Source: Escherichia phage vB_EcoM-UFV13 | Strand: one strand, 5' to 3' | Sequence record: NC_031103.1 | DNA length: 64,000 nucleotides | Shown here: positions 1-64,000 of the stretch, piece by piece | Position numbering within the stretch: position 1 is the first letter of the stretch | Layout: the number at the start of each line of letters is the position of its first letter | Position numbers and translations under genes: made by a program | The notes under the pieces: generated by a model | Seen by the model: only the letters and a program-made list of their open reading frames with translations | The model's database searches: none | What the model was told of the DNA's origin: nothing

Positions 1-2178
1 TTAGGCCGCAAGGGCCTTCATAGTTTTAGCGATTTGGGAAACTTCATCATCACTTAAAGAGTTGCGATAACCGATGAAGTCGGAAACAATACGGAATTTC
101 TTGGTAAACTCAGCAACCATTTTATCACTGTTTTTTGAAGCATTATTTGATAATACATCAAAAAGATTAGTTACTGTCCAGATATCATGACCGATGGTAT
201 CTTTTCCACCATTAAAATATACACCCTGTAATGAACTAACCATATTAGCAAGTCGTGTATATTCTTCAGAAACTTCATCTACACTGAAGTACTTCATCAT
301 AAAATCTAACTCAGGATACTTGATAATTTTATCAATATATCGTTTAGCTGAACTTGAATAACCTACATACTTATCATAATCTACATCATCAAAAGCATCT
401 ACATATAAATCACGCAAAGCTTCAAAAATACATTGGCACTGACCAAGCTCTTTTATCTTTTTCTGCAAAAGCGGACGAATAACATAAAATTCATTAATGC
501 CAATAAGATTAGCCATACGAGTCAAAATACTCGTAGATGGATGACAAAGCGATGTAGTACCATCCATAGAGAAAATATCAGAACGATGCATGTATGCTAC
601 ATAACCAGTAATTTCATCTGCTTCTGATGTAAGTGTAAATAATTCCTCTTTTTCCCAACGCCCATCTTTAATTTCAAACTTAAATGCTGTAGCAGCTTTA
701 GGACGAGGAGCTTTACTTTTAACTACCTTTGGAATATAGCTTTTAACTAAAGCTTCAATTTCTGACAAATAATGAATGTTAACTTCATCATTTTCAAACA
801 TTGCCATAATATCAGGGAGTAAATCAATCTGTGATTCTACTTCTGGATTAATAAACAGAAGACGCTCATTGTGATGAATATTTAAGGTGTTATTAAATTC
901 ACTATCATCTAATGCACGTGCTAATCCACGGACAATATTAACACGATTTTTAATATTATCAATAACAATATTAATTTTTGTCGTATTAATACCAAACAGA
1001 CGATAACTTGATGCAACGGCTGAAGTTTCATGGCTTTGTTTAATGCGTTTCAGTCGAGGGTCAAGATTTACTTCATACACAACTCCTGCATTGCATAACT
1101 TACTGTCAGGTTCAAACATACTCTGCATCTTCTTATATGACAGATTTTTAGTCGTGAATTTCACTGAATTGCTAATCATATAATCTCGAGCAGAATACCC
1201 CATCTTCATCAATTCACGGTATGTATGACGAGGAGATGTAGATTCTTTAAATCGTTTTACATCTTCATTGAATGCCTTTTCACTAAGCTCTTTAACTCGT
1301 TCAATAATATTTTTACGAGTACGATCATCTAATGAAAGAGCTTCGCGTGATGGAGCAATATCAAGTGAACCCATTGGAAACTTAATGTAATTCACTTCAT
1401 TGCGGATGCTTAACCAGTTGCGGTCTCTAATAACACCATCAATAGGATAAACAATACCGCCATAGATAGCATATAATCCACCACGATCAGGCCAGTATCT
1501 TTCTGGATTTACGCCGTAATAATCATCAAAATCCGGAAAATAATCAATTTCGCGGTCAAGACCATTAATGATAGCCAAATCTTTGAATGGTCGCATGATA
1601 TAAGAAACTTCATAAGCAAAGTTTCTAAAATCTTTTTCTTCAACTGGAACTACGATTTCAATACCAGTTTTATCATCTGGACCCATTTCTTTTACGAATG
1701 TAGGTTTAATCTGTGGACCATCACCATCCATATAAGCTACATAACCACGAATTTCACCTTTATGATACGAAGTAATACTAAATGTATCAGTATAACTAAA
1801 CGGAGATTTAGAACCTAAACCAAATCCGCCAATGAAATCGTTAGATTCAGCCTTAGATGAACTGAAGTATGAATTATACAGACCAGAAGAATTATCATCA
1901 CCCTGAATATCAAAATCACTCATACCCGGACCAAAATCTCGGCAAACAAATCGTGGATCTAAACGTCCAGGAACTTGAATGATAAATTTTTCAGGATTTC
2001 CATTGAGAGCATGGGCATCAATCATGTTGGTAATCAATTCACGGACTACTGCGCGAATTTTATTTGTATACAAATCAGATGACAGAATTTTAAATACTTT
2101 AGGATTTGCTGCGATGCTAAATGCTTTTGATTTAGAACCATTACCAAGAATTGTTTCTTTTTCAGTGGTGATAATCAT
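1..2178 (-). CDS. rIIA: rIIA protein (GHKL-type ATPase-like N-terminus)
   Basis: 725-aa ORF; length and N-terminus match T4 rIIA as recalled; stop codon at window positions 1-3. Confidence 0.85.
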
Positions 2179-2188
2179 AATTTCCTCA

Positions 2189-2392
2189 TTAATTCATATT
2201 ACGCTTAATAACTTCAGCAACTTCTAGTAGTTCATCTTTAGTTGCGGTGTCGGATTGAATTTTATCTCTAATATCTTTAAAGCGGTTTTTAAATTCTTCG
2301 GCTTCTCCCATATCGAAAAAGCGTTGAATGATTCTATATTCTCGATGAACTGCTTTATCAAAAAGTTCTAAATTTACTTTATATGATTTCAT
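2189..2392 (-). CDS. small early protein (T4 rIIA.1 position)
   Basis: 67-aa ORF directly upstream of rIIA; early promoter immediately upstream. Confidence 0.55.
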
Positions 2393-2417
2393 TCCAATAT
2401 CCTCATTTGCCCAATTA

Positions 2418-2447
2418 ATTATACCACATCCTTGTGGTAAAGTAAAC
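2418..2447 (-). promoter_or_regulatory. early promoter (GTTTAC-18-TATAAT)
   Basis: Minus strand GTTTAC then 18 nt then TGGTATAAT. Confidence 0.6.
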
Positions 2448-4264
2448 TACTGGCTCATCCATTCTTTACGAAGATCAGCATTATCTCCCATGAGCATTTC
2501 AAAAAGCTCTTTCCAGTTCTCAGGAAGTTTAACAACATCATATACCGGATTTTGAATCATCTCACGATATTCAGATTTTTCCAAAGAGCCAAGTCCCTTA
2601 ATATAACGGATGCTATGTTTAGGTAGAGCATCTTTAGCACTCTCATATTCAGCGACTGTATAAAACCATTCTTGTTTTTTACCGACCTGAGCGATGATTA
2701 CAGGAGTTTTGACGAAGCGAATTCGTCCTTGCTCAAACAATTCTGGCCAATTACTAAAAAATCCGAGCAGAGAAGGATAAATGCTTCCTAGACCATCATG
2801 GTCAGCATCAGTCATAATAGCAATATTATGATAATTCAAGTTTTCAGCTTTTTCACCGAGAACTAATCCAGTTATTGCGCAAATATCAAATAGTTCTTTG
2901 TTTTTAAGCATATCAGCATATGACATACCCCAACTGTTGAGAACTTTACCACGCAATGGATAACCACCATGAAGTTCTTTATCACGAACATCAATAAGAT
3001 ATCCGATAGCAGAATCGCCCTCAGTTAAGAATAGTGTAGTGTCAGCATCTTTACCACAAAGATTCGCTTTGATGTGTTTATGAACCTTAGCTTTAGAAGC
3101 CTTTTTAGCTGCTTTAGTTTCTGCTGCTTTTTCTGCTGCCAATTTACGGGCCAAGGCAGCTTCAATAATTGGCATCAAAATAGCTTCATTATTTAGAATA
3201 GCGCGTGAAATCTTTTTAGCATCAAGCTGAATATGACTACGAATTTCGCCAAATGGAGAAGTCAAACGCTCTTTAGTTTGAGAATCAAATCGCATGTTTT
3301 TCATATCACGAACAAACATAACGATAGTCAAACATTCTTTGACACGTGCTTTAGTTACATCAATTTTGAACTTACGTTTGATTTGTGGAATAAGGTCTTC
3401 ACAAATATCATCCATAACACAGTCAATGTGATGGCCACCATTCTTAGTGTGGATGTTATTCACATAAGTTAATTGACGAAATCCATCCGGTGAACGACCA
3501 ACCGCAATAGAACAATTTTCTTGTTCTTGAACAATAGCATGTTCATCATACTGTCGTGCATATTTCTTAAAATTGCCCTGAACCTTTTTACCATTAAAGG
3601 TAAATTGAATATCAGGATAAACAACAGCAAGTGTCTGGAGACGATCTAGTGTAATGTCAAGATAAACTTGAGACAATTCATTAGTTTCAAATGACATAAA
3701 ATCAGGAATGAAAGTAACACGAGTTCCTTTCCATTTTCCAGGAATATCTTCCCATGATTTATTTTCCATGCCATTTGAACAACGAACTACAATATTATTT
3801 TGACCATCGCCAGTTTCACCGACAAACATCACAGAAAAAATGTTTGTCAAACTAGAACCAACACCATTCATACCGCCGGTGACACGTTCTTTATCATCAC
3901 CGAAGTTACCACCTGCTTTTGGAATAGTCCATGCAGCAACAGGACCAGGAATTTCTTCACCGGTAGGTGTTTTGACCATCGCTTGTGGAATACCGCGACC
4001 GTTATCTTCAACTGTTACTTGATTGTTTTTAATAGTAACATTAATTTTATTTGCGAATTTAAACTTAGTACGAATACCTTCATCTACTGAGTTATCGATA
4101 ATTTCATCAATAAGCTTAACAAGACCAGGTACATACTGAACACTTTCCCATTTACCAAACAGAAAGCGCTCATGCATTTCATTAGCAGAAGAGCCAATGT
4201 ACATGCCACTACGCTTTTTGATATGTTCAATATCGCTCAGAATTTTAATTTCATTCTTAATCAT
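2447..4264 (-). CDS. 39: DNA topoisomerase II large subunit gp39, uninterrupted
   Basis: Track ORF 2447..4267 begins at GTG; ATG at 4264 gives MIKNEIK...; GyrB-like ATPase and Toprim regions; about 605 aa, continuous rather than split into 39 and 60 as in T4. Confidence 0.9.
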   Translation of the reverse strand: MIKNEIKILSDIEHIKKRSGMYIGSSANEMHERFLFGKWESVQYVPGLVKLIDEIIDNSVDEGIRTKFKFANKINVTIKNNQVTVEDNGRGIPQAMVKTPTGEEIPGPVAAWTIPKAGGNFGDDKERVTGGMNGVGSSLTNIFSVMFVGETGDGQNNIVVRCSNGMENKSWEDIPGKWKGTRVTFIPDFMSFETNELSQVYLDITLDRLQTLAVVYPDIQFTFNGKKVQGNFKKYARQYDEHAIVQEQENCSIAVGRSPDGFRQLTYVNNIHTKNGGHHIDCVMDDICEDLIPQIKRKFKIDVTKARVKECLTIVMFVRDMKNMRFDSQTKERLTSPFGEIRSHIQLDAKKISRAILNNEAILMPIIEAALARKLAAEKAAETKAAKKASKAKVHKHIKANLCGKDADTTLFLTEGDSAIGYLIDVRDKELHGGYPLRGKVLNSWGMSYADMLKNKELFDICAITGLVLGEKAENLNYHNIAIMTDADHDGLGSIYPSLLGFFSNWPELFEQGRIRFVKTPVIIAQVGKKQEWFYTVAEYESAKDALPKHSIRYIKGLGSLEKSEYREMIQNPVYDVVKLPENWKELFEMLMGDNADLRKEWMSQ

Positions 4265-4316
4265 CACTTATCCTCGTTTGGTTTCGGGAATATTATACTC
4301 CGGTAATCATAAAGCT

Positions 4317-4334
4317 AAAGGCCCGAAGGCCTTT
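4317..4334 (-). terminator. intercistronic CUUCGG-type RNA hairpin
   Basis: aaaggcc-cgaa-ggccttt; just after lipoprotein ORF stop. Confidence 0.55.
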
Positions 4335-4603
4335 TATTTAAAACGGATAGTCGAATCCTTGAAGAATAGACCAGAACACACAGTTCCTTCTACTTTCTGC
4401 CCGGTAGGTCCAATAGCACGAAATCCAGTATGTTGAAAATCATTTTCAGAGCAACCGAACCAGTTATATCCAGTGATTTCAATATTAGTAAAACCACTTG
4501 AAGACAAAACTTTGGTTGCATTATCAGCATCAGTACATCCTGCTAAAGATACTGCTAATACTAATGCCGCGATAGAACGATTAACATATTTCATAATTTT
4601 CAC
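4334..4603 (-). CDS. predicted lipoprotein
   Basis: Signal peptide ending in lipobox LAGC; stop followed by CUUCGG hairpin. Confidence 0.5.
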   Translation of the reverse strand: MKIMKYVNRSIAALVLAVSLAGCTDADNATKVLSSSGFTNIEITGYNWFGCSENDFQHTGFRAIGPTGQKVEGTVCSGLFFKDSTIRFK

Positions 4604-4971
4604 TTAAATTTAATGGCTTGAAGAAGACTAATAATTCTCAAACGGCTTCTTTCATCTTTAACCGTAAATGAAAGAGGGTCGCCAGATTTCATAGTGATGG
4701 TGCATTCAAAATCAAAATCTTCTGTAACTTCTTCGAATAGGTCAAATTCTTCATCATAAATTAGAACATTACTCTGACAACTATGAAGAATTTTTCCATC
4801 ATTTCCAGAAGCTGTACTAATCATCGTAACATTGCGACCTTTCATATCTTCAACGATAAATTCGCTTGTAGATATTACAGCATTAATAGAACCATTCCTA
4901 TAAATAGCAGACATTAGATATTTCTTTTCTTCGCCTTCGCGAATACGATACTTCTTACCGATTTTAAACAT
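4600..4971 (-). CDS. hypothetical protein
   Basis: 123-aa ORF in same-strand array. Confidence 0.5.
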   Translation of the reverse strand: MFKIGKKYRIREGEEKKYLMSAIYRNGSINAVISTSEFIVEDMKGRNVTMISTASGNDGKILHSCQSNVLIYDEEFDLFEEVTEDFDFECTITMKSGDPLSFTVKDERSRLRIISLLQAIKFK

Positions 4972-4973
4972 AA

Positions 4974-5150
4974 TTACCCTTTAAGTAAGTCGTAAAAACC
5001 ACCATTCACATGCTTAGGAGCAGAAGGCCGACGAGTAGACAGACGATGACATTTAGGGCAAACATCATTTTCTCGTTCAGAAATCTTTTTAATTTTTTCA
5101 TATTCATGCCCGCAATCTTCGGATTGGCATTTATAATCATACATTGGCAT
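4974..5150 (-). CDS. zinc-ribbon small protein
   Basis: 58-aa ORF not in track (below 60 aa); CxxC-x16-CxxC; stop 2 nt from downstream start; coordinates hand-derived. Confidence 0.4.
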   Translation of the reverse strand: MPMYDYKCQSEDCGHEYEKIKKISERENDVCPKCHRLSTRRPSAPKHVNGGFYDLLKG

Positions 5151-5152
5151 AA

Positions 5153-5572
5153 TTATTCCTTAAAATGTGCTTTCAACATCTGATACAAGGACCATGCCTG
5201 TTCATTATTTTCAATAGTAATTTTCATTACCGGGAATTCTGTGAAATCTTCTATCTGTTCTTGCTCTTCCTGCTCTTGTTCTTCAGCAGCCTGATATGGA
5301 TTTCCCACTTCATCAAAAAATTCGGCTTCGTTAGTAGAGAGCCAGATAAAGTTTTCGTCAAGGATATCACCATGTGTTGCATATCCAATTGTGCCAGTAA
5401 ATGACATAATTTTAGTAGGACGCCCAAGATGGTCAACATCTAAAATTTTAAAAGGATGCATACCTAAACGTCGTGCATAAATTCCGTTATCAGTATGGTC
5501 CTTGATAAAAGCTTCTTGAGCTTGTTTATTTTTAAATTGATACCATTTATTAACTTCAAATCTAATAGCCAT
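5153..5572 (-). CDS. hypothetical protein with acidic EQ-repeat
   Basis: 139-aa ORF; size and position would fit T4 goF but sequence not recognised. Confidence 0.5.
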
Positions 5573-5787
5573 TAATAAATTTCCTTCCAGTAAGTTGTAC
5601 CGTCTTCAGTGATTTCACGGAATACACCATAAATCGGTTGTTTATCACCAACCTTTTCATACACATAAACCGAAGTCAAGTGAGTAAACTTAACGGTATG
5701 CTCCTTTTGAACCACTACCAAATCTGGATCGAATAATACATCTTCAAATTCGTCATTAGTGCAATTCTGAACAATTTTGCGTTTCAT
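5572..5787 (-). CDS. hypothetical protein (71 aa)
   Basis: Size and position would fit T4 cef; sequence not recognised. Confidence 0.45.
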
Positions 5788-5800
5788 TACAATTTCCTCA

Positions 5801-6070
5801 TTAATTAAACAGTGGAGCGATGCGTTTCAGAAGAGTAGCAGCACCTTTAGCGAATTTTACATCATGAAAAACAGTTTCTTCTTCCGTTACAACACGAGCT
5901 TTAATGTTTTCACAATCCCAATTTTTACGAACAATCTTCAAAAGCTGCAGTAAATCTTTACATTCAGCAATATCGATAACACATCCACGAGAATCTTCCA
6001 TTATCGCACGATAACCGTAAGCCATACCATAATCGTTGAAAGATTGTTCGATGATAATTAAGTTTTCCAT
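5801..6070 (-). CDS. hypothetical protein
   Basis: Track ORF begins at TTG (6082); ATG at 6070 is preceded by GGAG. Confidence 0.5.
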   Translation of the reverse strand: MENLIIIEQSFNDYGMAYGYRAIMEDSRGCVIDIAECKDLLQLLKIVRKNWDCENIKARVVTEEETVFHDVKFAKGAATLLKRIAPLFN

Positions 6071-6094
6071 TTTATTCTCCAAGTTGTTTTCTAT

Positions 6095-6137
6095 ATCAGT
6101 AGTTGATATTGATATAGTACCATAATCAACTACTGAT
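6095..6137. repeat. 13-bp inverted repeat flanking a promoter -10 element
   Basis: atcagtagttgat / atcaactactgat separated by 17 nt containing TACTAT. Confidence 0.6.
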
Positions 6138-6167
6138 GTATATAGTTTTATGAAAAAATTTTAAACT

Positions 6168-6656
6168 TTATGCATAGAGAGCATTGCTATAGTGTTTAAT
6201 CCAACTTTCAGGAATGACTTTATATGTTCCTAAAAATACCACGTTGTACAACTTAACACCATCTTCTACCCATTGATCTGTAATGTATCCACACATAGCG
6301 CGAGTATAAGCAGCCTTTCCATCATCTTTGATAAATTTAAATTCGCAAGGAGCAATGAACTTAATAGCTTGACCGAGTTTCCACTTAAAGTCTACACCTA
6401 CATGTGAAGTATCAATCGTTTCAATTCCTTTAGCAGGAACAGCTTTCAAAAACGCAGATTCAAGAAATTTCGCACGAACATAGCCAAACTGAGGTTTAGA
6501 CTTTCCATCTTTAGGAATGATACGCACTTTTACTTCAGAATCTTCATCTTTAACGCCATGTTTAAGCTGAATGCTTACAATTTCAACCAATTTTCCTGCT
6601 GCTTTAGAGCGGGATTTATCAGATACACGAGCTAATTCACCAATATTAATAATCAT
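6168..6656 (-). CDS. hypothetical protein (T4 motB size/position)
   Basis: 162-aa ORF; C-terminal domain shared with the next ORF. Confidence 0.5.
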   Translation of the reverse strand: MIINIGELARVSDKSRSKAAGKLVEIVSIQLKHGVKDEDSEVKVRIIPKDGKSKPQFGYVRAKFLESAFLKAVPAKGIETIDTSHVGVDFKWKLGQAIKFIAPCEFKFIKDDGKAAYTRAMCGYITDQWVEDGVKLYNVVFLGTYKVIPESWIKHYSNALYA

Positions 6657-6700
6657 AGTTATCTCTCACTTGTTAAAAAGATTTTATACTCCACAGGACC

Positions 6701-6730
6701 ATTATACTCTGGTCCCAAGAGTTTGTAAAC
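6701..6730 (-). promoter_or_regulatory. early promoter
   Basis: GTTTAC-18-TATAAT on minus strand. Confidence 0.55.
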
Positions 6731-6732
6731 TA

Positions 6733-7266
6733 TTAATTTAAAATAGCTACCACCGCACTACGAGGTACTACACTAAAATCACCTGCATGAACAACGTTCA
6801 GAAGTTCAACACCATCTTCAATCCACTGGTCTGTTACCCAACCACAGACCGAAATAAATGGAGTCTTGATAGCTACCGCATGAGTTAGAAGGTCAGTAGG
6901 ATCGCATTCTTGAAAGAGGATGAACTCTGCTTCATAAACAAGGATTTTCTCTATTTTGTTATTGTCTAAACGACGACCGTGGACAATATAAGATTTAGTA
7001 AACCATTTACTTTTTTCAAAATCTTCAACAATAAATTCGCCTTCGCCAAAAACATCAGTCAGAGTTTTATGGCCGGAAATCAAGGCATTAGTTTTAATTT
7101 CAGGTTCAACCAGTTTGTAGGTTTTGCCGATTTCAATAGCGGTAGTCATAGTAGTTTCCTTAATTTCCAGTGGTTTAACAGGGCATACATAAGTGCTTAC
7201 AACATCAAAATCAATCAGTTTAGCTACTGGATTTGGTGTGTATTCAGGATTATAATTAAATTTCAT
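6733..7266 (-). CDS. hypothetical protein, paralog of 6168..6656 in C-terminal domain
   Basis: C-terminus CGWVTDQWIEDGVELLNVV aligns with CGYITDQWVEDGVKLYNVV. Confidence 0.5.
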   Translation of the reverse strand: MKFNYNPEYTPNPVAKLIDFDVVSTYVCPVKPLEIKETTMTTAIEIGKTYKLVEPEIKTNALISGHKTLTDVFGEGEFIVEDFEKSKWFTKSYIVHGRRLDNNKIEKILVYEAEFILFQECDPTDLLTHAVAIKTPFISVCGWVTDQWIEDGVELLNVVHAGDFSVVPRSAVVAILN

Positions 7267-7268
7267 AA

Positions 7269-7769
7269 TTATCTCATTTCAATAAAATCTACGAGTTCAG
7301 CATGCGATTTGCGGAACATTACTTGGTGCCCACCAATGATAACTTCATCTTCAGGAACTTCGTATACAGCGAGATAAAATCCTTTAGAAGATAATTCTTC
7401 CCGCTCTTCTCGTGTGAACCATCTCATCATATCATACTCACTAGCGAAAGCAAAATGATAAAGAGCTATAAACCATCCTGGAATATGATATTCTACTCCA
7501 ACATAATCTTTCTTGAACTTAGTATTAATTACTATATTAGCGTTTTTAACTAATAGTTTATCTTCGTGTGGTAAAGGAATTCTTTTATTATTATCGCTAT
7601 GATGCATAAAATTAGGTCTGTCATAACCTACGTGTAATAGCCACTCTTCGCTCCATGAATCTATTATACTCCTGTACGGCGTTATTTGAACACAAAGATT
7701 TCGACGTATTGTTATAGCATCTTCATAATCAAGAATACTAAACGATGATTCAACACGATAAATTTTCAT
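7269..7769 (-). CDS. hypothetical protein
   Basis: Track ORF begins at TTG inside promoter; ATG at 7769 preceded by GAGGA. Confidence 0.5.
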   Translation of the reverse strand: MKIYRVESSFSILDYEDAITIRRNLCVQITPYRSIIDSWSEEWLLHVGYDRPNFMHHSDNNKRIPLPHEDKLLVKNANIVINTKFKKDYVGVEYHIPGWFIALYHFAFASEYDMMRWFTREEREELSSKGFYLAVYEVPEDEVIIGGHQVMFRKSHAELVDFIEMR

Positions 7770-7796
7770 TTTATTATCCTCAGTAGCTATGGTGTT

Positions 7797-7826
7797 ATAA
7801 TACCACAACTAACCGAGGAAGTAAAC
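7797..7826 (-). promoter_or_regulatory. early promoter
   Basis: GTTTAC-18-TATTAT. Confidence 0.5.
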
Positions 7827-7832
7827 AACTTT

Positions 7833-8516
7833 TTATCGTTTTGTTGGAAGAGACAGAGGATCGCACTCTTCCTCTGACGGAGCATCTTCAAGACCCATAG
7901 CATATCGCAAAGCATACTTCATCATCAGAATATCTTTCGCACAGTCATGAATAGAATCATGCGCAACGAATCCATCCAATGTTCCTTTTGGAAGAGGACA
8001 TGTGGTCATATCACGAACGAGCAGAAGTGCTTCAATTCTGGTACGAATATCACGCTGATTCCAGAATTTACATGGTTCTAACTTAAATGTGTCAAGTTCA
8101 TTCTCAGAAACGCCATTAAAACGTTGAATATCGCGAATGAGATCGACTAAAATTGGAAAATCAAACGACATTCCACGGCACCAGCCTTGAGATTTCCAAG
8201 GATCGATGTTATGCGCATTGATGTAATCATTAAATTTTACAATACCATCGATAGTGCTTACATCTTCATCGGATGGTGCAATATTTTTTCTAGCTTCAGG
8301 GGATTGATTCTTCCACCATTCGATAGTGCTTTTAGTAAAAAGACGGTGTCCTTTTTGGCTTTTTAAATCAAATTTGATTTTAATGCCGCGTGAAACTAAT
8401 TCATCAAATGATTCAACGACTTCTGGATTAGGGTCAAAAGCAATTACAGCCAAATCAATAACAGCTGCTTTTTCACCACTTCCCATTGTTTCAAAATCTA
8501 TAATAAAATCAAACAT
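7833..8516 (-). CDS. dexA: exonuclease A (DnaQ-like 3'-5' exonuclease)
   Basis: 227 aa; DFETMG Exo I motif; size and position as T4 dexA. Confidence 0.8.
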   Translation of the reverse strand: MFDFIIDFETMGSGEKAAVIDLAVIAFDPNPEVVESFDELVSRGIKIKFDLKSQKGHRLFTKSTIEWWKNQSPEARKNIAPSDEDVSTIDGIVKFNDYINAHNIDPWKSQGWCRGMSFDFPILVDLIRDIQRFNGVSENELDTFKLEPCKFWNQRDIRTRIEALLLVRDMTTCPLPKGTLDGFVAHDSIHDCAKDILMMKYALRYAMGLEDAPSEEECDPLSLPTKR

Positions 8517-8773
8517 TAAACTTTCCTCGCTAAATCGCGAATTTGACCTACAGTATAATCTTGAATATAAACTTTATTAATAGGCTCATCCATAAATTTT
8601 GCCATAGATTCAATATCTTTTTGCATCTCTTCAAGACTGTATACTATCTTTAAAGCTTTTTCACGAATAGTTACATTTTCAGGTCCTGGATTTTCTTCAA
8701 TGACAGCTTTAACATTTGTCATAAGAGATTTAAACTGGTACCAACTCAACTCAATCATTAATAATCGCCTCAT
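8516..8773 (-). CDS. hypothetical protein (85 aa), tandem paralog family
   Basis: Shares pattern with next ORF. Confidence 0.5.
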   Translation of the reverse strand: MRRLLMIELSWYQFKSLMTNVKAVIEENPGPENVTIREKALKIVYSLEEMQKDIESMAKFMDEPINKVYIQDYTVGQIRDLARKV

Positions 8774-9011
8774 AAAGATAGCTAATTTCGCCTAAAACGT
8801 AATCATTGATTGTAACAGTTTTCACTTCACCACAAAAGAATTCTAACGCAATTAAATCTCGTTCAATTTCTTCTAATTGAAGCATCAACTTACTAGATTC
8901 AATTTTTACAGTTTCACGATTTTTACCATGAGCAATTTCATAAATTTCGCTAACTTTATCCTGAAGAAGATAAAACTGATCTTTAGTTATTTCCACGAAT
9001 AGCTTCCTCAA
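8751..9011 (-). CDS. hypothetical protein (86 aa), tandem paralog family
   Basis: Paralogous to 8516..8773. Confidence 0.5.
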   Translation of the reverse strand: MRKLFVEITKDQFYLLQDKVSEIYEIAHGKNRETVKIESSKLMLQLEEIERDLIALEFFCGEVKTVTINDYVLGEISYLYEAIIND

Positions 9012-9243
9012 ATTTAATTAGTAATTTACAGACACTTTCATCTAGTGTAATTACCGTATCTGTATTACTGTGATATGATTGTTTTTCAATTCGTTTAATT
9101 GCTAATATAGTATCACTTATAAGATAAAGCTTATGAAGGAGCTCAGCTCCTGTTACCATAACATTAAGATTATCTTGCTTATTAGTATGCTTCCTTATAC
9201 CATCTATTAGACGATTTAAATATTTTGAATTGATGTTAATCAT
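8983..9243 (-). CDS. hypothetical protein (86 aa)
   Basis: Third similarly sized ORF in tandem. Confidence 0.45.
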   Translation of the reverse strand: MININSKYLNRLIDGIRKHTNKQDNLNVMVTGAELLHKLYLISDTILAIKRIEKQSYHSNTDTVITLDESVCKLLIKFEEAIRGNN

Positions 9244-9249
9244 ATAGCC

Positions 9250-10569
9250 TCACACATAAAACACATCATAACGACCACGTGTTACACCAACATAAAGAAG
9301 CTGCTGAGCTAGTTCAGCATCTGCATAATGAATACAAGGCGTATAAATGAAAGCACGGTCTACAGACATACCCTGCGCTTTATGGAATGTTGATGCAGGA
9401 AGTGCTTTCACTTTACTGAACTGTGATTTAGCATCCCAAAAATCACTCCACGGAGCTTTTCCGCCTTTATTCCAGTTCTTATAAGTTTCTGCCGTTTTAC
9501 CTAAAAATAGGTTAAACTTATATAGCTCTTCATCAGATGAAATTATTTTAATCTTTTCGCGATAATATTCATCATCGCCGTAAGTTTCTACTGTTAAATC
9601 CCAATGACGAATTAGATATTCTCCAGAAACACCACGAGCTTTAACAAAGGTTGATGTATACTCTGCTTCTATAATACGAACTAATTGTCCATTATTAAAA
9701 ATAATTTCTGACACAGGCTTTCCATCAATTTTATATGTTTTAATTAATGGTTCCTGCATTACAATAATTTCACCGACAATAAAATCTTTATCAGTTTCAA
9801 AAATCTTTTTACGAATAATATTGTTTAACTTATCAACAGATTTATTCGTAAATGCCATTACACGATTTTCAAACAAATCATCTAGTGATTTGACGATTGA
9901 AAAATAATTTACCATAAAATCGCGTAAAGCGGTATCACCGGTAAATCCACGTACTCCATGACCGTCAACAACTTTATCATAAATCCACTTACCATTACGA
10001 ACGTCAGTAGCTACATCAATAATAGGAGCATTACTGCGTTTAACTTCAGTGAGTTCACACTGATAAAAGTCTTTGTGTGTAAAGAATGGACTGATATAAG
10101 CAGTATTTTCTCCTGGGTCAACAGGTCTAATTTGCTTATTATCACCTATTCCAATTATAGTACACCACGGCGGGATAGTTGAAAGCAGAATTTTAAATAG
10201 CTTTCTATCATACATTGACACTTCGTCGCAGATTAATACTCTGCATTTAGCCAAATCCGGTACTTCTTTTTGCTCAAAAAGAACGTTTTCTTCATATGTT
10301 ACTGGGTTAATTTTAAGAATACTATGAATAGTACTCGCTTCTTTCCCAGATAGTTTTGAAAGAATCTTTTTAGCTGCATGAGTAGGAGCCGCTAAAATAA
10401 TACCAGTTTCACCTGTAGATATTAGAGCTTCAATGATGAACTTAGTAAGAGTAGTCTTACCAGTACCAGCAGGTCCATTAATAGTTACATGGTGTTTCTT
10501 TTCTTTGATAGCCTTCATAACAATGTTAAAGGCATTTTTCTGGCCTTCGGTCAAATCATCAAATGTCAT
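9250..10569 (-). CDS. dda: Dda DNA helicase (SF1B)
   Basis: 439 aa; essentially the T4 Dda sequence as recalled; Walker A GPAGTGKT. Confidence 0.95.
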   Translation of the reverse strand: MTFDDLTEGQKNAFNIVMKAIKEKKHHVTINGPAGTGKTTLTKFIIEALISTGETGIILAAPTHAAKKILSKLSGKEASTIHSILKINPVTYEENVLFEQKEVPDLAKCRVLICDEVSMYDRKLFKILLSTIPPWCTIIGIGDNKQIRPVDPGENTAYISPFFTHKDFYQCELTEVKRSNAPIIDVATDVRNGKWIYDKVVDGHGVRGFTGDTALRDFMVNYFSIVKSLDDLFENRVMAFTNKSVDKLNNIIRKKIFETDKDFIVGEIIVMQEPLIKTYKIDGKPVSEIIFNNGQLVRIIEAEYTSTFVKARGVSGEYLIRHWDLTVETYGDDEYYREKIKIISSDEELYKFNLFLGKTAETYKNWNKGGKAPWSDFWDAKSQFSKVKALPASTFHKAQGMSVDRAFIYTPCIHYADAELAQQLLYVGVTRGRYDVFYV

Positions 10570-10877
10570 CGTAAATTCCCTGCAATTGGTATACTAACAA
10601 TACGCCCAGTATCTAAAATTCGCTGATATAATCTTTGTGTGTCTACGTCAGGCTTAACATGTTTAACTTCTATTTTATTAAACCAAAATTTACGTGGAGT
10701 CTCAACTAATCTTGGAATTCCCTTACCTAAAGCTAGTTGATACTGCTCTTTAAGAGTGGTAAATACTTTGTCAGCAATATTCCATTCAAAAAATACAGCA
10801 GGACGATGTTCATCAAGCGGAACTGGCGCCGTAAATCCGTCTTTGTCTCGGTAAACTATCGCATATACATAAACCAT
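10566..10877 (-). CDS. hypothetical protein
   Basis: 103-aa ORF overlapping dda start. Confidence 0.5.
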   Translation of the reverse strand: MVYVYAIVYRDKDGFTAPVPLDEHRPAVFFEWNIADKVFTTLKEQYQLALGKGIPRLVETPRKFWFNKIEVKHVKPDVDTQRLYQRILDTGRIVSIPIAGNLR

Positions 10878-10878
10878 A

Positions 10879-11625
10879 TTATCCTCGGATAAGTTTAAAA
10901 ATTGAACAATTTAGCGGGTATCCTCTTTTCAGTTTAAGTTTATCAATAAAAGACAAGTTTTGATACCGCTCTACACCTTGAATAATTTTATCACACATAT
11001 CATATTGCATTTCTGCTTCTGACAACTTTTTCACAGTTTTCCAATCCGAACCTTTAAGAAGAACGTTCAGTTTAACAACTTCAGCGCCTTCTGCTATGCG
11101 AGAACCATCAATACGAGCTTTAAGTGCTATAATTCTTAACTTAATGTCAGAGGTCTGTTTTGATTTAGAAAGCTGAGAAATGTGTTCAATTCGGTTTTCA
11201 CGTTTTTTCTGTATAGCTTTAATTTGATTATAAGTCTTTTTGATTTTAGCCCATTTCTTTTCATCTAAATTTAGTTTATGAACTTTTTTCGCAGATGAAC
11301 GACCAATTCGCAGAGCAAACAAATCACGTTTTTCAATTAACTCCTCTAAAGTATAATCAGAACGAAATGTATTATACTTTTTCTTTACTGCAATAACATT
11401 CCCTTTAATGTATCCAATGTTATTATCAAAACGTTCTAATGATAATTTCTCTCCTTCAATACGATTATCAAAAGGTTCTCCCGAGTAAGCACAAACTTTC
11501 TGATCTAAAATGTTCTTAATGTAATTGAAGTCTAAGTTAAAATCTTTAGAACGTCTTTTTGCAGATGCCTGAGTATGCTCTAAACGACGTTTAATTTTAC
11601 GAATTTGATTATTAGATAGTTTCAT
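10879..11625 (-). CDS. basic 248-aa protein (T4 srd position)
   Basis: Lys/Arg-rich; position between dda and modA; identity with Srd not verified. Confidence 0.45.
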   Translation of the reverse strand: MKLSNNQIRKIKRRLEHTQASAKRRSKDFNLDFNYIKNILDQKVCAYSGEPFDNRIEGEKLSLERFDNNIGYIKGNVIAVKKKYNTFRSDYTLEELIEKRDLFALRIGRSSAKKVHKLNLDEKKWAKIKKTYNQIKAIQKKRENRIEHISQLSKSKQTSDIKLRIIALKARIDGSRIAEGAEVVKLNVLLKGSDWKTVKKLSEAEMQYDMCDKIIQGVERYQNLSFIDKLKLKRGYPLNCSIFKLIRG

Positions 11626-11660
11626 ATTTTTCTCACATCTTACGGACGATTGACTACTAT

Positions 11661-11690
11661 ACTATAACATTTTTACTTTGGCTTGTAAAC
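11661..11690 (-). promoter_or_regulatory. early promoter
   Basis: GTTTAC-18-TATAGT between modA and the srd-position gene. Confidence 0.5.
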
Positions 11691-11747
11691 AATTTTATGC
11701 AAAAATGCTTTAAAACTTTCGTGGTATAATGAATCTAAGTCCTTTCA

Positions 11748-12350
11748 TTATAGATTAAATCCTTCAAAATCAAGAGTATAGATAGTGTATGTTGAATACT
11801 TTTTATACTCATATCTATCTGCAATTCTAAATACACTTCCAGCTGGTATCATTACTTCTTGTTCATCTGAAACTAATTCCATATTACGATAACGATGGCT
11901 ATCCGGAAACTTAAAGTTTGGATTGTATTCTTTACAGCGTAGAGCTTTTATAGCATACTCCTGGAAATTGAATACCATAGGAGCTTTGAATTCAAAAATA
12001 ACCTGTGTGTTATACTCTAAACCGGAAGCAAAATGTAGAGCTATATTTTTATCATATGAAGCTGATACTACTTTATCAAATGTAATAATATCAATTCCTT
12101 GATTTAATACTTGTTTAGTCTCAGCTGGAACACCTCTCCAAAGAGGTTTATCGTTTGGAACCAAACGAGATTTGATTATTTCATTTAACCAAGTATGGTC
12201 ATCTGGCTTATTAGTAATACAATGAATTAAAAGTTCAATTTCAGATAAATTAAACCCTTCAGAAAGCAATTCTTCACGAATAGAAGCACGCACCGATGCA
12301 TCCATTGATTTTATTTTAAAATCTTTTAGTTGCATTATTGAGTATTTCAT
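11748..12350 (-). CDS. modA: ADP-ribosyltransferase ModA
   Basis: 200 aa; R-S-EXE signature (LWRG, SAS, EQEVMIP); adjacent paralog. Confidence 0.75.
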   Translation of the reverse strand: MKYSIMQLKDFKIKSMDASVRASIREELLSEGFNLSEIELLIHCITNKPDDHTWLNEIIKSRLVPNDKPLWRGVPAETKQVLNQGIDIITFDKVVSASYDKNIALHFASGLEYNTQVIFEFKAPMVFNFQEYAIKALRCKEYNPNFKFPDSHRYRNMELVSDEQEVMIPAGSVFRIADRYEYKKYSTYTIYTLDFEGFNL

Positions 12351-12970
12351 TCAACTACCTCAATATCATAAACTTTAAATGTTCCAAACGAATCGTGTAA
12401 TTTTTCTTTTGAAATAGAAGTTATTCTATACTTTCCAATTGGAATCATCCATTCTTGTTCATGCACAATCATCATTAAGTTATCAGTACGTTCTGAATCT
12501 AATCCATCAGTATCTTCATATGTATACTTAAACTCAGTATTAGGAGAAGAAAGTATAATATCGCTGATATGGTCAGAGTAATTAAAAGCTTTATCAGTTT
12601 TTAAGCGAAATATTATTTCAGTAAAATATTCAGCATAAGAAAAAGAACACGCTGTATGCAAACTAGTAGTAAATGAATCTACCCTGTTCGTTGAAAACAC
12701 TTCTCCAACTTGTAAATCTTTAATAAGTTCTTTTGTCGATTTTGATATACCACGATATAACTGATAAGGCGATTTAGTTAAATGCTTTTTAACGATTTTA
12801 TTCAACTGCCGATGAAGAGCTTCATTCTTTTTGGCTTCCATACATTGCCAAAGAACTGACTGCTCAAAGTCAGTAAATTTTTCACAGACCTTTTTATACA
12901 TATCATATTGAAAATCGACACTTTCAGCTTTTATAGATAACTGTTCAACATCTGCAGGATTAATAATCAT
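12347..12970 (-). CDS. modB: ADP-ribosyltransferase ModB
   Basis: ATG at 12970 preceded by GGAGG gives 207 aa; R-S-EXE signature (LYRG, STN, EQEWMIP). Confidence 0.75.
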   Translation of the reverse strand: MIINPADVEQLSIKAESVDFQYDMYKKVCEKFTDFEQSVLWQCMEAKKNEALHRQLNKIVKKHLTKSPYQLYRGISKSTKELIKDLQVGEVFSTNRVDSFTTSLHTACSFSYAEYFTEIIFRLKTDKAFNYSDHISDIILSSPNTEFKYTYEDTDGLDSERTDNLMMIVHEQEWMIPIGKYRITSISKEKLHDSFGTFKVYDIEVVE

Positions 12971-12996
12971 GATAGCCTCCATATACTTCAGAAGCT

Positions 12997-13026
12997 ATCA
13001 TATCATCGTTAGAAAGGAAAGTAAAC
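12997..13026 (-). promoter_or_regulatory. early promoter upstream of modB
   Basis: GTTTAC-18-TATGAT. Confidence 0.5.
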
Positions 13027-13037
13027 AACTTTTTGAA

Positions 13038-13220
13038 TTATTTTGCCCAGGGAGCCCAGGGCGGAGGGTCAAGATGGTATGAAGCTAGTTCTTCTAGAAG
13101 AGCATCTGGGGCTTCAATTCCATAATTCTGTAATACTATACGGTATTCTTTCTTATAATCACTAGAATCATTCTGGATATTCGTAGAATGATTATCTTCT
13201 AACATCTCAAATAAATCCAT
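13038..13220 (-). CDS. hypothetical small protein
   Basis: 60-aa ORF. Confidence 0.4.
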   Translation of the reverse strand: MDLFEMLEDNHSTNIQNDSSDYKKEYRIVLQNYGIEAPDALLEELASYHLDPPPWAPWAK

Positions 13221-13228
13221 ATTAATTC

Positions 13229-13699
13229 CTAGCGATAAAAACCAAAATAACGATTAGTTTCAATAATCTTTCTTTCTTCTTCTGACATTCTCCAGCGTAG
13301 TCCAACATCAAAATGAGCCCAGACCATCTTAACAAATGCATTTATATCTTTAATATCTTCAATAATGAATGTTTTACTTTTCGAAGGTTGACTCACTAAT
13401 TTAACTTTATCATCTTCAAACATGTCAAAAAGACCATATTCATGAGCTCTTTTATAGCCTTTAATAGTTAAAGCTTCAGAAGAAGAAAACGGTGAATCAG
13501 TATCCTGCAAAATATCTTCAGTATGCTTTATAATTAGAATAACATTTTCTGGATATTTTCTTTCTTTTATATCTTTAATTAAAAGATCCGGATTTTCTGC
13601 TAAAGGAATAATTAATGAGCACTTTTTATCAAGTGTATTTACTGATTTACCTTCTTTGGACATAAATTCTATTGAATAATGTTTTGCTACTTCAATCAT
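13229..13699 (-). CDS. hypothetical protein
   Basis: 156-aa ORF. Confidence 0.5.
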
Positions 13700-13852
13700 G
13701 TGATTTCCTCTTGCCTACTAATGGGCCGTCAGGAATTTTGTTTTCCTGGATATATTTCTCATTTTCTTCCATCATTTTACTGCCAATTTTAAGAAGCAAA
13801 TCCAATGCTTCATTTGCTTTAGCCTTGGCCTCTTCTAGCGTCATATCTCTGT

Positions 13853-14056
13853 TCACGATTTATCCCCATAGATGTCTCTCATCAATTTAAGCGCTGAGCG
13901 TTCTAATTTCTTTTCTTTCTCAGCACTAATCATTGATTTCATCCATTCTTCTGATTCGTTCTGCATTTCTTTATTTGCTTGTTCAACCCAACCATCATCA
14001 ATGTACATTGAGTTTGGTCTACTGAACCATTCAAGCATTTTCTTCAGAACTTTCAT
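13853..14056 (-). CDS. hypothetical small protein
   Basis: 67-aa ORF. Confidence 0.4.
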
Positions 14057-14528
14057 TTGTTTTACCTAAAACAACAGTAGGAGCATCATTAAATTCATGA
14101 ATTTTTAGCAAATTTGGATGTAAACTATTCCATACAGAAGAAATAAAGTATGATAAAGCATCTTCACTCACAATTATAAATTTATTTCCTTTATCTATTT
14201 TCCAGCTATATACTGAATCATACGAATAGAAAGATAAAGGTTTATCATTATATTGTTCTGCGCTAACATTAATGTATTCGGATTTAGTAAATGCTTCAAT
14301 TGCTCTAAACGGAATATTTGGTACAGTTTCAATAATTCCGATCTTTTTAAGTTTTATTTCAGCATCTTCTGGAACTGGCATTGAAACAAAATTTTCTACG
14401 AGATACATTGGGTCACAATAACCCTTATCAATCATTACTGCTACGGTAATTGGAACGTCTTTAGCAAACGACATACTATTACTGCTAATATACATTTCAA
14501 ACAAAATCGCTTCCATAATTTTCCTCAA
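14031..14528 (-). CDS. hypothetical protein
   Basis: 165-aa ORF. Confidence 0.5.
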
Positions 14529-14866
14529 TCACAAGATGTAGATGAACAACTAGAATCACAAGAACTTCCACACGAATCGCCCGTCCATACATGAACAGGA
14601 ACATTAGTGTCATATGAATCAGAACTAGACTGTGTATTCTGCGTATTAGATGATGTAGTAGGTGTTGACCAGCGCCAAGGATTTTTATAATATTCTTGGG
14701 CTTCTTCATAAGTCATAGTAACTGCTTCTACTGTTCCATCTCCCATATAAACATATTCAACTACAGTTAAAGGGAGGTAGTCATTTGAAATAGGAACTAC
14801 ACCTTCTCCGGGAGTTGTAGAGAAAAAATCCGTAAAGAAACTTTTAAACCAATTAAAGATAAACAT
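14525..14866 (-). CDS. hypothetical protein with hydrophobic N-terminus and Cys/Ser-rich C-terminal tail
   Basis: C-terminus [18 protein letters not shown] encoded by imperfect short repeats. Confidence 0.5.
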
Positions 14867-15072
14867 TACAAAAAGCCTCTCTTGAATTCGACTTGCTTCT
14901 CGCCATAATCATATCGAATCTCTGCATTAAATTCGACAGAACCATCTGCGTACATCATAAATGAGTGCACAACAACTTCTGTAGACCATGACTGCAGTTC
15001 ATATTTCTTCATTACATGCCGTGAAATGATAATATCTAAATCTTCATTTGGTTTAATCCAACGATTTAACAT
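14866..15072 (-). CDS. hypothetical small protein
   Basis: 68 aa; GGAGGAG before ATG; early promoter upstream. Confidence 0.5.
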   Translation of the reverse strand: MLNRWIKPNEDLDIIISRHVMKKYELQSWSTEVVVHSFMMYADGSVEFNAEIRYDYGEKQVEFKRGFL

Positions 15073-15098
15073 AGTACTCTCCTCTATAAGATAATTCT

Positions 15099-15128
15099 AT
15101 TATACCATACTCATTTTGGAAAGTAAAC
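15099..15128 (-). promoter_or_regulatory. early promoter
   Basis: GTTTAC-18-TATAAT just downstream of soc hairpin. Confidence 0.55.
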
Positions 15129-15141
15129 CAGTAAAATGAAA

Positions 15142-15163
15142 AAGGACTCCCGAAGGAGTCCTT
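15142..15163 (-). terminator. intercistronic CUUCGG-type RNA hairpin after soc
   Basis: aaggactcc-cgaa-ggagtcctt. Confidence 0.6.
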
Positions 15164-15167
15164 GAAT

Positions 15168-15413
15168 TTATTCACCAGTTACTTTCCACAAATCTTCGTT
15201 TGCAGTAATCCATTCAGTACGTTGATTTTCTTCATATACTGTAGAATATGCTGCTTTTTCTGAAGGGAATATCTGGTAATGAGCTCCAGAAATTTTGTGA
15301 ACGTCAGAATAAAGAGGGAAAGCTACAGAAATTTCCTTTCCTTCAATTTTCTTATTTCCATCTAATTTCTGCTCAAATGTTTTGATATTAACATAACCGC
15401 GAGTACTAGCCAT
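15168..15413 (-). CDS. soc: small outer capsid protein Soc
   Basis: MASTRGYVNIKTFEQKLDGNKK... matches T4 Soc as recalled; late promoter upstream. Confidence 0.9.
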   Translation of the reverse strand: MASTRGYVNIKTFEQKLDGNKKIEGKEISVAFPLYSDVHKISGAHYQIFPSEKAAYSTVYEENQRTEWITANEDLWKVTGE

Positions 15414-15429
15414 GTAATTCTCCTTTTAT

Positions 15430-15639
15430 TTAAATTACATGATTATTTATAATAAATTCTCGCGGAACGTTAAAATATCCGATTTTAGTTAATATAACAA
15501 CATCACCGTTAATAACTACCGGAGAATAATCGTCTGGAGCATTAAACTTCCAATGAGCTCTAATATTATATCCATCAGAACCAAATGCTCGACTAGCCGG
15601 TCTCCCGGCTTTTTGCCATGCATAAAAATCAAATTTCAT
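15430..15639 (-). CDS. hypothetical small protein
   Basis: 69-aa ORF between soc and 56. Confidence 0.5.
   Translation of the reverse strand: MKFDFYAWQKAGRPASRAFGSDGYNIRAHWKFNAPDDYSPVVINGDVVILTKIGYFNVPREFIINNHVI
15444..15451 (-). promoter_or_regulatory. late promoter for soc
   Basis: Exact TATAAATA on minus strand about 30 nt upstream of soc ATG. Confidence 0.6.
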
Positions 15640-15836
15640 TTTGAATGCTCTATAATTAATTTTAAGGCTTCTTCATGCACCTTACCTAATTGTATATGTC
15701 CAGTTTTAATTGTGTAAGCTTTGTGGAGCTGATTAGATAAGAGCTCGTATGTGAGCTCCTTGTCATAATTTTTAAATAGCTGGTCAATACGTTTCTTGTG
15801 GGCTTTCTTAAGCTGGCGTTTATTTAAACGAGCCAT
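15636..15836 (-). CDS. hypothetical small basic protein
   Basis: 66-aa ORF between soc and 56. Confidence 0.5.
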   Translation of the reverse strand: MARLNKRQLKKAHKKRIDQLFKNYDKELTYELLSNQLHKAYTIKTGHIQLGKVHEEALKLIIEHSK

Positions 15837-16354
15837 TAATAACCTCGGTCTTGACGAGCGAAGTTTTCAGCATTTTTCAGATAATAAAGTTTAAAGATTT
15901 CTTCAGCTGACATTCCAAGAGCAATGAATTTATTCATGAAAAAGTGAAATTGATCAATCAATTCAAATTTAATTTCAAGTTGATCTTCAGGAGATAAATC
16001 TTGAATTTTCTTGGATTGCATTTCAGAATAACGTTTCTTCCAAGGTTTCCATACAGCAGAAGCTTCTTTTTCGCCATTGCTCATACCACCAAGAGAAGTA
16101 TATAGCTCGCGAGTTTCGTCTGCGATATAATCGTCTTGGTTTCGCAACCAAGCAAGAACTTCTCCTGCAGTTTCAAGTGAATCAGGATGACGATTTGTTT
16201 CTGGTTTATCATTAGCCAAACGAATCTGTAAATGCCGCTGCATATCAAGCATAACCTGCAGTGGGTCAATATTGTGCATAATATTCTCAGCATATGCACG
16301 ATTTGCTTTATCAACACCTTCGATCAAATGAGCACATTCATTAAAGTAAGCCAT
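15836..16354 (-). CDS. 56: dCTPase/dUTPase gp56
   Basis: Internal ATG at 16354 gives MAYFNECAHLIEG... about 172 aa, matching T4 gp56 as recalled. Confidence 0.85.
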   Translation of the reverse strand: MAYFNECAHLIEGVDKANRAYAENIMHNIDPLQVMLDMQRHLQIRLANDKPETNRHPDSLETAGEVLAWLRNQDDYIADETRELYTSLGGMSNGEKEASAVWKPWKKRYSEMQSKKIQDLSPEDQLEIKFELIDQFHFFMNKFIALGMSAEEIFKLYYLKNAENFARQDRGY

Positions 16355-16388
16355 TATTTTTCCTTTCAATTCATGGGTTAGTAGATTA

Positions 16389-16413
16389 ATTATACAATAA
16401 ATATATAAAGCAA
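16389..16413 (-). promoter_or_regulatory. middle (MotA-box) promoter upstream of gene 56
   Basis: TTGCTTTA then 11 nt then TATAAT on minus strand. Confidence 0.5.
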
Positions 16414-16425
16414 TAAGGAGGACAT

Positions 16426-16626
16426 ATGGTACAAAAATTAATGGCACTTGTTAATGCCATCAAAGGTAATAAAAAACGTATAGCTTTTACTATTTCTGCT
16501 ATGGTAGGAATTTTACTCTGGAACTTTATTTTATCACCTGTTGCAATTGCACATGGTATTAATATTCCAGTAGTTACTCTTGATACATTTGTAGATTTAG
16601 CATTTGCTTTAGTTGGGTTAATTTAA
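16426..16626 (+). CDS. small hydrophobic protein on the opposite strand
   Basis: 66 aa; AGGAGGA 3-4 nt before ATG; fills the 56-61 gap; no competing minus-strand ORF. Confidence 0.4.
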   Translation: MVQKLMALVNAIKGNKKRIAFTISAMVGILLWNFILSPVAIAHGINIPVVTLDTFVDLAFALVGLI

Positions 16627-17651
16627 ATCTTAGCATATTTAGATAGCCGCATTTTAGCCATTAACCCCTGCGCAATATTATTTTTCATATATTCCATAAT
16701 CTGTTCAGGGGTTGCACCTTCCTTTCTAATCATATCATTGACATCTTTTGATTTCCAGGGAGATTTATCCCAAAACATAACCCTTTCTCCTGCATCAACT
16801 AATTTAGTCATTCGCTTGATAGTGTCAGGGTGACGAGGTTCATTATCTAAGACCCACACTCGTCTATCTTTAAATGGAACAACTTCTAGGTCTAATTGAC
16901 CACCCGTAATAGCTATACCATTTTCAATAAAAAGCGAATCTATAGGTCCTTCTAGAACATATACATCACCATCTTTAACTCGTTCAACACCGTAAATTTT
17001 TGTTGCCTCAGGATAAGCTTTGATGGTGATATACTTTTGTGGAGCATCTTTCTTTAATGCACGTCCTTGAAAAGACTCAGCTTTTCCATTTGCATTATAA
17101 ATTGGAATAACAAGACGAGGCTCAGAAATTTCCTTTTTGTATGTTCCCGGTGCTATGCTATTAACTAATTTAGGCCATTCGGTTGTAAACCAAAGATATT
17201 TCCATTTATCCTTTGGAATACAACGAGCTTTTACATATTTTATAATTGGATGGTCTTCCGCCAGTTTATCTAATCTAACACATGACGGAAGAGATTTAAT
17301 TATTTTCTTCTCAGGTTGTTTAGGAAGTTCTTTAGGTTTTTCTACTGGACGACTTTTACCTTTTTCTTTTCTTATTTCAAAGATATACTCACGATATAAA
17401 TCAGGTTCAAACTCCTTTAAATATATTCCGATTGGTGCGTGATAGTTACAGTTATAACAATGAATATTTCCTTCATTATTATCACCATAATACCATCCAC
17501 GGGCTTTATTTTGGTCGGTTTTTGAATCTCCACAAACAGGACATCTAAACCGCAATTTAAAAGTTGAACTATTATTTACTTGTGTGAATTTAGGTAAATG
17601 AGCTAATGCACGATATGCAAACTCATTATCAATCCAAGGTATTGATGACAT
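16623..17651 (-). CDS. 61: DNA primase gp61
   Basis: 342 aa; N-terminal zinc ribbon CPVCGDSK...CYNC; matches T4 gp61. Confidence 0.9.
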   Translation of the reverse strand: MSSIPWIDNEFAYRALAHLPKFTQVNNSSTFKLRFRCPVCGDSKTDQNKARGWYYGDNNEGNIHCYNCNYHAPIGIYLKEFEPDLYREYIFEIRKEKGKSRPVEKPKELPKQPEKKIIKSLPSCVRLDKLAEDHPIIKYVKARCIPKDKWKYLWFTTEWPKLVNSIAPGTYKKEISEPRLVIPIYNANGKAESFQGRALKKDAPQKYITIKAYPEATKIYGVERVKDGDVYVLEGPIDSLFIENGIAITGGQLDLEVVPFKDRRVWVLDNEPRHPDTIKRMTKLVDAGERVMFWDKSPWKSKDVNDMIRKEGATPEQIMEYMKNNIAQGLMAKMRLSKYAKI

Positions 17652-17653
17652 TT

Positions 17654-17818
17654 TTACTCTTCTTTTTCTTTAGATTCCTCTTTTTTCTTTTTAGGAATCT
17701 GTTCAGGACCTTTATTTACTATAGCACCTGACGTTGTTCCAGTGGAGATATTTTCAGGATTACCACCTGAATCTCCAGCTACCATATCTTCTTTGATAAA
17801 TTCTTTATATGTTTTCAT
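17654..17818 (-). CDS. 54-aa protein with capsid-targeting-like N-terminus (T4 61.1 position)
   Basis: Hand-translated MKTYKEFIKEDMVAGDSGGNPENISTG...; not in track; TAATATG coupling. Confidence 0.45.
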   Translation of the reverse strand: MKTYKEFIKEDMVAGDSGGNPENISTGTTSGAIVNKGPEQIPKKKKEESKEKEE

Positions 17819-17819
17819 A

Positions 17820-18176
17820 TTAACCTCTATTCATAAAAGCATTAAAAATTTGGTCATCAATTGATGGAACAGCAACCTTTTCTACATCATTTAACAAATC
17901 ATTAATTTCATCAGATAGCATAACGCATGTACCTTTATTTCCTGTAATTGTTACTGCGCAATTACGAACGTTTTCTTTATCAAATTTTAGGTTAATATTT
18001 TCGTAGTGAAAATCCTTTAATGCCGAATATATTTTTAAAATGAAATTGTCTTTTACTACAATAAAACCGACTTCACTATTAAAACGCGGCTCATGAAAAC
18101 TGTAATAAACCTTTTCATCTATAAAATCGTATGAAATTTTTTCCATTTTTAAATATGAAAATTCAGAACTATACAT
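17820..18176 (-). CDS. hypothetical protein (T4 61.2 position)
   Basis: 118-aa ORF between 61.1-like and sp. Confidence 0.5.
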   Translation of the reverse strand: MYSSEFSYLKMEKISYDFIDEKVYYSFHEPRFNSEVGFIVVKDNFILKIYSALKDFHYENINLKFDKENVRNCAVTITGNKGTCVMLSDEINDLLNDVEKVAVPSIDDQIFNAFMNRG

Positions 18177-18188
18177 ACTAACCTCTAA

Positions 18189-18482
18189 TTACTCACCTAC
18201 CACTTCAGCGATGATATTTTTATTATTGAAGTTTTTATCACAATACAGAACGTAATTATACTGCATTACACCACCAGACTTAAGTTGTTTTTGCACTTCA
18301 GCTTTCATTTCAGGACGATCACGCTCAACGATATTCATAATATCCGCTTCAATTTGAGTTTCAACTTCAGTCTGATCTGCAGTCATAGACCATTCACACA
18401 AATCTTTGTCATAACCCGCCATAGCAGGCTGAGCAGCGCAAGAAGATAAAGCAAAAATTGCAGCAAAGATAAATTTTTTCAT
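18189..18482 (-). CDS. sp: Spackle periplasmic protein
   Basis: 97 aa; cleavable signal peptide MKKFIFAAIFALSSCAAQPAMAG; size and position as T4 sp. Confidence 0.7.
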   Translation of the reverse strand: MKKFIFAAIFALSSCAAQPAMAGYDKDLCEWSMTADQTEVETQIEADIMNIVERDRPEMKAEVQKQLKSGGVMQYNYVLYCDKNFNNKNIIAEVVGE

Positions 18483-18508
18483 GATAATCTCCTCAGTAGT
18501 TTATGTTT

Positions 18509-18538
18509 ATAGTATCTCAATTTTCAACAAAAGTAAAC
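18509..18538 (-). promoter_or_regulatory. early promoter upstream of sp
   Basis: GTTTAC-18-TACTAT. Confidence 0.55.
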
Positions 18539-18585
18539 ACTAGTAGAAGCAAACAGACAAATTGCAATAATTGGTGATTTCAGTT

Positions 18586-18780
18586 TCATTCTTCTCCTCC
18601 TTCATGTTGATGAACATATTCTTTTTCAAGTCTAGAGCACAAGTTTTCATATTCAACTAATAAAAATGAATCAAGTGCGTTATTTCTATGCTGACACCGT
18701 TCTTGTAAAGAATCCATCTCTGAACGTTGTTCTTGCGTTAATAATTGATAACCTGATACTTTAGACATTTTGTTCTCCAT
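18586..18780 (-). CDS. hypothetical small protein
   Basis: 64-aa ORF; alternative ATG at 18768 has better SD; own early promoter. Confidence 0.45.
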   Translation of the reverse strand: MENKMSKVSGYQLLTQEQRSEMDSLQERCQHRNNALDSFLLVEYENLCSRLEKEYVHQHEGGEE

Positions 18781-18804
18781 TTACTCGTTTGTTTTGATAG
18801 GTCT

Positions 18805-18833
18805 ATAATAACATGTTTAAAACAAAAGTAAAC
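18805..18833 (-). promoter_or_regulatory. early promoter
   Basis: GTTTAC-17-TATTAT. Confidence 0.5.
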
Positions 18834-19087
18834 TATTTTATTTCCTCAAGTTCGTTAATCAATAAAAGTTCTCTGACGCTAAAAACAAAGAAAAATGTGT
18901 TCCCATCAACCAGAGCATGACCGCTAATAGAACACCCTCTGCGGAATTTAGAAACTTCACAATCTAGAACTGTAAAGGGTTTTAATCCTATGACTTTAGC
19001 TGTGCGTCTATTCAGTTCACAACCACTTGCGAATTTTTCCAAATCTTCTTCTGATTTAAACTGATATTCTCTATTAACTAGCATCAT
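18833..19087 (-). CDS. hypothetical small protein
   Basis: 84-aa ORF with own early promoter. Confidence 0.5.
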   Translation of the reverse strand: MMLVNREYQFKSEEDLEKFASGCELNRRTAKVIGLKPFTVLDCEVSKFRRGCSISGHALVDGNTFFFVFSVRELLLINELEEIK

Positions 19088-19118
19088 TTTCTTTTCTCCG
19101 CGATTAGCTGATAGAATT

Positions 19119-19148
19119 ACTATAACACAACTCTATCAGCTTGTAAAC
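19119..19148 (-). promoter_or_regulatory. early promoter
   Basis: GTTTAC-18-TATAGT. Confidence 0.5.
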
Positions 19149-19150
19149 TA

Positions 19151-19393
19151 CTATTTTACTATCATCAATAACTGTTTCTCTAACTTGACTATTTTACGAA
19201 AATACCTTTTACACTGACGAATCTGTCGCTTCGTAGGACGTACAGCAAACTTAATAAATTCCACTCGACCAAATGGAGGACTTTCTTCTGCTGGAATATC
19301 TAACACCAATTCCCACGTATCGGCAATAAGTGCTTTGAATTGCGTATTTTTCCTGACGCTATACGGAGTAGGTTTAAATAAAACAATATGCAT
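19151..19393 (-). CDS. hypothetical basic protein
   Basis: ATG at 19393 one nt after dmd stop, preceded by GAGGA. Confidence 0.5.
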   Translation of the reverse strand: MHIVLFKPTPYSVRKNTQFKALIADTWELVLDIPAEESPPFGRVEFIKFAVRPTKRQIRQCKRYFRKIVKLEKQLLMIVK

Positions 19394-19394
19394 A

Positions 19395-19577
19395 TTATCC
19401 TCGGCAATCCACTTCACATACTTTCTTGTCATCAATGAAAGCTTTAACTAATGCTTTATTAACTTCAGCATATTGAGTAGTAGCCCATTGAACGTCATCT
19501 TTCATCATTGTGATTTCTTTAGTAAACATGCTTTCATTCTTAAACCACCCCATAAAAACTACCTTTACCAATTCCAT
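19395..19577 (-). CDS. dmd: Dmd, antitoxin against host RnlA/LsoA RNase toxins
   Basis: 60 aa MELVKVVFMGWFKNESMF... matches T4 Dmd as recalled. Confidence 0.9.
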   Translation of the reverse strand: MELVKVVFMGWFKNESMFTKEITMMKDDVQWATTQYAEVNKALVKAFIDDKKVCEVDCRG

Positions 19578-19606
19578 AACAATCTCCTCATTTAACCAAC
19601 AAGACT

Positions 19607-19636
19607 ACTATACCATAGTCTTGTCAGCTTGTAAAC
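19607..19636 (-). promoter_or_regulatory. early promoter upstream of dmd
   Basis: GTTTAC-18-TATAGT; -35 abuts gene 41 stop. Confidence 0.55.
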
Positions 19637-21063
19637 TAAAATTTTAATTCATTCGCCAAAGCATCTAACTGAGCTCGAGTCGATTCGTTTCTTTGATAGC
19701 GATTCTGTTCAGCCTGAATCTGTTGTGAACCTGCTACCTCACTCACTTCAGTTGGAGTAGAATCTTGTTCAATTTCTACCCATTTCTGATTTCCTTTTTG
19801 AACACCCATCAAAAACTTATTCCACTTATTCTTATCACCATATCGTGATTTGATTTGCTTAATGAGTTGTTGTTCAGCAGCTGCTAACTCCTCAGTTTCA
19901 ATGACCGCAAGCATAAAATCAGCTGTTGCTGGAAGACCGGCAGATTCTGCAATATCGCTCATGTTAACATCGGAAGAGTCCCAAGCTTGTTTACCGACCT
20001 GTGCTGCAGTCCAAAGAACAGTTTCTGTTTCAACAGCCAGAGCACGCAATTCCTCTGCAATAGCTTTAACAGTTGTGTAACTATTTTCTGAATAAACTCT
20101 AATGCGGCAAGATTTACAAATACCTAGATAGTCGACAATAATGATTGTTGGAACAAAATTCTTCTTGAGCTTCAATTCGTTTAAAAGTGATCGAAATGTA
20201 TTAGCATCTGCTCCACCAGTAGGATACTGTTTAACGATTAAACGCCCAAGAGTAGATTTCTCACGCCATTTTTCCATTTTTCCTTTATACTCAGCGTAAG
20301 AAATATGTCCATCATCAATATCGTCAAGAGAAACATCGAGCATATTAGCGTCAATACGTTTAGCACAGACTTCTTCTGCCATTTCCATGGAGATATAAAG
20401 AACGTTATGACCAAGCTGCAAATAATCTGCTGCTAATGAACAAAGTCCTAATGATTTACCAACGTTAACCCCAGCCATTAAAACGTTCAGTGTTCCAGTC
20501 TCAGCTCCGCCTTTAGTAATTTTGTTTAGAATTCTGAGTTTAAATGGAACCTTACGAGCTTTATTCATATAAGATAGCCAACGCGCTTCATAGTCATCCA
20601 TCCAATCATGACCAACGTAGCTATCAAATGAAATTGATAATGCTTGGCGCATGATGTCAGGAATAGCACCTACATCTGGCATTTTCTTATTTCGTTTTTC
20701 CGGAGGAAGCTCAGCATTGGTTTGAATTTCGATTATTTTAGACGTAGCATTAAACATCGCCCTTTGCTGAACATATTTTTCTGTTTCTTTTACTAACCAG
20801 CTGTGGTCTTCTGGAGAATCAGCCAGTTTTGAAATAAGTGTTTTTACACCAGAATATTCTGTTTCAGTAAATGAACTATTTTCTAATGCAACATTTAACG
20901 CATTAATAGATGGAACGCTATGGTACTCATTAACATGAGATTTAATTAATTTGAATGTATTTTTAGCTGGACCACTTTCAAAATATTCTGAATCCATATA
21001 TGGCCAAACTTTTGAAAAATAAGCTTGATCAAATATAAGATGAGAAAGAATAATTTCTACCAC
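19636..21063 (-). CDS. 41: replicative DNA helicase gp41 (DnaB-like)
   Basis: 475 aa; Walker A GVNVGKS; matches T4 gp41. Confidence 0.9.
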   Translation of the reverse strand: MVEIILSHLIFDQAYFSKVWPYMDSEYFESGPAKNTFKLIKSHVNEYHSVPSINALNVALENSSFTETEYSGVKTLISKLADSPEDHSWLVKETEKYVQQRAMFNATSKIIEIQTNAELPPEKRNKKMPDVGAIPDIMRQALSISFDSYVGHDWMDDYEARWLSYMNKARKVPFKLRILNKITKGGAETGTLNVLMAGVNVGKSLGLCSLAADYLQLGHNVLYISMEMAEEVCAKRIDANMLDVSLDDIDDGHISYAEYKGKMEKWREKSTLGRLIVKQYPTGGADANTFRSLLNELKLKKNFVPTIIIVDYLGICKSCRIRVYSENSYTTVKAIAEELRALAVETETVLWTAAQVGKQAWDSSDVNMSDIAESAGLPATADFMLAVIETEELAAAEQQLIKQIKSRYGDKNKWNKFLMGVQKGNQKWVEIEQDSTPTEVSEVAGSQQIQAEQNRYQRNESTRAQLDALANELKF

Positions 21064-21072
21064 ACTTACTCC

Positions 21073-21435
21073 TTAAAAGAATTTAAATTTTTTCTTTGAC
21101 CTTTTATTAAATGCATCTTGCAGTTGCATTGTAATACATTTTTCTACATGAGGAGCTAACTCAGCTTTTCTTTCTTGGTCAAGAACAGCAAAGCCCATTA
21201 CAACCTTTCCATCAACCCAATCTAATTTTGTCACATACACTATATGTGTAGAACCATCTTCTAGTTTAATGACAATCTCCTGGATAACATTTTCCATGGC
21301 AGATTTAATTATTTTAAGAGATTCATTAAAAAGACGTTCTTTTCTTTCTTCTTCCCCCTCCGAAGAGGGGGATTCATCGATAATTTCTAGATCTAAATCT
21401 AAATCATCTTTATTCATTAAATTCTTCCATATCAC
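21073..21435 (-). CDS. 40: gp40-like protein
   Basis: 120-aa ORF between 41 and uvsX as in T4. Confidence 0.6.
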   Translation of the reverse strand: MIWKNLMNKDDLDLDLEIIDESPSSEGEEERKERLFNESLKIIKSAMENVIQEIVIKLEDGSTHIVYVTKLDWVDGKVVMGFAVLDQERKAELAPHVEKCITMQLQDAFNKRSKKKFKFF

Positions 21436-22591
21436 TTAACTGATCTAGGTCAGTTTCTAAATCAGCTGCTGATTTACTTTTACTTTCTGGAGATTTAAAT
21501 TTTTCAACTTTTGAGTTAATCAATTCATCAACTTCCGCTTCAACAATTTCATTACTATCAATAGCACCTAACTGATAAGCACGTTTAATAGCATCTCGGA
21601 ACGGTTGATGCTTAAATAAAGGACCCCAGAATGTAGTGCAGTTGGTATCTTTTGCACGCCAAGATTTTTCTTCGCGAATCATCTCGCCGGTTTCTTCATC
21701 AAGAAATTCACGAGCATACCAACCATTTTTAGGTTTTACAACAAATCCTAATTCTAGAGCCATATCTAACAATCCAGAATAAGGATCGATACCACCGTCA
21801 AATTTAACATCAATAAAGAATTTACTTTTTTCTTTAACGGTACGAGATTTTTCTACATTTAGAACAAATTGATACCCCTGAAGATCAGAACCATCTTTAA
21901 TCTGACGCTTACCGATAATGAATACGGTATCAGCCGAATACATTACGCCTGTACCACCTGTCATCACGGTTTTACTGAACATTTCAATTGTTTCAATTGT
22001 ATGGTTAACCGCAACACATGGAATATTTTTAATACTAAAATAAGGAGTAACAATACGGAATAATGACTTCAGTGATTTAGCGCGAGTCATATCTGCCACA
22101 GATTTTTCATTCAAGGCATCTTCCGTTTCTTTCTTAGAAGCCATATTACCGATTGAGTCGATGAATACAATAACCTTTTCACCACGCTCAATAGCTTCAA
22201 GCTGATTCACCATGTCAATTTTCAGTTGTTCAACTGACTGGATTGGTGTATGAATTACTCGTTCCGGGTCAACTCCCATGGATCGCAAATAAGCTGGAGT
22301 AATACCAAATTCGCTATCATAGAATAGACACACCGCGTCAGGATATTTGTTCAAATATGCCGCAACCATAGTCAAAGACATATTTGATTTAAAGTGTTTA
22401 GAAGGCCCTGCGAAAATAGTTAAACCAGACTGCATACCGCCATCAATCGCACCAGAAATAGCAATATTAAGCATTGGAATTTTTGTACGAATTACATCCT
22501 TTTCATTAAAGAATTTAGATGTAGTCAGTTCAGCAGTCATTTTAGAAGTGGAAGCTTTAATCAAACGGGATTTTAAATCTGCAATAGACAT
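21410..22591 (-). CDS. uvsX: UvsX recombinase (RecA-like)
   Basis: 393 aa; near-identical to T4 UvsX as recalled. Confidence 0.95.
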   Translation of the reverse strand: MSIADLKSRLIKASTSKMTAELTTSKFFNEKDVIRTKIPMLNIAISGAIDGGMQSGLTIFAGPSKHFKSNMSLTMVAAYLNKYPDAVCLFYDSEFGITPAYLRSMGVDPERVIHTPIQSVEQLKIDMVNQLEAIERGEKVIVFIDSIGNMASKKETEDALNEKSVADMTRAKSLKSLFRIVTPYFSIKNIPCVAVNHTIETIEMFSKTVMTGGTGVMYSADTVFIIGKRQIKDGSDLQGYQFVLNVEKSRTVKEKSKFFIDVKFDGGIDPYSGLLDMALELGFVVKPKNGWYAREFLDEETGEMIREEKSWRAKDTNCTTFWGPLFKHQPFRDAIKRAYQLGAIDSNEIVEAEVDELINSKVEKFKSPESKSKSAADLETDLDQLSDMEEFNE

Positions 22592-22668
22592 TCATTTTTT
22601 CCATAGGCATCATTATATTTTCCTCACTGGTTAAAGATAGAGTAATTATAACACAATAAATTTAGGCA

Positions 22669-23517
22669 TTAATCAACTGCTATTGGATGAATAGCATTAA
22701 ACTTATGAAATGCTTCTGATTTTTCTTTGCGCGAAACACACATGCGAAGAACCTTTAATGGTTCATCTTCTTCACCCAACGATTTTCGTTTTTCAATATT
22801 AGAAGTTTTCCAACGAGCTTGCTCTGGAAACTCTCTATTGATTTGCTCAAGCGCTCTATTATGTTTAGAATTACTGCGAATTGAACTGCACCCGCCAGGA
22901 GCTTGTGCTTTTCCAGATACAACCAGATATTTGAACAAGGCCAAATGCGGATAACCTTGATTAATTAAATTGAGAAATGCATACATATCTTCACATAAAT
23001 CAATTTTTCCATACCCAATTTGTTCTGTCGTAAGTTTTCCGAGGTCATACCATGTATTCGTGAATCCATATGAATTTTCACGATAATTACCCCAAGATGA
23101 AGTAATTTTAAAAATAGGTAGACGAGCATGGCCATGATAATACCCGCAATCCATGGCATCCTCAACATATTGAATCAATTCATAGAACTGTTCACGAGTC
23201 AATTGATTGACTTTATTCACACAACGACGATCATCTCTTTTTCGCATTGAACTCATACGAATAGTAGTATCATCGTCAATCATCCAGATTCGTTGACCTG
23301 CATACATATCAGTAATTGCTTTACGAGTACCAGCAATTCCGTTTACATCATCAGGAATAGTTACAATTTTAGCTCTAGACCCGTAAGCGTCATTATAAGC
23401 TTTTTCTTCATGTTCACGTACTACAATATGAGGTTCATAATCAGTAGGAAACATATCAAGGGCAGAAACTGCCCCAACACGCTGATAGCTTGGAATTACG
23501 AATTGAATCATTTCCAC
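22669..23517 (-). CDS. GT-A-type glycosyltransferase at the beta-gt locus (probably beta-glucosyl-HMC-alpha-glucosyltransferase type)
   Basis: 282 aa; DxD motif (IWMIDDDTTI); sits between uvsX and 42; unlike T4 beta-gt as recalled. Confidence 0.6.
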   Translation of the reverse strand: MEMIQFVIPSYQRVGAVSALDMFPTDYEPHIVVREHEEKAYNDAYGSRAKIVTIPDDVNGIAGTRKAITDMYAGQRIWMIDDDTTIRMSSMRKRDDRRCVNKVNQLTREQFYELIQYVEDAMDCGYYHGHARLPIFKITSSWGNYRENSYGFTNTWYDLGKLTTEQIGYGKIDLCEDMYAFLNLINQGYPHLALFKYLVVSGKAQAPGGCSSIRSNSKHNRALEQINREFPEQARWKTSNIEKRKSLGEEDEPLKVLRMCVSRKEKSEAFHKFNAIHPIAVD

Positions 23518-24248
23518 TCACCGTTATAATCTTTTTTCACAATATGAGTTTCGCCAGTATTCCACCAATGATCAACCAAGTAAAAATGACGAGAATATAC
23601 ATGAAGACTTCCAACATTCCATATAATAGAACCTGCTTTATACTGACGAGTTGAATCGCCGGCATTCAAATCAGATACTAATTTATCTAATACGTATTTT
23701 TGCCATGCATAATCATTACGGAATCCGAAGACCACATCATTTGAGCGCATGCTTACTACTGCATTGACTTTCTTATCACGAATCAGATACTGTACTGTAT
23801 TCGTACACATGAAATCTGACATACCATCTTTATTGTAGTCAAATTGCATTGATGGACGAGTATAAATCATGATACCACGTCGAGAATCAGGATTTTGACC
23901 AAGTTCAGCTAAACACATATCATATTGAGCATAGTTATCTTCTGACCAGATAGCCCAACCATAATTCGAGTTAATTTCGCCTTTAGAAGATGCTACCTGC
24001 TGCCAAATCTTTGGTGTTTCACCTGGAATATCTTTAACAAACAAGCTCTTAGATTTATACCATTCAAGTTCACGTTGAATGTATTCATCATTAAGAGCGC
24101 CAAAAATAAACGGTTCATCTGCTACAAATGATGCGCCAATAATTTCAATAGTTTTAACACCAGTTTTATCAACTACGAAATCTTTTTCTTTTAATGCAAG
24201 CCCCAAATGAAGACGGATTTCTTCAACTGTCATAGAGTCACTAATCAT
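23508..24248 (-). CDS. 42: dCMP hydroxymethylase gp42
   Basis: 246 aa thymidylate-synthase-like; matches T4 gp42. Confidence 0.9.
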   Translation of the reverse strand: MISDSMTVEEIRLHLGLALKEKDFVVDKTGVKTIEIIGASFVADEPFIFGALNDEYIQRELEWYKSKSLFVKDIPGETPKIWQQVASSKGEINSNYGWAIWSEDNYAQYDMCLAELGQNPDSRRGIMIYTRPSMQFDYNKDGMSDFMCTNTVQYLIRDKKVNAVVSMRSNDVVFGFRNDYAWQKYVLDKLVSDLNAGDSTRQYKAGSIIWNVGSLHVYSRHFYLVDHWWNTGETHIVKKDYNGEWK

Positions 24249-24255
24249 TTAAACC

Positions 24256-24405
24256 TCAATTGATACATTCATATTTAACTTGTAACAGTAATAAACCCCA
24301 ACCTAAAATAATAGTTGGAATCATAAGAGGAACCGTTACACTATAGTATATACTTATTATAATCATCAAGATTAAAAGCAACACTGCCATAATTTTGCTT
24401 TTCAT
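24256..24405 (-). CDS. small hydrophobic peptide
   Basis: 49 aa, hand-translated; ATGA overlap with imm stop; coordinates approximate. Confidence 0.35.
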   Translation of the reverse strand: MKSKIMAVLLLILMIIISIYYSVTVPLMIPTIILGWGLLLLQVKYECIN

Positions 24406-24653
24406 TCTTTCTCTCTGATGATAATTACTTGATTTGGCTGTGCAGCCTTTTTAGTTTCACCCGCAATTGACCAAATAAATGTAATAAACCAACCAATAAT
24501 TGACCAGTTAAACAGCAAAGATGTGAAAAAGATTCCTACTGTCGATTTTGACCCACGCATCAAGGCGATAAACCATGGAAGCATGTATATAATAATAGCC
24601 AACACACCTGAAACTAAAACCATAAAAATTGAACCTGCTACTAAAGTTTCCAT
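24402..24653 (-). CDS. imm: Imm superinfection immunity membrane protein
   Basis: 83 aa, two predicted TM helices; position as T4 imm. Confidence 0.75.
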   Translation of the reverse strand: METLVAGSIFMVLVSGVLAIIIYMLPWFIALMRGSKSTVGIFFTSLLFNWSIIGWFITFIWSIAGETKKAAQPNQVIIIREKE

Positions 24654-24660
24654 GTTTTCC

Positions 24661-25041
24661 TCACTTAGTCAAATTTTTTACGCATGAATTATAAGAATTC
24701 ACTACATACTCCATCGGAGCATTTTTACCAGTACGCCATTGGTAATTATTAGCCCAATTAGCCCAAAGCTCGGCGCAGTAGTTTTCAATTTTTTCTTCGC
24801 GTGTAATTACATCAGAATTACGATATGCTTGAGCAGATTCATCTGGACGAATAGCTTCGTCAAAATTCGCCTGCATTTGTTCTACTGTTTGCTTTGGAGC
24901 TTCTTTATAACACTTGACATTAGGATTATAAAACTTGCTTGAACAGTTTACAATTTTTCCTACATCAGATTGATTTACTACCGGTCCTTGAGCTACACAA
25001 CCAGTAAGACCTAATGCAATAACCAAAATAGCAATTTTCAT
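24661..25041 (-). CDS. predicted lipoprotein
   Basis: 126 aa; signal peptide with lipobox LTGC. Confidence 0.5.
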   Translation of the reverse strand: MKIAILVIALGLTGCVAQGPVVNQSDVGKIVNCSSKFYNPNVKCYKEAPKQTVEQMQANFDEAIRPDESAQAYRNSDVITREEKIENYCAELWANWANNYQWRTGKNAPMEYVVNSYNSCVKNLTK

Positions 25042-25053
25042 AATAATTTCCTC

Positions 25054-25305
25054 TTAAAACTTAACAAATAACTTTAAAGCATCTTCAGTTTTAATTCCTT
25101 TTCTTACACCTATAACAGAAATTGGCTGTGACTGAAATTTTCCTTTACCATTATAAATTTCTAATCCAGTAACCATTCCATTTTGTTCTATAATACCGTA
25201 AGTGTTACCTTCATTTTCAAATTCTTTAACTTTAAAGAGTTTATTAGCTTTTTCTGCGTTAACAACTTTTAAATTTTGAATAAAATTAGTTTGAATATTT
25301 TTCAT
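25054..25305 (-). CDS. hypothetical small protein
   Basis: 83 aa; GGAGGA SD; conserved promoter-leader cassette upstream. Confidence 0.55.
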   Translation of the reverse strand: MKNIQTNFIQNLKVVNAEKANKLFKVKEFENEGNTYGIIEQNGMVTGLEIYNGKGKFQSQPISVIGVRKGIKTEDALKLFVKF

Positions 25306-25342
25306 TTTGTGTTCCTCCGTAGTTGATAGTTGTATAGTACCA
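25301..25342 (-). repeat. 42-bp exact direct repeat, copy 1 (promoter -10 to start codon)
   Basis: Identical to 50258-50299. Confidence 0.7.
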
Positions 25343-25363
25343 TGGAAGAACAGTCCTGTAAAC
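25334..25363 (-). promoter_or_regulatory. early promoter with conserved leader cassette
   Basis: GTTTAC-18-TACTATACAACTATCAAC...GGAGGA. Confidence 0.55.
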
Positions 25364-25450
25364 AGTTTTGTGAAAAATTTTTTAGGGAATACAAAGGGTC
25401 CAGAATCATCTCTTTTTCATAAGTATAGATTTATATTACTTGTGTGAAAA

Positions 25451-25468
25451 AGGGACCCGGAGGTCCCT
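25451..25468 (-). terminator. RNA hairpin after gene 43
   Basis: agggacc-cgga-ggtccct. Confidence 0.55.
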
Positions 25469-25480
25469 AGATTTATTCTA

Positions 25481-28177
25481 TCAGCCAAACAGGAAGTCTA
25501 ACGAAGCTTTTTCTTCATAGTCCATACCAGCCGATTCACACATACCCGCAAGCGGTTTAACAAACGATTTTTGGAACAAAGTTGAGTAGTCAATCCAAGA
25601 CAGTACGTCAGAACGAATTTCTTTTGGAAGTTCTGTTCCCGACGGCCAAGCAATGCACTTGTCACCAAATGGATTTCCTTCACGTAATGGAAGAACCATT
25701 ACTTTATTTCCATCCAAAATTGGAGCTACACCCAGACCATTAACAGCTCGACGATAAGTTAGCACACCACGAATATGGAACGGACATTTAAATCCTGGCC
25801 AACCTTTATCATCATATTTCGCTATATCGTTCGCAGTTTTTACTTCAGCAATAACTTTATAGTCAAGTTGACGATATTCTTTCTCAAAGTTCTTATAATA
25901 TTCTTGGACAGACTCTTCGCCTTCCTGAAGAATACGACGAATACTTTCTTCGAGAGCTTCTTGGACCGCTTTAGGCGTTGAACTTTGCTGAGTTTCCATA
26001 CCCATGATTTTTAGATGCGGTTCAGCAAATCGCTTATCTTCCATATCATAAACGTTCAGAGCATAACGTTTTTTCGCTTTCCAAAATCCACCAACGCCCT
26101 TTGAACCAAGCGGAGGGCAAGAAATAGCTTCACGGTCCATATGCATCAGATGCTCGCGGTTATTCATATAATCACATAACTCGCGATATGCAACATCAAT
26201 CATAGGTTCCATCTTTTTCTTACCGAACTGATTCATAAATTCAACCAAATCGTTCTGTTCTTTGAATCGGTCAAGACCTACTTTTTCAATAACTTTATCT
26301 ACACAAACATATACAGAATCAGTATCACCTGCTGCGATGAAATCTTCGCCATTAGTTCCACATACTTTATTCAGATACTCATTAATTTTACGAGCAATCC
26401 ACTGAATACCAACTTGACCAAAAATTGTGATAGCAGTAGCATTTCGCAAATCATAGTAACGGAAATGAATATTACCAAGAGCACCGTAAAGGCTGTTAAT
26501 AAGAATTTTACGGTTCAGCTGATTTGTATTAGCAAGTGTAGCCGCTTTTTCACATTCTTCAATCAAACTATTGAGAACAGATTCAGTATAATTCGATAGT
26601 TCATTTAAGAAATCATCACTGAACTTAACATATCGTTCAACTTCAGGTTTAGTTGAACAAGACCCTGCGCCTTTCATAATAATCTTTTTAATAGCTTCGG
26701 CATTCATTTCTTCAGCGAACATTTTCTTTTTCCAATCTTTACGCTGGAAAAATACTTTAGCGATTTCCTTTGGAATGATACCTTCTTGATGCTTATCATA
26801 CATCCATCCATTCGGAGAACAAGAATATTCATCACTCGGTTTAGGAGCTGTTCCTGCGATATATTCATGAATTGGATGAACTTTAAACTGACCACGAATA
26901 GTCTCAGGACTAATGTTAACCTGACGAATAATGCTAGGATACAGAGACGTCAAGTCAAAACTCATAATATATCGACGAGCAATTGGTTTAGGTTCAAACA
27001 CAAATGCACCCGGAAAACTCTGTTTAACGTGCGAACCTTGTTGAGGAATAACCTTATGTTCACCTTTCAATGAGTTAAAAATAATAGCATCCCAGGTTTT
27101 AATAGGACTCATTACACCAGAAAAAGGCATTTTAGCGTAATAAGACATACTTAAAACTAGATCGATAAACCCGCGAATTTTATCAATTGCTTGAACTGAT
27201 TCTACGTCAATGATGTTATAACTAATGTATCGTTGATGATTAGTCTCACGAAGTTTATTAATAGGACCGTCGTATGGTAATTTACCTTTTTTGGTTTCAT
27301 GCTGAGCAACTGATTCCAAAGAGAATGACGGCAAATTAGTAAATGCGAATTTCTTATACAAATCTAAATAATCAAGAATAGATACGCCATCAATAGAATA
27401 AATTTCTTTGCTACCGTACATATTTTGGATAAGTTTAGATTTTACTCGACCGATTGGAGAGAAGCGTTTCATACTACGTTCACCGAGAACCATTTTAACG
27501 CGATTCATGATATACGGAACGTCAAATCCCTCAATATTCCAACCAGTAAAAATAGCAGGTCGTTTCTGTTCCCAGAGATTGATATATTCCATGAGCATAT
27601 CACGCTCATTATCGAATGGCATATAAATTACTCGGTCAAGAATTTCTTGAGGAACTTCATCACCACCTTCACAGTCAAGCTTAGCAGCTAACTTTGCATC
27701 CCATTTTGATACTGAACCATACATTGAATTCAAAAGGTCGAAAACATAAAAACGATCATCAATTGAATCGTAATGAGTGATAGCATCAATTTCATATTCA
27801 GCTTTCATTGGGTCAGGAAATTTATCACCAGTAACCTCAATATCACAGTTAGCTACACGAACAAATTTTCGGTCATAAACAATTTCTGAACCATATGTAT
27901 CACTGATATAAGCGAGTTTAAAATCGTTCATACCGAGAGCTTCGAGACCGATGTCTTCCATTCGTTTCATCCAATCTCGAGCATCTTTCATTGATGGAAA
28001 TTTTTGAGGAGCGCAGTTTTTACCATAAATGTCTTTGTACTTTGACTCTTCCTTACAATGCCTAAACATAGTTGGAAGATATTCTACTTCACGAGTACGT
28101 TCCTTTCCGTTTTCATCAATATAACGTTCAACAATGTTATTTCCGACTGTTTCAATAGAGATATAAAATTCTTTCAT
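25481..28177 (-). CDS. 43: DNA polymerase gp43 (family B)
   Basis: 898 aa; exonuclease and polymerase motifs incl. DTDS; matches T4 gp43. Confidence 0.95.
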   Translation of the reverse strand: MKEFYISIETVGNNIVERYIDENGKERTREVEYLPTMFRHCKEESKYKDIYGKNCAPQKFPSMKDARDWMKRMEDIGLEALGMNDFKLAYISDTYGSEIVYDRKFVRVANCDIEVTGDKFPDPMKAEYEIDAITHYDSIDDRFYVFDLLNSMYGSVSKWDAKLAAKLDCEGGDEVPQEILDRVIYMPFDNERDMLMEYINLWEQKRPAIFTGWNIEGFDVPYIMNRVKMVLGERSMKRFSPIGRVKSKLIQNMYGSKEIYSIDGVSILDYLDLYKKFAFTNLPSFSLESVAQHETKKGKLPYDGPINKLRETNHQRYISYNIIDVESVQAIDKIRGFIDLVLSMSYYAKMPFSGVMSPIKTWDAIIFNSLKGEHKVIPQQGSHVKQSFPGAFVFEPKPIARRYIMSFDLTSLYPSIIRQVNISPETIRGQFKVHPIHEYIAGTAPKPSDEYSCSPNGWMYDKHQEGIIPKEIAKVFFQRKDWKKKMFAEEMNAEAIKKIIMKGAGSCSTKPEVERYVKFSDDFLNELSNYTESVLNSLIEECEKAATLANTNQLNRKILINSLYGALGNIHFRYYDLRNATAITIFGQVGIQWIARKINEYLNKVCGTNGEDFIAAGDTDSVYVCVDKVIEKVGLDRFKEQNDLVEFMNQFGKKKMEPMIDVAYRELCDYMNNREHLMHMDREAISCPPLGSKGVGGFWKAKKRYALNVYDMEDKRFAEPHLKIMGMETQQSSTPKAVQEALEESIRRILQEGEESVQEYYKNFEKEYRQLDYKVIAEVKTANDIAKYDDKGWPGFKCPFHIRGVLTYRRAVNGLGVAPILDGNKVMVLPLREGNPFGDKCIAWPSGTELPKEIRSDVLSWIDYSTLFQKSFVKPLAGMCESAGMDYEEKASLDFLFG

Positions 28178-28235
28178 AGATATTCCTTAGTTTATAGCCC
28201 GAGTTATTAGGCTCTTGATATATTATACTCCAAAT

Positions 28236-28253
28236 AAGGGGCCGAAGCCCCTT
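28236..28253 (-). terminator. CUUCGG-type RNA hairpin upstream of gene 43
   Basis: ggggc-cgaa-gcccc. Confidence 0.55.
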
Positions 28254-28255
28254 GC

Positions 28256-28477
28256 TTAAATTAGTACTATTTGTCGGTGAAAAATTGTCATTCCATCTGC
28301 ATTAATTGACTTAACGACTGCAGTAAAATGTTTTTGTTCTGGGTGAACTAATTTTTGAAATTCTACCTGAAATTTTAATTGGAGGTTTTCTGGTAAATCA
28401 AAAAGTGTTTCTGTTGCAGAAAGATTATATTTTTCTTTAAGAGACGCCATGTATTCTTGCGGAGTTATAGCAGTCAT
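28256..28477 (-). CDS. hypothetical small protein between regA and 43
   Basis: ATG at 28477 just after regA stop; 73 aa; CUUCGG hairpin right after stop. Confidence 0.45.
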   Translation of the reverse strand: MTAITPQEYMASLKEKYNLSATETLFDLPENLQLKFQVEFQKLVHPEQKHFTAVVKSINADGMTIFHRQIVLI

Positions 28478-28478
28478 A

Positions 28479-28847
28479 TTAATTACCAATCGTATATTTA
28501 GGAACGAGTTTCCATTCATGTTTTTGTTTAAAAGAAATAACTCGGAAGTTATTAGTTAAATCTTTCATAAAAGTTCTTTGACCAGGGACGATTTCAATCA
28601 GTCCCCAATCTTCTAACAGCCATGCAATCGAATCACGACGAACTTCATCTTCTTCTGTCATTTCAACTTGACGGCCATCCATACGAAGCATTTCTTTAAA
28701 ATGAACGATATAGTATAGTCCTTTTTTCTGAAGAATATGACAGGACTGATACAGAACTTTATCTTTATTATTAGCAATTCCCATACGAGTCAAAGTTTCT
28801 TTTACTTTCAGAAAATCTTCAGGTTTTTTAAGAGTAATTTCAATCAT
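28479..28847 (-). CDS. regA: RegA translational repressor
   Basis: 122 aa; matches T4 RegA as recalled. Confidence 0.9.
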   Translation of the reverse strand: MIEITLKKPEDFLKVKETLTRMGIANNKDKVLYQSCHILQKKGLYYIVHFKEMLRMDGRQVEMTEEDEVRRDSIAWLLEDWGLIEIVPGQRTFMKDLTNNFRVISFKQKHEWKLVPKYTIGN

Positions 28848-28848
28848 T

Positions 28849-29412
28849 TTACCATTCCAATGCTAGTTTTTTAAGTTGTTTCTGTTCTTTTACGTTCTTA
28901 GTCACTTCTTTCAAAAAATCATCCGTGACTAAACCTTTTAGTTCTTTTAATACTAAAGGTAGTTTTCCATTTTTAGTAAGAATTGATTTATAGTTAATTG
29001 CATCATTTGTATTAACTTGATACCGCTTAGCAAGTAACTTAATAATCAATACTTCGGTGGAATCTTCAACTAGTTTTGCCCATTTACCATATCTTTTACC
29101 ACGAGGAACTGCAGCCATCAGATAATTAAAATGGGCTTCATCGCTTAAACCTGATCCAATTAAATTCATAGCATATACAGCTGGCATGCACTCTGGAAAT
29201 TGTGATAATGCATTTTCAACCATAAATTTTGAATAATCTTTTTGAGCAATAGAGCATTTAGTTTTATTATTAATAGCTCCAATTATTTCAAAAAACTCAT
29301 TTTCAGCTTTTTCTTTAAAAGAATCAGCAGCGGATTGGACAGCTGTCCAATCTTTTGAATACCAAGCAACTTGATGCTCGTTTAATTGAATATCATCTTC
29401 AAATAAGCTCAT
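28849..29412 (-). CDS. 62: clamp loader small subunit gp62
   Basis: Internal ATG at 29412 gives 187 aa starting MSLFEDD; coupled to gp44 stop. Confidence 0.85.
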
Positions 29413-29413
29413 A

Positions 29414-30373
29414 TCACTTCCACTGCATTTCACATGCTAACTGAATGAAAAGATAAGCTAAATGCAATTCAGTATTAGCTGCAATACCATGATACTGATT
29501 ATTTTCGCCGACAATTTCGTACATACGAATAATACTCTGTGGAGTTACACGTGAATAGATTTCTTCGGCAAGTTTACCCACGAACCACGAATAATCGGCT
29601 GCATATTTTGGTGCTAAAGCTCTGAGTTGTTTAACATCTTTATTTTTGAGAGACTCAAGAACATCATCAATAGCACCACGATCGTTAGTAACCAGTGATA
29701 AAATACCAGCATCCAAAACACCTTTAGATGAATAACTATCGAGCTCGCCAATAGTTTTACGAAAATCAGGAAAATTCTTTTTAACCAAAGCTGCTACAAC
29801 TTTCATATCAGCTATAGCAATTCCTTCATGCTTGCAGATTTCAGTCAATCGACGAATCATCTGCTTCATCATTTCAATTTTATCTTCATCGGTCGGTTGA
29901 CCGAACGTAATAACTCGACAGCGTGACTGAAGTGGTTTAATAATACCATCAATATTGTTAGCAGTAATAATAATACTACAGTTTGAACTATAAGCTTCCA
30001 TAAAGGAACGAAGATGTCGCTGAGATTCTGCTAATCCTGAGCGGTCAAATTCATCAATAACGATTACTTTTTGACGACCATCAAATGAAGCTGCACTTGC
30101 AAAATTAGTTAAAGGACCACGAACGAAATCAATTTTACAGTCTGATCCATTTACAAACATCATATCAGCATTTACATCATGACACAATGCTTTTGCTACA
30201 GTTGTTTTACCTGTTCCTGGAGAAGGAGAATGAAGAATAATATGTGGAATCTTACCTTTACTTGTAATAGATTTAAAGGTTTCTTTATCAAAGGCGGGAA
30301 GAATACATTCATCGATAGTAGATGGACGATATTTCTGTTCAAGAATGTGTTCTTTTTCATTTACGGTAATCAT
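29414..30373 (-). CDS. 44: clamp loader ATPase gp44 (AAA+)
   Basis: ATG at 30373 gives 319 aa MITVNEKEH...; Walker [11 protein letters not shown]. Confidence 0.9.
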
Positions 30374-30407
30374 AATTTCCTCATTCAAGTTTTAGTGTAA
30401 ATTATAA

Positions 30408-30421
30408 AGGGCCGAAGCCCT
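30408..30421 (-). terminator. CUUCGG-type RNA hairpin between 45 and 44
   Basis: agggc-cgaa-gccct. Confidence 0.55.
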
Positions 30422-30424
30422 CTA

Positions 30425-31111
30425 TTAAAAATCGTGGGTAGAATCAGCTTCAAGGGCTACTACATAATTCGCGTGTTCACCTTCAAATTTAGCAGCACCT
30501 TGTTTACCTTTTGCCCAGAGCAAAAGTTTATAATTTCCTGGTTGCATTTTCATATTTGCCATATTGATAATGAAATTAAATGTATTTTCACCATCATAAT
30601 CACCAAGAGTCAAAGAATATTTAACACGGGTCAGAGCAGAATCTTCTACTTTATTAAAACCGTTAATTACGATTTTACCTTCTTTTACCGTGATAGCAAT
30701 TGTATCAATCTGCAGACCACGAGATACACGCAACAGTTGTTGAAGGTCTTCAGCTTTAATTTCAGTAACAACAGATGCTACCGGGAATGGAATTGGTTTA
30801 TTAGGAGCAACTACTGTACTCGGATCGGCTGCTGGCCAAAAAATTGTTGAACGGGCATCAGCAATTTTAATATTTCCATCTTCTGACTGGGAAATTTCTG
30901 CATCATCATTAACTAGAGACAGAATACCAAGAAAACCGTTCAAATCGTAAATTGCTACATCAAAATCAATAGTGTCAGAAATATTTGCTTCCGCATAAGT
31001 TGTACCATTAACCGCACGAGTCATAATAAATTGACCGGATTTAAGCATAATACCGGAGTTAATAGTAGCGAAATTTTTAAGCAGAGCAGTAGTATCTTTA
31101 GACAGTTTCAT
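30425..31111 (-). CDS. 45: sliding clamp gp45
   Basis: 228 aa; near-identical to T4 gp45 as recalled. Confidence 0.95.
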   Translation of the reverse strand: MKLSKDTTALLKNFATINSGIMLKSGQFIMTRAVNGTTYAEANISDTIDFDVAIYDLNGFLGILSLVNDDAEISQSEDGNIKIADARSTIFWPAADPSTVVAPNKPIPFPVASVVTEIKAEDLQQLLRVSRGLQIDTIAITVKEGKIVINGFNKVEDSALTRVKYSLTLGDYDGENTFNFIINMANMKMQPGNYKLLLWAKGKQGAAKFEGEHANYVVALEADSTHDF

Positions 31112-31140
31112 GTAATTTCCTTCAATTCAAATGAGATTTA

Positions 31141-31166
31141 ATTTTATAACTAATTTAATAAAGCAA
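31141..31166 (-). promoter_or_regulatory. middle (MotA-box) promoter upstream of gene 45
   Basis: TTGCTTTA then 12 nt then TAAAAT. Confidence 0.5.
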
Positions 31167-31556
31167 TTAACGATTAAAATCAGCCGCAATTGTTTCCGCA
31201 ACAATTTGAGCAGCAACAATTAGACGTTCATCTGCATTACCACAATAATCATCTTCAAGGCGTTCACCACATGAAGTCATAATAAATTTAGCACCGGCGT
31301 TTAGGGATTCTGTAGTATGTTTGCGCATTAGTTCAATCCATTTATTACTTACTTCACGATCGATAGCTTCATAATACGCATGACGAGCAGGTGCAGATTT
31401 AATTTTGTTCTGAATAACTTCCATTGCGTTATCAGAAAGAGATAAAACCCATGCTCGACGAATTTTATTTTGGTTTTGTGGATTTGATTCAGAACGCACG
31501 TGTTTTGGCTGAATATCTTTTACGTCAACAGTATAATTCACAGTAATTTTAGTCAT
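31167..31556 (-). CDS. rpbA: RNA polymerase-binding protein RpbA
   Basis: 129 aa; size and position between 45 and 46 as in T4. Confidence 0.6.
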
Positions 31557-31565
31557 AATACACCT

Positions 31566-31754
31566 TTAGTCATAATAATCAGTAACAGTCCAAGCTTCAT
31601 TTCTATTGGACATTATTTTTGTATATTCTGCTTTAAATGCATTCCTAAGCATAGATTCAGTAACTATATGCTCTTCATTAGAAAAATTATTTCTCAGAAT
31701 ATATCGTTTTATTTCAGGAAAAGTTAATAAATGCTGTCCAGTTGAATATTCCAT
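31566..31754 (-). CDS. hypothetical small protein
   Basis: 62-aa ORF. Confidence 0.45.
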   Translation of the reverse strand: MEYSTGQHLLTFPEIKRYILRNNFSNEEHIVTESMLRNAFKAEYTKIMSNRNEAWTVTDYYD

Positions 31755-31809
31755 GTTTTTCCTCCATAGAGATTATACTCTAATAAATTAAAGCATAATC
31801 TCTTATAAA

Positions 31810-33492
31810 TTAAACCATTACAGTAAATCGACCAACTTTCTTCATTTGAAGGTGCTGACCATATGCTTGTGGGTCATGGTCTCTATGCGAAATAACAAAA
31901 ACATTAGTATTTTTTAAACTATCTAAAATAGTTGAAATAGCTTTTACACCTTCAACGTCGGTCGCTGAATCAAAAACTTCATCAAGAATTAGTGTGTTTA
32001 TTTTAACACCTGAAACTTTTTCAGCAATATCACGCCAAGTAAATAAAAGAGCAATATCAATTCGCGCTTTTTCACCTTGACTGAATGAAGCATAACTAAA
32101 ATCTTCACGACCACGGGATTTAATTGTCTCATTAAATTCTTCATCTAATGTAAACACATAATCCGCTTCCATTATTTTAAGATAATGGTTAATCTGCTTA
32201 TTAAATAATGGAATGTACTTTTTAATAATAGCACCTTTAATACCAGAATCTTTGAGCATATCAGTCAAAATTCCTCGGTGGTATTTTTCCATTACTAAAT
32301 TAGTTTTTGTCTTAACAATTTTATCAAGTTCTTCTTGAAGCAGTGCTATTTCATCAGCATGGTCAATAAACTCAGAAGATGCTTTTTCTATAGCTGCTTT
32401 AACTTTTTTAGCTTTATCTACCGTCGTGATTAGAGATTGCTTTTTATTGCGAATATCATTTGCCAACGACTGCTGGGTTTTAATATTATCTCGGTATTCA
32501 TCAACAAGAACTTTTAAATTATCACGATGTGTTGAAAGCTGGTCAAACGAATGCGTACATTCAGAAACTTTATCTTTAATTTTAGAAACAACTTTATCAC
32601 CAGAACTTAATTGTGACAAACAGGTTGGACATAATCCACCTTCGTGATACATATTAATGACTTTATTATACGAGTCAATTTTTGATTTAATTAAAACTGC
32701 TTCTTGACCGATTTTATTAAATGCATCAGTCGGGTCTTCATCCAAAACAATATTAACTAATCTTTCATTAGCTTCTTCTATTTCCGATTTTAGCGTTCTA
32801 GCTTCTTTTGCCAAATCATCATACATATTTTGTAGACGAGTAAGGTTGTCACCCGTTAATTTTTTCTGGCGTTCAACGTTATCATTATATATTTTAATTT
32901 GTTGGATAATACTATCTTTTTTAACATCAAGCACTTGGTTCTGCGAATTTAATTCACGTATTAGTGCTTTATTAAGCTTATCCATTTCAGCTAATGTTCC
33001 TACCTCAAGCAGGTCTTCCACAAGCTTTCTTCGCGCAGGGGTCGACAAACCCATGAAAGGGGTATACCCTGCTGTACCAAGGACAACAATCTGCTTGAAA
33101 CTGGCATATGACATTCCGATAAGCTGTTCAAATTCTGCTTGGAAATCTTTACTGCTGGCAGATTCATTAAGACGTGTACCGTTAACGGTGATTTCGAAAA
33201 CGTTTGGTTTTTGTCCTCTTTTGATATAGTACTTTTTCTCATCATATTCCATCCACAGTTCAACTAAAAGTTCTTTCTTATTTGTGCTGTTTATTAATTG
33301 ACCTTTCTTTACATCACGGAATGGCTTGCCAAAAAGCCCAAATGTGATGGCTTCTAACATAGTAGACTTACCACCGCCATTTCGTCCAGTAATAAGAGTT
33401 TTTTGAACCTTATCTAATTGAATGTCAATAGGATTTCCACCCACTGACATTATATTTTGATACCTAACTCGGTTTAGTTTAAAATTCTTCAC
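31810..33492 (-). CDS. 46: recombination nuclease subunit gp46 (Rad50/SbcC-like ATPase)
   Basis: 560 aa; Walker A GRNGGGKST; coiled-coil middle; C-terminal signature. Confidence 0.9.
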   Translation of the reverse strand: MKNFKLNRVRYQNIMSVGGNPIDIQLDKVQKTLITGRNGGGKSTMLEAITFGLFGKPFRDVKKGQLINSTNKKELLVELWMEYDEKKYYIKRGQKPNVFEITVNGTRLNESASSKDFQAEFEQLIGMSYASFKQIVVLGTAGYTPFMGLSTPARRKLVEDLLEVGTLAEMDKLNKALIRELNSQNQVLDVKKDSIIQQIKIYNDNVERQKKLTGDNLTRLQNMYDDLAKEARTLKSEIEEANERLVNIVLDEDPTDAFNKIGQEAVLIKSKIDSYNKVINMYHEGGLCPTCLSQLSSGDKVVSKIKDKVSECTHSFDQLSTHRDNLKVLVDEYRDNIKTQQSLANDIRNKKQSLITTVDKAKKVKAAIEKASSEFIDHADEIALLQEELDKIVKTKTNLVMEKYHRGILTDMLKDSGIKGAIIKKYIPLFNKQINHYLKIMEADYVFTLDEEFNETIKSRGREDFSYASFSQGEKARIDIALLFTWRDIAEKVSGVKINTLILDEVFDSATDVEGVKAISTILDSLKNTNVFVISHRDHDPQAYGQHLQMKKVGRFTVMV

Positions 33493-33752
33493 AAAAGATT
33501 CCTTTTAATGTATCTTTTAGACCATTCTATCATATCATCATAATCTAAAAAGTATTCATCAAATTCAGCCATGCAAACAACACCTTGTGCTGCTTTTGAT
33601 GTGATATAAATTATTCCAACATATCTAGAATCTTCTTCGGTGTAATCAATATTTGCTATGAATTCATCATTAATGTCAAATGTCGAAAACTTCACAGTAT
33701 GCATCCTTAATACAAGATACAGCCATATCTTGTAATGATTTAGGTGTGTCAT
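33489..33752 (-). CDS. hypothetical small protein
   Basis: Track ORF; true start may be internal (MHTVKF, about 33704). Confidence 0.4.
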   Translation of the reverse strand: MTHLNHYKIWLYLVLRMHTVKFSTFDINDEFIANIDYTEEDSRYVGIIYITSKAAQGVVCMAEFDEYFLDYDDMIEWSKRYIKRNLL

Positions 33753-33939
33753 TATCTAAAATGTTGAAGTTAAAAGATACAGCCCAGTCAGTGCAGACTG
33801 TAACCTTTTTAATACAATTATCTTCAACCTCTAACGGTTCAAACCAATATTCAATAATTTCTTTATGACCAATATCATCTTTTACTTCGCATTCAAAATG
33901 CTGACTCATCATAACATTTTTAAATTCATCAAAAGTCAT
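33676..33939 (-). CDS. hypothetical small protein
   Basis: 87-aa ORF. Confidence 0.45.
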   Translation of the reverse strand: MTFDEFKNVMMSQHFECEVKDDIGHKEIIEYWFEPLEVEDNCIKKVTVCTDWAVSFNFNILDNDTPKSLQDMAVSCIKDAYCEVFDI

Positions 33940-34955
33940 TGTGTTGCCTCTACATATAACTGATTTGAATATTGAATAAGTGCTTCACGGTCAGAATCAG
34001 TGATGTCTGGAATTGCATTAATGTATTCTTCCATCAATGTCTGAAGCGATTGAACTTCAACTTCTTCACTGTCATCTGACTCGACAGAGTTATCAATTTT
34101 TGACACAACTCGTAATGAATGCACAACTTTTTCTAGTTCAGATTCGAACTTCGTCAGATTTTTGTCTACTTCAGTTACTATAACACGTACTGATAGATTT
34201 GTAAAATCTTTATAGTCAATTTTTCCTTTAAATGGATAATGAATTCTACGATGCCAGGTAGTATTGTTTGGAATAAATTCCATTCGTTCTGTTTCTGTAT
34301 CAAACATCCAGAACCCACGAGGGTCATTCTCGTCACCTGCAGTTAGTGTCCATGGTGTCCCAATATATCTGACGTTAGCAGCCTCAGAGATAGTATGGAA
34401 GTGACCAGACCACACCTCTTTATAAGTCTTAAGGAAATCAGGTTCAAGACCATGAGATTTCATTCCTTTATAAAAATAAAATCCATTCAGTTCCCAGTGA
34501 CCAACACAAAAAGAAGCAGATGAAGTTTTGATGTGTTCAAGAATTTCACCAGTATTTTCTTCACACATCCAAGGAATTAAATCAATCAAACATCCGTCAA
34601 AATCTACTGTAGTAGGCTTATCATATACTTTAACATTGGGATATTTAGCCAAAAGCTCAGTAGAGGCATTTGGAGTTAAAGTATTTTTAAAGTGCATATC
34701 ATGGTTTCCTACAACAGTATGTAGGGTAATACCAGCATCATCAAGCATTTGAACTATTTCACGAGCAAACTCCATAGTTTTATGCGTGATTGCTTTTCGC
34801 ACATCAAAAATATCGCCGTATTGAATCCAGGTAGTAATTCCATTTTTCTTAGAATATTCTATTGCTTGTTTAATTCCATCCAACTGAATGGATTGAACCC
34901 ACTCATCATCGGCTTTAACGCCTAAATGCCAATCACCTAAATTTAAAATTTTCAT
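33936..34955 (-). CDS. 47: recombination nuclease subunit gp47 (Mre11/SbcD-like)
   Basis: 339 aa; phosphoesterase motifs GDWH, GNHD. Confidence 0.9.
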   Translation of the reverse strand: MKILNLGDWHLGVKADDEWVQSIQLDGIKQAIEYSKKNGITTWIQYGDIFDVRKAITHKTMEFAREIVQMLDDAGITLHTVVGNHDMHFKNTLTPNASTELLAKYPNVKVYDKPTTVDFDGCLIDLIPWMCEENTGEILEHIKTSSASFCVGHWELNGFYFYKGMKSHGLEPDFLKTYKEVWSGHFHTISEAANVRYIGTPWTLTAGDENDPRGFWMFDTETERMEFIPNNTTWHRRIHYPFKGKIDYKDFTNLSVRVIVTEVDKNLTKFESELEKVVHSLRVVSKIDNSVESDDSEEVEVQSLQTLMEEYINAIPDITDSDREALIQYSNQLYVEATQ

Positions 34956-35092
34956 ATATCAAGAACCGTCATTGAAATGCAAAATAAAATTATTGAAATA
35001 AATCCATCTGGAGTGCTAAAGAACCCAATCCAACATGCTCTAGTGAATAGATAAAATGCAAGAAAAAGTATCACATATCCAAGAAATATCAT
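34952..35092 (-). CDS. small hydrophobic peptide
   Basis: 46 aa hand-translated; ATGA overlap with gene 47 start. Confidence 0.35.
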   Translation of the reverse strand: MIFLGYVILFLAFYLFTRACWIGFFSTPDGFISIILFCISMTVLDI

Positions 35093-35115
35093 TATATCAA
35101 ACTCCGTATAAAGCT

Positions 35116-35133
35116 AAAGGGCCGAAGCCCTTT
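35116..35133 (-). terminator. CUUCGG-type RNA hairpin at alpha-gt 3' end
   Basis: aaagggc-cgaa-gcccttt overlapping stop codon. Confidence 0.55.
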
Positions 35134-36334
35134 ATTTTGTAATAATGTCAAACTGTTCTTTAAAGCAGAAGCTTGAATCTTGGTGCTGATACAAAAATTC
35201 ATATGCTTTTTCTCGCTCACGGTCATAAAGAGCTCGGTCAGATGACAGTTCTTTAATACGTTCAAATGTTGATTCCATGTCATTTTCATCAAACCAAATG
35301 ATACCGCTATCATGCGAGGTCAAAGGAGTATTATCAACACGGAATTTTAAATTTTCGCCAGTAGATTTCCAAAATACCGGAATTGTTCCACATGCACCAA
35401 GCTCGAGATGAGTATATTCTAAAGAACGTTGTAGATATTTTTTGTCCAACTTACTCAGCTGATAACCAAATCCGGATTTACTCATACGTTCAAGCATTTC
35501 GCTATTTACATAACGGTCAAGAATTTGCGTTGGCAAATTAGGAGCAATTTTAATTTGGTCTACTTGATGAAGACGATAATACTCGTATGGAATTCCTTTT
35601 TCTTTAATGGGAATGAACGCTGGAGAACGTTCCAGACCTTCCATAATAGTACTTAGTCCTGCAGGTTTAAGATGTTTTTCATGAAAATCAAACATCTGAT
35701 AAAAACCTTTCCATGTAGTCGTACGACCAATCCAACGGTTGATATTCATGTTAATTTCAGAAACATCTTTCCAGTATGTTGACCGAACCTTCGCAATATC
35801 CATAGGAGGCTGAAAGTTATATACTGTCGGTGCTTCTTCAATATCATCAAACAGAGAAACAGTTTCTGGATACCATTCTTTCATCAGAACTTTATTAAAA
35901 TCACCATTATCAGAATGGCTAAAAATAACATCAGCTCGACGAACAGTTTCTTCTAATCCCAAATTTCGACGCAAAGAAAGAGAAGAATGGTCATGTTGAT
36001 AAACTACAACACGAACAGAAGGTTTAATGTTATCAATAATTTTTTTATAGTTATTAATAGTGTCTTCTTCAACCGAAGTAGCAGGAACTGAATTGATAAT
36101 TAGAATATCACAATCATTTACCAGCTTAAGTGTTTTATCGTATTCTTTTGCCAATAAAACCGGAATTGAAAATGATTTATAATCATGCGCACAATTACGA
36201 GTAAATGATTTATCTTTAGCATAAACCAAAGTTACTTCATGACCATTTTTAATAAACCAATCACGTTGCTCAAGAGAAAATTTAGTTACACCACAACCTT
36301 CAAGACCTCGAGCCATAAAAATACATACTTTCAT
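35132..36334 (-). CDS. agt: DNA alpha-glucosyltransferase
   Basis: 400 aa; near-identical to T4 alpha-gt as recalled. Confidence 0.9.
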   Translation of the reverse strand: MKVCIFMARGLEGCGVTKFSLEQRDWFIKNGHEVTLVYAKDKSFTRNCAHDYKSFSIPVLLAKEYDKTLKLVNDCDILIINSVPATSVEEDTINNYKKIIDNIKPSVRVVVYQHDHSSLSLRRNLGLEETVRRADVIFSHSDNGDFNKVLMKEWYPETVSLFDDIEEAPTVYNFQPPMDIAKVRSTYWKDVSEINMNINRWIGRTTTWKGFYQMFDFHEKHLKPAGLSTIMEGLERSPAFIPIKEKGIPYEYYRLHQVDQIKIAPNLPTQILDRYVNSEMLERMSKSGFGYQLSKLDKKYLQRSLEYTHLELGACGTIPVFWKSTGENLKFRVDNTPLTSHDSGIIWFDENDMESTFERIKELSSDRALYDREREKAYEFLYQHQDSSFCFKEQFDIITK

Positions 36335-36358
36335 TTAATATCCTCTTTGTTTTGGTTT

Positions 36359-36383
36359 ATTTTACCAAAAATTTATAAAGCAA
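36359..36383 (-). promoter_or_regulatory. middle (MotA-box) promoter upstream of alpha-gt
   Basis: TTGCTTTA then 11 nt then TAAAAT. Confidence 0.5.
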
Positions 36384-36386
36384 TAT

Positions 36387-36402
36387 AGGAGCCGAAGCTC
36401 CT
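36387..36402 (-). terminator. CUUCGG-type RNA hairpin
   Basis: aggagc-cgaa-gctcct. Confidence 0.5.
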
Positions 36403-36571
36403 ATCCGCATAATACGCCATACAGAGGCTCGTTAGAACTTTTAAATTTTATGCGCTTATATGTTATAGTTCCTTCTGCTTTAGCTTTATCATGAGACTCT
36501 TTAAAGAGTCTCATCATTTCTACTTTAGAGGAACGAATTTTATTATCTATTTCACAAGTCTGGGCGTTCAT
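36401..36571 (-). CDS. small protein containing a 24-bp perfect palindrome
   Basis: 56 aa hand-translated; stop overlaps CUUCGG hairpin. Confidence 0.35.
   Translation of the reverse strand: MNAQTCEIDNKIRSSKVEMMRLFKESHDKAKAEGTITYKRIKFKSSNEPLYGVLCG
36491..36514. repeat. 24-bp perfect palindrome ATGAGACTCTTTAAAGAGTCTCAT
   Basis: 12+12 perfect inverted repeat, no spacer. Confidence 0.7.
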
Positions 36572-36574
36572 CTT

Positions 36575-36781
36575 TCACAGTTGCCACCATTTTTTGACTT
36601 GATAGGAATCAACCCACACTTTCATATTAGGGTCTGCTCTTACAATAGGAGGATTAACTTCTTTAATTGAACTATCATGGTATTCTTTTTCAGAAATTTT
36701 CACACAAAGATGACCATTCAAAGATTCAGTAAATCCTGCATTAATTTTAAGACGCTTGAATTTTACGTGTGTAAGCATCAA
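36575..36781 (-). CDS. hypothetical small protein
   Basis: 68-aa ORF. Confidence 0.45.
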   Translation of the reverse strand: MMLTHVKFKRLKINAGFTESLNGHLCVKISEKEYHDSSIKEVNPPIVRADPNMKVWVDSYQVKKWWQL

Positions 36782-37064
36782 TCATATCCTCAATCTGCGA
36801 TCTAGTAGTCTTCCAAAGAATACTGATGAGTTCATCGTTATATGGCTGTTTTAGAATATCCCGACTTTTCTTGATAGCATATTCGTATTGAGCAAAATTA
36901 TTATTTTCAGCTGCAATCTGAGCGTGCTTATAAAGACGATTCAGTTCGCGTTTGTTTTTAGACAATAACTTATTTGCTTTTCTTTCTGCTTCAAGACGGT
37001 TCTTTTCTTCAATAGAAGAAATAAGCTTTTCCACTTCATCATTAATTTCGGGTTTATCAGTCAT
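36747..37064 (-). CDS. hypothetical protein
   Basis: 105-aa ORF. Confidence 0.5.
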   Translation of the reverse strand: MTDKPEINDEVEKLISSIEEKNRLEAERKANKLLSKNKRELNRLYKHAQIAAENNNFAQYEYAIKKSRDILKQPYNDELISILWKTTRSQIEDMIDAYTRKIQAS

Positions 37065-37065
37065 A

Positions 37066-37284
37066 TTATTTCTCTAATATAAAATAAAAATCATCATCTG
37101 TTAAATGATACCGATAGTTTAATTCTACACCATTAGATTTAAAAGCGGTATCATACGGATTTTCTGGATCAATATCAATGTCAAGAGCTAAAACTTCCCT
37201 GAGATACATTTTAAGTAAATAGGGAATAGCTTCAACTTCAGGTATTTCTTCCAAGAATCCGGAGAGGTTAATCGTTAGCCTCAT
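37066..37284 (-). CDS. hypothetical small protein
   Basis: 72-aa ORF. Confidence 0.45.
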
Positions 37285-37831
37285 ATAAAAAATCCAAACT
37301 AGGAGAATCGTCTACAACACTTTTCTTTTCAGCCCCCGGTGTTCTATAGGTTGATTCTTCGTAATGCGTCATTTTATCGTAGATGTCTTGAATAAAAGTT
37401 TCATCTACTAACGCAACCATATCGTCGTCACGACTGTCATAGACATTGTGAACGAAGTAACTATATTTCTTTGCAACTTCCTTACGTTCTTTTTTAATAC
37501 GCTGGACGAATGCATTAAAACAAGCTTGAGTTATATATGCATGTGGGTTTTTATATTTCGTTTCATCAAAATTGTGAAGCCCCTTAATAGAAGCTTCTAT
37601 ACCATCTGCAATCATTTCTTGTTTCCAAGACTGGGTGTATCCTGAAAAGTTGAAACGTTTAGATAAGCCTTCTGCAATAAGCATAATGGCTAATCCGATA
37701 GTATCATTCTGACGAACTACTTTATTTGGGTCTTTATTATTTGCTAATTCTGTTTTCCAATCAATAATAGCTTGTAAAAGCTCTTTATTGTTTACGTAAT
37801 TATATTTAGGCTTAGTTTCTGACATTTTCAC
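37268..37831 (-). CDS. 55: late sigma factor gp55
   Basis: Track start is GTG at 37831; ATG at 37825 gives 185 aa MSETKPKY... as T4 gp55. Confidence 0.85.
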
Positions 37832-37903
37832 CTCTTAGCTCAATTCATAGATCTATTATATCATAATATTTGAAGATCTATCTTAAAGCATAGAGGATAT
37901 CAG

Positions 37904-38173
37904 TTATCTAAGTAAACAGTATGCTTGGAACACTTTTTCCATCATCTTTTTAAATTCATGAATATCTATGTAATGACTAGTTAAATCAGCATGATATAAA
38001 AAGTCTAAAAACTTTTCATGTGTACTAACATATTCACTTTCATTTAATTCAGAAACATGGCTTTCCCAATATCCAACACCAGTCTTATTTGGGAAAAATG
38101 AAATTTTCATGTATTGGTCAACATAGAAAATACCATAATTTTCAATAGTAATAGAAATATTAATAAATTTCAT
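37904..38173 (-). CDS. hypothetical protein
   Basis: 89-aa ORF. Confidence 0.45.
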   Translation of the reverse strand: MKFINISITIENYGIFYVDQYMKISFFPNKTGVGYWESHVSELNESEYVSTHEKFLDFLYHADLTSHYIDIHEFKKMMEKVFQAYCLLR

Positions 38174-38385
38174 ACATTCATCAACTTAGCCGCTTCAAGA
38201 GCTGCATCTAGTGAATCAAATTGATCAACATATTCAATCAATTCGCCGTAATTAGCGTATAACCACCATTGGCTAAATTCATACTCAAGGATGAATCCGT
38301 TTCCTTCAATTTGAGTTAAACCAATGCCATTTGTATTTACTTCATACCCAGCAAGACGTAAATCGTTAATAAGAGCTTCGTTCAT
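38170..38385 (-). CDS. hypothetical small protein
   Basis: 71-aa ORF. Confidence 0.45.
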   Translation of the reverse strand: MNEALINDLRLAGYEVNTNGIGLTQIEGNGFILEYEFSQWWLYANYGELIEYVDQFDSLDAALEAAKLMNV

Positions 38386-38387
38386 AA

Positions 38388-38714
38388 TTATACCTTAGTA
38401 ATTTTCAGGTCTGCAAATTTTTTCTTGCGTTGATTTTTCATGCGACGAATAGTCTTATCGGAAATTTCATGCTTTTGATAAGCTTTAGATTCTACACCAA
38501 AAGCTTTAACATCAAATTCTGACAAGATATATTGAACTAACAATTCACGGACAGTATTGCGTCCAATCTTCTGATCATTCTGTTTCATCGTCTGATGAAG
38601 CTCTTTTTCCCATTTATCCAAACTTTGAGGAGTTACAATATCGCCTTTTTCTAGCAAAGAAACTACTTTATCATATGCATAAGAATTGATGGCGTTTTTA
38701 ATTTGAATAGTCAT
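38388..38714 (-). CDS. hypothetical protein
   Basis: 108-aa ORF. Confidence 0.5.
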   Translation of the reverse strand: MTIQIKNAINSYAYDKVVSLLEKGDIVTPQSLDKWEKELHQTMKQNDQKIGRNTVRELLVQYILSEFDVKAFGVESKAYQKHEISDKTIRRMKNQRKKKFADLKITKV

Positions 38715-38752
38715 ACATTATCCTCAATTGCGTTAAAATTTTATTATCCAAA

Positions 38753-38768
38753 AAGGGCCGAAGCCCTT
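38753..38768 (-). terminator. CUUCGG-type RNA hairpin
   Basis: agggc-cgaa-gccct. Confidence 0.55.
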
Positions 38769-38967
38769 AGCTAAACTGTTTGGCACCCTTCCAGCCTTCG
38801 TACATCATTGCGGCTGATATTAATATTGCTCCTGAGCATTTTGAATATTTGTGATTCCAAAACCAGTTTAGAAAAACTTCGTCATCAATACCTTGGGCTA
38901 TCATATTTTCAAAGAACTGACGACGAGCTTCAGCAATTCGTTGCGATAATTTAGATTCAGGATTCAT
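38767..38967 (-). CDS. hypothetical small protein
   Basis: 66-aa ORF; preceded by CUUCGG hairpin. Confidence 0.45.
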   Translation of the reverse strand: MNPESKLSQRIAEARRQFFENMIAQGIDDEVFLNWFWNHKYSKCSGAILISAAMMYEGWKGAKQFS

Positions 38968-39099
38968 TTAAATTTTCCAGTTACCATTTTCATCAATAAA
39001 TTTAATCCAGTCATTTACTGACCACTTAGTTGTATCGCCTTTTGGAGTAACATTTAAAGTGTATAACCCCTGCTTAAAAAGCATTCGTTTGATATTCAT
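38968..39099 (-). CDS. hypothetical small protein
   Basis: Internal ATG of track ORF 38968..39183; 43 aa. Confidence 0.3.
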   Translation of the reverse strand: MNIKRMLFKQGLYTLNVTPKGDTTKWSVNDWIKFIDENGNWKI

Positions 39100-39106
39100 A
39101 TTTTCC

Positions 39107-39400
39107 TCAGCTGTAACGATAACACTCGTTTGATTTGCGCTTAGCAACTCGTTGAGATGTATTGTAATCAAAATCATCGTCAATGTAAACTGATTTTTTC
39201 AACTTTCTTACTTCACCACGTAATTGACGATTTAGCTCATCTTTAACTTCTGAATCAATGCCTTTCATTCTACGCCATTTATCAGAGCGAAAAATGTTTT
39301 CAACCATATCTTTATGACTTACACCATCAGGAGCTTTACGCTTTCCGAAATAGTCATAATCACGAACTTTTAAGTCTTTACGACGATACGTTTTACCCAT
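39107..39400 (-). CDS. hypothetical basic protein
   Basis: Internal ATG at 39400 (MGKTYRRK...). Confidence 0.45.
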   Translation of the reverse strand: MGKTYRRKDLKVRDYDYFGKRKAPDGVSHKDMVENIFRSDKWRRMKGIDSEVKDELNRQLRGEVRKLKKSVYIDDDFDYNTSQRVAKRKSNECYRYS

Positions 39401-39575
39401 GGAGTTTGATTTCCTTAGCAACTGAACTAAATACAGCACGGTCACAAATCATCTGTTTATGTAACTTGAGTATAAGATAATAAACTTCAAAACCGTTTAC
39501 ATAAGTAACACGAACAACATTACCATTAATAAAATAATATTGTCCCTTTTTAATTTCTTTATCAACCACAACCAT
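39393..39575 (-). CDS. hypothetical small protein
   Basis: 60 aa; early promoter upstream. Confidence 0.45.
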   Translation of the reverse strand: MVVVDKEIKKGQYYFINGNVVRVTYVNGFEVYYLILKLHKQMICDRAVFSSVAKEIKLHG

Positions 39576-39605
39576 ATCAAATCCTCAAAGGCAATTCATA
39601 TGTTA

Positions 39606-39635
39606 ATAATACCACAGTTTGAACTTCTTGTAAAC
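39606..39635 (-). promoter_or_regulatory. early promoter
   Basis: GTTTAC-18-TATTAT. Confidence 0.5.
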
Positions 39636-39733
39636 AACTTTGTGAAAAATATTTTAGGGAATGACAAGAAGGGAACGATAGCTTAGAATGGTAATATACA
39701 GAATGCGAGAAAGAAAGGCCCAGAGGGCCCGTC

Positions 39734-40042
39734 TTAATCTTCTATGATATCTCTATCATATCCAAGTGAAATGAGAGTTTCTTTGAAGTGTTTAATGTTC
39801 TTTTGTCTAGAATCATTAATGAAAATGACCGGATAACGAATGTTAAGAGATGTGAATCCAGCGCGTTTAGCAAGAGATACAATCAGTGGACGATCATACT
39901 CAATCTTACCATTATTTGTAAGAACTTTATAGAAAGTAAAAGGAGCATTGAGCTCCTTTAGAAGTTTTGTAACTGATTGACATCCAGGACAACGACCTAC
40001 TTCATCTGGAATTCCATAGACTTCAATCTTATTTTGTTTCAC
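39734..40042 (-). CDS. nrdH: glutaredoxin-like protein NrdH
   Basis: 102 aa; CPGC redox motif. Confidence 0.75.
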   Translation of the reverse strand: MKQNKIEVYGIPDEVGRCPGCQSVTKLLKELNAPFTFYKVLTNNGKIEYDRPLIVSLAKRAGFTSLNIRYPVIFINDSRQKNIKHFKETLISLGYDRDIIED

Positions 40043-40044
40043 AA

Positions 40045-40257
40045 CTATTCCTTACTAAGAGCAGCATTCAGCTTGTTAGTAATTTTATCCAAACGCTCAT
40101 TGAACTCACTAGAAGATAAGCCCTTTTCTGGAGAAATCAAACTAATCACGAAAAATATAGCAATAAAAGGAATAAGAAAAATAGCACCAACTGCCATGAA
40201 CAAAAAGAATGTTACAGTTGTAAGAAAATCAGCTAAACCTTTACGAAATTTATACAT
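40045..40257 (-). CDS. small membrane protein
   Basis: 70 aa with hydrophobic core. Confidence 0.5.
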   Translation of the reverse strand: MYKFRKGLADFLTTVTFFLFMAVGAIFLIPFIAIFFVISLISPEKGLSSSEFNERLDKITNKLNAALSKE

Positions 40258-40372
40258 ATTTTACCCTTAATTGATTAACCAAGCATTGATAAGTACTAAA
40301 CTATACTGTGAATAAAATTCTGGACCAAAATGAAAAATCATATCATTTATAGTATCCATAATATAATTCAAT

Positions 40373-40843
40373 TTAATCATGTGTCCACACCCCATCGGTA
40401 TTTGACCAAAGTCGCTGATTATCTGATCCTCGCCACAGCTTTTTGGTCGGAAGATTTTTCTCATACTTCCCATCAATAATAACATCAACATATTTAAGCA
40501 TTTCTAGTTGTTTAATATCTTCAAACTTATATCCTGTCCACAACCAAATGCTTTTACTGGGATAAAGATTTTTTACTGTTTGAACAATGCAATGAATCAC
40601 ATCTCTGTTATCAGGATAAAGAGGGTCACCCCCAGTTATAGTTAATCCTTCTATATAATCATTATTCAAACATTCAATTAATTGCTCTAGTGTCTCTCCA
40701 GTGAATGGAATACCATTTCTAGCATTCCATGTTGATTTATTATAACACCCTTCGCATTTATGCAAACAACCTGTAACGAAAAGAACGACCCTGCATCCAG
40801 GGCCATTCACAAAATCGCAAGGATAAAATCTATCATAATTCAT
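40373..40843 (-). CDS. nrdG: anaerobic ribonucleotide reductase activating protein NrdG
   Basis: 156 aa; radical SAM CxxxCxxC (CLHKCEGC). Confidence 0.85.
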   Translation of the reverse strand: MNYDRFYPCDFVNGPGCRVVLFVTGCLHKCEGCYNKSTWNARNGIPFTGETLEQLIECLNNDYIEGLTITGGDPLYPDNRDVIHCIVQTVKNLYPSKSIWLWTGYKFEDIKQLEMLKYVDVIIDGKYEKNLPTKKLWRGSDNQRLWSNTDGVWTHD

Positions 40844-42657
40844 TGGTGTTTAACCCTATGCATGATTTCTTTATTTTTGCCGAGATTAAATCCGCGTTCA
40901 TTCGGATTTCCCAAATAACCACAAGTTCTTCTTATTGTGTTCATCTTTTTAGGATCAGTTTCTCCACAAATAGAACAAACAAATCCGTTTTCAGTAGGAG
41001 TCATTTCATGGGTACTTCCACACGTAAAACATTTATCTACTGGCATGTTAACACCAAAATAATCTAAATGTTGTGCGGCATAATCCCATACAGCCTCAAG
41101 ACCTTTTAGGTTATTTTTCATATCAGGAAGTTCAACATAAGAAATGTGACCACCTGTCGCAATGAAATGATATGGTGCTTCACGAGAAATCTTTTCAAAC
41201 GGAGTAATATTTTCTTCTACTGAAACATGGAAACTATTAGTGTACCAGCCTTTATCAGTAACATCCTTTACACTTCCATATTTCTCAGTATCAAGTTTAC
41301 AGAAGCGATAACAAAGGTTTTCAGCAGGTGTAGAATACAAGCTAAAAGCAAAACCAGTTCTTTCAGTCCACTGCTTAAGACGAGCATTCATTTTAGTTAA
41401 AATTTCTTGTCCAATATCACGACCGACAAGAATATTCAATTCGTGAATACCAATGTATCCTAAGGACACTGAACTTCTACCGTTTTTAAATAACTCAATT
41501 ATGTCGTCATCAGGTTTAAGACGAACCCCGAATGCACCTTCTTGGTAAAGAATAGGAGCAACAGTCGCTTTAACTCCTTTTAAGGAACTAATTCTACACA
41601 TCAAAGCTTCAAAACACAGATCCATTCGTTCATTGAATAATTCAACAAATTTCTGTTCATTGAACTGTGTTCCAATATAAGAATCTAACGCGATGCGAGG
41701 AAGATTCAGTGTTACAACACCAAGATTATTACGTCCATCAAGAATTTCATTACCAGTCGAATCTTTCCATACGCTCAAGAAACTACGGCAACCCATTGGA
41801 GAAACAGGAACAGATGAACCAGTGATAGCTTTATTGTTCTTAGCTGAAATAATATCAGGATACATCCTTTTGCTTGCACACTCTAGAGCAAGCTGTTTAA
41901 TATCATAGTTCGGATCGTCTTTATAAAGATTAACACCTTCTTCAACGAACATAACAAGCTTAGGGAAAATAGGAGTTATCCCATCACGACCGAGACCTTT
42001 AATACGATTTTTCAGAATTGCTTTCTGAATCATTCGTTCAGTCCAGTCAGTTCCTGTACCAAATGTAATTGTTACAAAAGGTGTTTGTCCGTTTGAACTA
42101 AAGAGAGTATTTACTTCATATTCATAAGCTTGGAATGCATCGTATACGTCTTTTTCTGTTTTAGATTGAGCATAATTCAACGCATCAGCGATTTGCCATT
42201 TTTCTGCATCCTCAATATGTTTTGCATAGGTGCGTTTAACATAAGGAGAAAGTACTTTATCTACATTCGCAAAAGTCGTTCCGCCGTATTGATGGGAAGC
42301 AACCTGTGCAGTAATTTGTGCCATAATTGCAGTAGCAACACCGATTGATTTAGGAGTTTCAATCTGTGCATTACCAAGCTTAAATCCATTCTCAAGCATT
42401 CCTTTTAAATCTACTAAACAACAATTAGTAAATGGAAGAGCAGGGGAATAATCAATATCATGGAAATGAATAATTCCGCTTTCATGCGCTTTCATAATAA
42501 AAGACGGGACCATATTTTTGGCAATGTGCTTAGACACAATACCAGCCATAAGGTCCCGTTGAGTTGGAAAAACACGAGAATCTTTATTAGCATTCTCGTT
42601 TAAAAGGTCTTTATTAGTTTTATGAATCAATCCTTCAATTTCTTTTTCAATTGTCAT
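40840..42657 (-). CDS. nrdD: anaerobic ribonucleoside-triphosphate reductase NrdD, continuous (no intron)
   Basis: 605 aa; C-terminal zinc ribbon and glycyl radical motif RRTCGYLG. Confidence 0.9.
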   Translation of the reverse strand: MTIEKEIEGLIHKTNKDLLNENANKDSRVFPTQRDLMAGIVSKHIAKNMVPSFIMKAHESGIIHFHDIDYSPALPFTNCCLVDLKGMLENGFKLGNAQIETPKSIGVATAIMAQITAQVASHQYGGTTFANVDKVLSPYVKRTYAKHIEDAEKWQIADALNYAQSKTEKDVYDAFQAYEYEVNTLFSSNGQTPFVTITFGTGTDWTERMIQKAILKNRIKGLGRDGITPIFPKLVMFVEEGVNLYKDDPNYDIKQLALECASKRMYPDIISAKNNKAITGSSVPVSPMGCRSFLSVWKDSTGNEILDGRNNLGVVTLNLPRIALDSYIGTQFNEQKFVELFNERMDLCFEALMCRISSLKGVKATVAPILYQEGAFGVRLKPDDDIIELFKNGRSSVSLGYIGIHELNILVGRDIGQEILTKMNARLKQWTERTGFAFSLYSTPAENLCYRFCKLDTEKYGSVKDVTDKGWYTNSFHVSVEENITPFEKISREAPYHFIATGGHISYVELPDMKNNLKGLEAVWDYAAQHLDYFGVNMPVDKCFTCGSTHEMTPTENGFVCSICGETDPKKMNTIRRTCGYLGNPNERGFNLGKNKEIMHRVKHQ

Positions 42658-43127
42658 TTTAAACTCTTTCTAAGCTGCTTCTTAAATGAAGCTATTAATT
42701 GTGTTTTGGTGTCAGATTCATTATATTCAAATCCTCTTTGAAGCATCTCGGCCATCATTTCCTCTTTTCCTAAACGAGAAAATTCCTTTGATTTATCTCC
42801 AACGAAGTTAGGGTGAATATTATTTTGGGTGTAATCGGATTTTAAATAAGTAAGTAAATTTTCTAACCATTCAAGATAATCAACACCTTGTCCCTTTAAG
42901 CCAGAACGATTAAATTTATGCTTCATTTGACCTTCTGCGGCATTGCAGAGATTACAAAGCAATCCACGTACCTTTCCTGCTTTTGGTCCATTTAATTCAT
43001 GGTCATGGTCGAGGTGATTAGCTTGAACATCAGGATTTAGTTCTCGTTGGCAAATTAAGCATTTACCATTTTGTGCATCATAAAATTTCTGTTTTTCTTC
43101 TTTATATAATTTGCCAGTCAATAACAT
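42654..43127 (-). CDS. 49: endonuclease VII gp49
   Basis: 157 aa; matches T4 endonuclease VII as recalled. Confidence 0.95.
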   Translation of the reverse strand: MLLTGKLYKEEKQKFYDAQNGKCLICQRELNPDVQANHLDHDHELNGPKAGKVRGLLCNLCNAAEGQMKHKFNRSGLKGQGVDYLEWLENLLTYLKSDYTQNNIHPNFVGDKSKEFSRLGKEEMMAEMLQRGFEYNESDTKTQLIASFKKQLRKSLK

Positions 43128-43168
43128 AATAAACCCTTACCTTAAATAGATAAGGGTATTTATTATTT

Positions 43169-43654
43169 TCAAGTATTGTAAAACATTTGATTCAATCGCT
43201 TATATTGCCGAATCTTTTGGTCAGAAAAAGAAATTTGGGTTTCAAGCCATTCAATATATTCTGCCGCAGCTTGCATCAAATTTCCTTCATAGCCATCGTT
43301 ATTTTCTTGTGCAGCTAATTTAGCTAATGCATATGAAATACGTTCACCTTGAAAATCGGCTTTAGGCTTCTGAACAACTTGATTAGTTCGCTCTACAACT
43401 TCTTCAATTTCGCCATTTTCGACTGATTCAGTATTCCACAAGCACCAATACGTAATTGGCTTATCGTAGATGTTAATAATCTTTCCATCATAAAGTTCAA
43501 TTTCAATAATTCCAGTGTCAGGCTCTATATCATCTTCACATTCTTTTGCAAGTTCACGAACTTTAAAGACAGTACCTGCACTAAGTTCCGGCCAGTAATT
43601 ACACAGCCCTGTATCAGCACGATTAATTCTAAACCACTTATCTACTGTAATCAT
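43169..43654 (-). CDS. hypothetical protein (T4 pin size/position)
   Basis: ATG at 43654 gives 161 aa; identity with Pin not verified. Confidence 0.5.
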   Translation of the reverse strand: MITVDKWFRINRADTGLCNYWPELSAGTVFKVRELAKECEDDIEPDTGIIEIELYDGKIINIYDKPITYWCLWNTESVENGEIEEVVERTNQVVQKPKADFQGERISYALAKLAAQENNDGYEGNLMQAAAEYIEWLETQISFSDQKIRQYKRLNQMFYNT

Positions 43655-43777
43655 GTCCCATCTCCATATCAATTAAGTCATTTATCGTTGGTTCATTATA
43701 TACTGTTTCTTCATCAGTGTAAACCGGTTCTTCCGGCTCTGGCTCTACAGTTTCCCATCTAGCCGCCCACCAAGGTT

Positions 43778-44098
43778 TTATAGCGTAATCCATTCTCGTA
43801 CTGTCTGAGTTACTACACGTTCACGGGGCTCGACTAGTTCAACAGTCGGAACTGCATAATACCAGTCAGAATGATAAGAACCTGACCGAGATTCATTTAC
43901 AGCCACATGTACATTATGTTTTGGACTAAAGTAAACACACTGACGATATTGACATTTACCATCTTGCACCCAGTCTTCTATTTCGACAGGTTTAAGATAA
44001 TCGGAAAAATCGAAATCATAGTTTTCCGAAAATGCATCATGGTCTTCAATGATTTCGCTCAGAACTGCATCAACATCTAATTTATTTTCAATAGTCAT
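43778..44098 (-). CDS. hypothetical acidic protein
   Basis: 106-aa ORF. Confidence 0.5.
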   Translation of the reverse strand: MTIENKLDVDAVLSEIIEDHDAFSENYDFDFSDYLKPVEIEDWVQDGKCQYRQCVYFSPKHNVHVAVNESRSGSYHSDWYYAVPTVELVEPRERVVTQTVREWITL

Positions 44099-44108
44099 TT
44101 TTCACCAA

Positions 44109-44279
44109 TTAATTTCGCAATTTATTAAGTTCTTCATCATCAATCCAGGATTCTAGTCCTGATGGCAGGTCACATTCAATTTCCCAAAGAAGTTCTTCAA
44201 TTTTCTGAAGACGATCTAGTTCTTCGGCTGGAATAGTAACCATTGACGGAGCTCGTGATACATTAATATCGTAAATCAT
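44109..44279 (-). CDS. hypothetical small protein
   Basis: 56 aa hand-translated; coordinates approximate. Confidence 0.35.
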   Translation of the reverse strand: MIYDINVSRAPSMVTIPAEELDRLQKIEELLWEIECDLPSGLESWIDDEELNKLRN

Positions 44280-44281
44280 AT

Positions 44282-44497
44282 TTACCCCAATTTAACCATA
44301 CAATCGCCGTATTTCCACTTAGAAATAGACTTTTCACCATTAGAATAATAAACTTCGAGTTTAGCACGATTATTTTTAATTTGAATAACCTTGGCTGTCA
44401 TCAAAGTTCCATACCCATAATAAACTGCAACTTCATCACCTACATATACCGTGCTTCCGCGGTAATCATGAATATAGTCAGTTCCTTCGAGCATCAT
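44282..44497 (-). CDS. hypothetical small protein
   Basis: 71-aa ORF. Confidence 0.5.
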   Translation of the reverse strand: MMLEGTDYIHDYRGSTVYVGDEVAVYYGYGTLMTAKVIQIKNNRAKLEVYYSNGEKSISKWKYGDCMVKLG

Positions 44498-44757
44498 TTA
44501 AAATATTCCCGCAATTGGTCAAATCCACCAATATGACTTCCATCCGGAGCAAATACCTGGGGCATTGTCAAGCCGATTTGAGTATCACGACCTAGTTTAG
44601 TCAGAAGCTCAGCGATTTTCTCATCATCAAAAACACCTTTTTCCGGCATAATGTTGATAAATTCAAACGGTTGTTTCTTCACTGTCAAAAGACGTTTTGC
44701 ATTATCGCAATACACACATTTATGGATGTTGCTATCATAACCATATACTTTAAACAT
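44494..44757 (-). CDS. nrdC: glutaredoxin/thioredoxin NrdC
   Basis: 87 aa; CVYC motif; matches T4 NrdC as recalled. Confidence 0.9.
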   Translation of the reverse strand: MFKVYGYDSNIHKCVYCDNAKRLLTVKKQPFEFINIMPEKGVFDDEKIAELLTKLGRDTQIGLTMPQVFAPDGSHIGGFDQLREYFK

Positions 44758-44758
44758 A

Positions 44759-45016
44759 TTATTCCTTAATTCCTAGTACTTGTTTAAAAGTCTCGTCGTA
44801 ATCAAGACTTTGGCCCGTTTGTTCTTTATGTTTGTATATAATATCACTTACTTCTGATAGCATATTTTTATATGAACGAGTTAAAGCAGATTTAAGCACG
44901 CTGTATCTATCAGGAAATTTACCGTGTTCATTATAATAAGCTATTGCTAATTCACGGACTGCCTTTTCAGCAGTCTCCATATATTCTTTACGTTTGGTCA
45001 TTTTCTTCTCGGTCAA
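44759..45016 (-). CDS. hypothetical small protein
   Basis: 85-aa ORF. Confidence 0.5.
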
Positions 45017-45305
45017 ATCGGTGTTTACAATGGCGACATTTATAACGAAGATTATTAGTCTGCCAATGGACTAATTGCACCTGTTCAGTACCGCATTCAG
45101 GACAATTAGGAACGTTTTTAGAAGCTCTTTCACGTCGCTCAACCATAACCATAATAGCGTCCCAGGCTGGCGGTTTAAAATCTAAATCGTCACAACCATG
45201 AATCTTTCCACGCATTTCCAAATCGTCTTCTTCACCAGCCATAATAATTTTAATTAGACTAGAATTACTTGAAGCTGCAATGTCTTCTAATAAACGCTTT
45301 TTCAT
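44988..45305 (-). CDS. zinc-ribbon protein
   Basis: CPECG...CRHCKHRF; start uncertain. Confidence 0.45.
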
Positions 45306-46231
45306 TTCAATACCTCAATAGCATTACGTAAACCATTTGCTTTGGCAGTTAAAGTCTTAAGAACTTCAGTTTGCTCTTCAATCTGTTTTTCAACTTCAAT
45401 CAAACGGGCATTGAGATATTCACGTTCTTCACTCAGATTATCAACCTTTTCTACTTTAGGCTCTTTTACAACTGTCTTATATGTATTAGGGTTCTTCAGT
45501 TTAATTAGAATGCGTGAACTGTATAACATTAAACCATTATCTTCGGTTTCGTCATACATTTCCACTACGTCCATGATTTTTAACATCATGCGGAGTTTAT
45601 AAGACAACGAACGAATAGTTTTGTTGTGCTTATTAATTTCTTTAGCTGTCATGGTGCCAAGATTACGTGAGTAATAATAAGGAACCTGGATATTAATTAA
45701 TACTGATGAACCACCTGGCTTGTGTGTTACTTCATCAGCAATAACCCAGTCCTTAACATGAACTGTATTTGTACGGTCATCGCCCGCGGTAAATAGTTTA
45801 CGAGCATGCTTAAAAAGCATATTCACTTGGTCATTGAATTGACAAGCGAACTTATCAGCAAATTTAGTTTCAGGAATGGTAGATAACCAATCAGCCAAAT
45901 GGGTCTTTTTAACATCGTTAACAATAGTAAATTCAACCAAATCGGTTATAGATGTCGCAGATTTAATGAAGCTCGGCTTCATAAAGTTTTCAATGTTATC
46001 ACGAGCTACAGTAGAAGATAACATACGAGAACGTTTAAACCATTCAAGCAAATTGCCTACCGAATAAGAATAAGCGTTTTGAGTATCTTTACAGATATGA
46101 TTTTCCTGGCCAACATATTGAAGAAAATCACGAAGAATATTATTGATTACTGCTCTGTGTCCGATTTGATAATTACGGTGTTTAGTAATAAGACTGTCAA
46201 AATAATCAATATAATGCTTACGAGTTTTCAT
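45302..46231 (-). CDS. coiled-coil-tailed protein, paralog family member A
   Basis: 309 aa; shared internal motif and C-terminal heptad-repeat tail. Confidence 0.55.
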   Translation of the reverse strand: MKTRKHYIDYFDSLITKHRNYQIGHRAVINNILRDFLQYVGQENHICKDTQNAYSYSVGNLLEWFKRSRMLSSTVARDNIENFMKPSFIKSATSITDLVEFTIVNDVKKTHLADWLSTIPETKFADKFACQFNDQVNMLFKHARKLFTAGDDRTNTVHVKDWVIADEVTHKPGGSSVLINIQVPYYYSRNLGTMTAKEINKHNKTIRSLSYKLRMMLKIMDVVEMYDETEDNGLMLYSSRILIKLKNPNTYKTVVKEPKVEKVDNLSEEREYLNARLIEVEKQIEEQTEVLKTLTAKANGLRNAIEVLK

Positions 46232-46283
46232 GTTCTTCTCACTTGGTTAATGATTTATACTCCGAGCCATCCTTGGCTTTAAA

Positions 46284-47285
46284 TTACTTAATTAACTGTA
46301 AAGCTTGTTCAAGACGATCCAAGCGATTGACAGATTCTTCCCAAATCTTTTTAGCCTGCTCATATTCTTTCTGCGCTTTATTAGAAATTTCTAGAACTTC
46401 TTTATAAGCTTTTTCTAGTGCAATAACTTCTGGACGAATTTCTGCCGGTTCAGGCGAATCATCAAGATTATCCATTAGTTCCTCAAGGGTAGTTTCTTCT
46501 TTAGGAGTATTCACAATTTCCTCACATTTTTGTTGATAAATTTCTTTATCAGTAGGTGAATAAGCACATTTCACTTCACGAAGACTAATTACAATTTTAT
46601 ATCCTTCCCATCCGCATATATTCTTAAAAGGATATGTATGAATATTTTCTACTGTTTCCATACAAAGTAATGCAGTCTCTAACTGACGAGTTATAGTGCT
46701 AGCAATTGAGAAAAATTTATTAATATTCTTTTGGTTAGTTTCTGGTGTAAAAAATCCATAATTCACAAAAATAGCTACTTTATTTTTATCAAGCTCATAT
46801 TCTTTTACGATAATCATATCAGAAGCCAAAGGATGAATTTGACGATAATCGCCATAACATAATTTAGAAGCTGATTTTAGAATTTGTCCTTTGAAAAGTC
46901 TGAAATTACTAATCCAACGACGAGTAAAAATATTCTCAGGGTCTTCTTTATTATTAAGATGATAAGAATTAACATCACCGAACCAATTATATCCTACTAC
47001 ATCTTTAGTTCGTTTAATTTCTTTCCCAAAATTACCAAGAATATCCCGATTAACCAAATATGAAAGAAGACGAGACTCTTTAAAGGTTTTCTTGATAACA
47101 TCTTTATCTACACGGCTAGAAATTTTACGAATTTCATGAATAAATTTAGCAGAAGAAACAATACTTGCATCAACACTATTGAGCCATTGATTGATAATAG
47201 AAAGAACGATATTTTGACCAAACATCGGTATAGCTTTATCATCAATAACGCTATTGAATGATTTGATATATTCGGTACGAGTCAT
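46284..47285 (-). CDS. coiled-coil-tailed protein, paralog family member B
   Basis: ATG at 47285 preceded by GAGGAG; track start is TTG inside promoter. Confidence 0.55.
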   Translation of the reverse strand: MTRTEYIKSFNSVIDDKAIPMFGQNIVLSIINQWLNSVDASIVSSAKFIHEIRKISSRVDKDVIKKTFKESRLLSYLVNRDILGNFGKEIKRTKDVVGYNWFGDVNSYHLNNKEDPENIFTRRWISNFRLFKGQILKSASKLCYGDYRQIHPLASDMIIVKEYELDKNKVAIFVNYGFFTPETNQKNINKFFSIASTITRQLETALLCMETVENIHTYPFKNICGWEGYKIVISLREVKCAYSPTDKEIYQQKCEEIVNTPKEETTLEELMDNLDDSPEPAEIRPEVIALEKAYKEVLEISNKAQKEYEQAKKIWEESVNRLDRLEQALQLIK

Positions 47286-47313
47286 AATAATCTCCTCAGT
47301 AGAAAGTAAGAAC

Positions 47314-47343
47314 ATTATACCACATCCTTGTGGCAAAGTAAAC
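47314..47343 (-). promoter_or_regulatory. early promoter
   Basis: GTTTAC-18-TATAAT; near-identical to promoter at 2418-2447. Confidence 0.6.
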
Positions 47344-48368
47344 TAGTTCAGTGCATTTAGTGCATTGTTCAGTTTAGAACGTTGCTTCGTAAGATTTTTG
47401 ACTTTTTCTTGAGCTTTTTCCAACATCTTTTCAGCTTCTAGCACTTCATTAGTTGCTTTAACGAGTTCATCATCTACTGCCTTGATAGACTTCTCAATCG
47501 CATCTGCATGCCATTTTTCAACAGGTTTAAGACTCGGATTTTCAATAGGAAGAAAATTCACTTTATTGAATTTCCATGCATCTTTATTACCTGAACTATA
47601 CATCCAAAATTTAGGATCGTTTGATAAGTAATTGGATAAATTTAAATTTAAGTTATCTTGTACTTCCTGCTTTTTCTCTTGCGGGACTTCGTCCTTTCTC
47701 AAAAAATCATATTTAAATGAAACAACCATATCAAGTTCATATGTTGTTGTGTCTAATTTAAATCGTTCAAAACGAGGTAAAATCTTAGATTGAACAGCGG
47801 CAACAACATCCATATACTTAAATGCTTCTGTCAACTGTGATTTAAGGCATTCACAAATTGAAAGAGAATTTTTAGTATTAGGCTTAAAGCTAATTCGCGC
47901 AGTTCTATTATTTTCCTTTAATGGTCTTACTTCCATCTGAAGAGTATAACCATCAAATTTAAGATTCTTTAAGTTAATATCAGAACCTTTTAATCGACTA
48001 GCAGTAGACAAAATTTGCTTTAATTGTCTACGGAACAGAGCAATAAATCTCCATTCAATACGATAATGATTTGGATTGAAAAATCCAGATGATAAATCGA
48101 CCTTACTTTGACCAACGCCTTGAACAAATAGAGGATTTTTATAATCAATAGTTTTACAGAAATCGGTGAGCTGCTCACGAGCAGTCATTTGTGTAATATA
48201 TCCCGCTTTACTAAAATGACGTAACCATTCACTGCTATTCATATATTTAAAGTGAATATCACGATTAACTTTATCAGGGTCTAAATTATTTTGGCACAAA
48301 AATGTCATAACATCACGAGTATAGCTGGCATTACGAACCATATCTTCAATTTGAGAACGAGTTTTCAT
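47343..48368 (-). CDS. coiled-coil-tailed protein, paralog family member C
   Basis: 341 aa. Confidence 0.55.
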   Translation of the reverse strand: MKTRSQIEDMVRNASYTRDVMTFLCQNNLDPDKVNRDIHFKYMNSSEWLRHFSKAGYITQMTAREQLTDFCKTIDYKNPLFVQGVGQSKVDLSSGFFNPNHYRIEWRFIALFRRQLKQILSTASRLKGSDINLKNLKFDGYTLQMEVRPLKENNRTARISFKPNTKNSLSICECLKSQLTEAFKYMDVVAAVQSKILPRFERFKLDTTTYELDMVVSFKYDFLRKDEVPQEKKQEVQDNLNLNLSNYLSNDPKFWMYSSGNKDAWKFNKVNFLPIENPSLKPVEKWHADAIEKSIKAVDDELVKATNEVLEAEKMLEKAQEKVKNLTKQRSKLNNALNALN

Positions 48369-48376
48369 GGTGTTCC

Positions 48377-49285
48377 TTAAGATTTAAGTAAATCAACAAT
48401 TTTAATTAATTTTTCACGCTCAGATTTAGCTTTACTACTCAATCCAGATAGTCTGAAAATTTCATCGTCATACTGTTGAATAGAAATATTCAGCTCTTCA
48501 ATTTGCTTATTAAAATAATCAATTTGTTCAGAATGTTTTTCATTACTACGAACTGGTACAGGTTTTGTAGGCAATTTAGTTGAACTGGATTCATCCGGGC
48601 GATAAATTAAAATACAACTTGAACCAATAGGGCATTTTGCACCAGACACATATTCTAATGTTCCAGCTTCTTTTAAAATTTCAAAAGCTAAACAGAGATG
48701 ATGACCCATATTGGCATAATCTGTAGAGTGAGCTCTGACGTAATAATCATCTCCACGAGTGCTAAATTTAAAGCATTTAAGGTCTTCTGTATTATTAGTT
48801 TTAAAAATCATTTGTTTATCTAGACCTTTAGCTAATCGAGCGCCTAATGCTAATAATCGTCGTTGATTTTCCCACAAATCCGCAATCATTTGGTCAAATG
48901 ATAATTTCGGCATTAGTCGACCATAAAGGTCGTATCCTTTATTATAATTGCGAAGGATTTCACTCGCGTTAATACGAGACAATGCTCCAATTTTATTAAG
49001 GGCTTTCATAATGCGATTAGATAAACTCATTCCAGATCCGTTTGTTCGCTGTAAATGTTTTTCTAATCCAAATCCAATATCAACTTTAAACTTATCTAAA
49101 ATTTCGGCATGAACATCTTTATCAATAACATTCAAATCCAAAGTTGGGTTAAATCTATGAAAAAATTTATCTGGCTCTCCACGACGAAGTACAGTCCATT
49201 CATTCAATTTTTTATTAACTAAAGATTTAATTACTGCATTGACATTATTAATTACTACTGACATATTTTCCTCACTCAATTTCAA
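48377..49285 (-). CDS. coiled-coil-tailed protein, paralog family member D
   Basis: 302 aa. Confidence 0.55.
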   Translation of the reverse strand: MKLSEENMSVVINNVNAVIKSLVNKKLNEWTVLRRGEPDKFFHRFNPTLDLNVIDKDVHAEILDKFKVDIGFGLEKHLQRTNGSGMSLSNRIMKALNKIGALSRINASEILRNYNKGYDLYGRLMPKLSFDQMIADLWENQRRLLALGARLAKGLDKQMIFKTNNTEDLKCFKFSTRGDDYYVRAHSTDYANMGHHLCLAFEILKEAGTLEYVSGAKCPIGSSCILIYRPDESSSTKLPTKPVPVRSNEKHSEQIDYFNKQIEELNISIQQYDDEIFRLSGLSSKAKSEREKLIKIVDLLKS

Positions 49286-49679
49286 TTTTACTAAATATAC
49301 AGAATATGATGGAAAAGACTATATAAGCACCACACACAGATTGAACTAATACCATTCCAAAGAACCAAACGATATTATCACACAATGTCTGTTTTACGTC
49401 GAAAGGACGTAAACTTACAGTAATATTATCACCTTTTTCTATTGATGAATACATCTCTGGGGAAATATATTCACTAAATCTATAACCGTCTTTGAGTTCA
49501 TATACGGCAATAAACGATAAACTAGACCCCTTTCCTTGTGTTCCTGTAAAGGTATTAACTACAGTAACATCATAATCTTTATAATGCATATAATCATTAA
49601 TAGCATAATAACCATATGCAACTACTACACATAAACAGCATATCAATAAATTCAATCTTTTAATTATCAACTGTTTCAT
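49272..49679 (-). CDS. membrane protein
   Basis: 135 aa with two hydrophobic segments. Confidence 0.5.
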   Translation of the reverse strand: MKQLIIKRLNLLICCLCVVVAYGYYAINDYMHYKDYDVTVVNTFTGTQGKGSSLSFIAVYELKDGYRFSEYISPEMYSSIEKGDNITVSLRPFDVKQTLCDNIVWFFGMVLVQSVCGAYIVFSIIFCIFSKIEIE

Positions 49680-49734
49680 AATAATCTCAATTAAAAGGGC
49701 TTAGAACCATTATACCATCCTTGGTATAAAGCGG

Positions 49735-50262
49735 TTATGCGAGTACCGTCTTTAACCGTTCTTCAAACTTCCGAAGAGTATTTTGGCGTTCAGCTCTTTG
49801 CTTTTTGTAAGTTTCAATACGCTCTGAAATGAGAGTGTATCGTTCATTTACTGATTCTTTCATAAAATCAGGAATTTCACGAGAAGCTTTAATCTCATCA
49901 AATTTATCAATAACAGCTTGCTCTTCAGCAATTAAGTTATCATACATCAAAATATCTTTCTTGATGAACTCAATATCTTCTTGAGTTACACGAGATAATT
50001 TAGATGCTTTATCCTTTTTGTACTGTTCATTAGTATCACGAGACCAGTGTAATGTACGATTTTTATTCGTATTTTTGTAAATTTCTACAATACCAATCTC
50101 ATCGATAATAACGATCCAATTCCAACGGGATTTGTAAATTTGTCCTCCATCAACCGTGATTTCACCTCCGATTGAGATGTCATTAAAGAACTTGCTTTGT
50201 GCTTCTGATTTAAATTTACCATCGTTGTAATTTACCAGGTTGAAAATATCTTTAGCGTTCAT
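49735..50262 (-). CDS. hypothetical protein with C-terminal coiled coil
   Basis: ATG at 50262 after conserved promoter-leader cassette. Confidence 0.5.
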   Translation of the reverse strand: MNAKDIFNLVNYNDGKFKSEAQSKFFNDISIGGEITVDGGQIYKSRWNWIVIIDEIGIVEIYKNTNKNRTLHWSRDTNEQYKKDKASKLSRVTQEDIEFIKKDILMYDNLIAEEQAVIDKFDEIKASREIPDFMKESVNERYTLISERIETYKKQRAERQNTLRKFEERLKTVLA

Positions 50263-50299
50263 TTTGTGTTCCTCCGTAGTTGATAGTTGTATAGTACCA
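50258..50299 (-). repeat. 42-bp exact direct repeat, copy 2
   Basis: Identical to 25301-25342. Confidence 0.7.
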
Positions 50300-50320
50300 C
50301 AGAGGAACGGTCTTGTAAAC
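50291..50320 (-). promoter_or_regulatory. early promoter with conserved leader cassette
   Basis: GTTTAC-18-TACTAT; leader identical to cassette at 25301-25342. Confidence 0.55.
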
Positions 50321-50322
50321 AA

Positions 50323-50625
50323 CTAAAAGAAACTTCTTTCACAATTTTTTCCACTGAACCATGCGCTCACTGCTTTCTTAGTCTCAGGAGCAGTGTTATC
50401 CATAAACCACTCAAAGGCAGCCTTTTTATGATTCTGGAGGGCTTCTCGGGCTTTAATCTGCTCACGGTCTATTAACACTAACATATGAGCCTTTCTTGTC
50501 ACCAAGGGCTTCTTATGATTCTTGGAGTATTCCCAGTCATTTGTCCAACGCATTGTCGTTGCGAACTGAAATACTGCGTCTTTAATTTTAGTTTCATAAA
50601 TTTCACGAGCCTTTGAGTATAACAT
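50323..50625 (-). CDS. hypothetical protein
   Basis: Track ORF 50323..50637 has N in codon 4; ATG at 50625 preceded by GGAGG. Confidence 0.45.
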   Translation of the reverse strand: MLYSKAREIYETKIKDAVFQFATTMRWTNDWEYSKNHKKPLVTRKAHMLVLIDREQIKAREALQNHKKAAFEWFMDNTAPETKKAVSAWFSGKNCERSFF

Positions 50626-50726
50626 CANTACCTCCATTNACCAGTTTAATTCTANTCATCTTTTTNATGGCAGTCCATATAATCTATTTCTGAACTGCCT
50701 TTTTGTCATAGAAGTCCTCTTATGAA

Positions 50727-51695
50727 TTATTTCAGAAGAGTAACCTCAGCAATTTCTTCCCAACCGTTTTTGTCGGTCATAATAAAGTCAGCAAGATAAA
50801 GTGCAGTACGCAGTGAAACATTGCGTAAACGATTAACATTGACTTTCATCCATGATAATGCTTTATAAGTTTCTTCATCAGAAAGACCGCGCTTTTGCAT
50901 CATGTCAGTTGAAAGAATAACATCTTCAACCCTGACCATAATTTCTTCATTAGTGTGAACACCCAAATCTAAATAAACTGAGCGGGACACTAATGCTTGT
51001 AAATGTGGAGCAAGTTTAGTACCACGGTCTAATTCGCGGTCAATGTCAACGTTTGTGATAAAAACAATCGTTCCTTTAAATTCAAACTCGCGCTCAATGC
51101 CTTTTTCTTCTAAGTAAGAAGATGCAGTGCTCCAGCAGACTTTACGGGTCTCTCCGGTGTCCAGAGCAGCTTTTAGAAGATTAAGAATGTCCATATCAGA
51201 GAAAACATCCACATCATCAATCAAAAGGACAGAATTCTCTTCACGATTATTCCAAAGCTGCTCATAAAGACCAATACCAGAGATTTTACCATTAATGCTT
51301 TTATACTCAATGTATCCAATATCATTTGCTTTATTTAAAGCTTTATCTAAAGAATACGTTTTACCAATACCTGCTGCACCAGAGATAATTAATGAACGAA
51401 TGTTTCCGTTAATAATACCATTCGTCATCATTCCCATAACATTAAATCTTTTATTAATGCGGGTTTTCATATCTTCATACGATTCTTTAACTTCTTCAAC
51501 TTTTACACCATCATATGAAATGTCTGATTTGTAAACCCAAACACCGCGACGTTTACCGTCAATTTCAACAAAAACTTTACCATCTCCTTGTGCATCTACC
51601 GGAGCATTATCTGGGAACCACTCACCTAAGAGTTCAAAAGTTCCAGAGATTTCTTTACCGAAGTAGATACCCTTATTGATAGTTACAGTTTTCAT
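50727..51695 (-). CDS. P-loop NTPase (AAA-like ATPase)
   Basis: ATG at 51695 (MKTVTINKG...); Walker A GAAGIGKTYS, Walker B VLLIDDVD. Confidence 0.6.
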   Translation of the reverse strand: MKTVTINKGIYFGKEISGTFELLGEWFPDNAPVDAQGDGKVFVEIDGKRRGVWVYKSDISYDGVKVEEVKESYEDMKTRINKRFNVMGMMTNGIINGNIRSLIISGAAGIGKTYSLDKALNKANDIGYIEYKSINGKISGIGLYEQLWNNREENSVLLIDDVDVFSDMDILNLLKAALDTGETRKVCWSTASSYLEEKGIEREFEFKGTIVFITNVDIDRELDRGTKLAPHLQALVSRSVYLDLGVHTNEEIMVRVEDVILSTDMMQKRGLSDEETYKALSWMKVNVNRLRNVSLRTALYLADFIMTDKNGWEEIAEVTLLK

Positions 51696-51729
51696 TTTAT
51701 TCTCCAAATCCGTATCAGTTGATAGTTGT

Positions 51730-51759
51730 ATAGTACCATAAAGCTTTATGCTTGTAAAC
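51730..51759 (-). promoter_or_regulatory. early promoter upstream of P-loop ATPase gene
   Basis: GTTTAC-18-TACTAT. Confidence 0.55.
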
Positions 51760-51790
51760 TGTTTTGTGAAAAAATTTTTGAAATAAAAAA

Positions 51791-51808
51791 GGGAGCCCGA
51801 AGGCTCCC
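51791..51808 (-). terminator. CUUCGG-type RNA hairpin between NTase and ATPase genes
   Basis: gggagcc-cgaa-ggctccc. Confidence 0.6.
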
Positions 51809-51810
51809 TA

Positions 51811-52824
51811 TCATTTATAATAACTTCGGTGGTTTTCAAGATAAACCCTCTCAAGGAAGTCATCCCAGAAACCCATGTCTACTTTTTGCTGCATACCGTT
51901 CTTAGAAGCTTCAGTAGATGCTGCTTCTACTTGATCGACCACATCTTCCAAAAACTCTTGAACCGTTTTAAATGGATGTTTACCCAACTTCACGTCGAGA
52001 ATAAATGGAGCGTCTTGAAGTGGATAAACCAAGTCACCAGTTTTGTAAATTTCCAATAGTTGGAGTCCACCACGGCAAGCATGACTCAGAGCTTTCCAGT
52101 CAATACCTTCATTGGCTTCGGCCTTACGAGCACGTTCACCATATTCAGCATCTAATTTGTTCAGTGACTGCTTAAGCTCAATAAGAGAAAGCGTTGTCTG
52201 ATATTTACGACCCAACACAGTGTAGAACGTTTGTGGGCCTGTTTTCTCATGATTATGGAACACCCATTCACAGAATTCGTTTTCTGGAAGACGATGCTTA
52301 ATATCTTCAACTTTAGTACGACGCTGCTTAATAGAACCATCTTCTTGGTAATCAACCCATTGCTCGGGGATTTGATTAACTACTTTCAATACATCACGTA
52401 ATGCAGCCAAACGAGAACCCTTGACACCGTATTTAGAAGCTTGCTTGCGGACATATCCTAAATATGATTTCATGTTAGTCGTATAAAAACGAGAACGGTT
52501 GTCTTGAATAAACTTCCACACATCAGGCAAATCAGATTTAACCACTAGCTCAGGTGGAGTGTGAAGCATATCCAACGCTACAGTTTCACCATCTGCTGCC
52601 AATTTAAAGAAATATTTAAGACTGTATAGTTCATGGTCAATATCATCTTTAGTGTTTTTAGATGATGTATTGTTAGTGTTTTTACTCATATGCTCTTTAA
52701 CATTTCCGATAAGAATATCGCGAGCAGGAGGAACAAAGATTTCTTTAAAATCTACATCAGATTCTGGAGTAGAAGTTCCATAAAGATGACTACCAAAATA
52801 GCTTTTCATTACTGTTTTCATCAT
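51811..52824 (-). CDS. nucleotidyltransferase-fold protein (Pol-beta/minimal NTase superfamily)
   Basis: N-terminal GSHLYGTSTPESDVDF = G-S-x4-G-x5-S-D-x-D signature. Confidence 0.6.
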   Translation of the reverse strand: MMKTVMKSYFGSHLYGTSTPESDVDFKEIFVPPARDILIGNVKEHMSKNTNNTSSKNTKDDIDHELYSLKYFFKLAADGETVALDMLHTPPELVVKSDLPDVWKFIQDNRSRFYTTNMKSYLGYVRKQASKYGVKGSRLAALRDVLKVVNQIPEQWVDYQEDGSIKQRRTKVEDIKHRLPENEFCEWVFHNHEKTGPQTFYTVLGRKYQTTLSLIELKQSLNKLDAEYGERARKAEANEGIDWKALSHACRGGLQLLEIYKTGDLVYPLQDAPFILDVKLGKHPFKTVQEFLEDVVDQVEAASTEASKNGMQQKVDMGFWDDFLERVYLENHRSYYK

Positions 52825-53282
52825 TCAGCCTTATATTCAATAACAGGACATACTTTAGCTTTACGGGCTTTTAAAAATTCGACGATAATAGATTTCTTGG
52901 GTTGAATAGGAGGTAAACCTTTATACGCCCTATCAATATTTTCTACATGTAAAGCATAATCCTTTTTCCATTTATAATCTTTATATTTTTCATGCAGTTG
53001 TGCAGGAATAACAAATGAACCAATAATAAGTAAAACAAGCAAAATGGCAAGTATAAATGCTGATGGAATAAGAGTCCATAAACTACCAAAAATAAGCCAT
53101 TTCTGCATGATTTCTGCGCAGATAATAGTTAGACCTGCGAGTATAGTACATCCGAAAAAAGAAACGAAAAATGTAGGAATAACAACAGACCAAAAATATG
53201 CACACAGTGTCTTAGGTCGTTTCCATTCATCATTAAACATTTTGAATAATTTATAGTGCCAAGAGTTTTCATTAATAATCAT
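52821..53282 (-). CDS. membrane protein
   Basis: 153 aa; multiple hydrophobic helices. Confidence 0.5.
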   Translation of the reverse strand: MIINENSWHYKLFKMFNDEWKRPKTLCAYFWSVVIPTFFVSFFGCTILAGLTIICAEIMQKWLIFGSLWTLIPSAFILAILLVLLIIGSFVIPAQLHEKYKDYKWKKDYALHVENIDRAYKGLPPIQPKKSIIVEFLKARKAKVCPVIEYKAE

Positions 53283-53284
53283 AA

Positions 53285-53806
53285 TTATCCTTTCATTGAA
53301 GGTGTAACAGTTGTTAAATACTTAATCATAGCTTCAGCTTCTGATTTTGATAATGAAATTTCTCCATTGTTTTGACGAATAGAAATAAAATCCGGATGAC
53401 GGTCACCACCAGCTTTTAAAATACACATATAAGTATCAGTTTCATCTTCAATATCTGAAATGATTGAAGCAGTTCCGCATGAATGTGGTTTTTGATAAAT
53501 CAATGCAGCTTTTCTTCCACCGTTTGACTGTTCATAAACTTTTAACACATCAAACAAATCACTTCTTTTATCAATAGCTAAGATGTTGTTTTCATCTTCA
53601 ATGTTAAATCCTTCGGATACTTCATAAAGTGTCACCCATAAATCACCGATGTCAATAACAGCATTTCCTTTTCCACGACTTTCAAGAATATGACAAATTT
53701 TCTTGATTTCGTCATAACTCATTTTAATAATATCATCTCCTTGAATAAGGAAGATGTCATTTTTAAATTTAACGCGAATTAAACCACTTCCACTTGAAAT
53801 AAACAT
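53285..53806 (-). CDS. hypothetical protein, tandem paralog
   Basis: C-terminus resembles that of next ORF. Confidence 0.5.
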   Translation of the reverse strand: MFISSGSGLIRVKFKNDIFLIQGDDIIKMSYDEIKKICHILESRGKGNAVIDIGDLWVTLYEVSEGFNIEDENNILAIDKRSDLFDVLKVYEQSNGGRKAALIYQKPHSCGTASIISDIEDETDTYMCILKAGGDRHPDFISIRQNNGEISLSKSEAEAMIKYLTTVTPSMKG

Positions 53807-53812
53807 ATTTCC

Positions 53813-54370
53813 TCACTTTGAAATCATAGTTGGAATGACAGAATCAAGATAAGTCTTTAGCGCAATGGCTTCGTCTTTGGTAAATGTGACAATATGTGAT
53901 CGAAAATCGTCAATTTGGCGAATAGTTAAGACATCTCCCTCTTCATAACATTTTGATACATTTAAAAGAGTTTCATCATTCTGATTGCAATCGTTAGTAA
54001 TAATAGCATTGCAATTTTTGAGCCATTTTAAACTATGTTTTCTTTCATTAGAATAATAAAAATATTTAATCTTAGCTATAAAACTATCCCAATGAATAAC
54101 TGATAAACACATTGACTCACTTTTAATATTAAATCCTGGGCATGAAGAATAAAAATGAATTTTGTGCTCATCATTGATGCTTACTATTTTATCAGTATAA
54201 GGATATTCAATTTGGGTTAAATGAATGATTTCACTAGGCGTAAAATACAGCATATCGTCTTCTTGCGTCAAACGATACATGTTATTTACTTTTTCTATAG
54301 CCAATTCACCAAAAAGCGGACTAACTTCTAATACTAATCGTTTCATATTGATTCTCTTCGACTCACTCAT
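53813..54370 (-). CDS. hypothetical protein, tandem paralog
   Basis: 185 aa. Confidence 0.5.
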   Translation of the reverse strand: MSESKRINMKRLVLEVSPLFGELAIEKVNNMYRLTQEDDMLYFTPSEIIHLTQIEYPYTDKIVSINDEHKIHFYSSCPGFNIKSESMCLSVIHWDSFIAKIKYFYYSNERKHSLKWLKNCNAIITNDCNQNDETLLNVSKCYEEGDVLTIRQIDDFRSHIVTFTKDEAIALKTYLDSVIPTMISK

Positions 54371-54505
54371 AATTACATACTCCTTTGAATAATATCAATA
54401 ATGTTGTTCACCAGATTATAAGTAAACATCGGGTGATAATATTGAATCATCACATACACAACAAACAAAATTTTCATTCTCTTCTCCTTGGCAGTTGACA
54501 AGATT

Positions 54506-54535
54506 ACTATACCATAACCTTGCCAACTTGTAAAC
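54506..54535 (-). promoter_or_regulatory. early promoter
   Basis: GTTTAC-18-TATAGT. Confidence 0.45.
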
Positions 54536-54537
54536 CA

Positions 54538-54711
54538 TTAAATGACGTTTTCAATAAAATTCTGAAGCTTTGTGTGAGCATCAACCATGATTTTCATTTC
54601 TTCCTTTGCGAAAGCTGTACCTCTTTCTCGAGCAGAATACTCATAGTCAGAAACTGCATTAGCATATTCTTCAATTAGCTTCATTAAAAACATCTGCTTT
54701 TCAGTTTTCAT
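54538..54711 (-). CDS. hypothetical small protein
   Basis: 57 aa hand-translated. Confidence 0.35.
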   Translation of the reverse strand: MKTEKQMFLMKLIEEYANAVSDYEYSARERGTAFAKEEMKIMVDAHTKLQNFIENVI

Positions 54712-54895
54712 TATTCCACCTAATCATTTCAAGATATTGAACTAACTTAGCTTTGGATTTATCCAAATCCTTTTTAGCTGCTTCTATGGCATCGTACGAA
54801 TATCCTTCACAATGCTCAACTGCCAATTGGTATGAATCTATTTCAATATCACGTGCTAATTTAATGATCTTTTCAAACTGTTCACGTGTTAGCAT
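54701..54895 (-). CDS. hypothetical small protein
   Basis: 64-aa ORF. Confidence 0.45.
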   Translation of the reverse strand: MLTREQFEKIIKLARDIEIDSYQLAVEHCEGYSYDAIEAAKKDLDKSKAKLVQYLEMIRWNNEN

Positions 54896-54897
54896 AC

Positions 54898-55137
54898 TTA
54901 AACTCTCGTATTATGATCGATAATTTCATCAAGAAACATATCTAAAGCTTCTACAGCATTATCAACTTTAGCTTCAAGTTCTTCAGCGCCTTTATTTGCA
55001 ATGCCTGCCGAAAACCAAGCAAAGTCACTAAGTTCCTCGTCTGCTTTGCGAATTAAAGCTACCAATTCTTTAATTTTATCTGCTTGTTCGATACTAATCA
55101 TTATTCCACCACATATGAAAGAGAGAATATTGCACAC
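54898..55137 (-). CDS. hypothetical small protein
   Basis: 79-aa ORF. Confidence 0.45.
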
Positions 55138-55289
55138 GCCATGTGAGTTGCAACTTCATCACACATATTATAACGTTTCTTAAGAAGTTCTACCAGTTCT
55201 TCACTAGTAACTTCATCCATGTCGACGAAAAAATCACCATTGATGATGACGTAGATATTTCCTTCTTGATTGAGTGCTTCAATTTTCAT
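55101..55289 (-). CDS. hypothetical small protein
   Basis: ATG at 55289 preceded by AGAGGAG. Confidence 0.45.
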
Positions 55290-55317
55290 GATGTTCTCCT
55301 CTTTATCCGATAGTTGT

Positions 55318-55347
55318 ATAGTATCACAGCCCAAACGGAAAGTAAAC
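55318..55347 (-). promoter_or_regulatory. early promoter
   Basis: GTTTAC-18-TACTAT downstream of hairpin. Confidence 0.55.
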
Positions 55348-55362
55348 CGGTAAAATGAAAAA

Positions 55363-55380
55363 AGTCTCCCGAAGGAGACT
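55363..55380 (-). terminator. CUUCGG-type RNA hairpin
   Basis: agtctcc-cgaa-ggagact. Confidence 0.6.
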
Positions 55381-55384
55381 AATG

Positions 55385-55771
55385 TTATTCGAGGGAAAGA
55401 AGATACTTACTCTGGTAAAACATCCCAGTAATATCATCTATCGTGCTTTGAATGGCTGGAGGCATTTCTTTATAAATGCTGTTAGATTGGTCTAGTATGC
55501 GATCAATCATTTTAATTGTGTCGGTAGGAAGTTTACTGGCATCTGGAATTGAAGGTGTGTATTTTCTACCAGAATACCCCAAATATTGCTCACCAAATTT
55601 ATCAATCAAATCTGGCAACTCGGAAAAAATAAAATCGTATGCTTTGTGTCTAGCATAACTTTTAGTTTCAAAATGTGCAGAATGAAAATAAGCTTGTGCA
55701 GCCATTAATAAACCTAAGTATTCATCTGCCTTTGAAGGTTTTCCACTTTGTGAAAAGTCGCTGAATTTCAT
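55385..55771 (-). CDS. hypothetical protein
   Basis: 128-aa ORF. Confidence 0.5.
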
Positions 55772-56061
55772 TCAGTCTCCAATTTAATGTTCATAATTCT
55801 AGCGTATGATTGTGCCATCTCCGCGCCTCGCTCTATACATTCAAAATCAGAAGAGCACGGGTCATTTTTATAGGTCGTTCTCATAAAACTATAGAACTGT
55901 TCAGATGATTCTACGCTTTTATTTTCAAAAAGCATATAAACATGTCTAATACCAGATTCCATAAATTTATCAAAATGAGGATCGACATTCGCTTCAATTG
56001 GTGGAGATAAAACAAATGACAATCCTAGCATGGCAAAAAGTGCCGTTGCTTTTAAGGCCAT
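55768..56061 (-). CDS. rI: lysis inhibition regulator rI
   Basis: 97 aa; matches T4 RI as recalled. Confidence 0.9.
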   Translation of the reverse strand: MALKATALFAMLGLSFVLSPPIEANVDPHFDKFMESGIRHVYMLFENKSVESSEQFYSFMRTTYKNDPCSSDFECIERGAEMAQSYARIMNIKLETE

Positions 56062-56073
56062 AAAGGCCTCCTA

Positions 56074-56286
56074 TCATTTTTGTCCTGTATTTACTTTATG
56101 CCGATGCACGGCCTTAACTTTATCAAGGTATTTTTCAAAATTTCGCAATCTAGTATAGTCTGCCGGAGATTGGTTGAGTGATACTTCTCGACGCAAAGCT
56201 GAAATGATATTTCCAACTTCCCTACGAATTTCATCTAATTGAAGCACAGTAAGATTGCGAAGTTGCTTTTCAGTTAATTGTAGCAT
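56074..56286 (-). CDS. hypothetical small protein
   Basis: 70-aa ORF. Confidence 0.45.
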
Positions 56287-56328
56287 ATATACCCCTTTAG
56301 TTAGATAAATCTATTTATAACTTTTGCA

Positions 56329-56910
56329 CTAACCGAGCTTTTTAGTTAATTCATTCCAATGTTTTCTACACAAAGAAACATAAATTTCATCACCAATACA
56401 GATTTGATTGCCTTCTTTAACTGGTGTTCCATCTTCCATCAATCGAGCTGTCATAATCGCTTTTTTGCCGCAATGACAAACTGCCTTTAGTTCAATAAGT
56501 TTATCTGCAATCGCTAAAAGTTCTTTAGAACCTTCAAACAATTTTCCAGCGAAATCAGTCCTTAACCCATAAGCCATAACAGGAACATTATATGTATCAA
56601 CAATTCGACTCAATTGATGCACTTGTTCAGTTTTTAAAAACTGGGCTTCATCTACAAATACGCAATGAATATCTTTTTGTGCTTCAGCCCATTTATAGAA
56701 CTCGAAAATATCCATATCATCTGTAATAATATTCGCTTCCTGTTTAATTCCAATGCGAGAAACAACTTCACAGACAGAATCACGAGTATCAATAGCAGGC
56801 TTAAGAACTAATACACTCATTCCACGTTCTTTATAATTATGTGCAGCAGTCAAAAGAGAAGCAGATTTTCCAGCATTCATTGCTGCATAAGTAAAAATTA
56901 AACTCGCCAT
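56329..56910 (-). CDS. tk: thymidine kinase
   Basis: 193 aa; P-loop AAMNAGKS; matches T4 Tk. Confidence 0.9.
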   Translation of the reverse strand: MASLIFTYAAMNAGKSASLLTAAHNYKERGMSVLVLKPAIDTRDSVCEVVSRIGIKQEANIITDDMDIFEFYKWAEAQKDIHCVFVDEAQFLKTEQVHQLSRIVDTYNVPVMAYGLRTDFAGKLFEGSKELLAIADKLIELKAVCHCGKKAIMTARLMEDGTPVKEGNQICIGDEIYVSLCRKHWNELTKKLG

Positions 56911-56919
56911 ATCACCTTC

Positions 56920-57105
56920 TTAAAGCGTATTCACATAAGCTATTAATTCATTTTCTTTCTTATCAAACCGATCAGCAAATTCTTCCTGCTGTTCGGGAGA
57001 TAGCGGGCCGTATTCATTATAAAAGGTGTTTGCTTCTGTATGCTCATCTAGAAGTTCATGGATAAGCTCAAAAAATTTATCTTTTTGTTCTTTGCTTAGA
57101 CTCAT
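56920..57105 (-). CDS. hypothetical small acidic protein
   Basis: 61-aa ORF. Confidence 0.45.
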   Translation of the reverse strand: MSLSKEQKDKFFELIHELLDEHTEANTFYNEYGPLSPEQQEEFADRFDKKENELIAYVNTL

Positions 57106-57275
57106 ATATTAATTTCCAGGAGTTTTAAAATAATTCGCTTTTGCTTAAATATTTCCATAGTTAAATGACCAGTATCTTTTTGACCGATTCCAATGGCAAA
57201 ACCTTTATTAACAGCGAGTTCAATTAAATTATCAAGCTCACGTAACACTTCGTATTGTAACTCAAAACTATTCAT
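57102..57275 (-). CDS. hypothetical small protein
   Basis: 58 aa hand-translated; ATGA overlaps both neighbours. Confidence 0.35.
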   Translation of the reverse strand: MNSFELQYEVLRELDNLIELAVNKGFAIGIGQKDTGHLTMEIFKQKRIILKLLEINI

Positions 57276-57499
57276 TTTGGTTTACCTTCTTTAACGAAAT
57301 CAGGATAAGGGTAAAATCCTGAATAAAATCCTTCACCTTTATGATTGATGCATCCTTTATTAGAACAATAGCACCAATAATCGAAATCACAAGCCATTTC
57401 ATCGTTGCATAAAGCAAAAACAACCGGCCACTTACACTTTTCACAGTGGGCATTTTTAAGAATACTAGTTTGGCTCATAACCATGTAACCTTTAAGCAA
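57272..57499 (-). CDS. cysteine-rich small protein
   Basis: 75 aa with 9 Cys (CEKCKW...CNDEMAC...CYC...C). Confidence 0.5.
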   Translation of the reverse strand: MLKGYMVMSQTSILKNAHCEKCKWPVVFALCNDEMACDFDYWCYCSNKGCINHKGEGFYSGFYPYPDFVKEGKPK

Positions 57500-57687
57500 T
57501 ATTCTTCTACATGTTGTTTACGACCTTTCTTATCAATAAAGGTATATTCAACGAATGTTCCAATGTAGTCTTTATCTACATCATGTGGACTATTAATTGG
57601 ACATTTAGTACGGCAAATGCGTTCCCATTGACGAATAATTTCCACTTTGTTTTTAGGATCAAACGGATGTGGGTAATGTACTTTCAT
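57475..57687 (-). CDS. hypothetical small protein
   Basis: 70-aa ORF. Confidence 0.45.
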   Translation of the reverse strand: MKVHYPHPFDPKNKVEIIRQWERICRTKCPINSPHDVDKDYIGTFVEYTFIDKKGRKQHVEEYCLKVTWL

Positions 57688-58138
57688 AATCCACCACTAT
57701 TAAATCAATATCAGGAGTAAACATGTCGATTAATTTAGAAACCTTATCCCAATCGCCGCCAGCAATACCACAACCTATGCGTGGAATGTAAATTACTGGT
57801 TTAAACAAAAGGGTTTCTGCCTGTAGATTTAATTCTATCATGCAGTTTACTAAAGCACCATAATCAAGATTAGGACCTGGTTCGTATTGCGTATACAAGT
57901 TATAACATATGCCAAAACCATTAGGTTTATGTTTAAAAACAATAGACATATCACCGAGTTTTTCACGCGAACCATATTCAGTTGTGGTTTTATCTATTTC
58001 TAAAATTTTGGGATAGGCTCTTGCTAATTGACCCGCTACACCTGAACCCATAGTATGAAAACAGTTACACCCGTGCGCAATAATATTACCTTNAAGAAAN
58101 AGGGCGACAATATCGCCCTTGATATATTTTACAATCAT
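57659..58138 (-). CDS. macro domain protein
   Basis: 159 aa; glycine-rich GSGVAG and GCGIAGG loops; two N-derived X residues. Confidence 0.6.
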   Translation of the reverse strand: MIVKYIKGDIVAXFLXGNIIAHGCNCFHTMGSGVAGQLARAYPKILEIDKTTTEYGSREKLGDMSIVFKHKPNGFGICYNLYTQYEPGPNLDYGALVNCMIELNLQAETLLFKPVIYIPRIGCGIAGGDWDKVSKLIDMFTPDIDLIVVDYESTLPTSV

Positions 58139-58482
58139 CTAGTACTCAATCCTCGATTATAAGAATCTACTAAACGGTCAACCATTGAATGACAAGCGGC
58201 TTTATCTTTCTCCTCCGCAACTGAACATTCTAAGGTATTCCACTTTTTAGCATATCGTTTTAATAATGTATCGTTTTTGTATCTGCTTGATTTATCTCTT
58301 TCTCCGTCTTTATATGCATATATTAATTTCTGTGCAAATTCAGCTTGGCATGCTTTATTTTTCCCACAATAATCTGCCGCAGTGCGGTTTACATATTCTC
58401 TAATTTCAGTATATGATGTATCTGCTGACGCAGAAGCAGAAAATGAAATTAATCCTATACATAAAACCAAAATTTTAGTCAT
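58135..58482 (-). CDS. secreted small protein
   Basis: 115 aa; signal peptide MTKILVLCIGLISFSASASA. Confidence 0.5.
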   Translation of the reverse strand: MTKILVLCIGLISFSASASADTSYTEIREYVNRTAADYCGKNKACQAEFAQKLIYAYKDGERDKSSRYKNDTLLKRYAKKWNTLECSVAEEKDKAACHSMVDRLVDSYNRGLSTR

Positions 58483-59020
58483 TTACTATTTCCAAAAGTT
58501 TATTATTTTTAAGGTAATTAGCCTTTTCTAGGACTTCAGAAGCATATTTAGAACCAGCTTTAACATTCCATCCCGAATTATAAGAGGATATTGCTTTTCT
58601 TATATCGCCCTTATGTATATTTAACCAATAAGAAAGTTCAATGTACGCCCATGAAGCTGAATTGGATCGTTTATTCAACATTCTTTTTATTTCAGCATCG
58701 GTCATATTATAACCAAGTTCCTTAACTCTTGCTCGCATAGTAGGCAAATAATTTTGGAACATTCCATAGGCGTGATGCTTTGGTTTAGATTTTAAATTAA
58801 CTCCGCCAGAGCTTTCTTGCCATAAAATAGCAGCCATTATATGACCTAATCCGCTCTTATGGATATTTTTGTGTGTTTTATATTTTCCATCCTTAGAAAA
58901 TTGTTCCCCGAATTGATACGCGTAACGCATGTTATCGAGTTGGACATTACTGAAAGTATGCTCGGAGCTATGTGCCATCATTGAAATGGCCAATAGACCA
59001 GCGAGTAGTGCTTTTCTCAT
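58475..59020 (-). CDS. secreted lytic transglycosylase-like protein (SLT domain)
   Basis: Signal peptide; catalytic E-S (WQESSGG), GMFQ, SYNSG motifs. Confidence 0.7.
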   Translation of the reverse strand: MRKALLAGLLAISMMAHSSEHTFSNVQLDNMRYAYQFGEQFSKDGKYKTHKNIHKSGLGHIMAAILWQESSGGVNLKSKPKHHAYGMFQNYLPTMRARVKELGYNMTDAEIKRMLNKRSNSASWAYIELSYWLNIHKGDIRKAISSYNSGWNVKAGSKYASEVLEKANYLKNNKLLEIVND

Positions 59021-59027
59021 GCTTACC

Positions 59028-59489
59028 TCATTGAGTTTTAATTACTGCTTTAGAAGCCTTTCCTGGTAAACGACGACTGTTAATAATTGCCATCCTGCAT
59101 TGAAGCGACGGGTCTTTGAACTTCGCATTAGGTTTACAAACTGTAAATCCAAGCCAAAGATTTCCATCTGTGATTTCTAAACGTCCAGGACGATATTCAA
59201 CCCCATCAATAAAATCCTCGTCAATGTCAGGACGCGGAGGCATACTTAGGAATTCATTAACTTCTAAAACATGGTCTTTTATTTTATGGAATAATTCAAA
59301 AACGTATGTCTCATCAATCTCCCGTTGAATTGCGCGATCAAGAAGATGTTGAGAATATTTTAGATGAAACGATGAGACCCCTGCTGCTTTTGATGCCTCA
59401 CGAATCTCATTGTTAATTTGACGAAACTCCGACTCAAAGTGACGACGAAGCTTATTTCGACGGATAAAAACTTCTGTGTTGATAGTCAT
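59028..59489 (-). CDS. regB: RegB endoribonuclease
   Basis: 153 aa; matches T4 RegB as recalled. Confidence 0.9.
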   Translation of the reverse strand: MTINTEVFIRRNKLRRHFESEFRQINNEIREASKAAGVSSFHLKYSQHLLDRAIQREIDETYVFELFHKIKDHVLEVNEFLSMPPRPDIDEDFIDGVEYRPGRLEITDGNLWLGFTVCKPNAKFKDPSLQCRMAIINSRRLPGKASKAVIKTQ

Positions 59490-59516
59490 GTTATTCTCCT
59501 CTTAACTGATAGAAAA

Positions 59517-59546
59517 ATTATACCACAGTCAAGAGGAAAAGTAAAC
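59517..59546 (-). promoter_or_regulatory. early promoter upstream of regB
   Basis: GTTTAC-18-TATAAT. Confidence 0.55.
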
Positions 59547-59548
59547 AG

Positions 59549-59827
59549 TTATTCTTTAAATCTAATCAATTTATTCATAGACTTTGAAACTTCTGCACGA
59601 ACCTCATGTAAGTTTTTAAGCTGTTCAAGACGCTGCTCATAGTAAGCAATTTCATCTTCTTCGAGACAGTCCTGTGAATCTTCTTTAAGATAACGCGCAT
59701 AGTCCTGGAAAGCTTTACGGACTACTTCCTGGAAATCATCAAGACTTTGAATTTTCTTAGGAGCGGCAGATACACGACGAGGTGCAGTATAATACTCATA
59801 ACCAAACCCTGCGCTTAATTGAGCCAT
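59549..59827 (-). CDS. hypothetical small helical protein
   Basis: ATG at 59827 ([13 protein letters not shown]...); TAATG coupling. Confidence 0.5.
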
Positions 59828-60093
59828 TAGTATTTTTCCTCTGGTTGGAACACAGCACGACAAGCCCACATGCTGGCTTCTTTGAGTTTCGTTTTAGCAA
59901 TAGTTAACTGATCGAGACTTTCAGCATAATTCTTTGCGAATTCACAGTCTTCACACTTATCTAGTGCTTCCCAGAATTCATCATATAAAGCATCAAAGAT
60001 AAGTCCTAAACGAACTTCAGCGTCTTTAATAGCATTTACTTTACCGATTTTTTCGTCGGTATGTGGCTTATAACCTTTAATATCTTCAATCAT
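59827..60093 (-). CDS. hypothetical small helical protein
   Basis: ATG at 60093 preceded by GAGGAAG ([12 protein letters not shown]...). Confidence 0.5.
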
Positions 60094-60307
60094 ATTTGAC
60101 TTCCTCACCAGTACATAAATCGTATTCAACTAAACGAATAGGTTCATGAATGCCATATCCCTGAACAGAAATTTCTGTCGTAGGATAAATTCCATTAATA
60201 TCACCCATGTTCCATGCTTCGTTAAATTGCTGTTCGCCTGAATTACTAAACCATTCGGCGAAAGCATTTAGCACATCTTTAGAACCTTCAATAATTATCT
60301 TTGCCAT
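60086..60307 (-). CDS. hypothetical small protein
   Basis: 73-aa ORF. Confidence 0.45.
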   Translation of the reverse strand: MAKIIIEGSKDVLNAFAEWFSNSGEQQFNEAWNMGDINGIYPTTEISVQGYGIHEPIRLVEYDLCTGEEVKYD

Positions 60308-60669
60308 TACAGACTCTCAGTAAAGGTACGAGCGATAACGTCGCGCTGCTGTTCCGGAGTCAGAGAGTTAAAGCGAACTGCATAACCGGATACGCGGATG
60401 GTCAGCTGCGGATATTTTTCCGGATGCTTAACTGCATCTTCCAGAGTTTCACGACGCAGAACGTTAACGTTCAGGTGTTGACCACCTTCAATTTTAACTG
60501 TAGGCTGTGGCTCAATTTCAATTTCACGGGCATGCAAACCGTAGAAAATTTCTGGGTCTACAAAAGAGTCCTCTTTAAAGGTTTTAGAGACAATAATTCG
60601 TGCTTGAATACCATCTTCAAAATAAATAGTACCTTTATGCGTGCCTTCAAGAATTTGATATGCTTTCAT
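60307..60669 (-). CDS. autonomous glycyl radical cofactor (GrcA/YfiD-like)
   Basis: C-terminal half matches E. coli YfiD/GrcA incl. RVSGYAVRF; 3' half markedly more GC-rich. Confidence 0.85.
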
Positions 60670-60676
60670 ATAAACC

Positions 60677-61006
60677 TCAATTAGAAAATAAATTTATCCA
60701 AGATTGTTCTTTAATTAAAAACGGCTCAGAATCATATGCCATTAAACTCTGCGTGATTAGTCCTTTAAAAGGTCCATCAATAAATTCCATGGTAAAATAT
60801 GGAATTTTATTCATTAGCCGTGCATTAGGAGCAGTACACAAAACTCTGCATCCTTTGAATACGCCTTTTTGTAATTTGTATTGCTTAGGATAAAATTCGC
60901 TCAAGACGTTGTTATTTGCCAAAATTTCAAAATGATTCACCAATTTATTTTTAATAGTTTTTGGCGAAAAATAAAGATATTCGAAAAGCTGAGTGTCTGT
61001 CATCAT
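60677..61006 (-). CDS. hypothetical protein
   Basis: Internal ATG at 61006 (MMTDTQLF...). Confidence 0.45.
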
Positions 61007-61542
61007 TGCATTCCGATTACGAAAAACTGTGGACGAGTAATACCACCAATACAACATTTAATATTACAGCAGCAGTGTACAGTGTCAATATGGACACTAT
61101 AAATCTTATCCATATCAGGAGATTTGACAGGCTCATCAATTATATACAAAATTCGCGAAAGCGATAAACCTCTGAACTTGCTTCCTTTATTACCAATAAA
61201 ACTGCGCACAGAATCAGTAAATAAACGAAAACGTATATCATCATTAGAATAACGCGAAAATTCATTTTTAATGTTATTTGCAGAAATTTTAGCGTAAGCT
61301 GAAGTATTAGAAAGAACAATAACTGTTCCGCCATCATACAACCAATTAGCAGCAAAGTTAGTCACAGCAATTGATTTACCGGATTGACGTCCACCATCTA
61401 TACGAAGTGTGCAATACTGTTTAAGTAAATCTTCAAATGGTGGGATATAATCGTTTTTACAAATTTCTTCTACTCTAGCATCAGAATGGTGTGTAAAAGC
61501 ATTCATCAGGGATAGATAAGGACCAGTTAAAAATGTTCTCAT
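61003..61542 (-). CDS. small P-loop NTPase
   Basis: Walker A GGRQSGKS, Walker B ILYIIDEP; start assumed at ATG 61542. Confidence 0.5.
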   Translation of the reverse strand: MRTFLTGPYLSLMNAFTHHSDARVEEICKNDYIPPFEDLLKQYCTLRIDGGRQSGKSIAVTNFAANWLYDGGTVIVLSNTSAYAKISANNIKNEFSRYSNDDIRFRLFTDSVRSFIGNKGSKFRGLSLSRILYIIDEPVKSPDMDKIYSVHIDTVHCCCNIKCCIGGITRPQFFVIGMQ

Positions 61543-61708
61543 TTTATTCTCTCTAAATTTGGGCCATTCCATGGCGCATGAATTGTCCATTTCTGTATTT
61601 ACCCATTACCGCACTTGGGCTCGACCTTATTACAGGTTGGCGGGAATCCCTCACAGAATCATGAGGTCCAGCTTGTTCCCATTTTATTTGAATGTAAATA
61701 GGTCTGAG

Positions 61709-62284
61709 TTAGGAATTACGGGCTGCATTAGCAACGGCGTAAGCGTACTGAACATTAGCGTCTTTAAACGTACCTTTAGAGGTATCTATTTCTGCCTTAA
61801 AGCCGCCTTTAGTCATAACATCGGCAAATTCTTTACGGAAAGCCATTGCATCAAGACTTCTCCATGATGATTTGTGCTTGGCGAATTCAAGACCAGCGTA
61901 GTTGACAGCCTTAGCTAATTTATTATCAATAACCCATTTACCAGCTTTAGGCACAAACACCGGGCCTTTCTGTTTAGAGAATAGTTTTAAATTCCAGCGA
62001 CGAAGGTCACCGTCAGCTTTAACAAAAGCTGCGTCCAAATTACTAGCAACAACATCTTGAATATGGCCAAATTTAAGCCCATCAACTTCAATATTTAGAT
62101 CGGTACGCCAGCGAAGTCCTTCCCAAGCGAAAGCTTTAAAGTCAGAAGCTTTTGTAGCTAAGTATCGTTCAATAGGGGCTGTTTTAGGGTCAAAGCCGTT
62201 TCCTCGGTAAGTCCACTCATCTTTATTAATGCCTTTGGCCTTTTCCACAGAAGCTTCAGCGATAAATTCTTTATACGTTTTCAT
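61709..62284 (-). CDS. internal protein with capsid targeting sequence (IPIII-like)
   Basis: 191 aa; N-terminal MKTYKEFIAE. Confidence 0.7.
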   Translation of the reverse strand: MKTYKEFIAEASVEKAKGINKDEWTYRGNGFDPKTAPIERYLATKASDFKAFAWEGLRWRTDLNIEVDGLKFGHIQDVVASNLDAAFVKADGDLRRWNLKLFSKQKGPVFVPKAGKWVIDNKLAKAVNYAGLEFAKHKSSWRSLDAMAFRKEFADVMTKGGFKAEIDTSKGTFKDANVQYAYAVANAARNS

Positions 62285-62298
62285 GTGTTTCCTTTATT

Positions 62299-62613
62299 TT
62301 ATTCTTTAGGGAAGTTTTTAGAATATGCATCATAAAGCTTATTTCCAATACGGCGGAAAACTCTAGCCGCAAAACGATTTTCAGGGTTTTTAATCATGAT
62401 TTGCATCATGTAAGTTCCTGCATCCGAAAGAGCTTCTTCATAGTACCCATTAATTTCTTTAAGAGTCCTACGTTTACCACCAGGACCATCAACAGTAATT
62501 TTCCATTTACCTGTAGAAGTGCGGCTCGGTGGTTCAACTTGTTCAATCCAAATATAACCGCCTTCAACGCGTTGTCCGGCGGATTCTGCAATAAATTCTT
62601 TATATGTTTTCAT
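62299..62613 (-). CDS. internal protein with capsid targeting sequence (IPII-like)
   Basis: 104 aa; N-terminal MKTYKEFIAE; own early promoter. Confidence 0.7.
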   Translation of the reverse strand: MKTYKEFIAESAGQRVEGGYIWIEQVEPPSRTSTGKWKITVDGPGGKRRTLKEINGYYEEALSDAGTYMMQIMIKNPENRFAARVFRRIGNKLYDAYSKNFPKE

Positions 62614-62643
62614 TTTTGTTTCCTTGTTTGTTTTGATAGAGTA

Positions 62644-62673
62644 ATTATACCATATTAATACTTAAGCGTAAAC
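62644..62673 (-). promoter_or_regulatory. early promoter upstream of IPII-like gene
   Basis: GTTTAC-18-TATAAT. Confidence 0.55.
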
Positions 62674-62676
62674 AAT

Positions 62677-62935
62677 TTAAGCTTTACCGCCAGAAATAAT
62701 TCCGAAGTTGTTAAAATCGTATCCAATATCGTCAACATCTACTTTAGTACTTGCTACAACATAAGCAATTTCACTACGTTTTGCATAGGTGTTGATTTCT
62801 TTACCATCGCCACCTAAGAAAGTACCCATTACGTTTTAATGAGCCAAAGTCTTCCGCATCACCAATGAAAGCTTTAACTTTAAATTTAGGACCTTTGGCA
62901 TCTGCTTCAACGATAAATTCTTGATACATTTTCAT
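62677..62935 (-). pseudogene. internal-protein-like gene with apparent +1 frameshift
   Basis: MKMYQEFIVE... terminates after 44 codons; reading continues in another frame to 62677; shift near C-run about 62825-62827. Confidence 0.45.
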
Positions 62936-62941
62936 TTTTCC

Positions 62942-63355
62942 TTAGTAAATTGATTTACCATAGTATTTGTACCAAGTCGGACGTTGAGCAATTTTTTCAT
63001 CTAAGCGTGCTTGACTTATCGCAATGGACGCTTCAGACGGGACGTAATTATTACGAAATTCTACAGGAATGTCGGAAATATCCTGGACTGTCGTGTCCTT
63101 GATTTTGAAACCACGTTTCAAACATTCAGCGATTAGCTCGATTTGACGTAAACGTAAAAATTCGAGTTTGTCGTAAAAGAATGTTACGTGACCTGTGCCT
63201 AAGATAAATGTTGGAGAGATTTTAAAATCCTTTACACGTTTACCGTTTTGAACATGTTTACGGACTGCACCAAATACGCGTGGTAATTCACGATACTCAG
63301 CCATAAGATGTTGGTCGGTCAGTTCAGAAACAAGTGTTAAATTGATACGAGTCAT
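62942..63355 (-). CDS. denV: endonuclease V (pyrimidine dimer DNA glycosylase)
   Basis: ATG at 63355 gives [12 protein letters not shown]...; matches T4 endo V. Confidence 0.9.
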
Positions 63356-63382
63356 AATTTCCTCCAAGTAGTTGATGAATGT

Positions 63383-63412
63383 ATAGTATCAAAACCCTTG
63401 GAGGAAGTAAAC
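63383..63412 (-). promoter_or_regulatory. early promoter upstream of denV
   Basis: GTTTAC-18-TACTAT. Confidence 0.55.
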
Positions 63413-63413
63413 A

Positions 63414-64000
<587 letters not shown>

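Follow-up and report, generated by a model that had tools for sequence, protein, structure and literature searches.

The DNA analyzed here, referred to as the window, is a 64-kb stretch from a Tequatrovirus (T4/T2/T6-like) phage whose best record match over 8 kb is 98.3%. The minus strand of the region of interest carries, in order, gene 55 (37268 to 37831), a-gt.5, a-gt.4 (DUF2654), a-gt.3, a-gt.2, and a-gt (35132 to 36334). A preliminary description, made from the window sequence, had placed a 56-amino-acid open reading frame (ORF) between alpha-gt and gene 55. This was correct; the ORF is a-gt.2 (36401 to 36571, minus strand), which encodes a 56-aa protein of unknown function assigned to Pfam DUF5486 and phrog_2140. 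A literature search for a-gt.2 found no paper. The AlphaFold model of the protein predicts a long helix (residues 3 to 33) followed by a beta hairpin, with a mean pLDDT of 75 and a pLDDT of about 90 across residues 11 to 30. The window protein has Leu22 where its relatives have Arg. It also lacks Tyr10 as the result of a 3-bp deletion at 36544/36545 (EIDYNK to EIDNK), which leaves 56 aa instead of 57 when compared with ESh24, RB32, T6, and every other Tequatrovirus record fetched; the Tyr-less form is also found in three database proteins (P0008, P0015, and P0019).

Within a-gt.2 is the perfect 24-bp palindrome ATGAGACTCTTTAAAGAGTCTCAT (36491 to 36514). The window sequence confirmed the earlier reading of this site as a 12+12 inverted repeat with zero spacer. 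The palindrome lies midway through a-gt.2, is not near a promoter, and has no regulatory position. On the minus strand it encodes Met20-Arg-Leu-Phe-Lys-Glu-Ser-His27 of a-gt.2. Because of the palindromic symmetry MRLFKESH can also be read from the plus strand, and this gives rise to a spurious 59-aa antisense ORF that starts at 36491. That plus-strand ORF (36491 to 36670) was considered as a gene and rejected; it lies antisense to both a-gt.2 and a-gt.3, and related records do not annotate it.

Frequency of comparable palindromes in the window

The 24-mer occurs once in the window, even when up to three mismatches are allowed, and the search for further copies that the preliminary description had proposed therefore yielded no second site. 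Half-site repeats searched for in the window were no commoner than expected by chance. Among zero-spacer palindromes in the 64-kb window, ATGAGACTCTTTAAAGAGTCTCAT is alone in having at least 11 of 12 positions paired; nine more have 10 of 12. From base composition, 0.011 perfect 12+12 palindromes are expected per 64 kb, and a perfect 12+12 palindrome appeared in 1 of 300 second-order Markov simulations. The chance of "well below 1 percent" that had been put forward for such a site is roughly right (0.3 to 1%), but slightly generous, and it also takes no account of the many windows scanned. At 11 or more pairs, the level of the ancestral form, 0.33 to 0.36 palindromes are expected per window, and 28% of the simulations attain the observed count. 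The perfect form is uncommon for a single window, whereas the one-mismatch form is not unusual.

Conservation of the peptide and loss of the symmetry

About 500 phage records contain the region, with 95 to 99% identity. A word-11 search of the site returned 633 records, of which 291 have the majority allele, 104 have one difference, and 238 have more than one. The majority allele (Arg22, C at 36507; sense strand ATGAGACGCTTTAAAGAGTCTCAT) pairs at 11 of 12 positions, as is the case in ESh24, RB32, and T4_ev240. Exact 32-mer searches recovered 29 records of the T4 type, which pairs at 10 of 12 positions (as in the T4-type phage RB55), and 8 records of a His-to-Tyr type. The functional reading in the preliminary description had been made to depend on the palindrome being retained in those close relatives that have the ORF. 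It is not retained: 291 records have 11/12 pairs and T4 has 10/12, versus 19 records in which the palindrome is perfect, as it is in the window (12/12).

In more distant genera the ORF and the peptide are kept and the palindrome is gone. Pairing is 9/12 in the Mosigvirus EP32B (peptide MRRFKESY), 5/12 in Moon (MRRFKMSY), and 4/12 in CIP9 (MRRFKESL), in VR7, and in PWKp16. The chance level of pairing is approximately 3.3/12, and the values for Moon and CIP9 were regarded as chance level. Moon and CIP9 retain MRRFK.S, and their symmetry has been lost through synonymous codons (AGG, CGG, TTC, AAG, GAA, TCG, and TCA). The loss of symmetry while the peptide is kept indicates that selection acts on the peptide. 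The calculated energies of the RNA hairpin (in kcal/mol) are -15.8 for the window, -11.4 for the majority allele, -7.1 for T4, -6.5 for Mosigvirus, and -4.7 for Moon, the last of which cannot be told apart from the values for shuffled sequence. No compensatory changes in the hairpin were found when they were looked for across the relatives.

The codons of the peptide M-R-R-F-K-E-S-H (ATG AGA CGC TTT AAA GAG TCT CAT) pair with one another across the center: ATG with CAT, AGA with TCT, and TTT with AAA. CGC pairs with GAG at two of three positions, and the window codon CTC (Leu) in place of CGC (Arg) completes the pairing. The sense-strand change from CGC to CTC, a transversion that replaces Arg22 with Leu, is seen at plus-strand position 36507 as A in place of C. 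The outgroups have Arg22 and therefore Leu22 is derived; they support Arg22/Glu25 as the ancestral combination.

Four states of a single mismatched pair

Alleles were named for the plus-strand bases at 36498/36507 and were counted with exact 32-mer searches of the phage collection. The counts are of database records, RefSeq/GenBank duplicates included, and not of independent events. In all four states that were found, the left 7-bp arm ATGAGAC (36491 to 36497) and its partner, the right 7-bp arm GTCTCAT (36508 to 36514), are identical. Between the arms are the central 10 bp (TCTTTAAAGA in the window; 36498 to 36507), the end bases of which are the sole mismatched pair of the ancestral form. 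The ancestral T/C state, with Arg22 and 11/12 pairs, is found in 291 records. G/A, which encodes MRLFKASH, ranks second in frequency among the alleles (54 records and the metagenome contig L061) and is an exact inversion, identical to the reverse complement of the majority 24-mer. The window type, T/A, is perfect and is represented by 19 records, including T6, PST, slur02/04/11/13, PE37, Ge15, and CAM-21. The alternative perfect state, G/C, which encodes MRRFKASH, is found in two records, sb2 and ECP2301.

Each of the two single changes that perfect the palindrome is a transversion to exactly the base that copying of the opposite arm would give. The perfecting alleles make up 21 of the 104 single-difference records, compared with 2 of the 96 possible single changes in the 32-mer. 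The perfect allele is not a sequencing error, because it is present in the independent T6 records MH550421 and AP018814. A pattern scan for the a-gt.2 site identified 6 viral loci and 10 metagenome loci, 7 of the latter in a-gt.2. The inverted form of the T4-type allele, in which inversion would have a three-base signature, was also searched for, with no match, which counts against template switching.

The states share flanking sequences. In an alignment of about 800 bp around the palindrome (30 to 34 sequences), the G/A carriers ZCEC15, slur07, NBG2, Aplg8, and L061 have no differences from the T/C contig L037 over 337 flanking bases, and across 361 bases they differ from it solely at the two paired positions. 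By our arithmetic, a double substitution of exactly this type has a probability of about 1 in 585,000 across 361 sites. The T/A phage slur02 differs from this zero-difference group at one or two sites, and three states are found on one background: T/C (L037 and L057), G/A (Aplg8 and others), and T/A (slur02). A second background has all four, with T/C in L065 and L059, G/A in sb4, T/A in YwIITB1 and Ge15, and G/C in ECP2301 and sb2. The window itself (T/A) is nearest to ESh24 (T/C). On a neighbor-joining tree of the flanks, position 36507 requires nine changes, the most of the 75 variable sites, and 36498 requires five, which is joint second, in a sample that was chosen largely by allele and in which step counts are therefore inflated. 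Other homoplastic sites on the same tree reach five steps. Among 18 sequences gathered regardless of allele, 17 were T/C and 1 was G/A.

Origin of the palindrome

It is likely that the palindrome is a by-product of the coding sequence, in which a quasi-palindrome was perfected by a single change, most likely via template switching. The T-even codons for M-R-R-F-K-E-S-H, a conserved helix motif of the small early protein a-gt.2, would have provided the ancestral 11/12 quasi-palindrome as a chance product, expected about 0.35 times per 64 kb or, by our estimate, about one time in a genome of the size of T4. The nascent strand would, during replication, fold back or switch strands at ATGAGAC/GTCTCAT, the putative switch site, and copy the opposite arm. 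A partial (intramolecular) switch would homogenize the arms and produce either the T/A state of the window or the alternative G/C state. A complete intermolecular switch would invert the central 10 bp and produce G/A, the reverse complement of the ancestral 24-mer. Both perfect forms could equally arise if the two orientations crossed over inside the central 8 bp. An inversion-type double change and both perfecting single changes on shared flanks are, taken together, a known signature of quasi-palindrome template switching. The earlier suggestion that the site is prone to forming a cruciform survives in a mutational sense, in that the natural variants at its mismatched pair are those expected from hairpin-mediated template switching, but not as a description of a functional element.

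Template switching at quasi-palindromes is an established mechanism, and similar sites have been described before. It was first inferred from mutants of T4 rIIB and yeast CYC1 (Ripley 1982; PMC7202029), and the hotspot in E. coli thyA is a quasi-palindrome-associated template-switch site (Dutra and Lovett 2006; PMC7202029). These sites resemble the a-gt.2 site in that an imperfect inverted repeat in coding sequence has a mismatch that changes to the complement of its partner, and the a-gt.2 site is found in the phage group for which template switching was first proposed from laboratory mutants. However, the a-gt.2 variants are a natural polymorphism of wild phage isolates rather than a measured mutation spectrum, the a-gt.2 repeat has no spacer, and its substitutions alter two residues of a protein. 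Arm homogenization, spacer inversion, and parallel flip-flops have been reported in Saccharomyces coding DNA (Abraham and Hazkani-Covo 2021; PMC8604942). As in a-gt.2, the Saccharomyces repeats have short perfect arms around a short center whose orientation differs between strains, with both forms seen on different backgrounds, one or two amino acid changes, and arm-perfecting variants at the same loci. The Saccharomyces arms are longer than 9 bp and the spacers have 2 to 5 substituted bases, whereas a-gt.2 has 7-bp invariant arms and a 10-bp inverted center. Only two bases change on inversion in a-gt.2 because the center is itself nearly palindromic. Another difference is that recombination in phages makes independent origins harder to prove.

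Template switching is the most likely source of the four states as judged from the sequence comparisons, with mutation plus recombination or protein selection as the alternatives. T4-like phages recombine heavily, and short conversion patches could make both perfect forms, which is a point against template switching. It is possible, although unlikely, that the perfect palindrome is a coincidence in which a point mutation changed Arg22 to Leu in a weakly constrained gene and T-even recombination spread the other states. Chance would supply an 11/12 ancestor 0.33 to 0.36 times per window, other positions of the 24-mer vary too (the T4 type, the His-to-Tyr type, and the BCPEco001 type), and the flanks have many homoplastic sites in a sample that was chosen by allele, all of which would be consistent with coincidence. 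However, coincidence would not predict that the second commonest allele (54 records) is an exact inversion that differs from L037 at two positions in 361 bases, that both perfecting alleles exist and that each is the transversion expected from templating, or that these alleles reach 21/104 of the single-difference records versus 2/96 of the possible changes. A further point against template switching is that residues 22 and 25 are three apart on a confidently predicted helix, which makes paired selection on the protein geometrically possible. Arg22/Glu25 might be an i,i+3 helix pair, with Leu22/Ala25 as an alternative pair and the DNA symmetry incidental. The two residues are within the predicted helix (residues 3 to 33; pLDDT of about 90 for residues 11 to 30), and R/E (291 records) and L/A (54 records) are far commoner than the mixed combinations L/E (19 records) and R/A (2 records). 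Nevertheless, we consider selection of this kind quite improbable. It would be a remarkable coincidence for the two codon changes to be the exact complement swap of a mismatched pair, and phages as well known as T6 are viable with a mixed state. Furthermore, distant homologues have Q22/A25 (P0025) or R22/A25 (P0027), so that Ala25 has no need of Leu22, and Leu22 is confined to close Tequatrovirus-type proteins with quasi-palindromic DNA.

The preliminary description had raised two functions for the palindrome at the DNA level, binding of a dimeric protein and recognition by a nuclease, and a site of either type, whether an operator or a target for a nuclease such as MobB, is very unlikely. Perfect dyad symmetry is statistically rare and is shared with palindromic operators and restriction-type sites, but the palindrome does not share their conserved symmetry, repetition, regulatory position, or partner protein. 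About 96% of close relatives have imperfect symmetry here, and other genera have none. It is a single copy inside an ORF, with no second full site in the window and half-sites at chance level, and the dimeric-protein binding site is therefore unsupported. To our knowledge, asymmetry is the rule in characterized phage homing sites of the HNH and GIY-YIG types. The gene mobB, for a free-standing HNH endonuclease, is located between a-gt and a-gt.2 in T4/RB55, in 215Ecol030PP, and in the contigs L039 and L042; the corresponding interval of the window (36335 to 36400) has no mobB (a-gt.1). The palindrome is approximately 100 to 150 bp from the location of mobB in T4, and thus close to the mobB insertion point in the mobB-free window, as might be expected of a MobB target, and MobB has been listed with its activity not determined and its target unknown (PMC2988022). 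However, L039 and L042, which have the RB55 mobB-type left flank, have the majority 24-mer of mobB-free phages. A 24-mer that is the same in some relatives with and without mobB argues against a MobB target. A function in RNA is extremely unlikely, either as a hairpin in the a-gt.2 mRNA that tunes translation or decay or as a plus-strand intrinsic terminator for antisense transcription. The predicted hairpin of the window is stable (-15.8 kcal/mol, z = -5.9), and in a consensus scan the plus strand gave a weak terminator-like match whose tail is CATTTCTACT. Yet the hairpin falls to background in relatives without compensatory pairs, and the U tract is poor for a terminator. An Rfam scan of 36000 to 37400 at E values up to 1 gave no match, and a search of both strands from 30000 to 40000 for the late-promoter consensus TATAAATA found none to feed a plus-strand transcript, for which the 6 kb upstream of the palindrome were covered. 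The hairpin-type terminator of the operon is, instead, a conserved UUCG hairpin at 36385 to 36404.

As a candidate regulatory site or nuclease target the palindrome has no importance, and the evidence points to an accident of coding sequence. With a coding by-product perfected by template switching as the preferred explanation, the palindrome is an ordinary element, another example of the known quasi-palindrome mutation sites, and of modest interest as a natural example. It appears to be a clean natural case of quasi-palindrome template switching, with both arm perfecting and inversion, in the form of a four-state polymorphism over hundreds of isolates. It also serves as a warning that perfect intragenic palindromes can be products of mutation and are not necessarily functional, and that clustered double substitutions in phage genes do not necessarily reflect selection or recombination. 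A more speculative possibility, which we regard as improbable, is an adaptive flip-flop in which recurrent template switching toggles two surface residues of a-gt.2 and the variants are maintained because they matter. The states Arg22/Glu25, Leu22/Ala25, and the two mixed perfect-palindrome forms may, for example, suit different hosts or defenses. If this were true, a lytic phage would have a structure-encoded source of protein variants that is locally elevated at this site.

Neighboring features

A CUUCGG hairpin had been described as next to the palindrome. The hairpin is present on the minus strand (36404 to 36385), but it is 87 bases away, close to the palindrome without adjoining it. This C(UUCG)G hairpin, ATAGGAGCTTCGGCTCCTAT, overlaps the stop codon of a-gt.2 and is separate from the palindrome. 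It is unchanged in six relatives, and related records annotate a terminator there. Hairpins of the C(UUCG)G type in T4 intercistronic regions were reportedly described by Tuerk and colleagues in 1988. The neighboring element, conserved and annotated as a terminator, is like them, whereas the palindrome has a UUAA loop, is inside coding sequence, and is unconserved. Following the hairpin on the minus strand (36345 to 36404), upstream of a-gt, are ATATTGCTTTA, 11 nt, and TAAAAT, an arrangement that resembles the T4 consensus for a MotA-dependent middle promoter.

A direct repeat, AAAGCTAAAGCA (Lys-Ala-Lys-Ala; 36476 to 36487, minus strand), directly adjoins the palindrome. Among homologues, the repeat has a 6-bp duplication in P0011 (KAKAKA) and a deletion in P0021 (KA), length variation that looks like replication slippage.

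Elsewhere in the window there are six isolated N characters (at 50628, 50639, 50655, 50666, 58093, and 58100), which are possibly ambiguous base calls or masking. Several public records, including T6 (AP018814/NC_054907), Moon, and JLBYU31, label a-gt.2 as "prohead core protein protease" or "head maturation protease", and the protease label is also found with phrog_17354. For a 56-aa DUF5486 protein, this label looks like a propagated mis-annotation.

Follow-up and report, generated by a model that had tools for sequence, protein, structure and literature searches.

Ancient tandem paralogs nrdC.3-nrdC.6 of a T4-like Escherichia phage as candidate counter-defence genes

Results

Four adjacent nrdC genes and their family assignments

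We examined a window of 64,000 nucleotides, the whole stretch analysed here, from Escherichia phage vB_EcoM-UFV13 (NC_031103.1), in which four adjacent, co-oriented genes, here called A to D, follow one another with short gaps (Table 1). On the grounds of identity and synteny, these are assigned to nrdC.3, nrdC.4, nrdC.5 and nrdC.6 of a Tequatrovirus, with A, B and C showing 60.6%, 96% and 94% identity to T4 NrdC.3, NrdC.4 and NrdC.5, respectively, and D showing 96% identity to T4 NrdC.6 over 259 aa. The longest reading frame of B begins at a TTG (47336) and that of D at an upstream TTG (49285), the latter being the end coordinate of the array in a sequence-only reading that preceded this analysis. 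Profile searches distributed the proteins over several families, with full-length matches of A and B to phrog_1435 (E = 1.7e-114 and 6.6e-169), of D to phrog_2257 (E = 1.3e-152) and of C to Pfam DUF7235 (PF23882; 410 bits, E = 8.5e-123). Pfam PF26897 is present in close homologs of A, and PF26899 (Phage_T4_Y05B) in homologs of D. PF23882 membership was decided at the Pfam gathering threshold of 30 bits for the whole-protein score, below which A, B and D all fall, and P0219, a distant member with an A/B-like head, passes it through its tail alone (48 bits). A promoter match lies in the gap that follows the nrdC.5 stop and precedes the nrdC.4 ATG, and the count of sigma-70 or T4-early-like matches in the region is not above chance.

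Table 1. Features of the nrdC.3-nrdC.6 array (window coordinates)
Feature	Coordinates	Strand	Basis
Gene A, nrdC.3 ortholog	45302..46231	-	309 aa ORF
Tail of A, heptad-patterned, helical, aa 268-309	45305..45430	-	heptad score
First motif in A, aa 132-152, FNDQVNMLFKHARKLFTAGDD	45776..45838	-	conserved block
Second motif in A, aa 61-83, LLEWFKRSRMLSSTVARDNIENF	45983..46051	-	family alignment
Gene B, nrdC.4 ortholog	46284..47285	-	333 aa from ATG
Tail of B, heptad-patterned, helical, aa 285-333	46287..46433	-	heptad score
First motif in B, aa 125-147	46845..46913	-	conserved block
Second motif in B, aa 64-86	47028..47096	-	family alignment
Sigma-70 / T4-early-like promoter match (TTTACT, 17 nt, TATAAT, with TG)	47314..47342	-	consensus match only
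Gene C, nrdC.5 ortholog	47343..48368	-	341 aa ORF
Tail of C, heptad-patterned, helical, aa 283-341	47346..47522	-	heptad score and AF2
First motif in C, aa 108-130	47979..48047	-	conserved block
Second motif in C, aa 48-70	48159..48227	-	family alignment
Gene D, nrdC.6 ortholog	48377..49264	-	295 aa from ATG
Tail of D, heptad-patterned, helical, aa 240-295	48380..48547	-	heptad score and AF2
First motif in D, aa 129-149	48818..48880	-	conserved block
Second motif in D, aa 85-107	48944..49012	-	family alignment

No enzyme or defence-family signature was found for the four proteins in Pfam, NCBIfam or PADLOC. The best PADLOC defence-model E-value was 0.0011, between the coiled-coil region of BrxC and the tail of B, followed by 0.026, and C and D had no PADLOC match at all. 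Structure searches found no solved fold resembling the family. The whole proteins have pI values of 6.5-9.3 and their heads are basic (8.4-9.4), and we accordingly rejected a DNA-mimic anti-restriction protein of the Ocr/Arn type, which has a strongly acidic surface.

Homology of the four proteins

We found that the four proteins are ancient tandem paralogs of one family born by duplication. Direct pairwise comparison gave a partial answer, with BLASTP significant for A and B only (27% identity over 160 aa, E = 7e-7) and non-significant for the remaining pairs, whereas profile, network and leave-one-group-out tests united all four. B aligns to A end to end. Alignment of family profiles with hhalign connected A to B (probability 97%, E = 1.5e-11), B to C (P = 1.5e-4) and A to D (P = 2.5e-4), in each case collinearly and with the first motif in register, and the C-D match was confined to the tail. 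In a network of single-sequence phmmer searches (E < 1e-3) that used proteins of other T4-like genera as intermediates and approximately 88 unrelated ORFs of the same loci as decoys, A to D fell within one 38-member component with zero decoy links, and this single component persisted when the last 65 residues were cut off. For the leave-one-group-out HMMs, any sequence matching the target at E < 0.01 was removed before model building, and the models were run against window ORFs of 60 aa or longer (266 of them in the full-length search). The left-out proteins were recovered both with full-length models (A 1.3e-9, B 1.7e-12, C 1e-15, D 8.4e-6) and with head-only models (A 1.8e-9, B 6.8e-11, C 2.2e-11, D 4.8e-6), the best unrelated window ORF having E >= 0.04. 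Some circularity attaches to the network and to the leave-one-group-out searches, because the distant members had been collected with a profile in which all four families were already combined.

Iterative HMM searches, run with tail-trimmed sequences and with the Manna chimera excluded, converged from either B or D on one set comprising the four families and the single-copy homologs of other genera. From A, the set grew to include A and B together with two bridging proteins and the two nrdC.5 sequences of Tequatrovirus; members of D lay just above the threshold. Unrelated ORFs were never drawn in from any start. When the AlphaFold2 (AF2) model of D was compared with BFVD by Foldseek, eight uncharacterised proteins of other T4-like phages, approximately 300-375 aa long, were matched at 11-16% identity (E = 3e-7 to 6.5e-4), among them a 335-aa protein of Acinetobacter phage fHyAci03 that the HMM iterations from B and D had also gathered. 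We propose a NrdC.3-6 superfamily, in which each of A to D is recovered by a profile lacking itself and its close relatives and the motifs are collinear in family alignments. That the resemblance of C and D to A and B is convergent or compositional, with A and B the sole true paralogs, is very improbable and already disfavoured: such an account agrees with the BLASTP result, with the split of the proteins into three families by PHROGs and Pfam and with the tail-only C-D match, but not with the head-only tests (last 65 residues off), which unite the four without decoy links and recover left-out proteins at E-values of 5e-6 to 2e-11, nor with motifs collinear across all alignments, an equal order of secondary-structure elements in C and D and the same locus being used in every genus examined.

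Conserved core, variable regions and tails

A, B and D share with T4 NrdC.5 not only ancestry but also architecture, which in all four proteins runs from a short conserved N-terminus through a helical region that varies and a core that is conserved, then a linker, to the tail. Within the core, a helix motif (h..hh+..+hhS...A...L.NF) is followed by the motif F..N...hh....+L..G.D+, after which come a pair of beta strands, a helix (L..AL..MD.V) and further beta strands. The second of these elements is the family consensus of the shared internal motif claimed in the sequence-only reading, all four strings of which we located in the best-conserved central block of a 40-sequence alignment. Another motif conserved in A to D is absent from that reading (second motif in Table 1). 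Conservation is concentrated at both ends (~12 residues each), in the two central motifs and in one helix, and variation in residues ~16-60, the core inserts and the linker, the length of which differs greatly among family members; the poorly conserved stretch at roughly residues 16-60 corresponds to the divergent N-terminal regions described earlier. The well-conserved polar positions are limited to two Arg/Lys, an N/Q/D in the first motif, and a Glu and a Gln/Arg in the tail. No polar residue is invariant in the family alignment, which fits a binding protein better than an enzyme, and we infer that the family consists of binding proteins.

The AF2 model of D (pLDDT 78) is usable and matches distant family members, and its first motif spans the end of helix 123-132 and the whole of helix 134-144. 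The model of C has low confidence (pLDDT 42.6), so that, with the order of secondary-structure elements alike in the two models, the structural equivalence of C and D relies on sequence profiles and that order only.

Next, we examined the tails, which comprise 42-59 residues and end in L..A...LK. On a simple home-made measure of a/d heptad positions (windows A 259-309, B 286-333, C 283-341 and D 238-288), all four scored 0.8-0.9 against a shuffled mean of ~0.6, with 0-1.5% of shuffles reaching the observed value, consistent with putative coiled coils, for which a/d heptad periodicity in a long proline-free helix was the criterion. In the AF2 models, the tail of C is one helix (285-340), the sole confident part of that model, and that of D folds into an intramolecular hairpin built from helices 242-271 and 276-294. 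Searched against the PDB, the tail of the family profile picked up coiled-coil chains alone, at non-significant E-values. The proposal that each protein ends in a heptad-repeat tail is thus borne out by the score and by the predicted helices of C and D. Contrary to the further proposal of a constant tail, the tails have diverged as much as the cores (identity among the four paralogs 11-29% in the tail vs 11-28% in the core).

Distribution, copy number and selection

At E <= 1e-3, the family has 35 representatives among 1.84 billion proteins, and every member traced to its source came from a T4-like phage (Straboviridae) or a T4-like contig: the named cluster members belong to Straboviridae phages, and the contig carrying one anonymous member has its genes in a T4-like order. 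Across T4-like genomes, we observed one to four copies at the same locus, varying by genus, as expected for accessory genes. Tequatrovirus carries four (at >= 80% identity, A is found in 360 records, B in 463, C in 494 and D in 500, with more diverged nrdC.3 alleles in a further 292), Mosigvirus three (A, C and D), Dhakavirus and Gaprivervirus three (B, C and D), and Karamvirus, Klebsiella phage Roth66 and Lazarusvirus one. Phages Manna and ACG-C40 are natural collapses of the array, with an NrdC.6-head/NrdC.4-tail fusion in Manna; P0219 has an A/B-like head joined to a C-type tail, and the annotated T4 reference nrdC.6 has lost its tail by frameshift. The duplications are older than the split of the Tevenvirinae genera. 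Paralog pairs share at most 27% identity, and the sole repeat between copies at the DNA level is a 19-nt match where two of the genes start.

Comparison of this phage with T4 shows purifying selection on all four genes (dN/dS of 0.35 for nrdC.3, 0.22 for nrdC.4, 0.11 for nrdC.5 and 0.21 for nrdC.6), and the high divergence of nrdC.3 (dS = 0.87) reflects mosaic allele replacement and not recent positive selection. The sequence-only reading had described a diversifying family generated by duplication; the hhalign, phmmer network and leave-one-group-out results uphold the duplication, whereas the old duplications and dN/dS values of 0.11-0.35 speak against active diversification.

Functional interpretation

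Functional evidence within the family concerns nrdC.5 only, through its T4 ortholog, which is described as an early gene. T4 nrdC.5, supplied by itself on a plasmid, rescues infection in the presence of Dsr1 (Srikant et al. 2022, PMC9391042), a SIR2-TPR defence protein (PMC9391042) whose TPR sensor has the major capsid protein as its reported trigger (PMC12803255). No molecular mechanism of NrdC.5 was found in the literature searched. The nrdC.1-6 genes can be deleted and are dispensable in the laboratory host (PMC9825161), and the same genome stretch encodes gp49.2, which inhibits OLD (PMC13096335), NrdC.1, which inhibits Septu (bioRxiv 10.1101/2025.11.20.689424), and Pin, which inhibits Lon. 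Since nrdC.5 is known to disarm Dsr1, nrdC.3, nrdC.4 and nrdC.6 are, by analogy, good candidates for further counter-defence genes, and the earlier suggestion that each protein binds a different target becomes plausible, given the demonstrated action of T4 nrdC.5 against one specific host system.

We consider it probable that the array is a diversified set of ancient paralogs encoding early, dispensable, stoichiometric counter-defence binding proteins. The array would presumably be expressed early, so that its proteins would be present before the late proteins sensed by the host; the head of each paralog would bind and block a distinct immune protein, or allele, of the host, and the tail would supply self-association or a second contact. 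Some observations sit uneasily with a counter-defence role: the basic heads also fit nucleic-acid binding and indirect action, strong purifying selection is at odds with a fast arms race, and B, C and D are highly conserved across hundreds of Tequatrovirus genomes. The intramolecular hairpin predicted for the tail of D counts against oligomerisation through the tails.

Known systems offer partial parallels. Multigene families comparable to the array exist in the host-range paralogs of poxviruses. Like gp49.2, NrdC.1, Pin and the dmd-tifA-adfA "anti-TA island", which share its neighbourhood or logic, are dispensable in the laboratory and each disable one host system, the array may act against host defences, but those proteins are small, unrelated and single-copy, whereas nrdC.3-6 are four tandem paralogs of ~300 aa from one family. 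Segmental amplification of T4 tifA, a gene "accordion" (PMC9391042), likewise concerns tandem accessory paralogs facing host immunity, with expansions and collapses; accordions, however, are recent amplifications, and the nrdC.3-6 duplications are old and fixed across genera. DSAD1, reported as an inhibitor of DSR2 from an SPbeta-group phage (PMC10973363, PMC11087589), is a functional analogue only: it acts against an NADase with a SIR2 domain, in which the sensor responds to a late structural protein. It serves as the model for the proposed blocking of a sensor before its trigger appears, although the host system (DSR2 vs Dsr1) and the phage group differ.

Alternatively, the proteins could be basic nucleic-acid-binding or regulatory early proteins, with the anti-Dsr1 effect of NrdC.5 being indirect (e.g. 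a delayed or masked trigger) and the paralogs not being dedicated immune inhibitors. The head pI, the Arg/Lys identity of two conserved positions, the purifying selection and good conservation, and the lack of reported binding data for the NrdC.5 rescue (PMC9391042) would all suit this account, which we nevertheless regard as unlikely, given zero matches to DNA- or RNA-binding families in Pfam and NCBIfam, zero structural matches among solved folds, dispensability in the laboratory host (PMC9825161) and a rescue restricted to a single defence gene. Quite unlikely, in our view, is that A to D are subunits of one hetero-oligomer, joined by related coiled-coil tails and aimed at a single target. 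Adjoining, co-oriented genes with short gaps, homologous tails of similar length and single-copy retention of each gene in about 460-500 Tequatrovirus records would be natural for such a complex, but other genera have one or three copies in differing combinations (A+C+D in Mosigvirus, B+C+D in Dhakavirus and Gaprivervirus), Manna and ACG-C40 are viable despite lost members, plasmid-borne nrdC.5 rescues infection on Dsr1 cells by itself (PMC9391042), and nrdC.6 is tail-less in the annotated T4 reference.

Returning to the counter-defence set, a more specific version, which we put forward tentatively and with low expectation, is that the array forms a standing panel of sensor blockers, with heads matched to different TPR sensors (Avs7/Dsr1 type) or SIR2-type effectors and new specificities arising as alleles are replaced and as paralogs recombine heads with tails. 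The targeted sensors would detect late structural proteins and be fused to varied effectors. Head-tail recombination between paralogs is suggested by the nrdC.3 mosaic, the Manna fusion and P0219. If this version holds, a single phage fold would act as a general inhibitor scaffold that can be retargeted across a whole class of bacterial pattern-recognition receptors.

Genomic context of the array

We found that the phage of the window is a T4-like Tequatrovirus, and that the 3,984 bases in which the four-gene array had been recognised share 97.5% identity with Escherichia phage vB-Eco-KMB23, with 461 phage records covering at least 80% of them. The minus strand carries every gene from 42.6 to 52.8 kb of the window, and comparison with the T4 reference annotation together with BLASTP identified the four adjacent genes, designated A, B, C and D, as orthologs of T4 nrdC.3, nrdC.4, nrdC.5 and nrdC.6. 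The sequence-only reading had placed the outer end of D at 49285, which is the TTG of the longest open reading frame (ORF); its homologs begin at an ATG, at 49264.

Features of the nrdC region of the window (E, leave-one-group-out E-value; records, phage records at or above 80% protein identity; heptad tails located by a simple a/d score)
Feature	Window position	Strand	Length	T4 ortholog and identity	Heptad tail (residues)	E, full length	E, head only	dN/dS against T4	Records
A	45302-46231	-	309 aa	nrdC.3, 60.6%	259-309	1.3e-9	1.8e-9	0.35	360
B	46284-47285	-	333 aa	nrdC.4, 96%	286-333	1.7e-12	6.8e-11	0.22	463
C	47343-48368	-	341 aa	nrdC.5, 94%	283-341	1e-15	2.2e-11	0.11	494
D	48377-49264	-	295 aa	nrdC.6, 96% over first 259 residues	238-288	8.4e-6	4.8e-6	0.21	500
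Two small ORFs at the gene 49.3 position	44109-44497		56 and 71 aa						
Direct repeat, nrdC.3 start	46220-46238		19 nt						
Direct repeat, nrdC.5 start	48357-48375		19 nt						
Counterpart of the T4 nrdC.6 deletion	48440-48470								
nrdC.8	49735-50262								
nrdC.9 (DUF7203)	50323-50637								

The promoter and terminator scan, from which a single intergenic site is reported, gave a T4-early-like/sigma-70 promoter match immediately upstream of nrdC.4, with the 32 promoter sites found overall showing no excess over the shuffled expectation of 29.8. DNA repeats between the paralogs were limited to short matches, possibly arising by chance. A direct repeat with 89% identity between its copies spans the ribosome-binding site region together with ATGAAAACTCGT (M-K-T-R) at the two gene starts, and may be a vestige of shared ancestry or a chance match. 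Elsewhere in the same island, T4 gene 49.3, which in T4 lies between 49.2 and nrdC, is replaced by two unrelated ORFs, making this a variable slot; the arrangement in Salmonella phage Manna resembles that of the window. In nrdC.9, the X at residue 4 of the translation results from an ambiguous window base near 50626-50628.

Homology of the four proteins

The four genes had been proposed to be paralogs, and profile comparison, a pairwise similarity network and leave-one-group-out HMMs agree that they are true paralogs. Pairwise alignment, one of the checks originally suggested, recovers the relationship between A and B (BLASTP, 27% over 160 residues, E 7e-7), with no significant BLASTP match for the remaining five pairs. 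PHROG places A and B in phrog_1435, C in phrog_2351 and D in phrog_2257, with Pfam counterparts PF26897 (A/B), DUF7235/PF23882 (C) and PF26899 (D). Since both BLASTP and the databases split the four, we built family alignments from close homologs and compared their profiles. A and B were joined with a probability of 97% (E 1.5e-11), B and C at P 1.5e-4 and A and D at P 2.5e-4, the other pairs being weaker, and all profile alignments were collinear with the conserved internal motif in register.

Iterative HMM searches were performed on all ORFs of the nrdC region in nine further phages of different genera, with the last 65 residues removed to keep coiled-coil composition from driving the result. 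A link from B to D through protein Manna_094 of phage Manna was rejected as a false bridge, this protein being a genuine fusion of a D head to a B tail, and the search was rerun without it. Starting from B or D, the search converged on one set containing all A, B, C and D orthologs, as well as proteins of ~290-335 aa from phages of Yersinia (phiR1-RT), Klebsiella (Roth66), Enterobacter (fGh-Ecl04) and Acinetobacter (fHyAci03). The search from A gained A, B, the Roth66 and phiR1-RT g087 bridges and the two Tequatrovirus nrdC.5 sequences, ending with D members slightly above the threshold. The search from C did not extend past the C family and stalled slightly above threshold, so the C link rests on the other starts, the phmmer network and the leave-one-group-out test. 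No unrelated ORF was included from any start. When the superfamily profile was searched against 1.84 billion representative proteins, just 35 matched at E<=1e-3. Of those newly found, most measure 284-364 aa and align with the profile over all or nearly all of its length, and the remainder are fragments.

In the single-sequence phmmer network, to which these additional members were added (E<1e-3, with ~88 unrelated ORFs from the same loci as decoys), A, B, C and D share one 38-member component with zero decoy links, and the outcome is the same for head-only (last 65 residues removed) and full-length sequences. The cleanest homology test is the leave-one-group-out search, in which all sequences matching the target at E<0.01 were dropped before HMM building and window ORFs of at least 60 aa were searched (266 in the full-length search). 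All four targets were recovered, the top unrelated window ORF reaching only E>=0.04, with the caveat of mild circularity because distant members had been fetched with a mixed profile. Additionally, a Foldseek search of the AF2 model of D against viral models returned eight uncharacterised proteins of ~300-375 aa from Karamvirus-like, Acinetobacter, Erwinia, Klebsiella, Pectobacterium and Yersinia T4-like phages (11-16% identity, E 3e-7 to 6.5e-4), among them the fHyAci03 protein also found by HMM iterations from B and D. These matches offer, at the level of a predicted structure, independent support for the family.

Two further proteins were considered at the edge of the family. NrdC.8 has a heptad pattern in its C-terminal 40 residues and is a recurrent top non-family match, significant in no search; it was rejected as a fifth member (E 0.14 with the family HMM, E 0.4 with the tail HMM). 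The phiR1-RT protein g098 (L009 7806-8792, 328 aa) is a second, highly divergent member in the Yersinia phage, adjoining nrdC.10 instead of occupying the usual slot beside nrdC. The HMM searches take it in only at a late iteration (E 5.6e-5 to 7.6e-4), and it has no connection in the pairwise phmmer network.

Conserved core and heptad tail

Upon examining alignments of 19 and 40 sequences, we observe five conservation peaks. The internal motif of the sequence-only reading is indeed the best-conserved central block. The others are the N-terminal ~12 residues, which read M-K-T-R-x-x-Y in A, B and C, another motif which that reading did not list (LLEWFKRSRMLSSTVARDNIENF in A, IMKALNKIGALSRINASEILRNY in D), a helix with the pattern L..AL..MD.V, and the last ~12 residues (L..A...LK). 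Variation is found in residues ~16-60, the core inserts and the linker, whose length is very unequal among members. In the AF2 model of D (pLDDT 78, pTM 0.65), the internal motif is predicted to cover two successive helices (123-132 and 134-144). Next come two strands, a helix at 186-199 and two more strands, after which a disordered linker leads to a pair of tail helices (242-271 and 276-294). The low-confidence model of C has the same order of elements, its sole confident part being one long tail helix (285-340); it was left out of the fold search because its alignment was too shallow (pLDDT 42.6).

Well-conserved positions are mainly hydrophobic, the exceptions being a glycine, two Arg/Lys positions, an N/Q/D position in the internal motif, and a Glu and a Gln/Arg in the tail. 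As the family alignment has no invariant polar residue, nothing in it points to a catalytic site. The sequence profile gave only coiled-coil matches against the PDB, none of them significant, and Pfam, NCBIfam and PADLOC returned no informative domain. Matches to PHL, tyrosine recombinase, BrxC and BrxF were all far below threshold and were dismissed.

The heptad tails are real, with a/d scores of 0.8-0.9 in all four proteins against ~0.6 in shuffles, only 0-1.5% of which match these scores. A tail-only HMM recovers all four, which shows the tails to be homologous to one another. They had been described as constant, which does not hold, since tail identity among the four (11-29%) is the same as that of the core (11-28%). 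Charge also differs along the proteins, with basic heads (pI 8.4-9.4) and tails that range from acidic to neutral.

Copy number and evolution

The array of four paralogs with tails is confirmed as observed; of its interpretation, paralogy and the tails stand and the constant tail falls, as does the description of the family as diversifying. The duplications are old, and dN/dS between this phage and T4 is 0.11-0.35. When partitioning the relatives by genus, we find four copies in Tequatrovirus, each gene occurring once per genome, nrdC.3-, nrdC.5- and nrdC.6-type genes in Mosigvirus, and nrdC.4-, nrdC.5- and nrdC.6-type genes in Dhakavirus and Gaprivervirus. A single copy is present at the same locus in Karamvirus, Klebsiella phage Roth66 and an Acinetobacter phage (Lazarusvirus).

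Compared with T4, nrdC.3 has a mosaic structure. Identity to T4 is 80-90% at its ends (codons 1-60 and 273-309) but only 40-57% in its centre (residues ~91-270), where dS is 0.87 and most of the sequence shows ~90% identity to the Mosigvirus allele. The nrdC.3 genes of phage records group into discrete classes of identity. From these sequence comparisons, the mosaic suggests allele exchange between genera.

Several genomes carry collapsed or recombined copies. In phage Manna, Manna_094 (L003 5215-6252) joins in frame the head of NrdC.6, which extends to about residue 269, and the linker and tail of NrdC.4, which start at about residue 257; owing to deletion of nrdC.5 and most of nrdC.4, Manna has two family members, not four. 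In ACG-C40 (L011 4317-4728), nrdC.6 alone is intact, nrdC.4 is gone, and a 71-aa N-terminal nrdC.5 fragment abuts the last ~76 nrdC.3 codons. Among database proteins, P0219 of Klebsiella phage F48-type phages combines an A/B-like head with a C-type tail, and P0056 is an NrdC.5(137-264)/NrdC.3(136-309) fusion that is possibly an assembly artefact.

Compared with the window, nrdC.6 of the T4 reference lacks one nucleotide, an A in GCTGAATATT (L001, NC_000866 about 10067-10130). The resulting frameshift leaves the annotated T4 NrdC.6 (275 aa) without its tail, which is intact and readable in another frame. The deletion reflects either an error in sequencing or a mutation of the laboratory strain and, if real, would represent a natural tail-less variant. 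P0093 (Shigella phage Sf25 gp220, 378 aa) is an NrdC.6 with an internal tandem duplication of ~83 residues, possibly an assembly artefact, whose junction is the T4 frameshift point (...QIEEL).

Proposed counter-defence function and significance

An evolved T4 deletion mutant does not infect ECOR17 and is blocked on MG1655 carrying ECOR17 dsr1, and expression of T4 nrdC.5 alone restores infection by this mutant (Srikant et al., eLife 2022, PMC9391042). In a laboratory host, the nrdC.1-6 block is deletable (PMC9825161). Among other T4 proteins, gp49.2 inhibits OLD (PMC13096335), NrdC.1 inhibits Septu (bioRxiv 10.1101/2025.11.20.689424) and Pin inhibits Lon (T4 reference annotation). The best-supported reading is that the array encodes a counter-defence family of non-enzymatic proteins, of which one acts against Dsr1. 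Our search of the literature on nrdC.3, nrdC.4, nrdC.6, DUF7235 or Y05A/B found nothing functional. Dsr1 consists of a SIR2 effector and a TPR sensor, the latter in common with Avs7, and is reportedly triggered by the major capsid protein (PMC12803255). T4 nrdC.5 is described as an early gene, and the whole array is presumed to be expressed early; by analogy with DSAD1 and DSR2, the protein would bind the sensor directly before the late trigger appears.

The genes themselves were already known, as was a function for one of them (nrdC.5); what is new is that three database families are joined in a single superfamily specific to Straboviridae. Databases treat these four genes of T4, the best-studied phage, as three unrelated families. 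Through common ancestry with the anti-Dsr1 nrdC.5, the three anonymous genes nrdC.3, nrdC.4 and nrdC.6 become specific candidates for counter-defence screens, as do the single-copy relatives in T4-like phages of Klebsiella, Enterobacter, Yersinia and Acinetobacter. The conserved core and tail are now defined as targets for mutational, binding and structural work on NrdC.5. Overall, the array is a natural case in which genes that face host immunity expanded long ago and became fixed, with natural collapses documented, and has a bearing on host-range prediction for therapeutic T4-like phages.

Follow-up and report, generated by a model that had tools for sequence, protein, structure and literature searches.

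Adjacent early genes nrdC.11 and nrdC.10 of a T4-type phage: a long RlaP-type nucleotidyltransferase with a possible role in tRNA repair and an orphan AAA+ ATPase

The nucleotidyltransferase gene and the ATPase gene lying side by side in the Escherichia phage vB_EcoM-UFV13 are the catalogued T4 genes nrdC.11 and nrdC.10, and they are neighbors through shared ancestral gene order, not a working pair. We propose that they are two independent early genes and that NrdC.11 may take part in tRNA repair, together with T4 Pnk and Rnl1, by adding nucleotides at the 3′ ends of RNA. This reading, which draws on family membership and gene context, is given a probability of roughly 0.55. Both genes are known and named, and the family assignment of nrdC.11 and the mechanistic prediction that goes with it are already in print. 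The idea that tRNA ends are rebuilt by such enzymes has also been published (PMC7824862, PMC12776372) and therefore no new concept is introduced here. What we add is that the adjacent ATPase is not a partner of NrdC.11, and that in bacteria the NrdC.11 type has RNA-repair enzymes as its recurrent partners, along with a second RlaP of the canonical kind.

The window (the whole 64,000-nucleotide stretch of NC_031103.1 that was analyzed) is a segment of a Tequatrovirus (T4-type) genome, and the region of the two genes matched 794 phage records, the top ones at 97-98% nucleotide identity. Both ORFs described in the first-pass annotation are real and lie on the minus strand. The same annotation had supposed that homologs might exist in T4 as unnamed ORFs. 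The homologs do exist, but they bear names: at the amino acid level, ORF 51811..52824 is 99% identical to T4 NrdC.11 (NP_049709) and ORF 50727..51695 is 99% identical to T4 NrdC.10 (NP_049708). In 2006 the former was assigned to the nucleotidyltransferases (COG3541) and the latter to the AAA proteins (PMC1524935). T4 tolerates deletion of the segment nrdC.11-mobD.3, so nrdC.11 is dispensable (PMC9825161). A literature search under alternative gene and protein names for the two returned nothing relevant. The order and spacing of nrdC.11 and nrdC.10 are identical in T4, where they are flanked by the nrdC.1-9 block on one side and mobD/rI on the other; in the UFV13 window, the position ahead of nrdC.11 that the homing endonuclease mobD holds in T4 is taken by a membrane ORF. 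The features of the region are as follows.

50727..51695, minus strand: nrdC.10 coding sequence, 322 aa; AAA+ ATPase, residues 1-62 of which form an N-terminal beta domain
51705..51702, minus strand: ribosome-binding site of nrdC.10, GGAG ahead of the ATG
51730..51759, minus strand: T4 early-type promoter of nrdC.10, GTTTAC ... TGGTACTAT
51784..51809, minus strand: intrinsic terminator, with an 8-bp G+C-rich stem and UUCG loop (51809..51790), then U6 (51789..51784)
51811..52824, minus strand: nrdC.11 coding sequence, 337 aa; RlaP-type Pol-beta nucleotidyltransferase
52821..53282, minus strand: predicted membrane ORF of 153 aa; its stop codon and the start of nrdC.11 overlap (translational coupling)
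54506..54535, minus strand: nearest early-type promoter upstream of nrdC.11 (pattern match), the probable start of the unit ending with nrdC.11

The gene models differ only slightly from those of T4. The T4 annotation starts nrdC.11 at the second ATG, giving 336 aa versus 337 aa here, and the last few residues of NrdC.10 are unlike those of T4 (322 aa here, 325 aa in T4). A 378-aa version of the nrdC.10 ORF was rejected as an over-extension, the ATG at 51695 and the GGAG 6 nt upstream of it being in agreement with the T4 annotation.

The CUUCGG hairpin that had been reported to separate the two genes is found at 51809..51784. It reads AGGGAGCC-UUCG-GGCUCCCU followed by U6, begins 2 nt past the nrdC.11 stop codon and has a folding energy of -16.4 kcal/mol (z -3.7). 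Thirty bases beyond the hairpin, at 51759..51730, lies GTTTACAAGCATAAAGCTTTATGGTACTAT, which reads GTTTACA-N17-(TGG)TACTAT. This promoter makes nrdC.10 the start of a new early transcription unit. It conforms to the pattern GTTTAC-N16-19-TANNNT, which, counted across the window, has 26 matches (3.5 expected), 23 of which are on the minus strand. An early promoter had been claimed for each gene, and the claim holds for nrdC.10 but not for nrdC.11, the ATG of which overlaps the TGA of the membrane ORF. Since there is zero intergenic space in front of nrdC.11 and the nearest promoter is at 54535..54506, nrdC.11 is most likely the final gene of a transcription unit of ~2.7 kb terminated by the hairpin. 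An Rfam scan of 50300..54600 yielded chance-level matches only.

Residues 11-26 of NrdC.11, GSHLYGTSTPESDVDF, form a Pol-beta nucleotidyltransferase signature, and G11, S12, D23, D25 and D63 are invariant among 55 homologs at 34-88% identity. NrdC.10 has a Walker A motif, GAAGIGKTYS, and a Walker B motif, VLLIDDVD. The signatures first noticed in both proteins are thus confirmed, and their residues are invariant or nearly so in the family alignments; therefore, they are no chance motifs. In the AF2 model of NrdC.11, built from the 55 sequences and with a pLDDT of 92, residues 1-100 form a nucleotidyltransferase core, 119-151 a long helix, 155-209 a beta insertion and 214-336 a helical bundle. 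The motif is accordingly placed inside a nucleotidyltransferase core, and by this prediction NrdC.11 has a nucleotidyltransferase fold with intact catalytic residues.

Several profile comparisons place this protein within a family. NrdC.11 matches phrog_388, "nucleotidyltransferase", with an E-value of 8e-137, and it matches the Pfam RlaP family (PF10127) with 44.3 bits, the cut-off (gathering score) being 23 (E 2.4e-11). The Pfam match spans only residues 7-135, corresponding to model positions 23-142 of 249. T4 NrdC.11 has itself been explicitly placed in PF10127, in SSN cluster 5, with the label "of unknown function" (PMC12776372). When 1.8 billion cluster representatives were searched exhaustively, 3,421 clusters contained relatives of NrdC.11, 827 of them with E < 1e-30. 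The protein shares with the RlaPs of Pseudomonas (PfRlaP and PaRlaP) a Pol-beta core with GS and three Asp, and its AF2 model has a like overall layout, an N-terminal nucleotidyltransferase followed by a C-terminal helical domain. It is about 70 aa longer than the characterized RlaPs, with the beta insertion at about residues 155-209, and its N-terminal half alone fits the Pfam model, the relation to the Pseudomonas type being distant. When the NrdC.11 profile was compared with 17 canonical RlaPs by hhalign, the nucleotidyltransferase core alone was aligned (80 columns, probability 45%), a likeness so restricted that it speaks against carrying the RNA-repair function of RlaP over to NrdC.11. 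On these data, NrdC.11 belongs with the Pol-beta nucleotidyltransferases of the RlaP group, as a long and divergent member.

The first-pass annotation saw nothing to indicate the substrate of the nucleotidyltransferase. The substrate is less open than that, given that the RlaP family is tied to RNA repair both in the literature and by bacterial gene contexts. According to PMC7824862, which cites Burroughs and Aravind 2016, RlaP owes its name to the RNA ligases with which it is associated, and its predicted task is to put back, ahead of ligation, nucleotides that have been removed from cleaved RNA by, for instance, RloC. In a preprint of December 2025 (PMC12776372), PfRlaP and PaRlaP, from P. 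fluorescens and P. aeruginosa, are reported to add 1-2 NMP onto the 3′-OH of RNA in a Mn2+-dependent manner. Their preferred substrate in a cleaved-tRNA mimic is the 5′ half, and tRNA that lacked one nucleotide is better aminoacylated after repair with them; DNA was not extended by them and proteins were not labeled. RloC excises the wobble nucleotide, and it was proposed in 2008 that this lesion would hamper phage tRNA repair (PMC2610378).

The bacterial relatives of NrdC.11 point in the same direction. One genome of each prokaryotic species was scanned, which gave 156 encoded relatives. The best 80 of the 156, all full-length at 32-54% identity and many on large chromosomal contigs, were taken; the neighbors within 5 kb were clustered and their representatives checked against Pfam. 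RtcB lies within this distance of the NrdC.11-type gene in 10 of the 80 loci, Hen1 in 7, Pnkp in 6 and Ro60/TROVE in 5, and at least one of these is present in 17/80. Canonical bacterial RlaPs are likewise tied to RtcB and to Pnkp/Hen1 operons. One example is an independently annotated plasmid operon of Asticcacaulis, Hen1 - Pnkp - NrdC.11-type - second nucleotidyltransferase, in which the NrdC.11-type protein is 35% identical to NrdC.11 over 324 residues and the second nucleotidyltransferase is a canonical RlaP (full-length match to PF10127, 236 bits). This operon was reached through a plasmid search in which NrdC.11 had 16 matches and NrdC.10 one weak partial match. NrdC.11 belongs, then, to a distinct long branch of the group, a branch itself linked to RNA repair.

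From these contexts, a sequence of events may be proposed for T4-type phages. An RloC-type anticodon nuclease of the host would cut and trim the anticodon loop of a tRNA. NrdC.11 would add one or a few nucleotides to the 3′-OH of the damaged RNA, likely the 5′ tRNA half, and T4 Pnk and Rnl1 (end healing, sealing) could then religate a full-length tRNA. If true, NrdC.11 would supply a third activity, so far missing, to the classic tRNA-repair pathway in which T4 uses Pnk and Rnl1, and there would be an answer to the question of how phages might cope with RloC-type nucleases, which were held to defeat simple religation. In a sequence-clustering survey of the distant viral NrdC.11 loci, no recurrent neighbor and no linkage to an RNA ligase or kinase was seen, which tells against a role in RNA repair, as does the small number of loci with adjacent tRNA genes. 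Such genes are present in 5/36 scanned loci and are near NrdC.11 only in DSS3P8, where it is inside an 18-gene tRNA cluster, and in locus L073, where the distance is ~0.7 kb; an association of NrdC.11 with tRNA genes, close by in these two cases only, was rejected as anecdotal.

Of the 70 bacterial loci with sufficient flanking sequence, 24 have a canonical RlaP gene directly downstream of the NrdC.11-type gene, on the same strand and 3-310 bp off. Because the two types co-occur, their chemistry may not be identical, and the tandem suggests a different, non-redundant activity for the NrdC.11 type. It is possible, though on balance doubtful, that the long type is functionally distinct from canonical RlaP in a two-enzyme restoration of nucleotides, by another nucleotide or end specificity or as part of a heterodimer, and that T4-type phages kept the long type alone, with Pnk and Rnl1, as a counter to RloC and other anticodon nucleases that excise nucleotides. 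Among phages, canonical RlaP was found in 80 records, most of them from jumbo phages of Pseudomonas, Brevundimonas, Caulobacter and Burkholderia; Escherichia phages are absent from these 80, and no canonical RlaP was found in the window or in any viral NrdC.11 locus. The main text of the RlaP preprint (PMC12776372) does not describe the tandem arrangement, and we consider the tandem in bacterial RNA-repair loci a point worth following.

Turning to the ATPase, 1,311 phage records contain homologs of NrdC.10. In an alignment of 40 homologs at 55-89% identity, G106, G109, G111 and K112 of Walker A and D160 and D161 of Walker B are invariant, and N215 (sensor 1), S237-R238-S239 and R291/R296 are conserved; the Walker B motif has DD, not DE. 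With its core and lid fold, Walker A, Walker B, sensor 1, Arg finger and sensor 2, NrdC.10 has the full set of AAA+ features. The alpha-beta-alpha core and lid are common to the MoxR (NorQ/CbbQ), sigma-54 activator, DnaA/ORC and RFC groups, and like these groups NrdC.10 has Walker A and B, sensor 1, an Arg-finger-like SRS and sensor 2. The SRS and NVSLRTAL blocks seem similar to two motifs of DnaA/Hda/RFC-type proteins, box VII and sensor 2. In distant homologs the match begins near residue 65-80, and therefore the N-terminal domain is replaced there. We regard NrdC.10 as an orphan AAA+ ATPase whose N-terminal domain varies; made from its own promoter as a separate protein, it would probably use this domain to pick the target for the ATPase core. 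It is unlikely, though conceivable, that NrdC.10 serves DNA metabolism, perhaps as a loader or an initiator-like switch ATPase, and is unrelated to RNA repair.

Like NrdC.11, the kanamycin, lincosamide and streptomycin nucleotidyltransferases and the MNT-HEPN modules consist of a nucleotidyltransferase domain followed by a HEPN/KNTase_C-like helical bundle. It is quite improbable that NrdC.11 nucleotidylates a protein or a small molecule, in the manner of the MntA antitoxin or of the aminoglycoside and lincosamide enzymes, and so inactivates a host toxin or metabolite. NCBIfam returned sub-threshold MntA and Hda matches only, and the score of NrdC.11 against the MntA equivalog NF047752 is 13.2 bits, with a cut-off of 60, and is confined to the GS/DxD motif. 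No HEPN R-x4-6-H was seen by eye in the conserved DWKAxSHAxR block, and the sequence-clustering survey of viral loci gave no recurrent neighbor as a candidate MntA-type partner. Moreover, the Pfam family and the bacterial contexts favor RNA repair, and the RlaPs tested so far left proteins unlabeled (PMC12776372).

The first-pass annotation likened the two genes to the enzymatic cores of nucleotide-signaling immunity and counter-immunity systems. On that reading, a signal would be produced or degraded by the nucleotidyltransferase, with the ATPase controlling or carrying out the response. Both genes are early-expressed members of an accessory block, and their linkage extends beyond T4 itself. 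Among 78 IMG/VR loci with an NrdC.11 homolog, viewed up to 10 kb on each side, NrdC.10 is present in 35, spanning 52-99% NrdC.11 identity, and is always downstream and on the same strand. The gaps in these 35 loci range from 112 to 2,290 bp, and other ORFs often intervene. In the other 43 loci, more than half of the sample and including relatives at 82% identity, NrdC.10 is missing within 10 kb. Where NrdC.11 identity falls below 50% (21 viral loci), it is never present, and it is not found within 6 kb in two annotated phage records, those of the Vibrio phage ValKK3 and of DSS3P8 (NrdC.11 at ~30% identity). Seen from the other side, NrdC.11 is near NrdC.10 in 9 of 43 NrdC.10 loci, only the closest ones, and 34 are without it. 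In one phage contig of 183 kb both genes are present ~40 kb apart (loci L059 and L093), and the two are unequally distributed among complete phage records, with NrdC.11 versus NrdC.10 counts of 286 versus 149 in Klebsiella phages and 59 versus 121 in Vibrio phages. No NrdC.10 homolog was found in the 80 bacterial NrdC.11-type loci. The unrelated rI and upstream membrane ORF co-occur with NrdC.11 more often than NrdC.10 does (52, 44 and 35 loci, respectively), and therefore the linkage reflects general conservation of gene order among T4 relatives. An obligate nucleotidyltransferase-ATPase module would show co-inheritance and co-transcription across lineages; here co-occurrence is lost outside the close T4 relatives and a terminator and a separate promoter stand between the genes, so that a functional module is not supported. 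As for signaling, PADLOC gave zero matches, no cGAS- or CD-NTase-like protein is among the structural matches listed for NrdC.11, and neither a CD-NTase fold or profile nor a linked effector was found. A two-component module of this kind is very unlikely.

Least probable of all is that NrdC.11 acts like HalB, its best structural match (9dbh, 15% identity), as a template-independent DNA oligonucleotide synthase, making for example an oligo-dA that holds a Hailong-type DNA-gated channel shut, or another decoy polymer: that the top match makes DNA does count against the RNA-repair reading, but searches of the PDB sequences with NrdC.11, NrdC.10 and the NrdC.11 profile gave nothing significant, the profile matched no HalB entry, the HalA channel gene that adjoins HalB is absent at nrdC.11, and the HalB product is a protein-primed oligo-dA belonging to a host defense system.

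Finally, the surroundings of the NrdC.10 family were surveyed. Sequence clustering of the neighbors of distant homologs revealed no recurrent family, a Pfam survey of 132 ORFs near them found nothing recurrent except adenylosuccinate synthetase in 3, and a BFVD search with NrdC.10 returned only uncharacterized phage AAA+ proteins. One distant homolog, gp32 of Roseobacter phage RDJL Phi 1 (33% identity, E 1e-48), sits among polymerase, helicase and exonuclease genes, a single case.

In bacteria, the long NrdC.11-type nucleotidyltransferase gene is directly followed on its 3′ side by a canonical RlaP gene in 24 of 70 loci (among L126-L206), and some of these tandem genes lie within Hen1-Pnkp or RtcB operons. 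Profile comparison shows that the nucleotidyltransferase core is the sole part common to the long NrdC.11 type and canonical RlaP. One example of the tandem is the following:

L206 (bacterial locus), 6001-7790: long NrdC.11-type nucleotidyltransferase gene followed by canonical RlaP gene

Among viruses, a predicted membrane protein (153 aa in the window) accompanies NrdC.11 in 44 loci; NrdC.10 accompanies NrdC.11 in fewer. In the window, the corresponding gene is translationally coupled to nrdC.11, whereas in T4 the same site is held by the homing endonuclease mobD:

52821-53282, minus strand: gene for the 153-aa predicted membrane protein

In Roseobacter phage DSS3P8, the NrdC.11 homolog is surrounded by clustered RNA genes, which ARAGORN calls as 17 tRNA genes and one tmRNA-like gene (L004 2477-12806). 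A DUF2493 gene is found near the NrdC.11 homolog both in DSS3P8 and in Vibrio phage ValKK3 (L003).

Over the whole window, the T4 early-promoter pattern GTTTAC-N16-19-TANNNT has 26 matches, against 3.5 expected, and 23 of the 26 are on the minus strand. The matches serve as a usable map of the early transcription units in the window. Examples of the matches are:

50320..50291: early-promoter pattern match
51759..51730: early-promoter pattern match
54535..54506: early-promoter pattern match
55347..55318: early-promoter pattern match

Ambiguous bases (N) are present at about 50629, 50640, 50656 and 50667, around the start of nrdC.9 and in the nrdC.10/nrdC.9 spacer, and they put an X into the translation of ORF 50323..50637. 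Residue 101 of the T4 reference NrdC.11 is also X.

A radical-SAM protein that by eye resembles QueE is encoded about 1.8 kb from the distant NrdC.10 homologs in four loci (L094, L115, L123 and L124), and adenylosuccinate synthetase lies beside such homologs in 3 other loci. Both neighbours probably reflect coincidence within accessory regions. In many GenBank/UniRef records, the NrdC.10 and NrdC.11 homologs are labelled "thioredoxin", and neighbours [quoted passage not shown]. These labels look like the gene names nrdC.x and mobD.x spreading through annotation rather than homology. Finally, two NrdC.10 fragments among the database matches (P0126 and P0205; 100% and 87% identical) are filed under Enterococcus faecalis and Escherichia coli, probably representing phage contamination or phage contigs inside bacterial assemblies.

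Follow-up and report, generated by a model that had tools for sequence, protein, structure and literature searches.

Two spare-part proteins have been validated experimentally, namely Y06I of phage T4 and YfiD (PMC8683613), the latter also known as GrcA of Escherichia coli. Gly734 of PflB is both the radical residue and the site of oxygen cleavage (PMC8683613). In YfiD, residues 61–127 form a structured domain that mimics PFL residues 693–759, residues 1–60 are disordered, and the N-terminal region is required for activation and for the binding of cleaved PFL (PMC8683613). T4 Y06I is reported to be an autonomous glycyl-radical cofactor (Wagner 2001, cited in PMC8683613); according to the same citation, the PFL-activating enzyme installs the radical and the activity of oxygen-cleaved PFL is restored. 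As regards gene history, the closest described cases are psbA and psbD of cyanophages, for which intragenic recombination between host and phage copies has been reported (Zeidner 2005; Sullivan 2006, PMC1484495).

We analysed a 64,000-nucleotide stretch of the genome of Escherichia phage vB_EcoM-UFV13 (NC_031103.1), which is referred to below as the window. The vs.6 (Y06I) CDS, taken from the list of open reading frames, occupies positions 60307..60669 on the minus strand and encodes a GrcA/YfiD homologue of 120 aa, an autonomous glycyl-radical cofactor. The initial annotation had related this gene to 'a T4 homolog'; the two are indeed related, but the gene in the window is that gene itself, as its product is 100% identical to T4 Vs.6/Y06I at the protein level. 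The cofactor function that the annotation had ascribed to the T4 homologue agrees with the citation of Wagner 2001 in PMC8683613. The protein matches Pfam PF01228 (Gly_radical) at residues 61–101 (E 2.8e-18; score 66.8 bits, cut-off 22.2) and PDB entry 6OWR (YfiD) with an E value of 8.6e-42, and its residues 58–120 align with PFL residues 697–759 (E 5e-26). The annotation had noted that the C-terminal 60 residues match GrcA, including the radical motif; residues 61–120 and residues 68–127 of E. coli GrcA agree at all 60 positions. The radical residue, Gly95 in the motif RVSGYAV (codon GGT, 60385..60387, minus strand), was located by alignment to the structures 6OWR and 1CM5 (PFL), in which it corresponds to GrcA Gly102 and PflB Gly734, respectively. 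Vs.6 is a small stand-alone protein (~14 kDa) that lacks the catalytic barrel of glycyl-radical enzymes, and the ORFs beside it are small, unrelated phage genes. Among the protein families, the GrcA equivalog TIGR04365 (NCBIfam; IPR011140) is the best by a wide margin (E 3.7e-45; match to residues 20–120), although the score of 153.3 bits lies below the trusted cut-off of 170 because the N-terminus has diverged.

Immediately upstream of the gene, a GAGG sequence at 60675..60678 (minus strand), located 5 nt from the ATG of vs.6 and read directly from the sequence (...TGAGGTTTATATG), is a likely ribosome-binding site. At the other end, the stop codon of vs.6 and the start codon (ATG) of vs.5, the next gene downstream, share bases (TAATG). 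A promoter and terminator scan of 59900–61700 gave counts no higher than those in shuffled controls. On the basis of the function described in the literature, the host PFL-activating enzyme would put a glycyl radical on Gly95 of Vs.6, and the radical-bearing protein would then substitute for the C-terminal radical domain of PFL after oxygen cleavage at Gly734. Both the gene and its biochemistry are textbook knowledge for T4; the novelty lies in the history of vs.6, not in its function.

The part of vs.6 that encodes the structured glycyl-radical domain (60317..60491, minus strand; codons 61–117 and part of codons 60 and 118) is identical to the B-type grcA allele of E. coli at 174 of 175 bases. 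The single difference within this tract, at 60394, is synonymous (Arg92, CGC in the phage and CGT in E. coli). When the comparison is extended to the end of the gene (60491..60307), agreement with the 3' end of E. coli grcA amounts to 182 of 185 bases (98.4%; E 3e-84), with mismatches at 60313, 60316, and 60394, and a match of this segment is present in all of the 5,426 complete E. coli genomes searched. Because no E. coli genome did better than three mismatches to the window, the base at 60394 is absent from all of them and is a private change of the phage. T4 itself has no mismatches to E. coli grcA over 60491..60314.

Both edges of the tract are well defined. On the upstream side, identity to grcA is lost 1 to 4 bases beyond 60491 and is roughly random thereafter; the boundary given as 'about 60500' in the annotation was thus off by at most 9 nt. 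On the downstream side, phage-type sequence takes up the final 10 bases of the gene (60307..60316, minus strand), from the third base of codon 118 (GAG) through AGT and CTG to the TAA stop codon. The bases at 60316 and 60313 in this segment differ from E. coli and are common to RB69, JK45, TH58, and Slopekvirus VAC66. Beyond the stop codon, similarity to the E. coli grcA locus is absent.

A change in composition coincides with the tract, in agreement with the GC-rich, host-like 3' half noted previously. The GC content is 50.0% in 60316–60491, compared with 35.4% in the 5' half of vs.6 and 34.5% in the whole window, and the GC content at third codon positions (GC3) is 44% in the 3' half and 24% in the 5' half (43% in E. 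coli). A GC content of 50% over 176 nt is reached in the window solely within 60302–60514 (z = 3.9; 0.02% of all stretches), which makes the tract the window's most GC-rich stretch of that length. In megablast searches against the E. coli genomes, bases 1–50000 of the window gave no matches in any genome, and for bases 50001–64000 the vs.6 tract was the top match in each of the 5,426 genomes. These data establish the boundaries and the host origin of the tract: the half of vs.6 that encodes the working part of the protein has been overwritten by DNA copied almost base for base from E. coli grcA. The initial observation is therefore confirmed, in a form stronger than that in which it was first stated.

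The remainder of the gene (60492..60669, minus strand; codons 1–59 and the first base of codon 60) is AT-rich and of phage type. Codons 1–59 showed no detectable nucleotide similarity to E. coli, but the encoded N-terminal half retains similarity to the N-terminus of GrcA in BLASTP (E 4e-5; 33% identity over 39 residues), and in a profile comparison by hhalign residues 2–59 were paired with GrcA residues 3–66 with a probability of 89% (E 2.4e-6). These comparisons indicate that the N-terminal 59 residues are a diverged GrcA N-terminus rather than a foreign sequence. The same full-length layout was found in relatives belonging to Slopekvirus and Krischvirus, in which the 3' half is ancient, with synonymous sites at saturation, which argues that the full-length gene predates the host-identical tract.

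Two histories must be weighed here. The initial annotation had proposed that the 3' end of host grcA was fused to a phage-derived N-terminus. In explicit form, illegitimate recombination would have linked a host fragment to a phage ORF of unrelated origin, giving a chimeric gene. The abrupt junction at 60491/60492 and the weakness of the GrcA similarity in the N-terminal half (33% over 39 residues) are what such a fusion would produce. Several observations oppose it: the hhalign profile alignment pairs phage residues 2–59 with GrcA 3–66 from end to end; old 3' halves accompany the same two-part layout in Slopekvirus (dS 2.4) and Krischvirus (75% nucleotide identity), so that a complete gene existed before the patch was acquired; and the phage-type bases in the last codons of vs.6 are shared with these old copies. 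A de novo fusion is accordingly unlikely, and this part of the annotation does not hold. Very probably, vs.6 is instead an old phage homologue of grcA in which homologous recombination with the host gene exchanged the glycyl-radical module for the host version.

The tract is widespread among phages. Identity to it is 99% or more in 290 phage records, and 641 records match the E. coli tract at 95% or more. A further 106 records of Klebsiella phages are 95–97.6% identical to a Klebsiella-type tract and 86–89% identical to the E. coli tract, whereas the E. coli phages reach no more than 85–89% identity to the Klebsiella-type tract. The encoded proteins differ in the same manner, with the Klebsiella residues LLDAVEH in Klebsiella phages and LEDAVKH in E. 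coli phages. The tract is thus host specific. K. pneumoniae was not among the best 80 loci of a GTDB scan with GrcA, and the Klebsiella-type host alleles were therefore taken from a pattern scan of gut-metagenome contigs, in which the label denotes protein similarity to Klebsiella species representatives. The best phage identity to a Salmonella-type tract was 87.6%, and a Salmonella-specific conversion was thus not found. An IMG/VR scan for the phage-specific junction yielded 4 contigs, which were too few for population analysis and were left out.

In the Klebsiella phages of the genus Jiaodavirus, each of three tract haplotypes has a different host counterpart, with 0, 0, and 2 differences in 156 nt, and the three host haplotypes concerned are themselves up to 19 sites apart. 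Among the 25 distinct synonymous variants in Jiaodavirus, 19 coincide with host polymorphism in both site and base (34% expected; P = 2e-5, under a simple null in which synonymous changes are uniformly distributed). The diversity of the tract (2–15 differences in 156 nt) also exceeds that of the 5' half (0–7 in 177 nt). Multiple exchange events have therefore taken place in these phages. In Tequatrovirus and Mosigvirus, the evidence for more than one exchange is only suggestive. Exact phage copies (175/175) exist for all three tract haplotypes of E. coli, but the two E. coli polymorphic sites common to the phages could be parallel transitions among ~640 genomes. Divergence of the tract within Tequatrovirus (0–3.4%) is similar to that of the flanking genes. 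Tequatroviruses isolated on Yersinia, Citrobacter, Serratia, and Salmonella carry the E. coli tract, which suggests that conversion is not frequent, and a single event followed by phage-to-phage spread would fit most of the E. coli-phage data.

These patterns also bear on a reading that accepts the host origin of the tract and attributes its near-identity to nucleotide-level selection, for example through RNA regulation shared with the grcA mRNA, instead of to recent or recurrent conversion. In its favour, hundreds of phages are 99–100% identical to the host tract, and the grcA mRNA is reported to be regulated post-transcriptionally (PMC5610899). Nevertheless, synonymous sites in the tract vary freely among host species, private synonymous changes are scattered through the phage copies, and the Klebsiella phages carry several different host haplotypes, which together make such selection very unlikely.

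Synonymous divergence likewise dates the tract. Between the 3' half of vs.6 and E. coli grcA, dS is 0.045–0.09, compared with 0.39 for E. coli/Citrobacter and 0.98 for E. coli/Salmonella in the grcA tract, and the Slopekvirus copy, which encodes nearly the same peptide, has a dS of 2.4 against E. coli. The host derivation and recency that the annotation had proposed for the 3' half are thus borne out. In a comparison of the window with RB69, dS is 1.1–2.4 for vs.7, vs.5, vs.4, and regB, 0.45 for the 5' half of vs.6, and 0.068 for its 3' half. Since the value for the tract is far below those for the flanking genes, the tract postdates the separation of Tequatrovirus from Mosigvirus. Purifying selection as the source of the identity was rejected on these synonymous-site data. 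The same data weigh against a single ancient capture of the whole gene, after which the disordered N-terminal half would have drifted rapidly while purifying selection froze the radical domain. The near invariance of the C-terminal 60 residues across Enterobacterales and Pasteurellaceae is in keeping with such a history. However, protein-level selection leaves synonymous sites free to change, the tract dS contrasts with the values of 0.39–0.98 among bacteria encoding the same peptide and 2.4 for Slopekvirus, and between phage genera the tract is far younger than the genes around it; an ancient capture is extremely unlikely.

The donor and the direction of transfer were assessed from difference counts in a 186-nt 3' segment that combines the tract with the phage-type end of the gene. 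Relative to E. coli, there are 4 differences in the window, 3 in T4, and 5 in Lv5cm, a range of 3–5 for the E. coli phages; relative to Escherichia sp., the counts are 6 for the window and 5 for T4. Identity of the window segment is 90% to Citrobacter and 83% to Salmonella. The host grcA sequences differ from that of E. coli at 2 (Escherichia sp.), 14 (Citrobacter), and 29 (Salmonella) positions, i.e. in the order of host phylogeny. Other glycyl-radical genes, pflB (79.5% nucleotide identity to the tract) and tdcE (75%), were considered as donors and ruled out; being much less identical than grcA (98.4%), they leave grcA as the donor. The phage alleles nest inside the host-species clade, with a reciprocal pattern in the Klebsiella phages, which indicates that the transfer ran from host to phage.

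Sequence identity is by itself symmetrical, and a two-way exchange has been proposed for cyanophage psbA (PMC1484495), a precedent for the opposite possibility that a T4-like phage was the source of the grcA 3' half in E. coli. Against this, the GC3 of the tract is host-like and makes it a compositional outlier of the phage window; the host tracts diverge according to host phylogeny (Escherichia sp. 2, Citrobacter 14, Salmonella 29); a matching grcA tract is present in 5,426 of 5,426 E. coli genomes; and grcA adjoins eamB in the three loci inspected, with ung on the opposite side in the locus for which a wider flank was available. Acquisition by E. coli is thus extremely unlikely. Although some host DNA is always present in phage preparations, contamination of the assemblies by host reads, giving a chimeric consensus, can practically be dismissed, as one and the same in-frame junction, together with the phage-type terminal codons, recurs in ~750 independently sequenced genomes produced by many laboratories, several T4 records and RB69 among them, and phages grown on Yersinia, Serratia, and Citrobacter retain the tract of E. 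coli type instead of one from the propagation host.

Replacement of a module within an old homologue can be envisaged as follows. T4-like phages are long-standing carriers of a full-length, diverged grcA homologue, in which, in the E. coli-infecting genera Tequatrovirus and Mosigvirus, ~175 bp encoding the radical domain were very probably swapped for the corresponding piece of the host chromosomal grcA. The route would be homologous recombination (gene conversion) of T-even phage DNA with the host chromosome, a mechanism that we infer from the sequences. The patch would be limited to the part of the gene in which the phage copy and the host copy had enough prior similarity to pair; this requirement may explain why the patch starts at the first conserved codon and why it ends a few codons before the stop, leaving the phage-type bases and the vs.5 overlap in place. 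Once installed, a patch provides 175 bp of perfect host homology and should favour further conversions. In the Klebsiella-infecting relatives, the same process would have occurred repeatedly with Klebsiella grcA alleles. A match to the host allele may also confer a selective benefit. We tentatively propose that T-even-type lytic phages and the host chromosome recombine at a standing hotspot formed by the vs.6 3' module, which would be repeatedly re-synchronised to the grcA allele of the current host, a possibility that we rate as slightly less likely than not. Exchange might also proceed in both directions, with phages shuffling grcA alleles among Enterobacterales.

T-even phages degrade host DNA and use modified cytosine. 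Our results suggest that these strictly lytic phages also exchange DNA with the host chromosome. If repeated conversion has indeed occurred, vs.6 documents natural recombination of virulent T-even-type phages with the host chromosome, and if the hotspot proposal is correct, phage/host recombination takes place in nature despite the degradation of host DNA and the modified cytosine. The 175 bp of perfect homology would in that case make vs.6 a tractable natural reporter of host-to-phage gene conversion. The pattern is not trivial: the tract coincides exactly with the functional module required to fit the host pyruvate formate-lyase and its activase, and host-specific alleles recur in Klebsiella phages. 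In practical terms, short-read and k-mer classifiers will label this 175-bp stretch in phage genomes as 'E. coli'.

Our literature search returned functional papers only, among which a host-identical 3' module in a phage-type gene was not found described, although an earlier mention is possible. Compared with the known proteins, Vs.6 of the window is the same protein as T4 Vs.6/Y06I. It shares with E. coli GrcA (YfiD) the C-terminal 60 residues, the RVSGYAV motif, and the stand-alone form of ~14 kDa, but differs from it in the N-terminal half, which is ~26–33% identical and 7 residues shorter. The C-terminal glycyl-radical domains of PflB and TdcE have the same fold and motif as Vs.6, but their genes are only 79.5 and 75% identical to vs.6 in nucleotide sequence, respectively, compared with 98.4% for grcA. 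Homologous modules are also found in other lytic phages, namely in the PFL-like glycyl-radical genes of T5-like, Krischvirus, Slopekvirus, Aeromonas, and jumbo phages; these copies show 71–82% nucleotide identity, are saturated at synonymous sites with respect to the sampled hosts, and carry no recent host patch.

The closest parallel in terms of history is provided by psbA and psbD of cyanophages, which are likewise host-like metabolic genes in T4-like lytic phages. Common features are patchy G+C content within the gene, exchange of segments between host and phage, and clustering of host-specific alleles. vs.6 differs from psbA and psbD in having a single, sharply bounded module of 175 bp with 99–100% identity to a named host species, in that the recipient is a T-even coliphage, and in that the product is a repair cofactor of an anaerobic enzyme rather than a core protein of a photosystem. 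Repeated conversion, if confirmed, would extend intragenic exchange of the cyanophage type to enteric phages and to a repair factor of anaerobic metabolism.

The vs.6 ORF (60669..60307, minus strand) encodes a protein of 120 aa with a Pfam glycine-radical domain (E 2.8e-18), and comparison with the T4 homologue showed that the product is identical to T4 Vs.6 (Y06I). The window belongs to Tequatrovirus; the 601 nt around vs.6 are 98.8% identical to many T4-like phages, and the gene order is that of T4 (vs.8, vs.7, vs.6, vs.5, vs.4, vs.3, regB, vs.1). The codon for the radical glycine, Gly95, is located at 60385-60387, and the vs.6 stop codon overlaps the vs.5 start codon (TAATG). The nearest solved structure is YfiD (PDB 6OWR; E 8.6e-42). 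Vs.6 shows the domain, motif, size, and N-terminal homology of the GrcA family, and its score falls narrowly below the NCBI GrcA equivalog cut-off (153.3 vs 170 bits) because the N-terminus has diverged. Two proteins, Y06I and Escherichia coli YfiD/GrcA, have been validated experimentally as 'spare parts' (PMC8683613); as far as the account of Wagner 2001 in PMC8683613 goes, they receive a glycyl radical from the activating enzyme of pyruvate formate-lyase (PFL) and reactivate PFL that has been cleaved by oxygen at Gly734. The gene and its biochemical function are already known. In the same region, a vs.4-like ORF two genes downstream (59827-60129, minus strand) matches the Pfam Acb2/Tad1 hairpin domain (E 1.2e-19), and phage proteins of this family sequester immune signals of the cyclic-nucleotide type. 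An antisense ORF (60301-60684, plus strand; 127 codons without a stop) spans the whole of vs.6 and is probably a shadow ORF of this strongly constrained gene.

Our analysis indicates that vs.6 very probably contains a gene-conversion patch from host grcA within an older phage grcA homologue, and that such patches recur across T4-like lineages. The GC-rich, host-like 3' half pointed out in the initial annotation was confirmed: the GC content is 50.0% in the tract (60316-60491), compared with 35.4% in the 5' half of vs.6 (60492-60669) and 34.5% in the window, and the only region of the window with any 176-nt stretch at 50% GC holds the tract (z 3.9). The GC3 values of the 3' and 5' halves are 44 and 24%, respectively, and that of the corresponding part of E. 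coli grcA is 43%. The predicted nucleotide identity to host grcA was also found, with 182 of 185 positions of 60491..60307 identical to the grcA 3' end (E 3e-84; mismatches at 60313, 60316, and 60394) and a match in all 5,426 complete E. coli genomes. Identity is lost directly upstream of 60491 (AAAA in the phage vs CGCG in the host), and the alignment revealed no similarity to the E. coli grcA locus past the vs.6 stop codon. The final sense codons are GAG AGT CTG in the window vs GAA AGC CTG in E. coli; because the phage-type G and T are common to RB69, JK45, TH58, and the distant Slopekvirus VAC66, the host-derived run is 60491..60317, i.e. 175 nt with a single private synonymous change (60394), and the 3' end beyond it is, judging from these shared bases, ancestral phage sequence. 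T4 matches the E. coli B-type allele, one of three sampled E. coli tract haplotypes, at every position of 60491..60314. The vs.6 gene of Escherichia phage OES_C-2 (locus L090, 1529-1885; 357 nt) lacks two codons of the 5' half, and its tract equals the B-type allele throughout, as far as the phage-type base at 60316.

In megablast searches against all E. coli genomes, positions 1-50000 of the window yielded no matches, and the tract was the top match in every genome for positions 50001-64000, where the one secondary match listed was pflB. As pflB (79.5%) and tdcE (75%) are far weaker matches than grcA, grcA is the donor. The C-terminal 60 residues are near-invariant across Enterobacterales; protein constraint as the cause of the tract identity is nevertheless excluded, since synonymous sites are free to vary. 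The dS values of the 3' half are 0.39 between E. coli and Citrobacter, 0.98 between E. coli and Salmonella, and 2.4 between Slopekvirus VAC66 and E. coli, vs 0.045-0.09 for the window, T4, or RB69 against E. coli, and most of the phage-host differences are in the phage-type codons at the end of the gene. Compared with grcA of E. coli, Escherichia sp., Citrobacter, and Salmonella, the window copy shows 97.8, 96.8, 90, and 83% identity, respectively, and the latter three host genes differ from that of E. coli at 2, 14, and 29 positions, the order expected from the host phylogeny. The tract is host-like in composition, and grcA adjoins eamB in all three loci inspected; in the one with the longest flanking sequence, ung lies on the opposite side. 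These sequence comparisons place the direction of transfer as host to phage.

The initial annotation had envisaged a recent capture of the host 3' end and its fusion to a phage-derived N-terminus. Host origin and recency (dS 0.045-0.09) hold, but fusion does not, and the N-terminal half is a diverged GrcA N-terminus: phage residues 22-59 share 33% identity with GrcA residues 28-66 (BLASTP, E 4e-5), and in profile-profile comparison phage N-termini (2-59) align end to end with bacterial GrcA (3-66; probability 89%, E 2.4e-6). The same two-part layout is found in Slopekvirus phages, whose 3' half is saturated at synonymous sites relative to E. coli, and in Krischvirus phages, whose copy is only 75% identical to that of E. 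coli in nucleotides. T4-like phages have therefore long possessed the complete gene, within which the tract was later replaced by host-identical sequence. Klebsiella phage VAC66 (L006, 1501-1863) and the Krischvirus GEC-3S (L008, 1267-1683) encode nearly the same C-terminal peptide; synonymous sites of the former are saturated relative to all sampled hosts, the latter has at most 80% nucleotide identity to any host, and no recent patch from the hosts sampled was seen in either. GEC-3S, though an E. coli phage, encodes LLDAVEH and not the E. coli variant. In Salmonella phage Lv5cm (L004, 2350-2535), part of vs.6 is duplicated in tandem (the ribosome-binding site and approximately the first 150 nt), resulting in a truncated 61-aa ORF immediately before the complete vs.6. 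PFL-type glycyl-radical modules with 71-78% nucleotide identity to vs.6 also occur in T5-like Salmonella and E. coli phages, Aeromonas T4-like phages, and some jumbo phages (phage collection search, matches H85-H104), and the module is therefore widespread among lytic phages.

About 750 phage records contain the tract. Identity to the B-type allele is at least 99% in 290 (many 100%), 95-99% in 351, 90-95% in 2, and 80-90% in 107 records, the last from Klebsiella phages. Genes flanking vs.6 share 68-73% identity between the window and RB69 (Mosigvirus), at a dS of 1.1-2.4, vs 0.068 in the 3' half of vs.6; the tract therefore postdates the Tequatrovirus/Mosigvirus split by a wide margin. Either conversion took place in each genus independently, or phage-phage recombination carried the patch from one to the other. 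The 5' half also has a low dS (0.45; RB69 locus L089, 1523-1699) relative to these neighbours, so that vs.6 as a whole seems to be either younger or under stronger constraint than its flanks and may possibly have been exchanged between the two genera. Two findings count against frequent conversion: tract diversity within Tequatrovirus is about equal to that of the flanks, and Tequatroviruses isolated on Yersinia, Citrobacter, Serratia, and Salmonella retain the E. coli-type tract. Exact phage copies (175/175) exist for all three sampled E. coli haplotypes, i.e. many for the B type, 18 for the K-12 type (C at 60451), and 9 for the O157 type (G at 60478), which is suggestive of more than one conversion event in E. 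coli phages; the K-12 and O157 matches could also represent two single transitions that arose in parallel.

Jiaodavirus phages of Klebsiella encode LLDAVEH, as Klebsiella does, in place of the LEDAVKH of E. coli phages. Klebsiella-type chromosomal alleles were collected by a metagenome pattern scan, the type being assigned to host contigs by protein similarity to Klebsiella species representatives. The dominant allele (21 contigs) is 95-97.6% identical to 106 Klebsiella phage records and only 85-89% identical to E. coli phages; the E. coli tract is 86-89% identical to Klebsiella phages, and the Salmonella-type tract has no phage match above 87.6%. Over 156 nt, no differences separate metagenomic phage L108 from the dominant allele or phage Mineola from host allele L106, and two separate metagenomic phage L104 from a third allele (L100/L112), which itself differs from the other alleles at up to 19 positions. 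In Nispero, RCIP0102, and KSKp, the tract has the appearance of a mosaic of host alleles. The phages show 25 distinct synonymous variants, 19 of which agree with host polymorphisms in both site and base (34% expected under a simple null; P 2e-5). Jiaodavirus diversity is 0-7/177 nt in the 5' half vs 2-15/156 nt in the tract, an excess that is opposite to the prediction from an invariant peptide and is, at the sequence level, the pattern that repeated import of host alleles would give. The Klebsiella phages thus show that the conversion process recurs. Close relatives among them (L166-L172, L005, L092, L104, and L108) carry differing host grcA haplotypes, some exact and some mosaic, and all retain the same phage-type last ~20 nt. 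Enterobacterial grcA was also found on a contig labelled Vagococcus sp. WN89Y (L039; possibly contamination or mislabelling) and on a 'plasmid' of 276 kb from Klebsiella sp. WOUb02 (L031; possibly a chromid or a misassembly).

T4 infection fragments host DNA. UvsX-dependent recombination of the phage is very active, and T4 recombines readily with homologous plasmid-borne DNA. A host grcA fragment could pair with vs.6 only where similarity already existed, namely at the conserved radical module. Such confinement would account for the shared 5' boundary of the patches at the first conserved codon, the survival of phage-type sequence at the 3' end, and the absence of host sequence on both sides of the patch. 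A first conversion would create perfect 175-bp homology, making later conversion easier. YfiD residues 61-127 form a structured domain that mimics PFL 693-759, and its disordered N-terminal region helps to bind cleaved PFL (PMC8683613); the patch falls within the part matching the structured domain, and the unconverted half corresponds to the disordered region. Matching the host allele may be either advantageous or a mere by-product of homology.

The gene itself is ordinary; the useful and testable observation is an exchange between host and lytic phage that is clean, host-specific, and apparently repeated. No description of this vs.6/grcA pattern was found in the literature searched, in which key T4/Y06I sources were incompletely covered. 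The pattern belongs to a known kind: in cyanophage psbA and psbD, too, segments within a metabolic gene have recombined between the host and phage versions, and the G+C content is patchy (PMC1484495).
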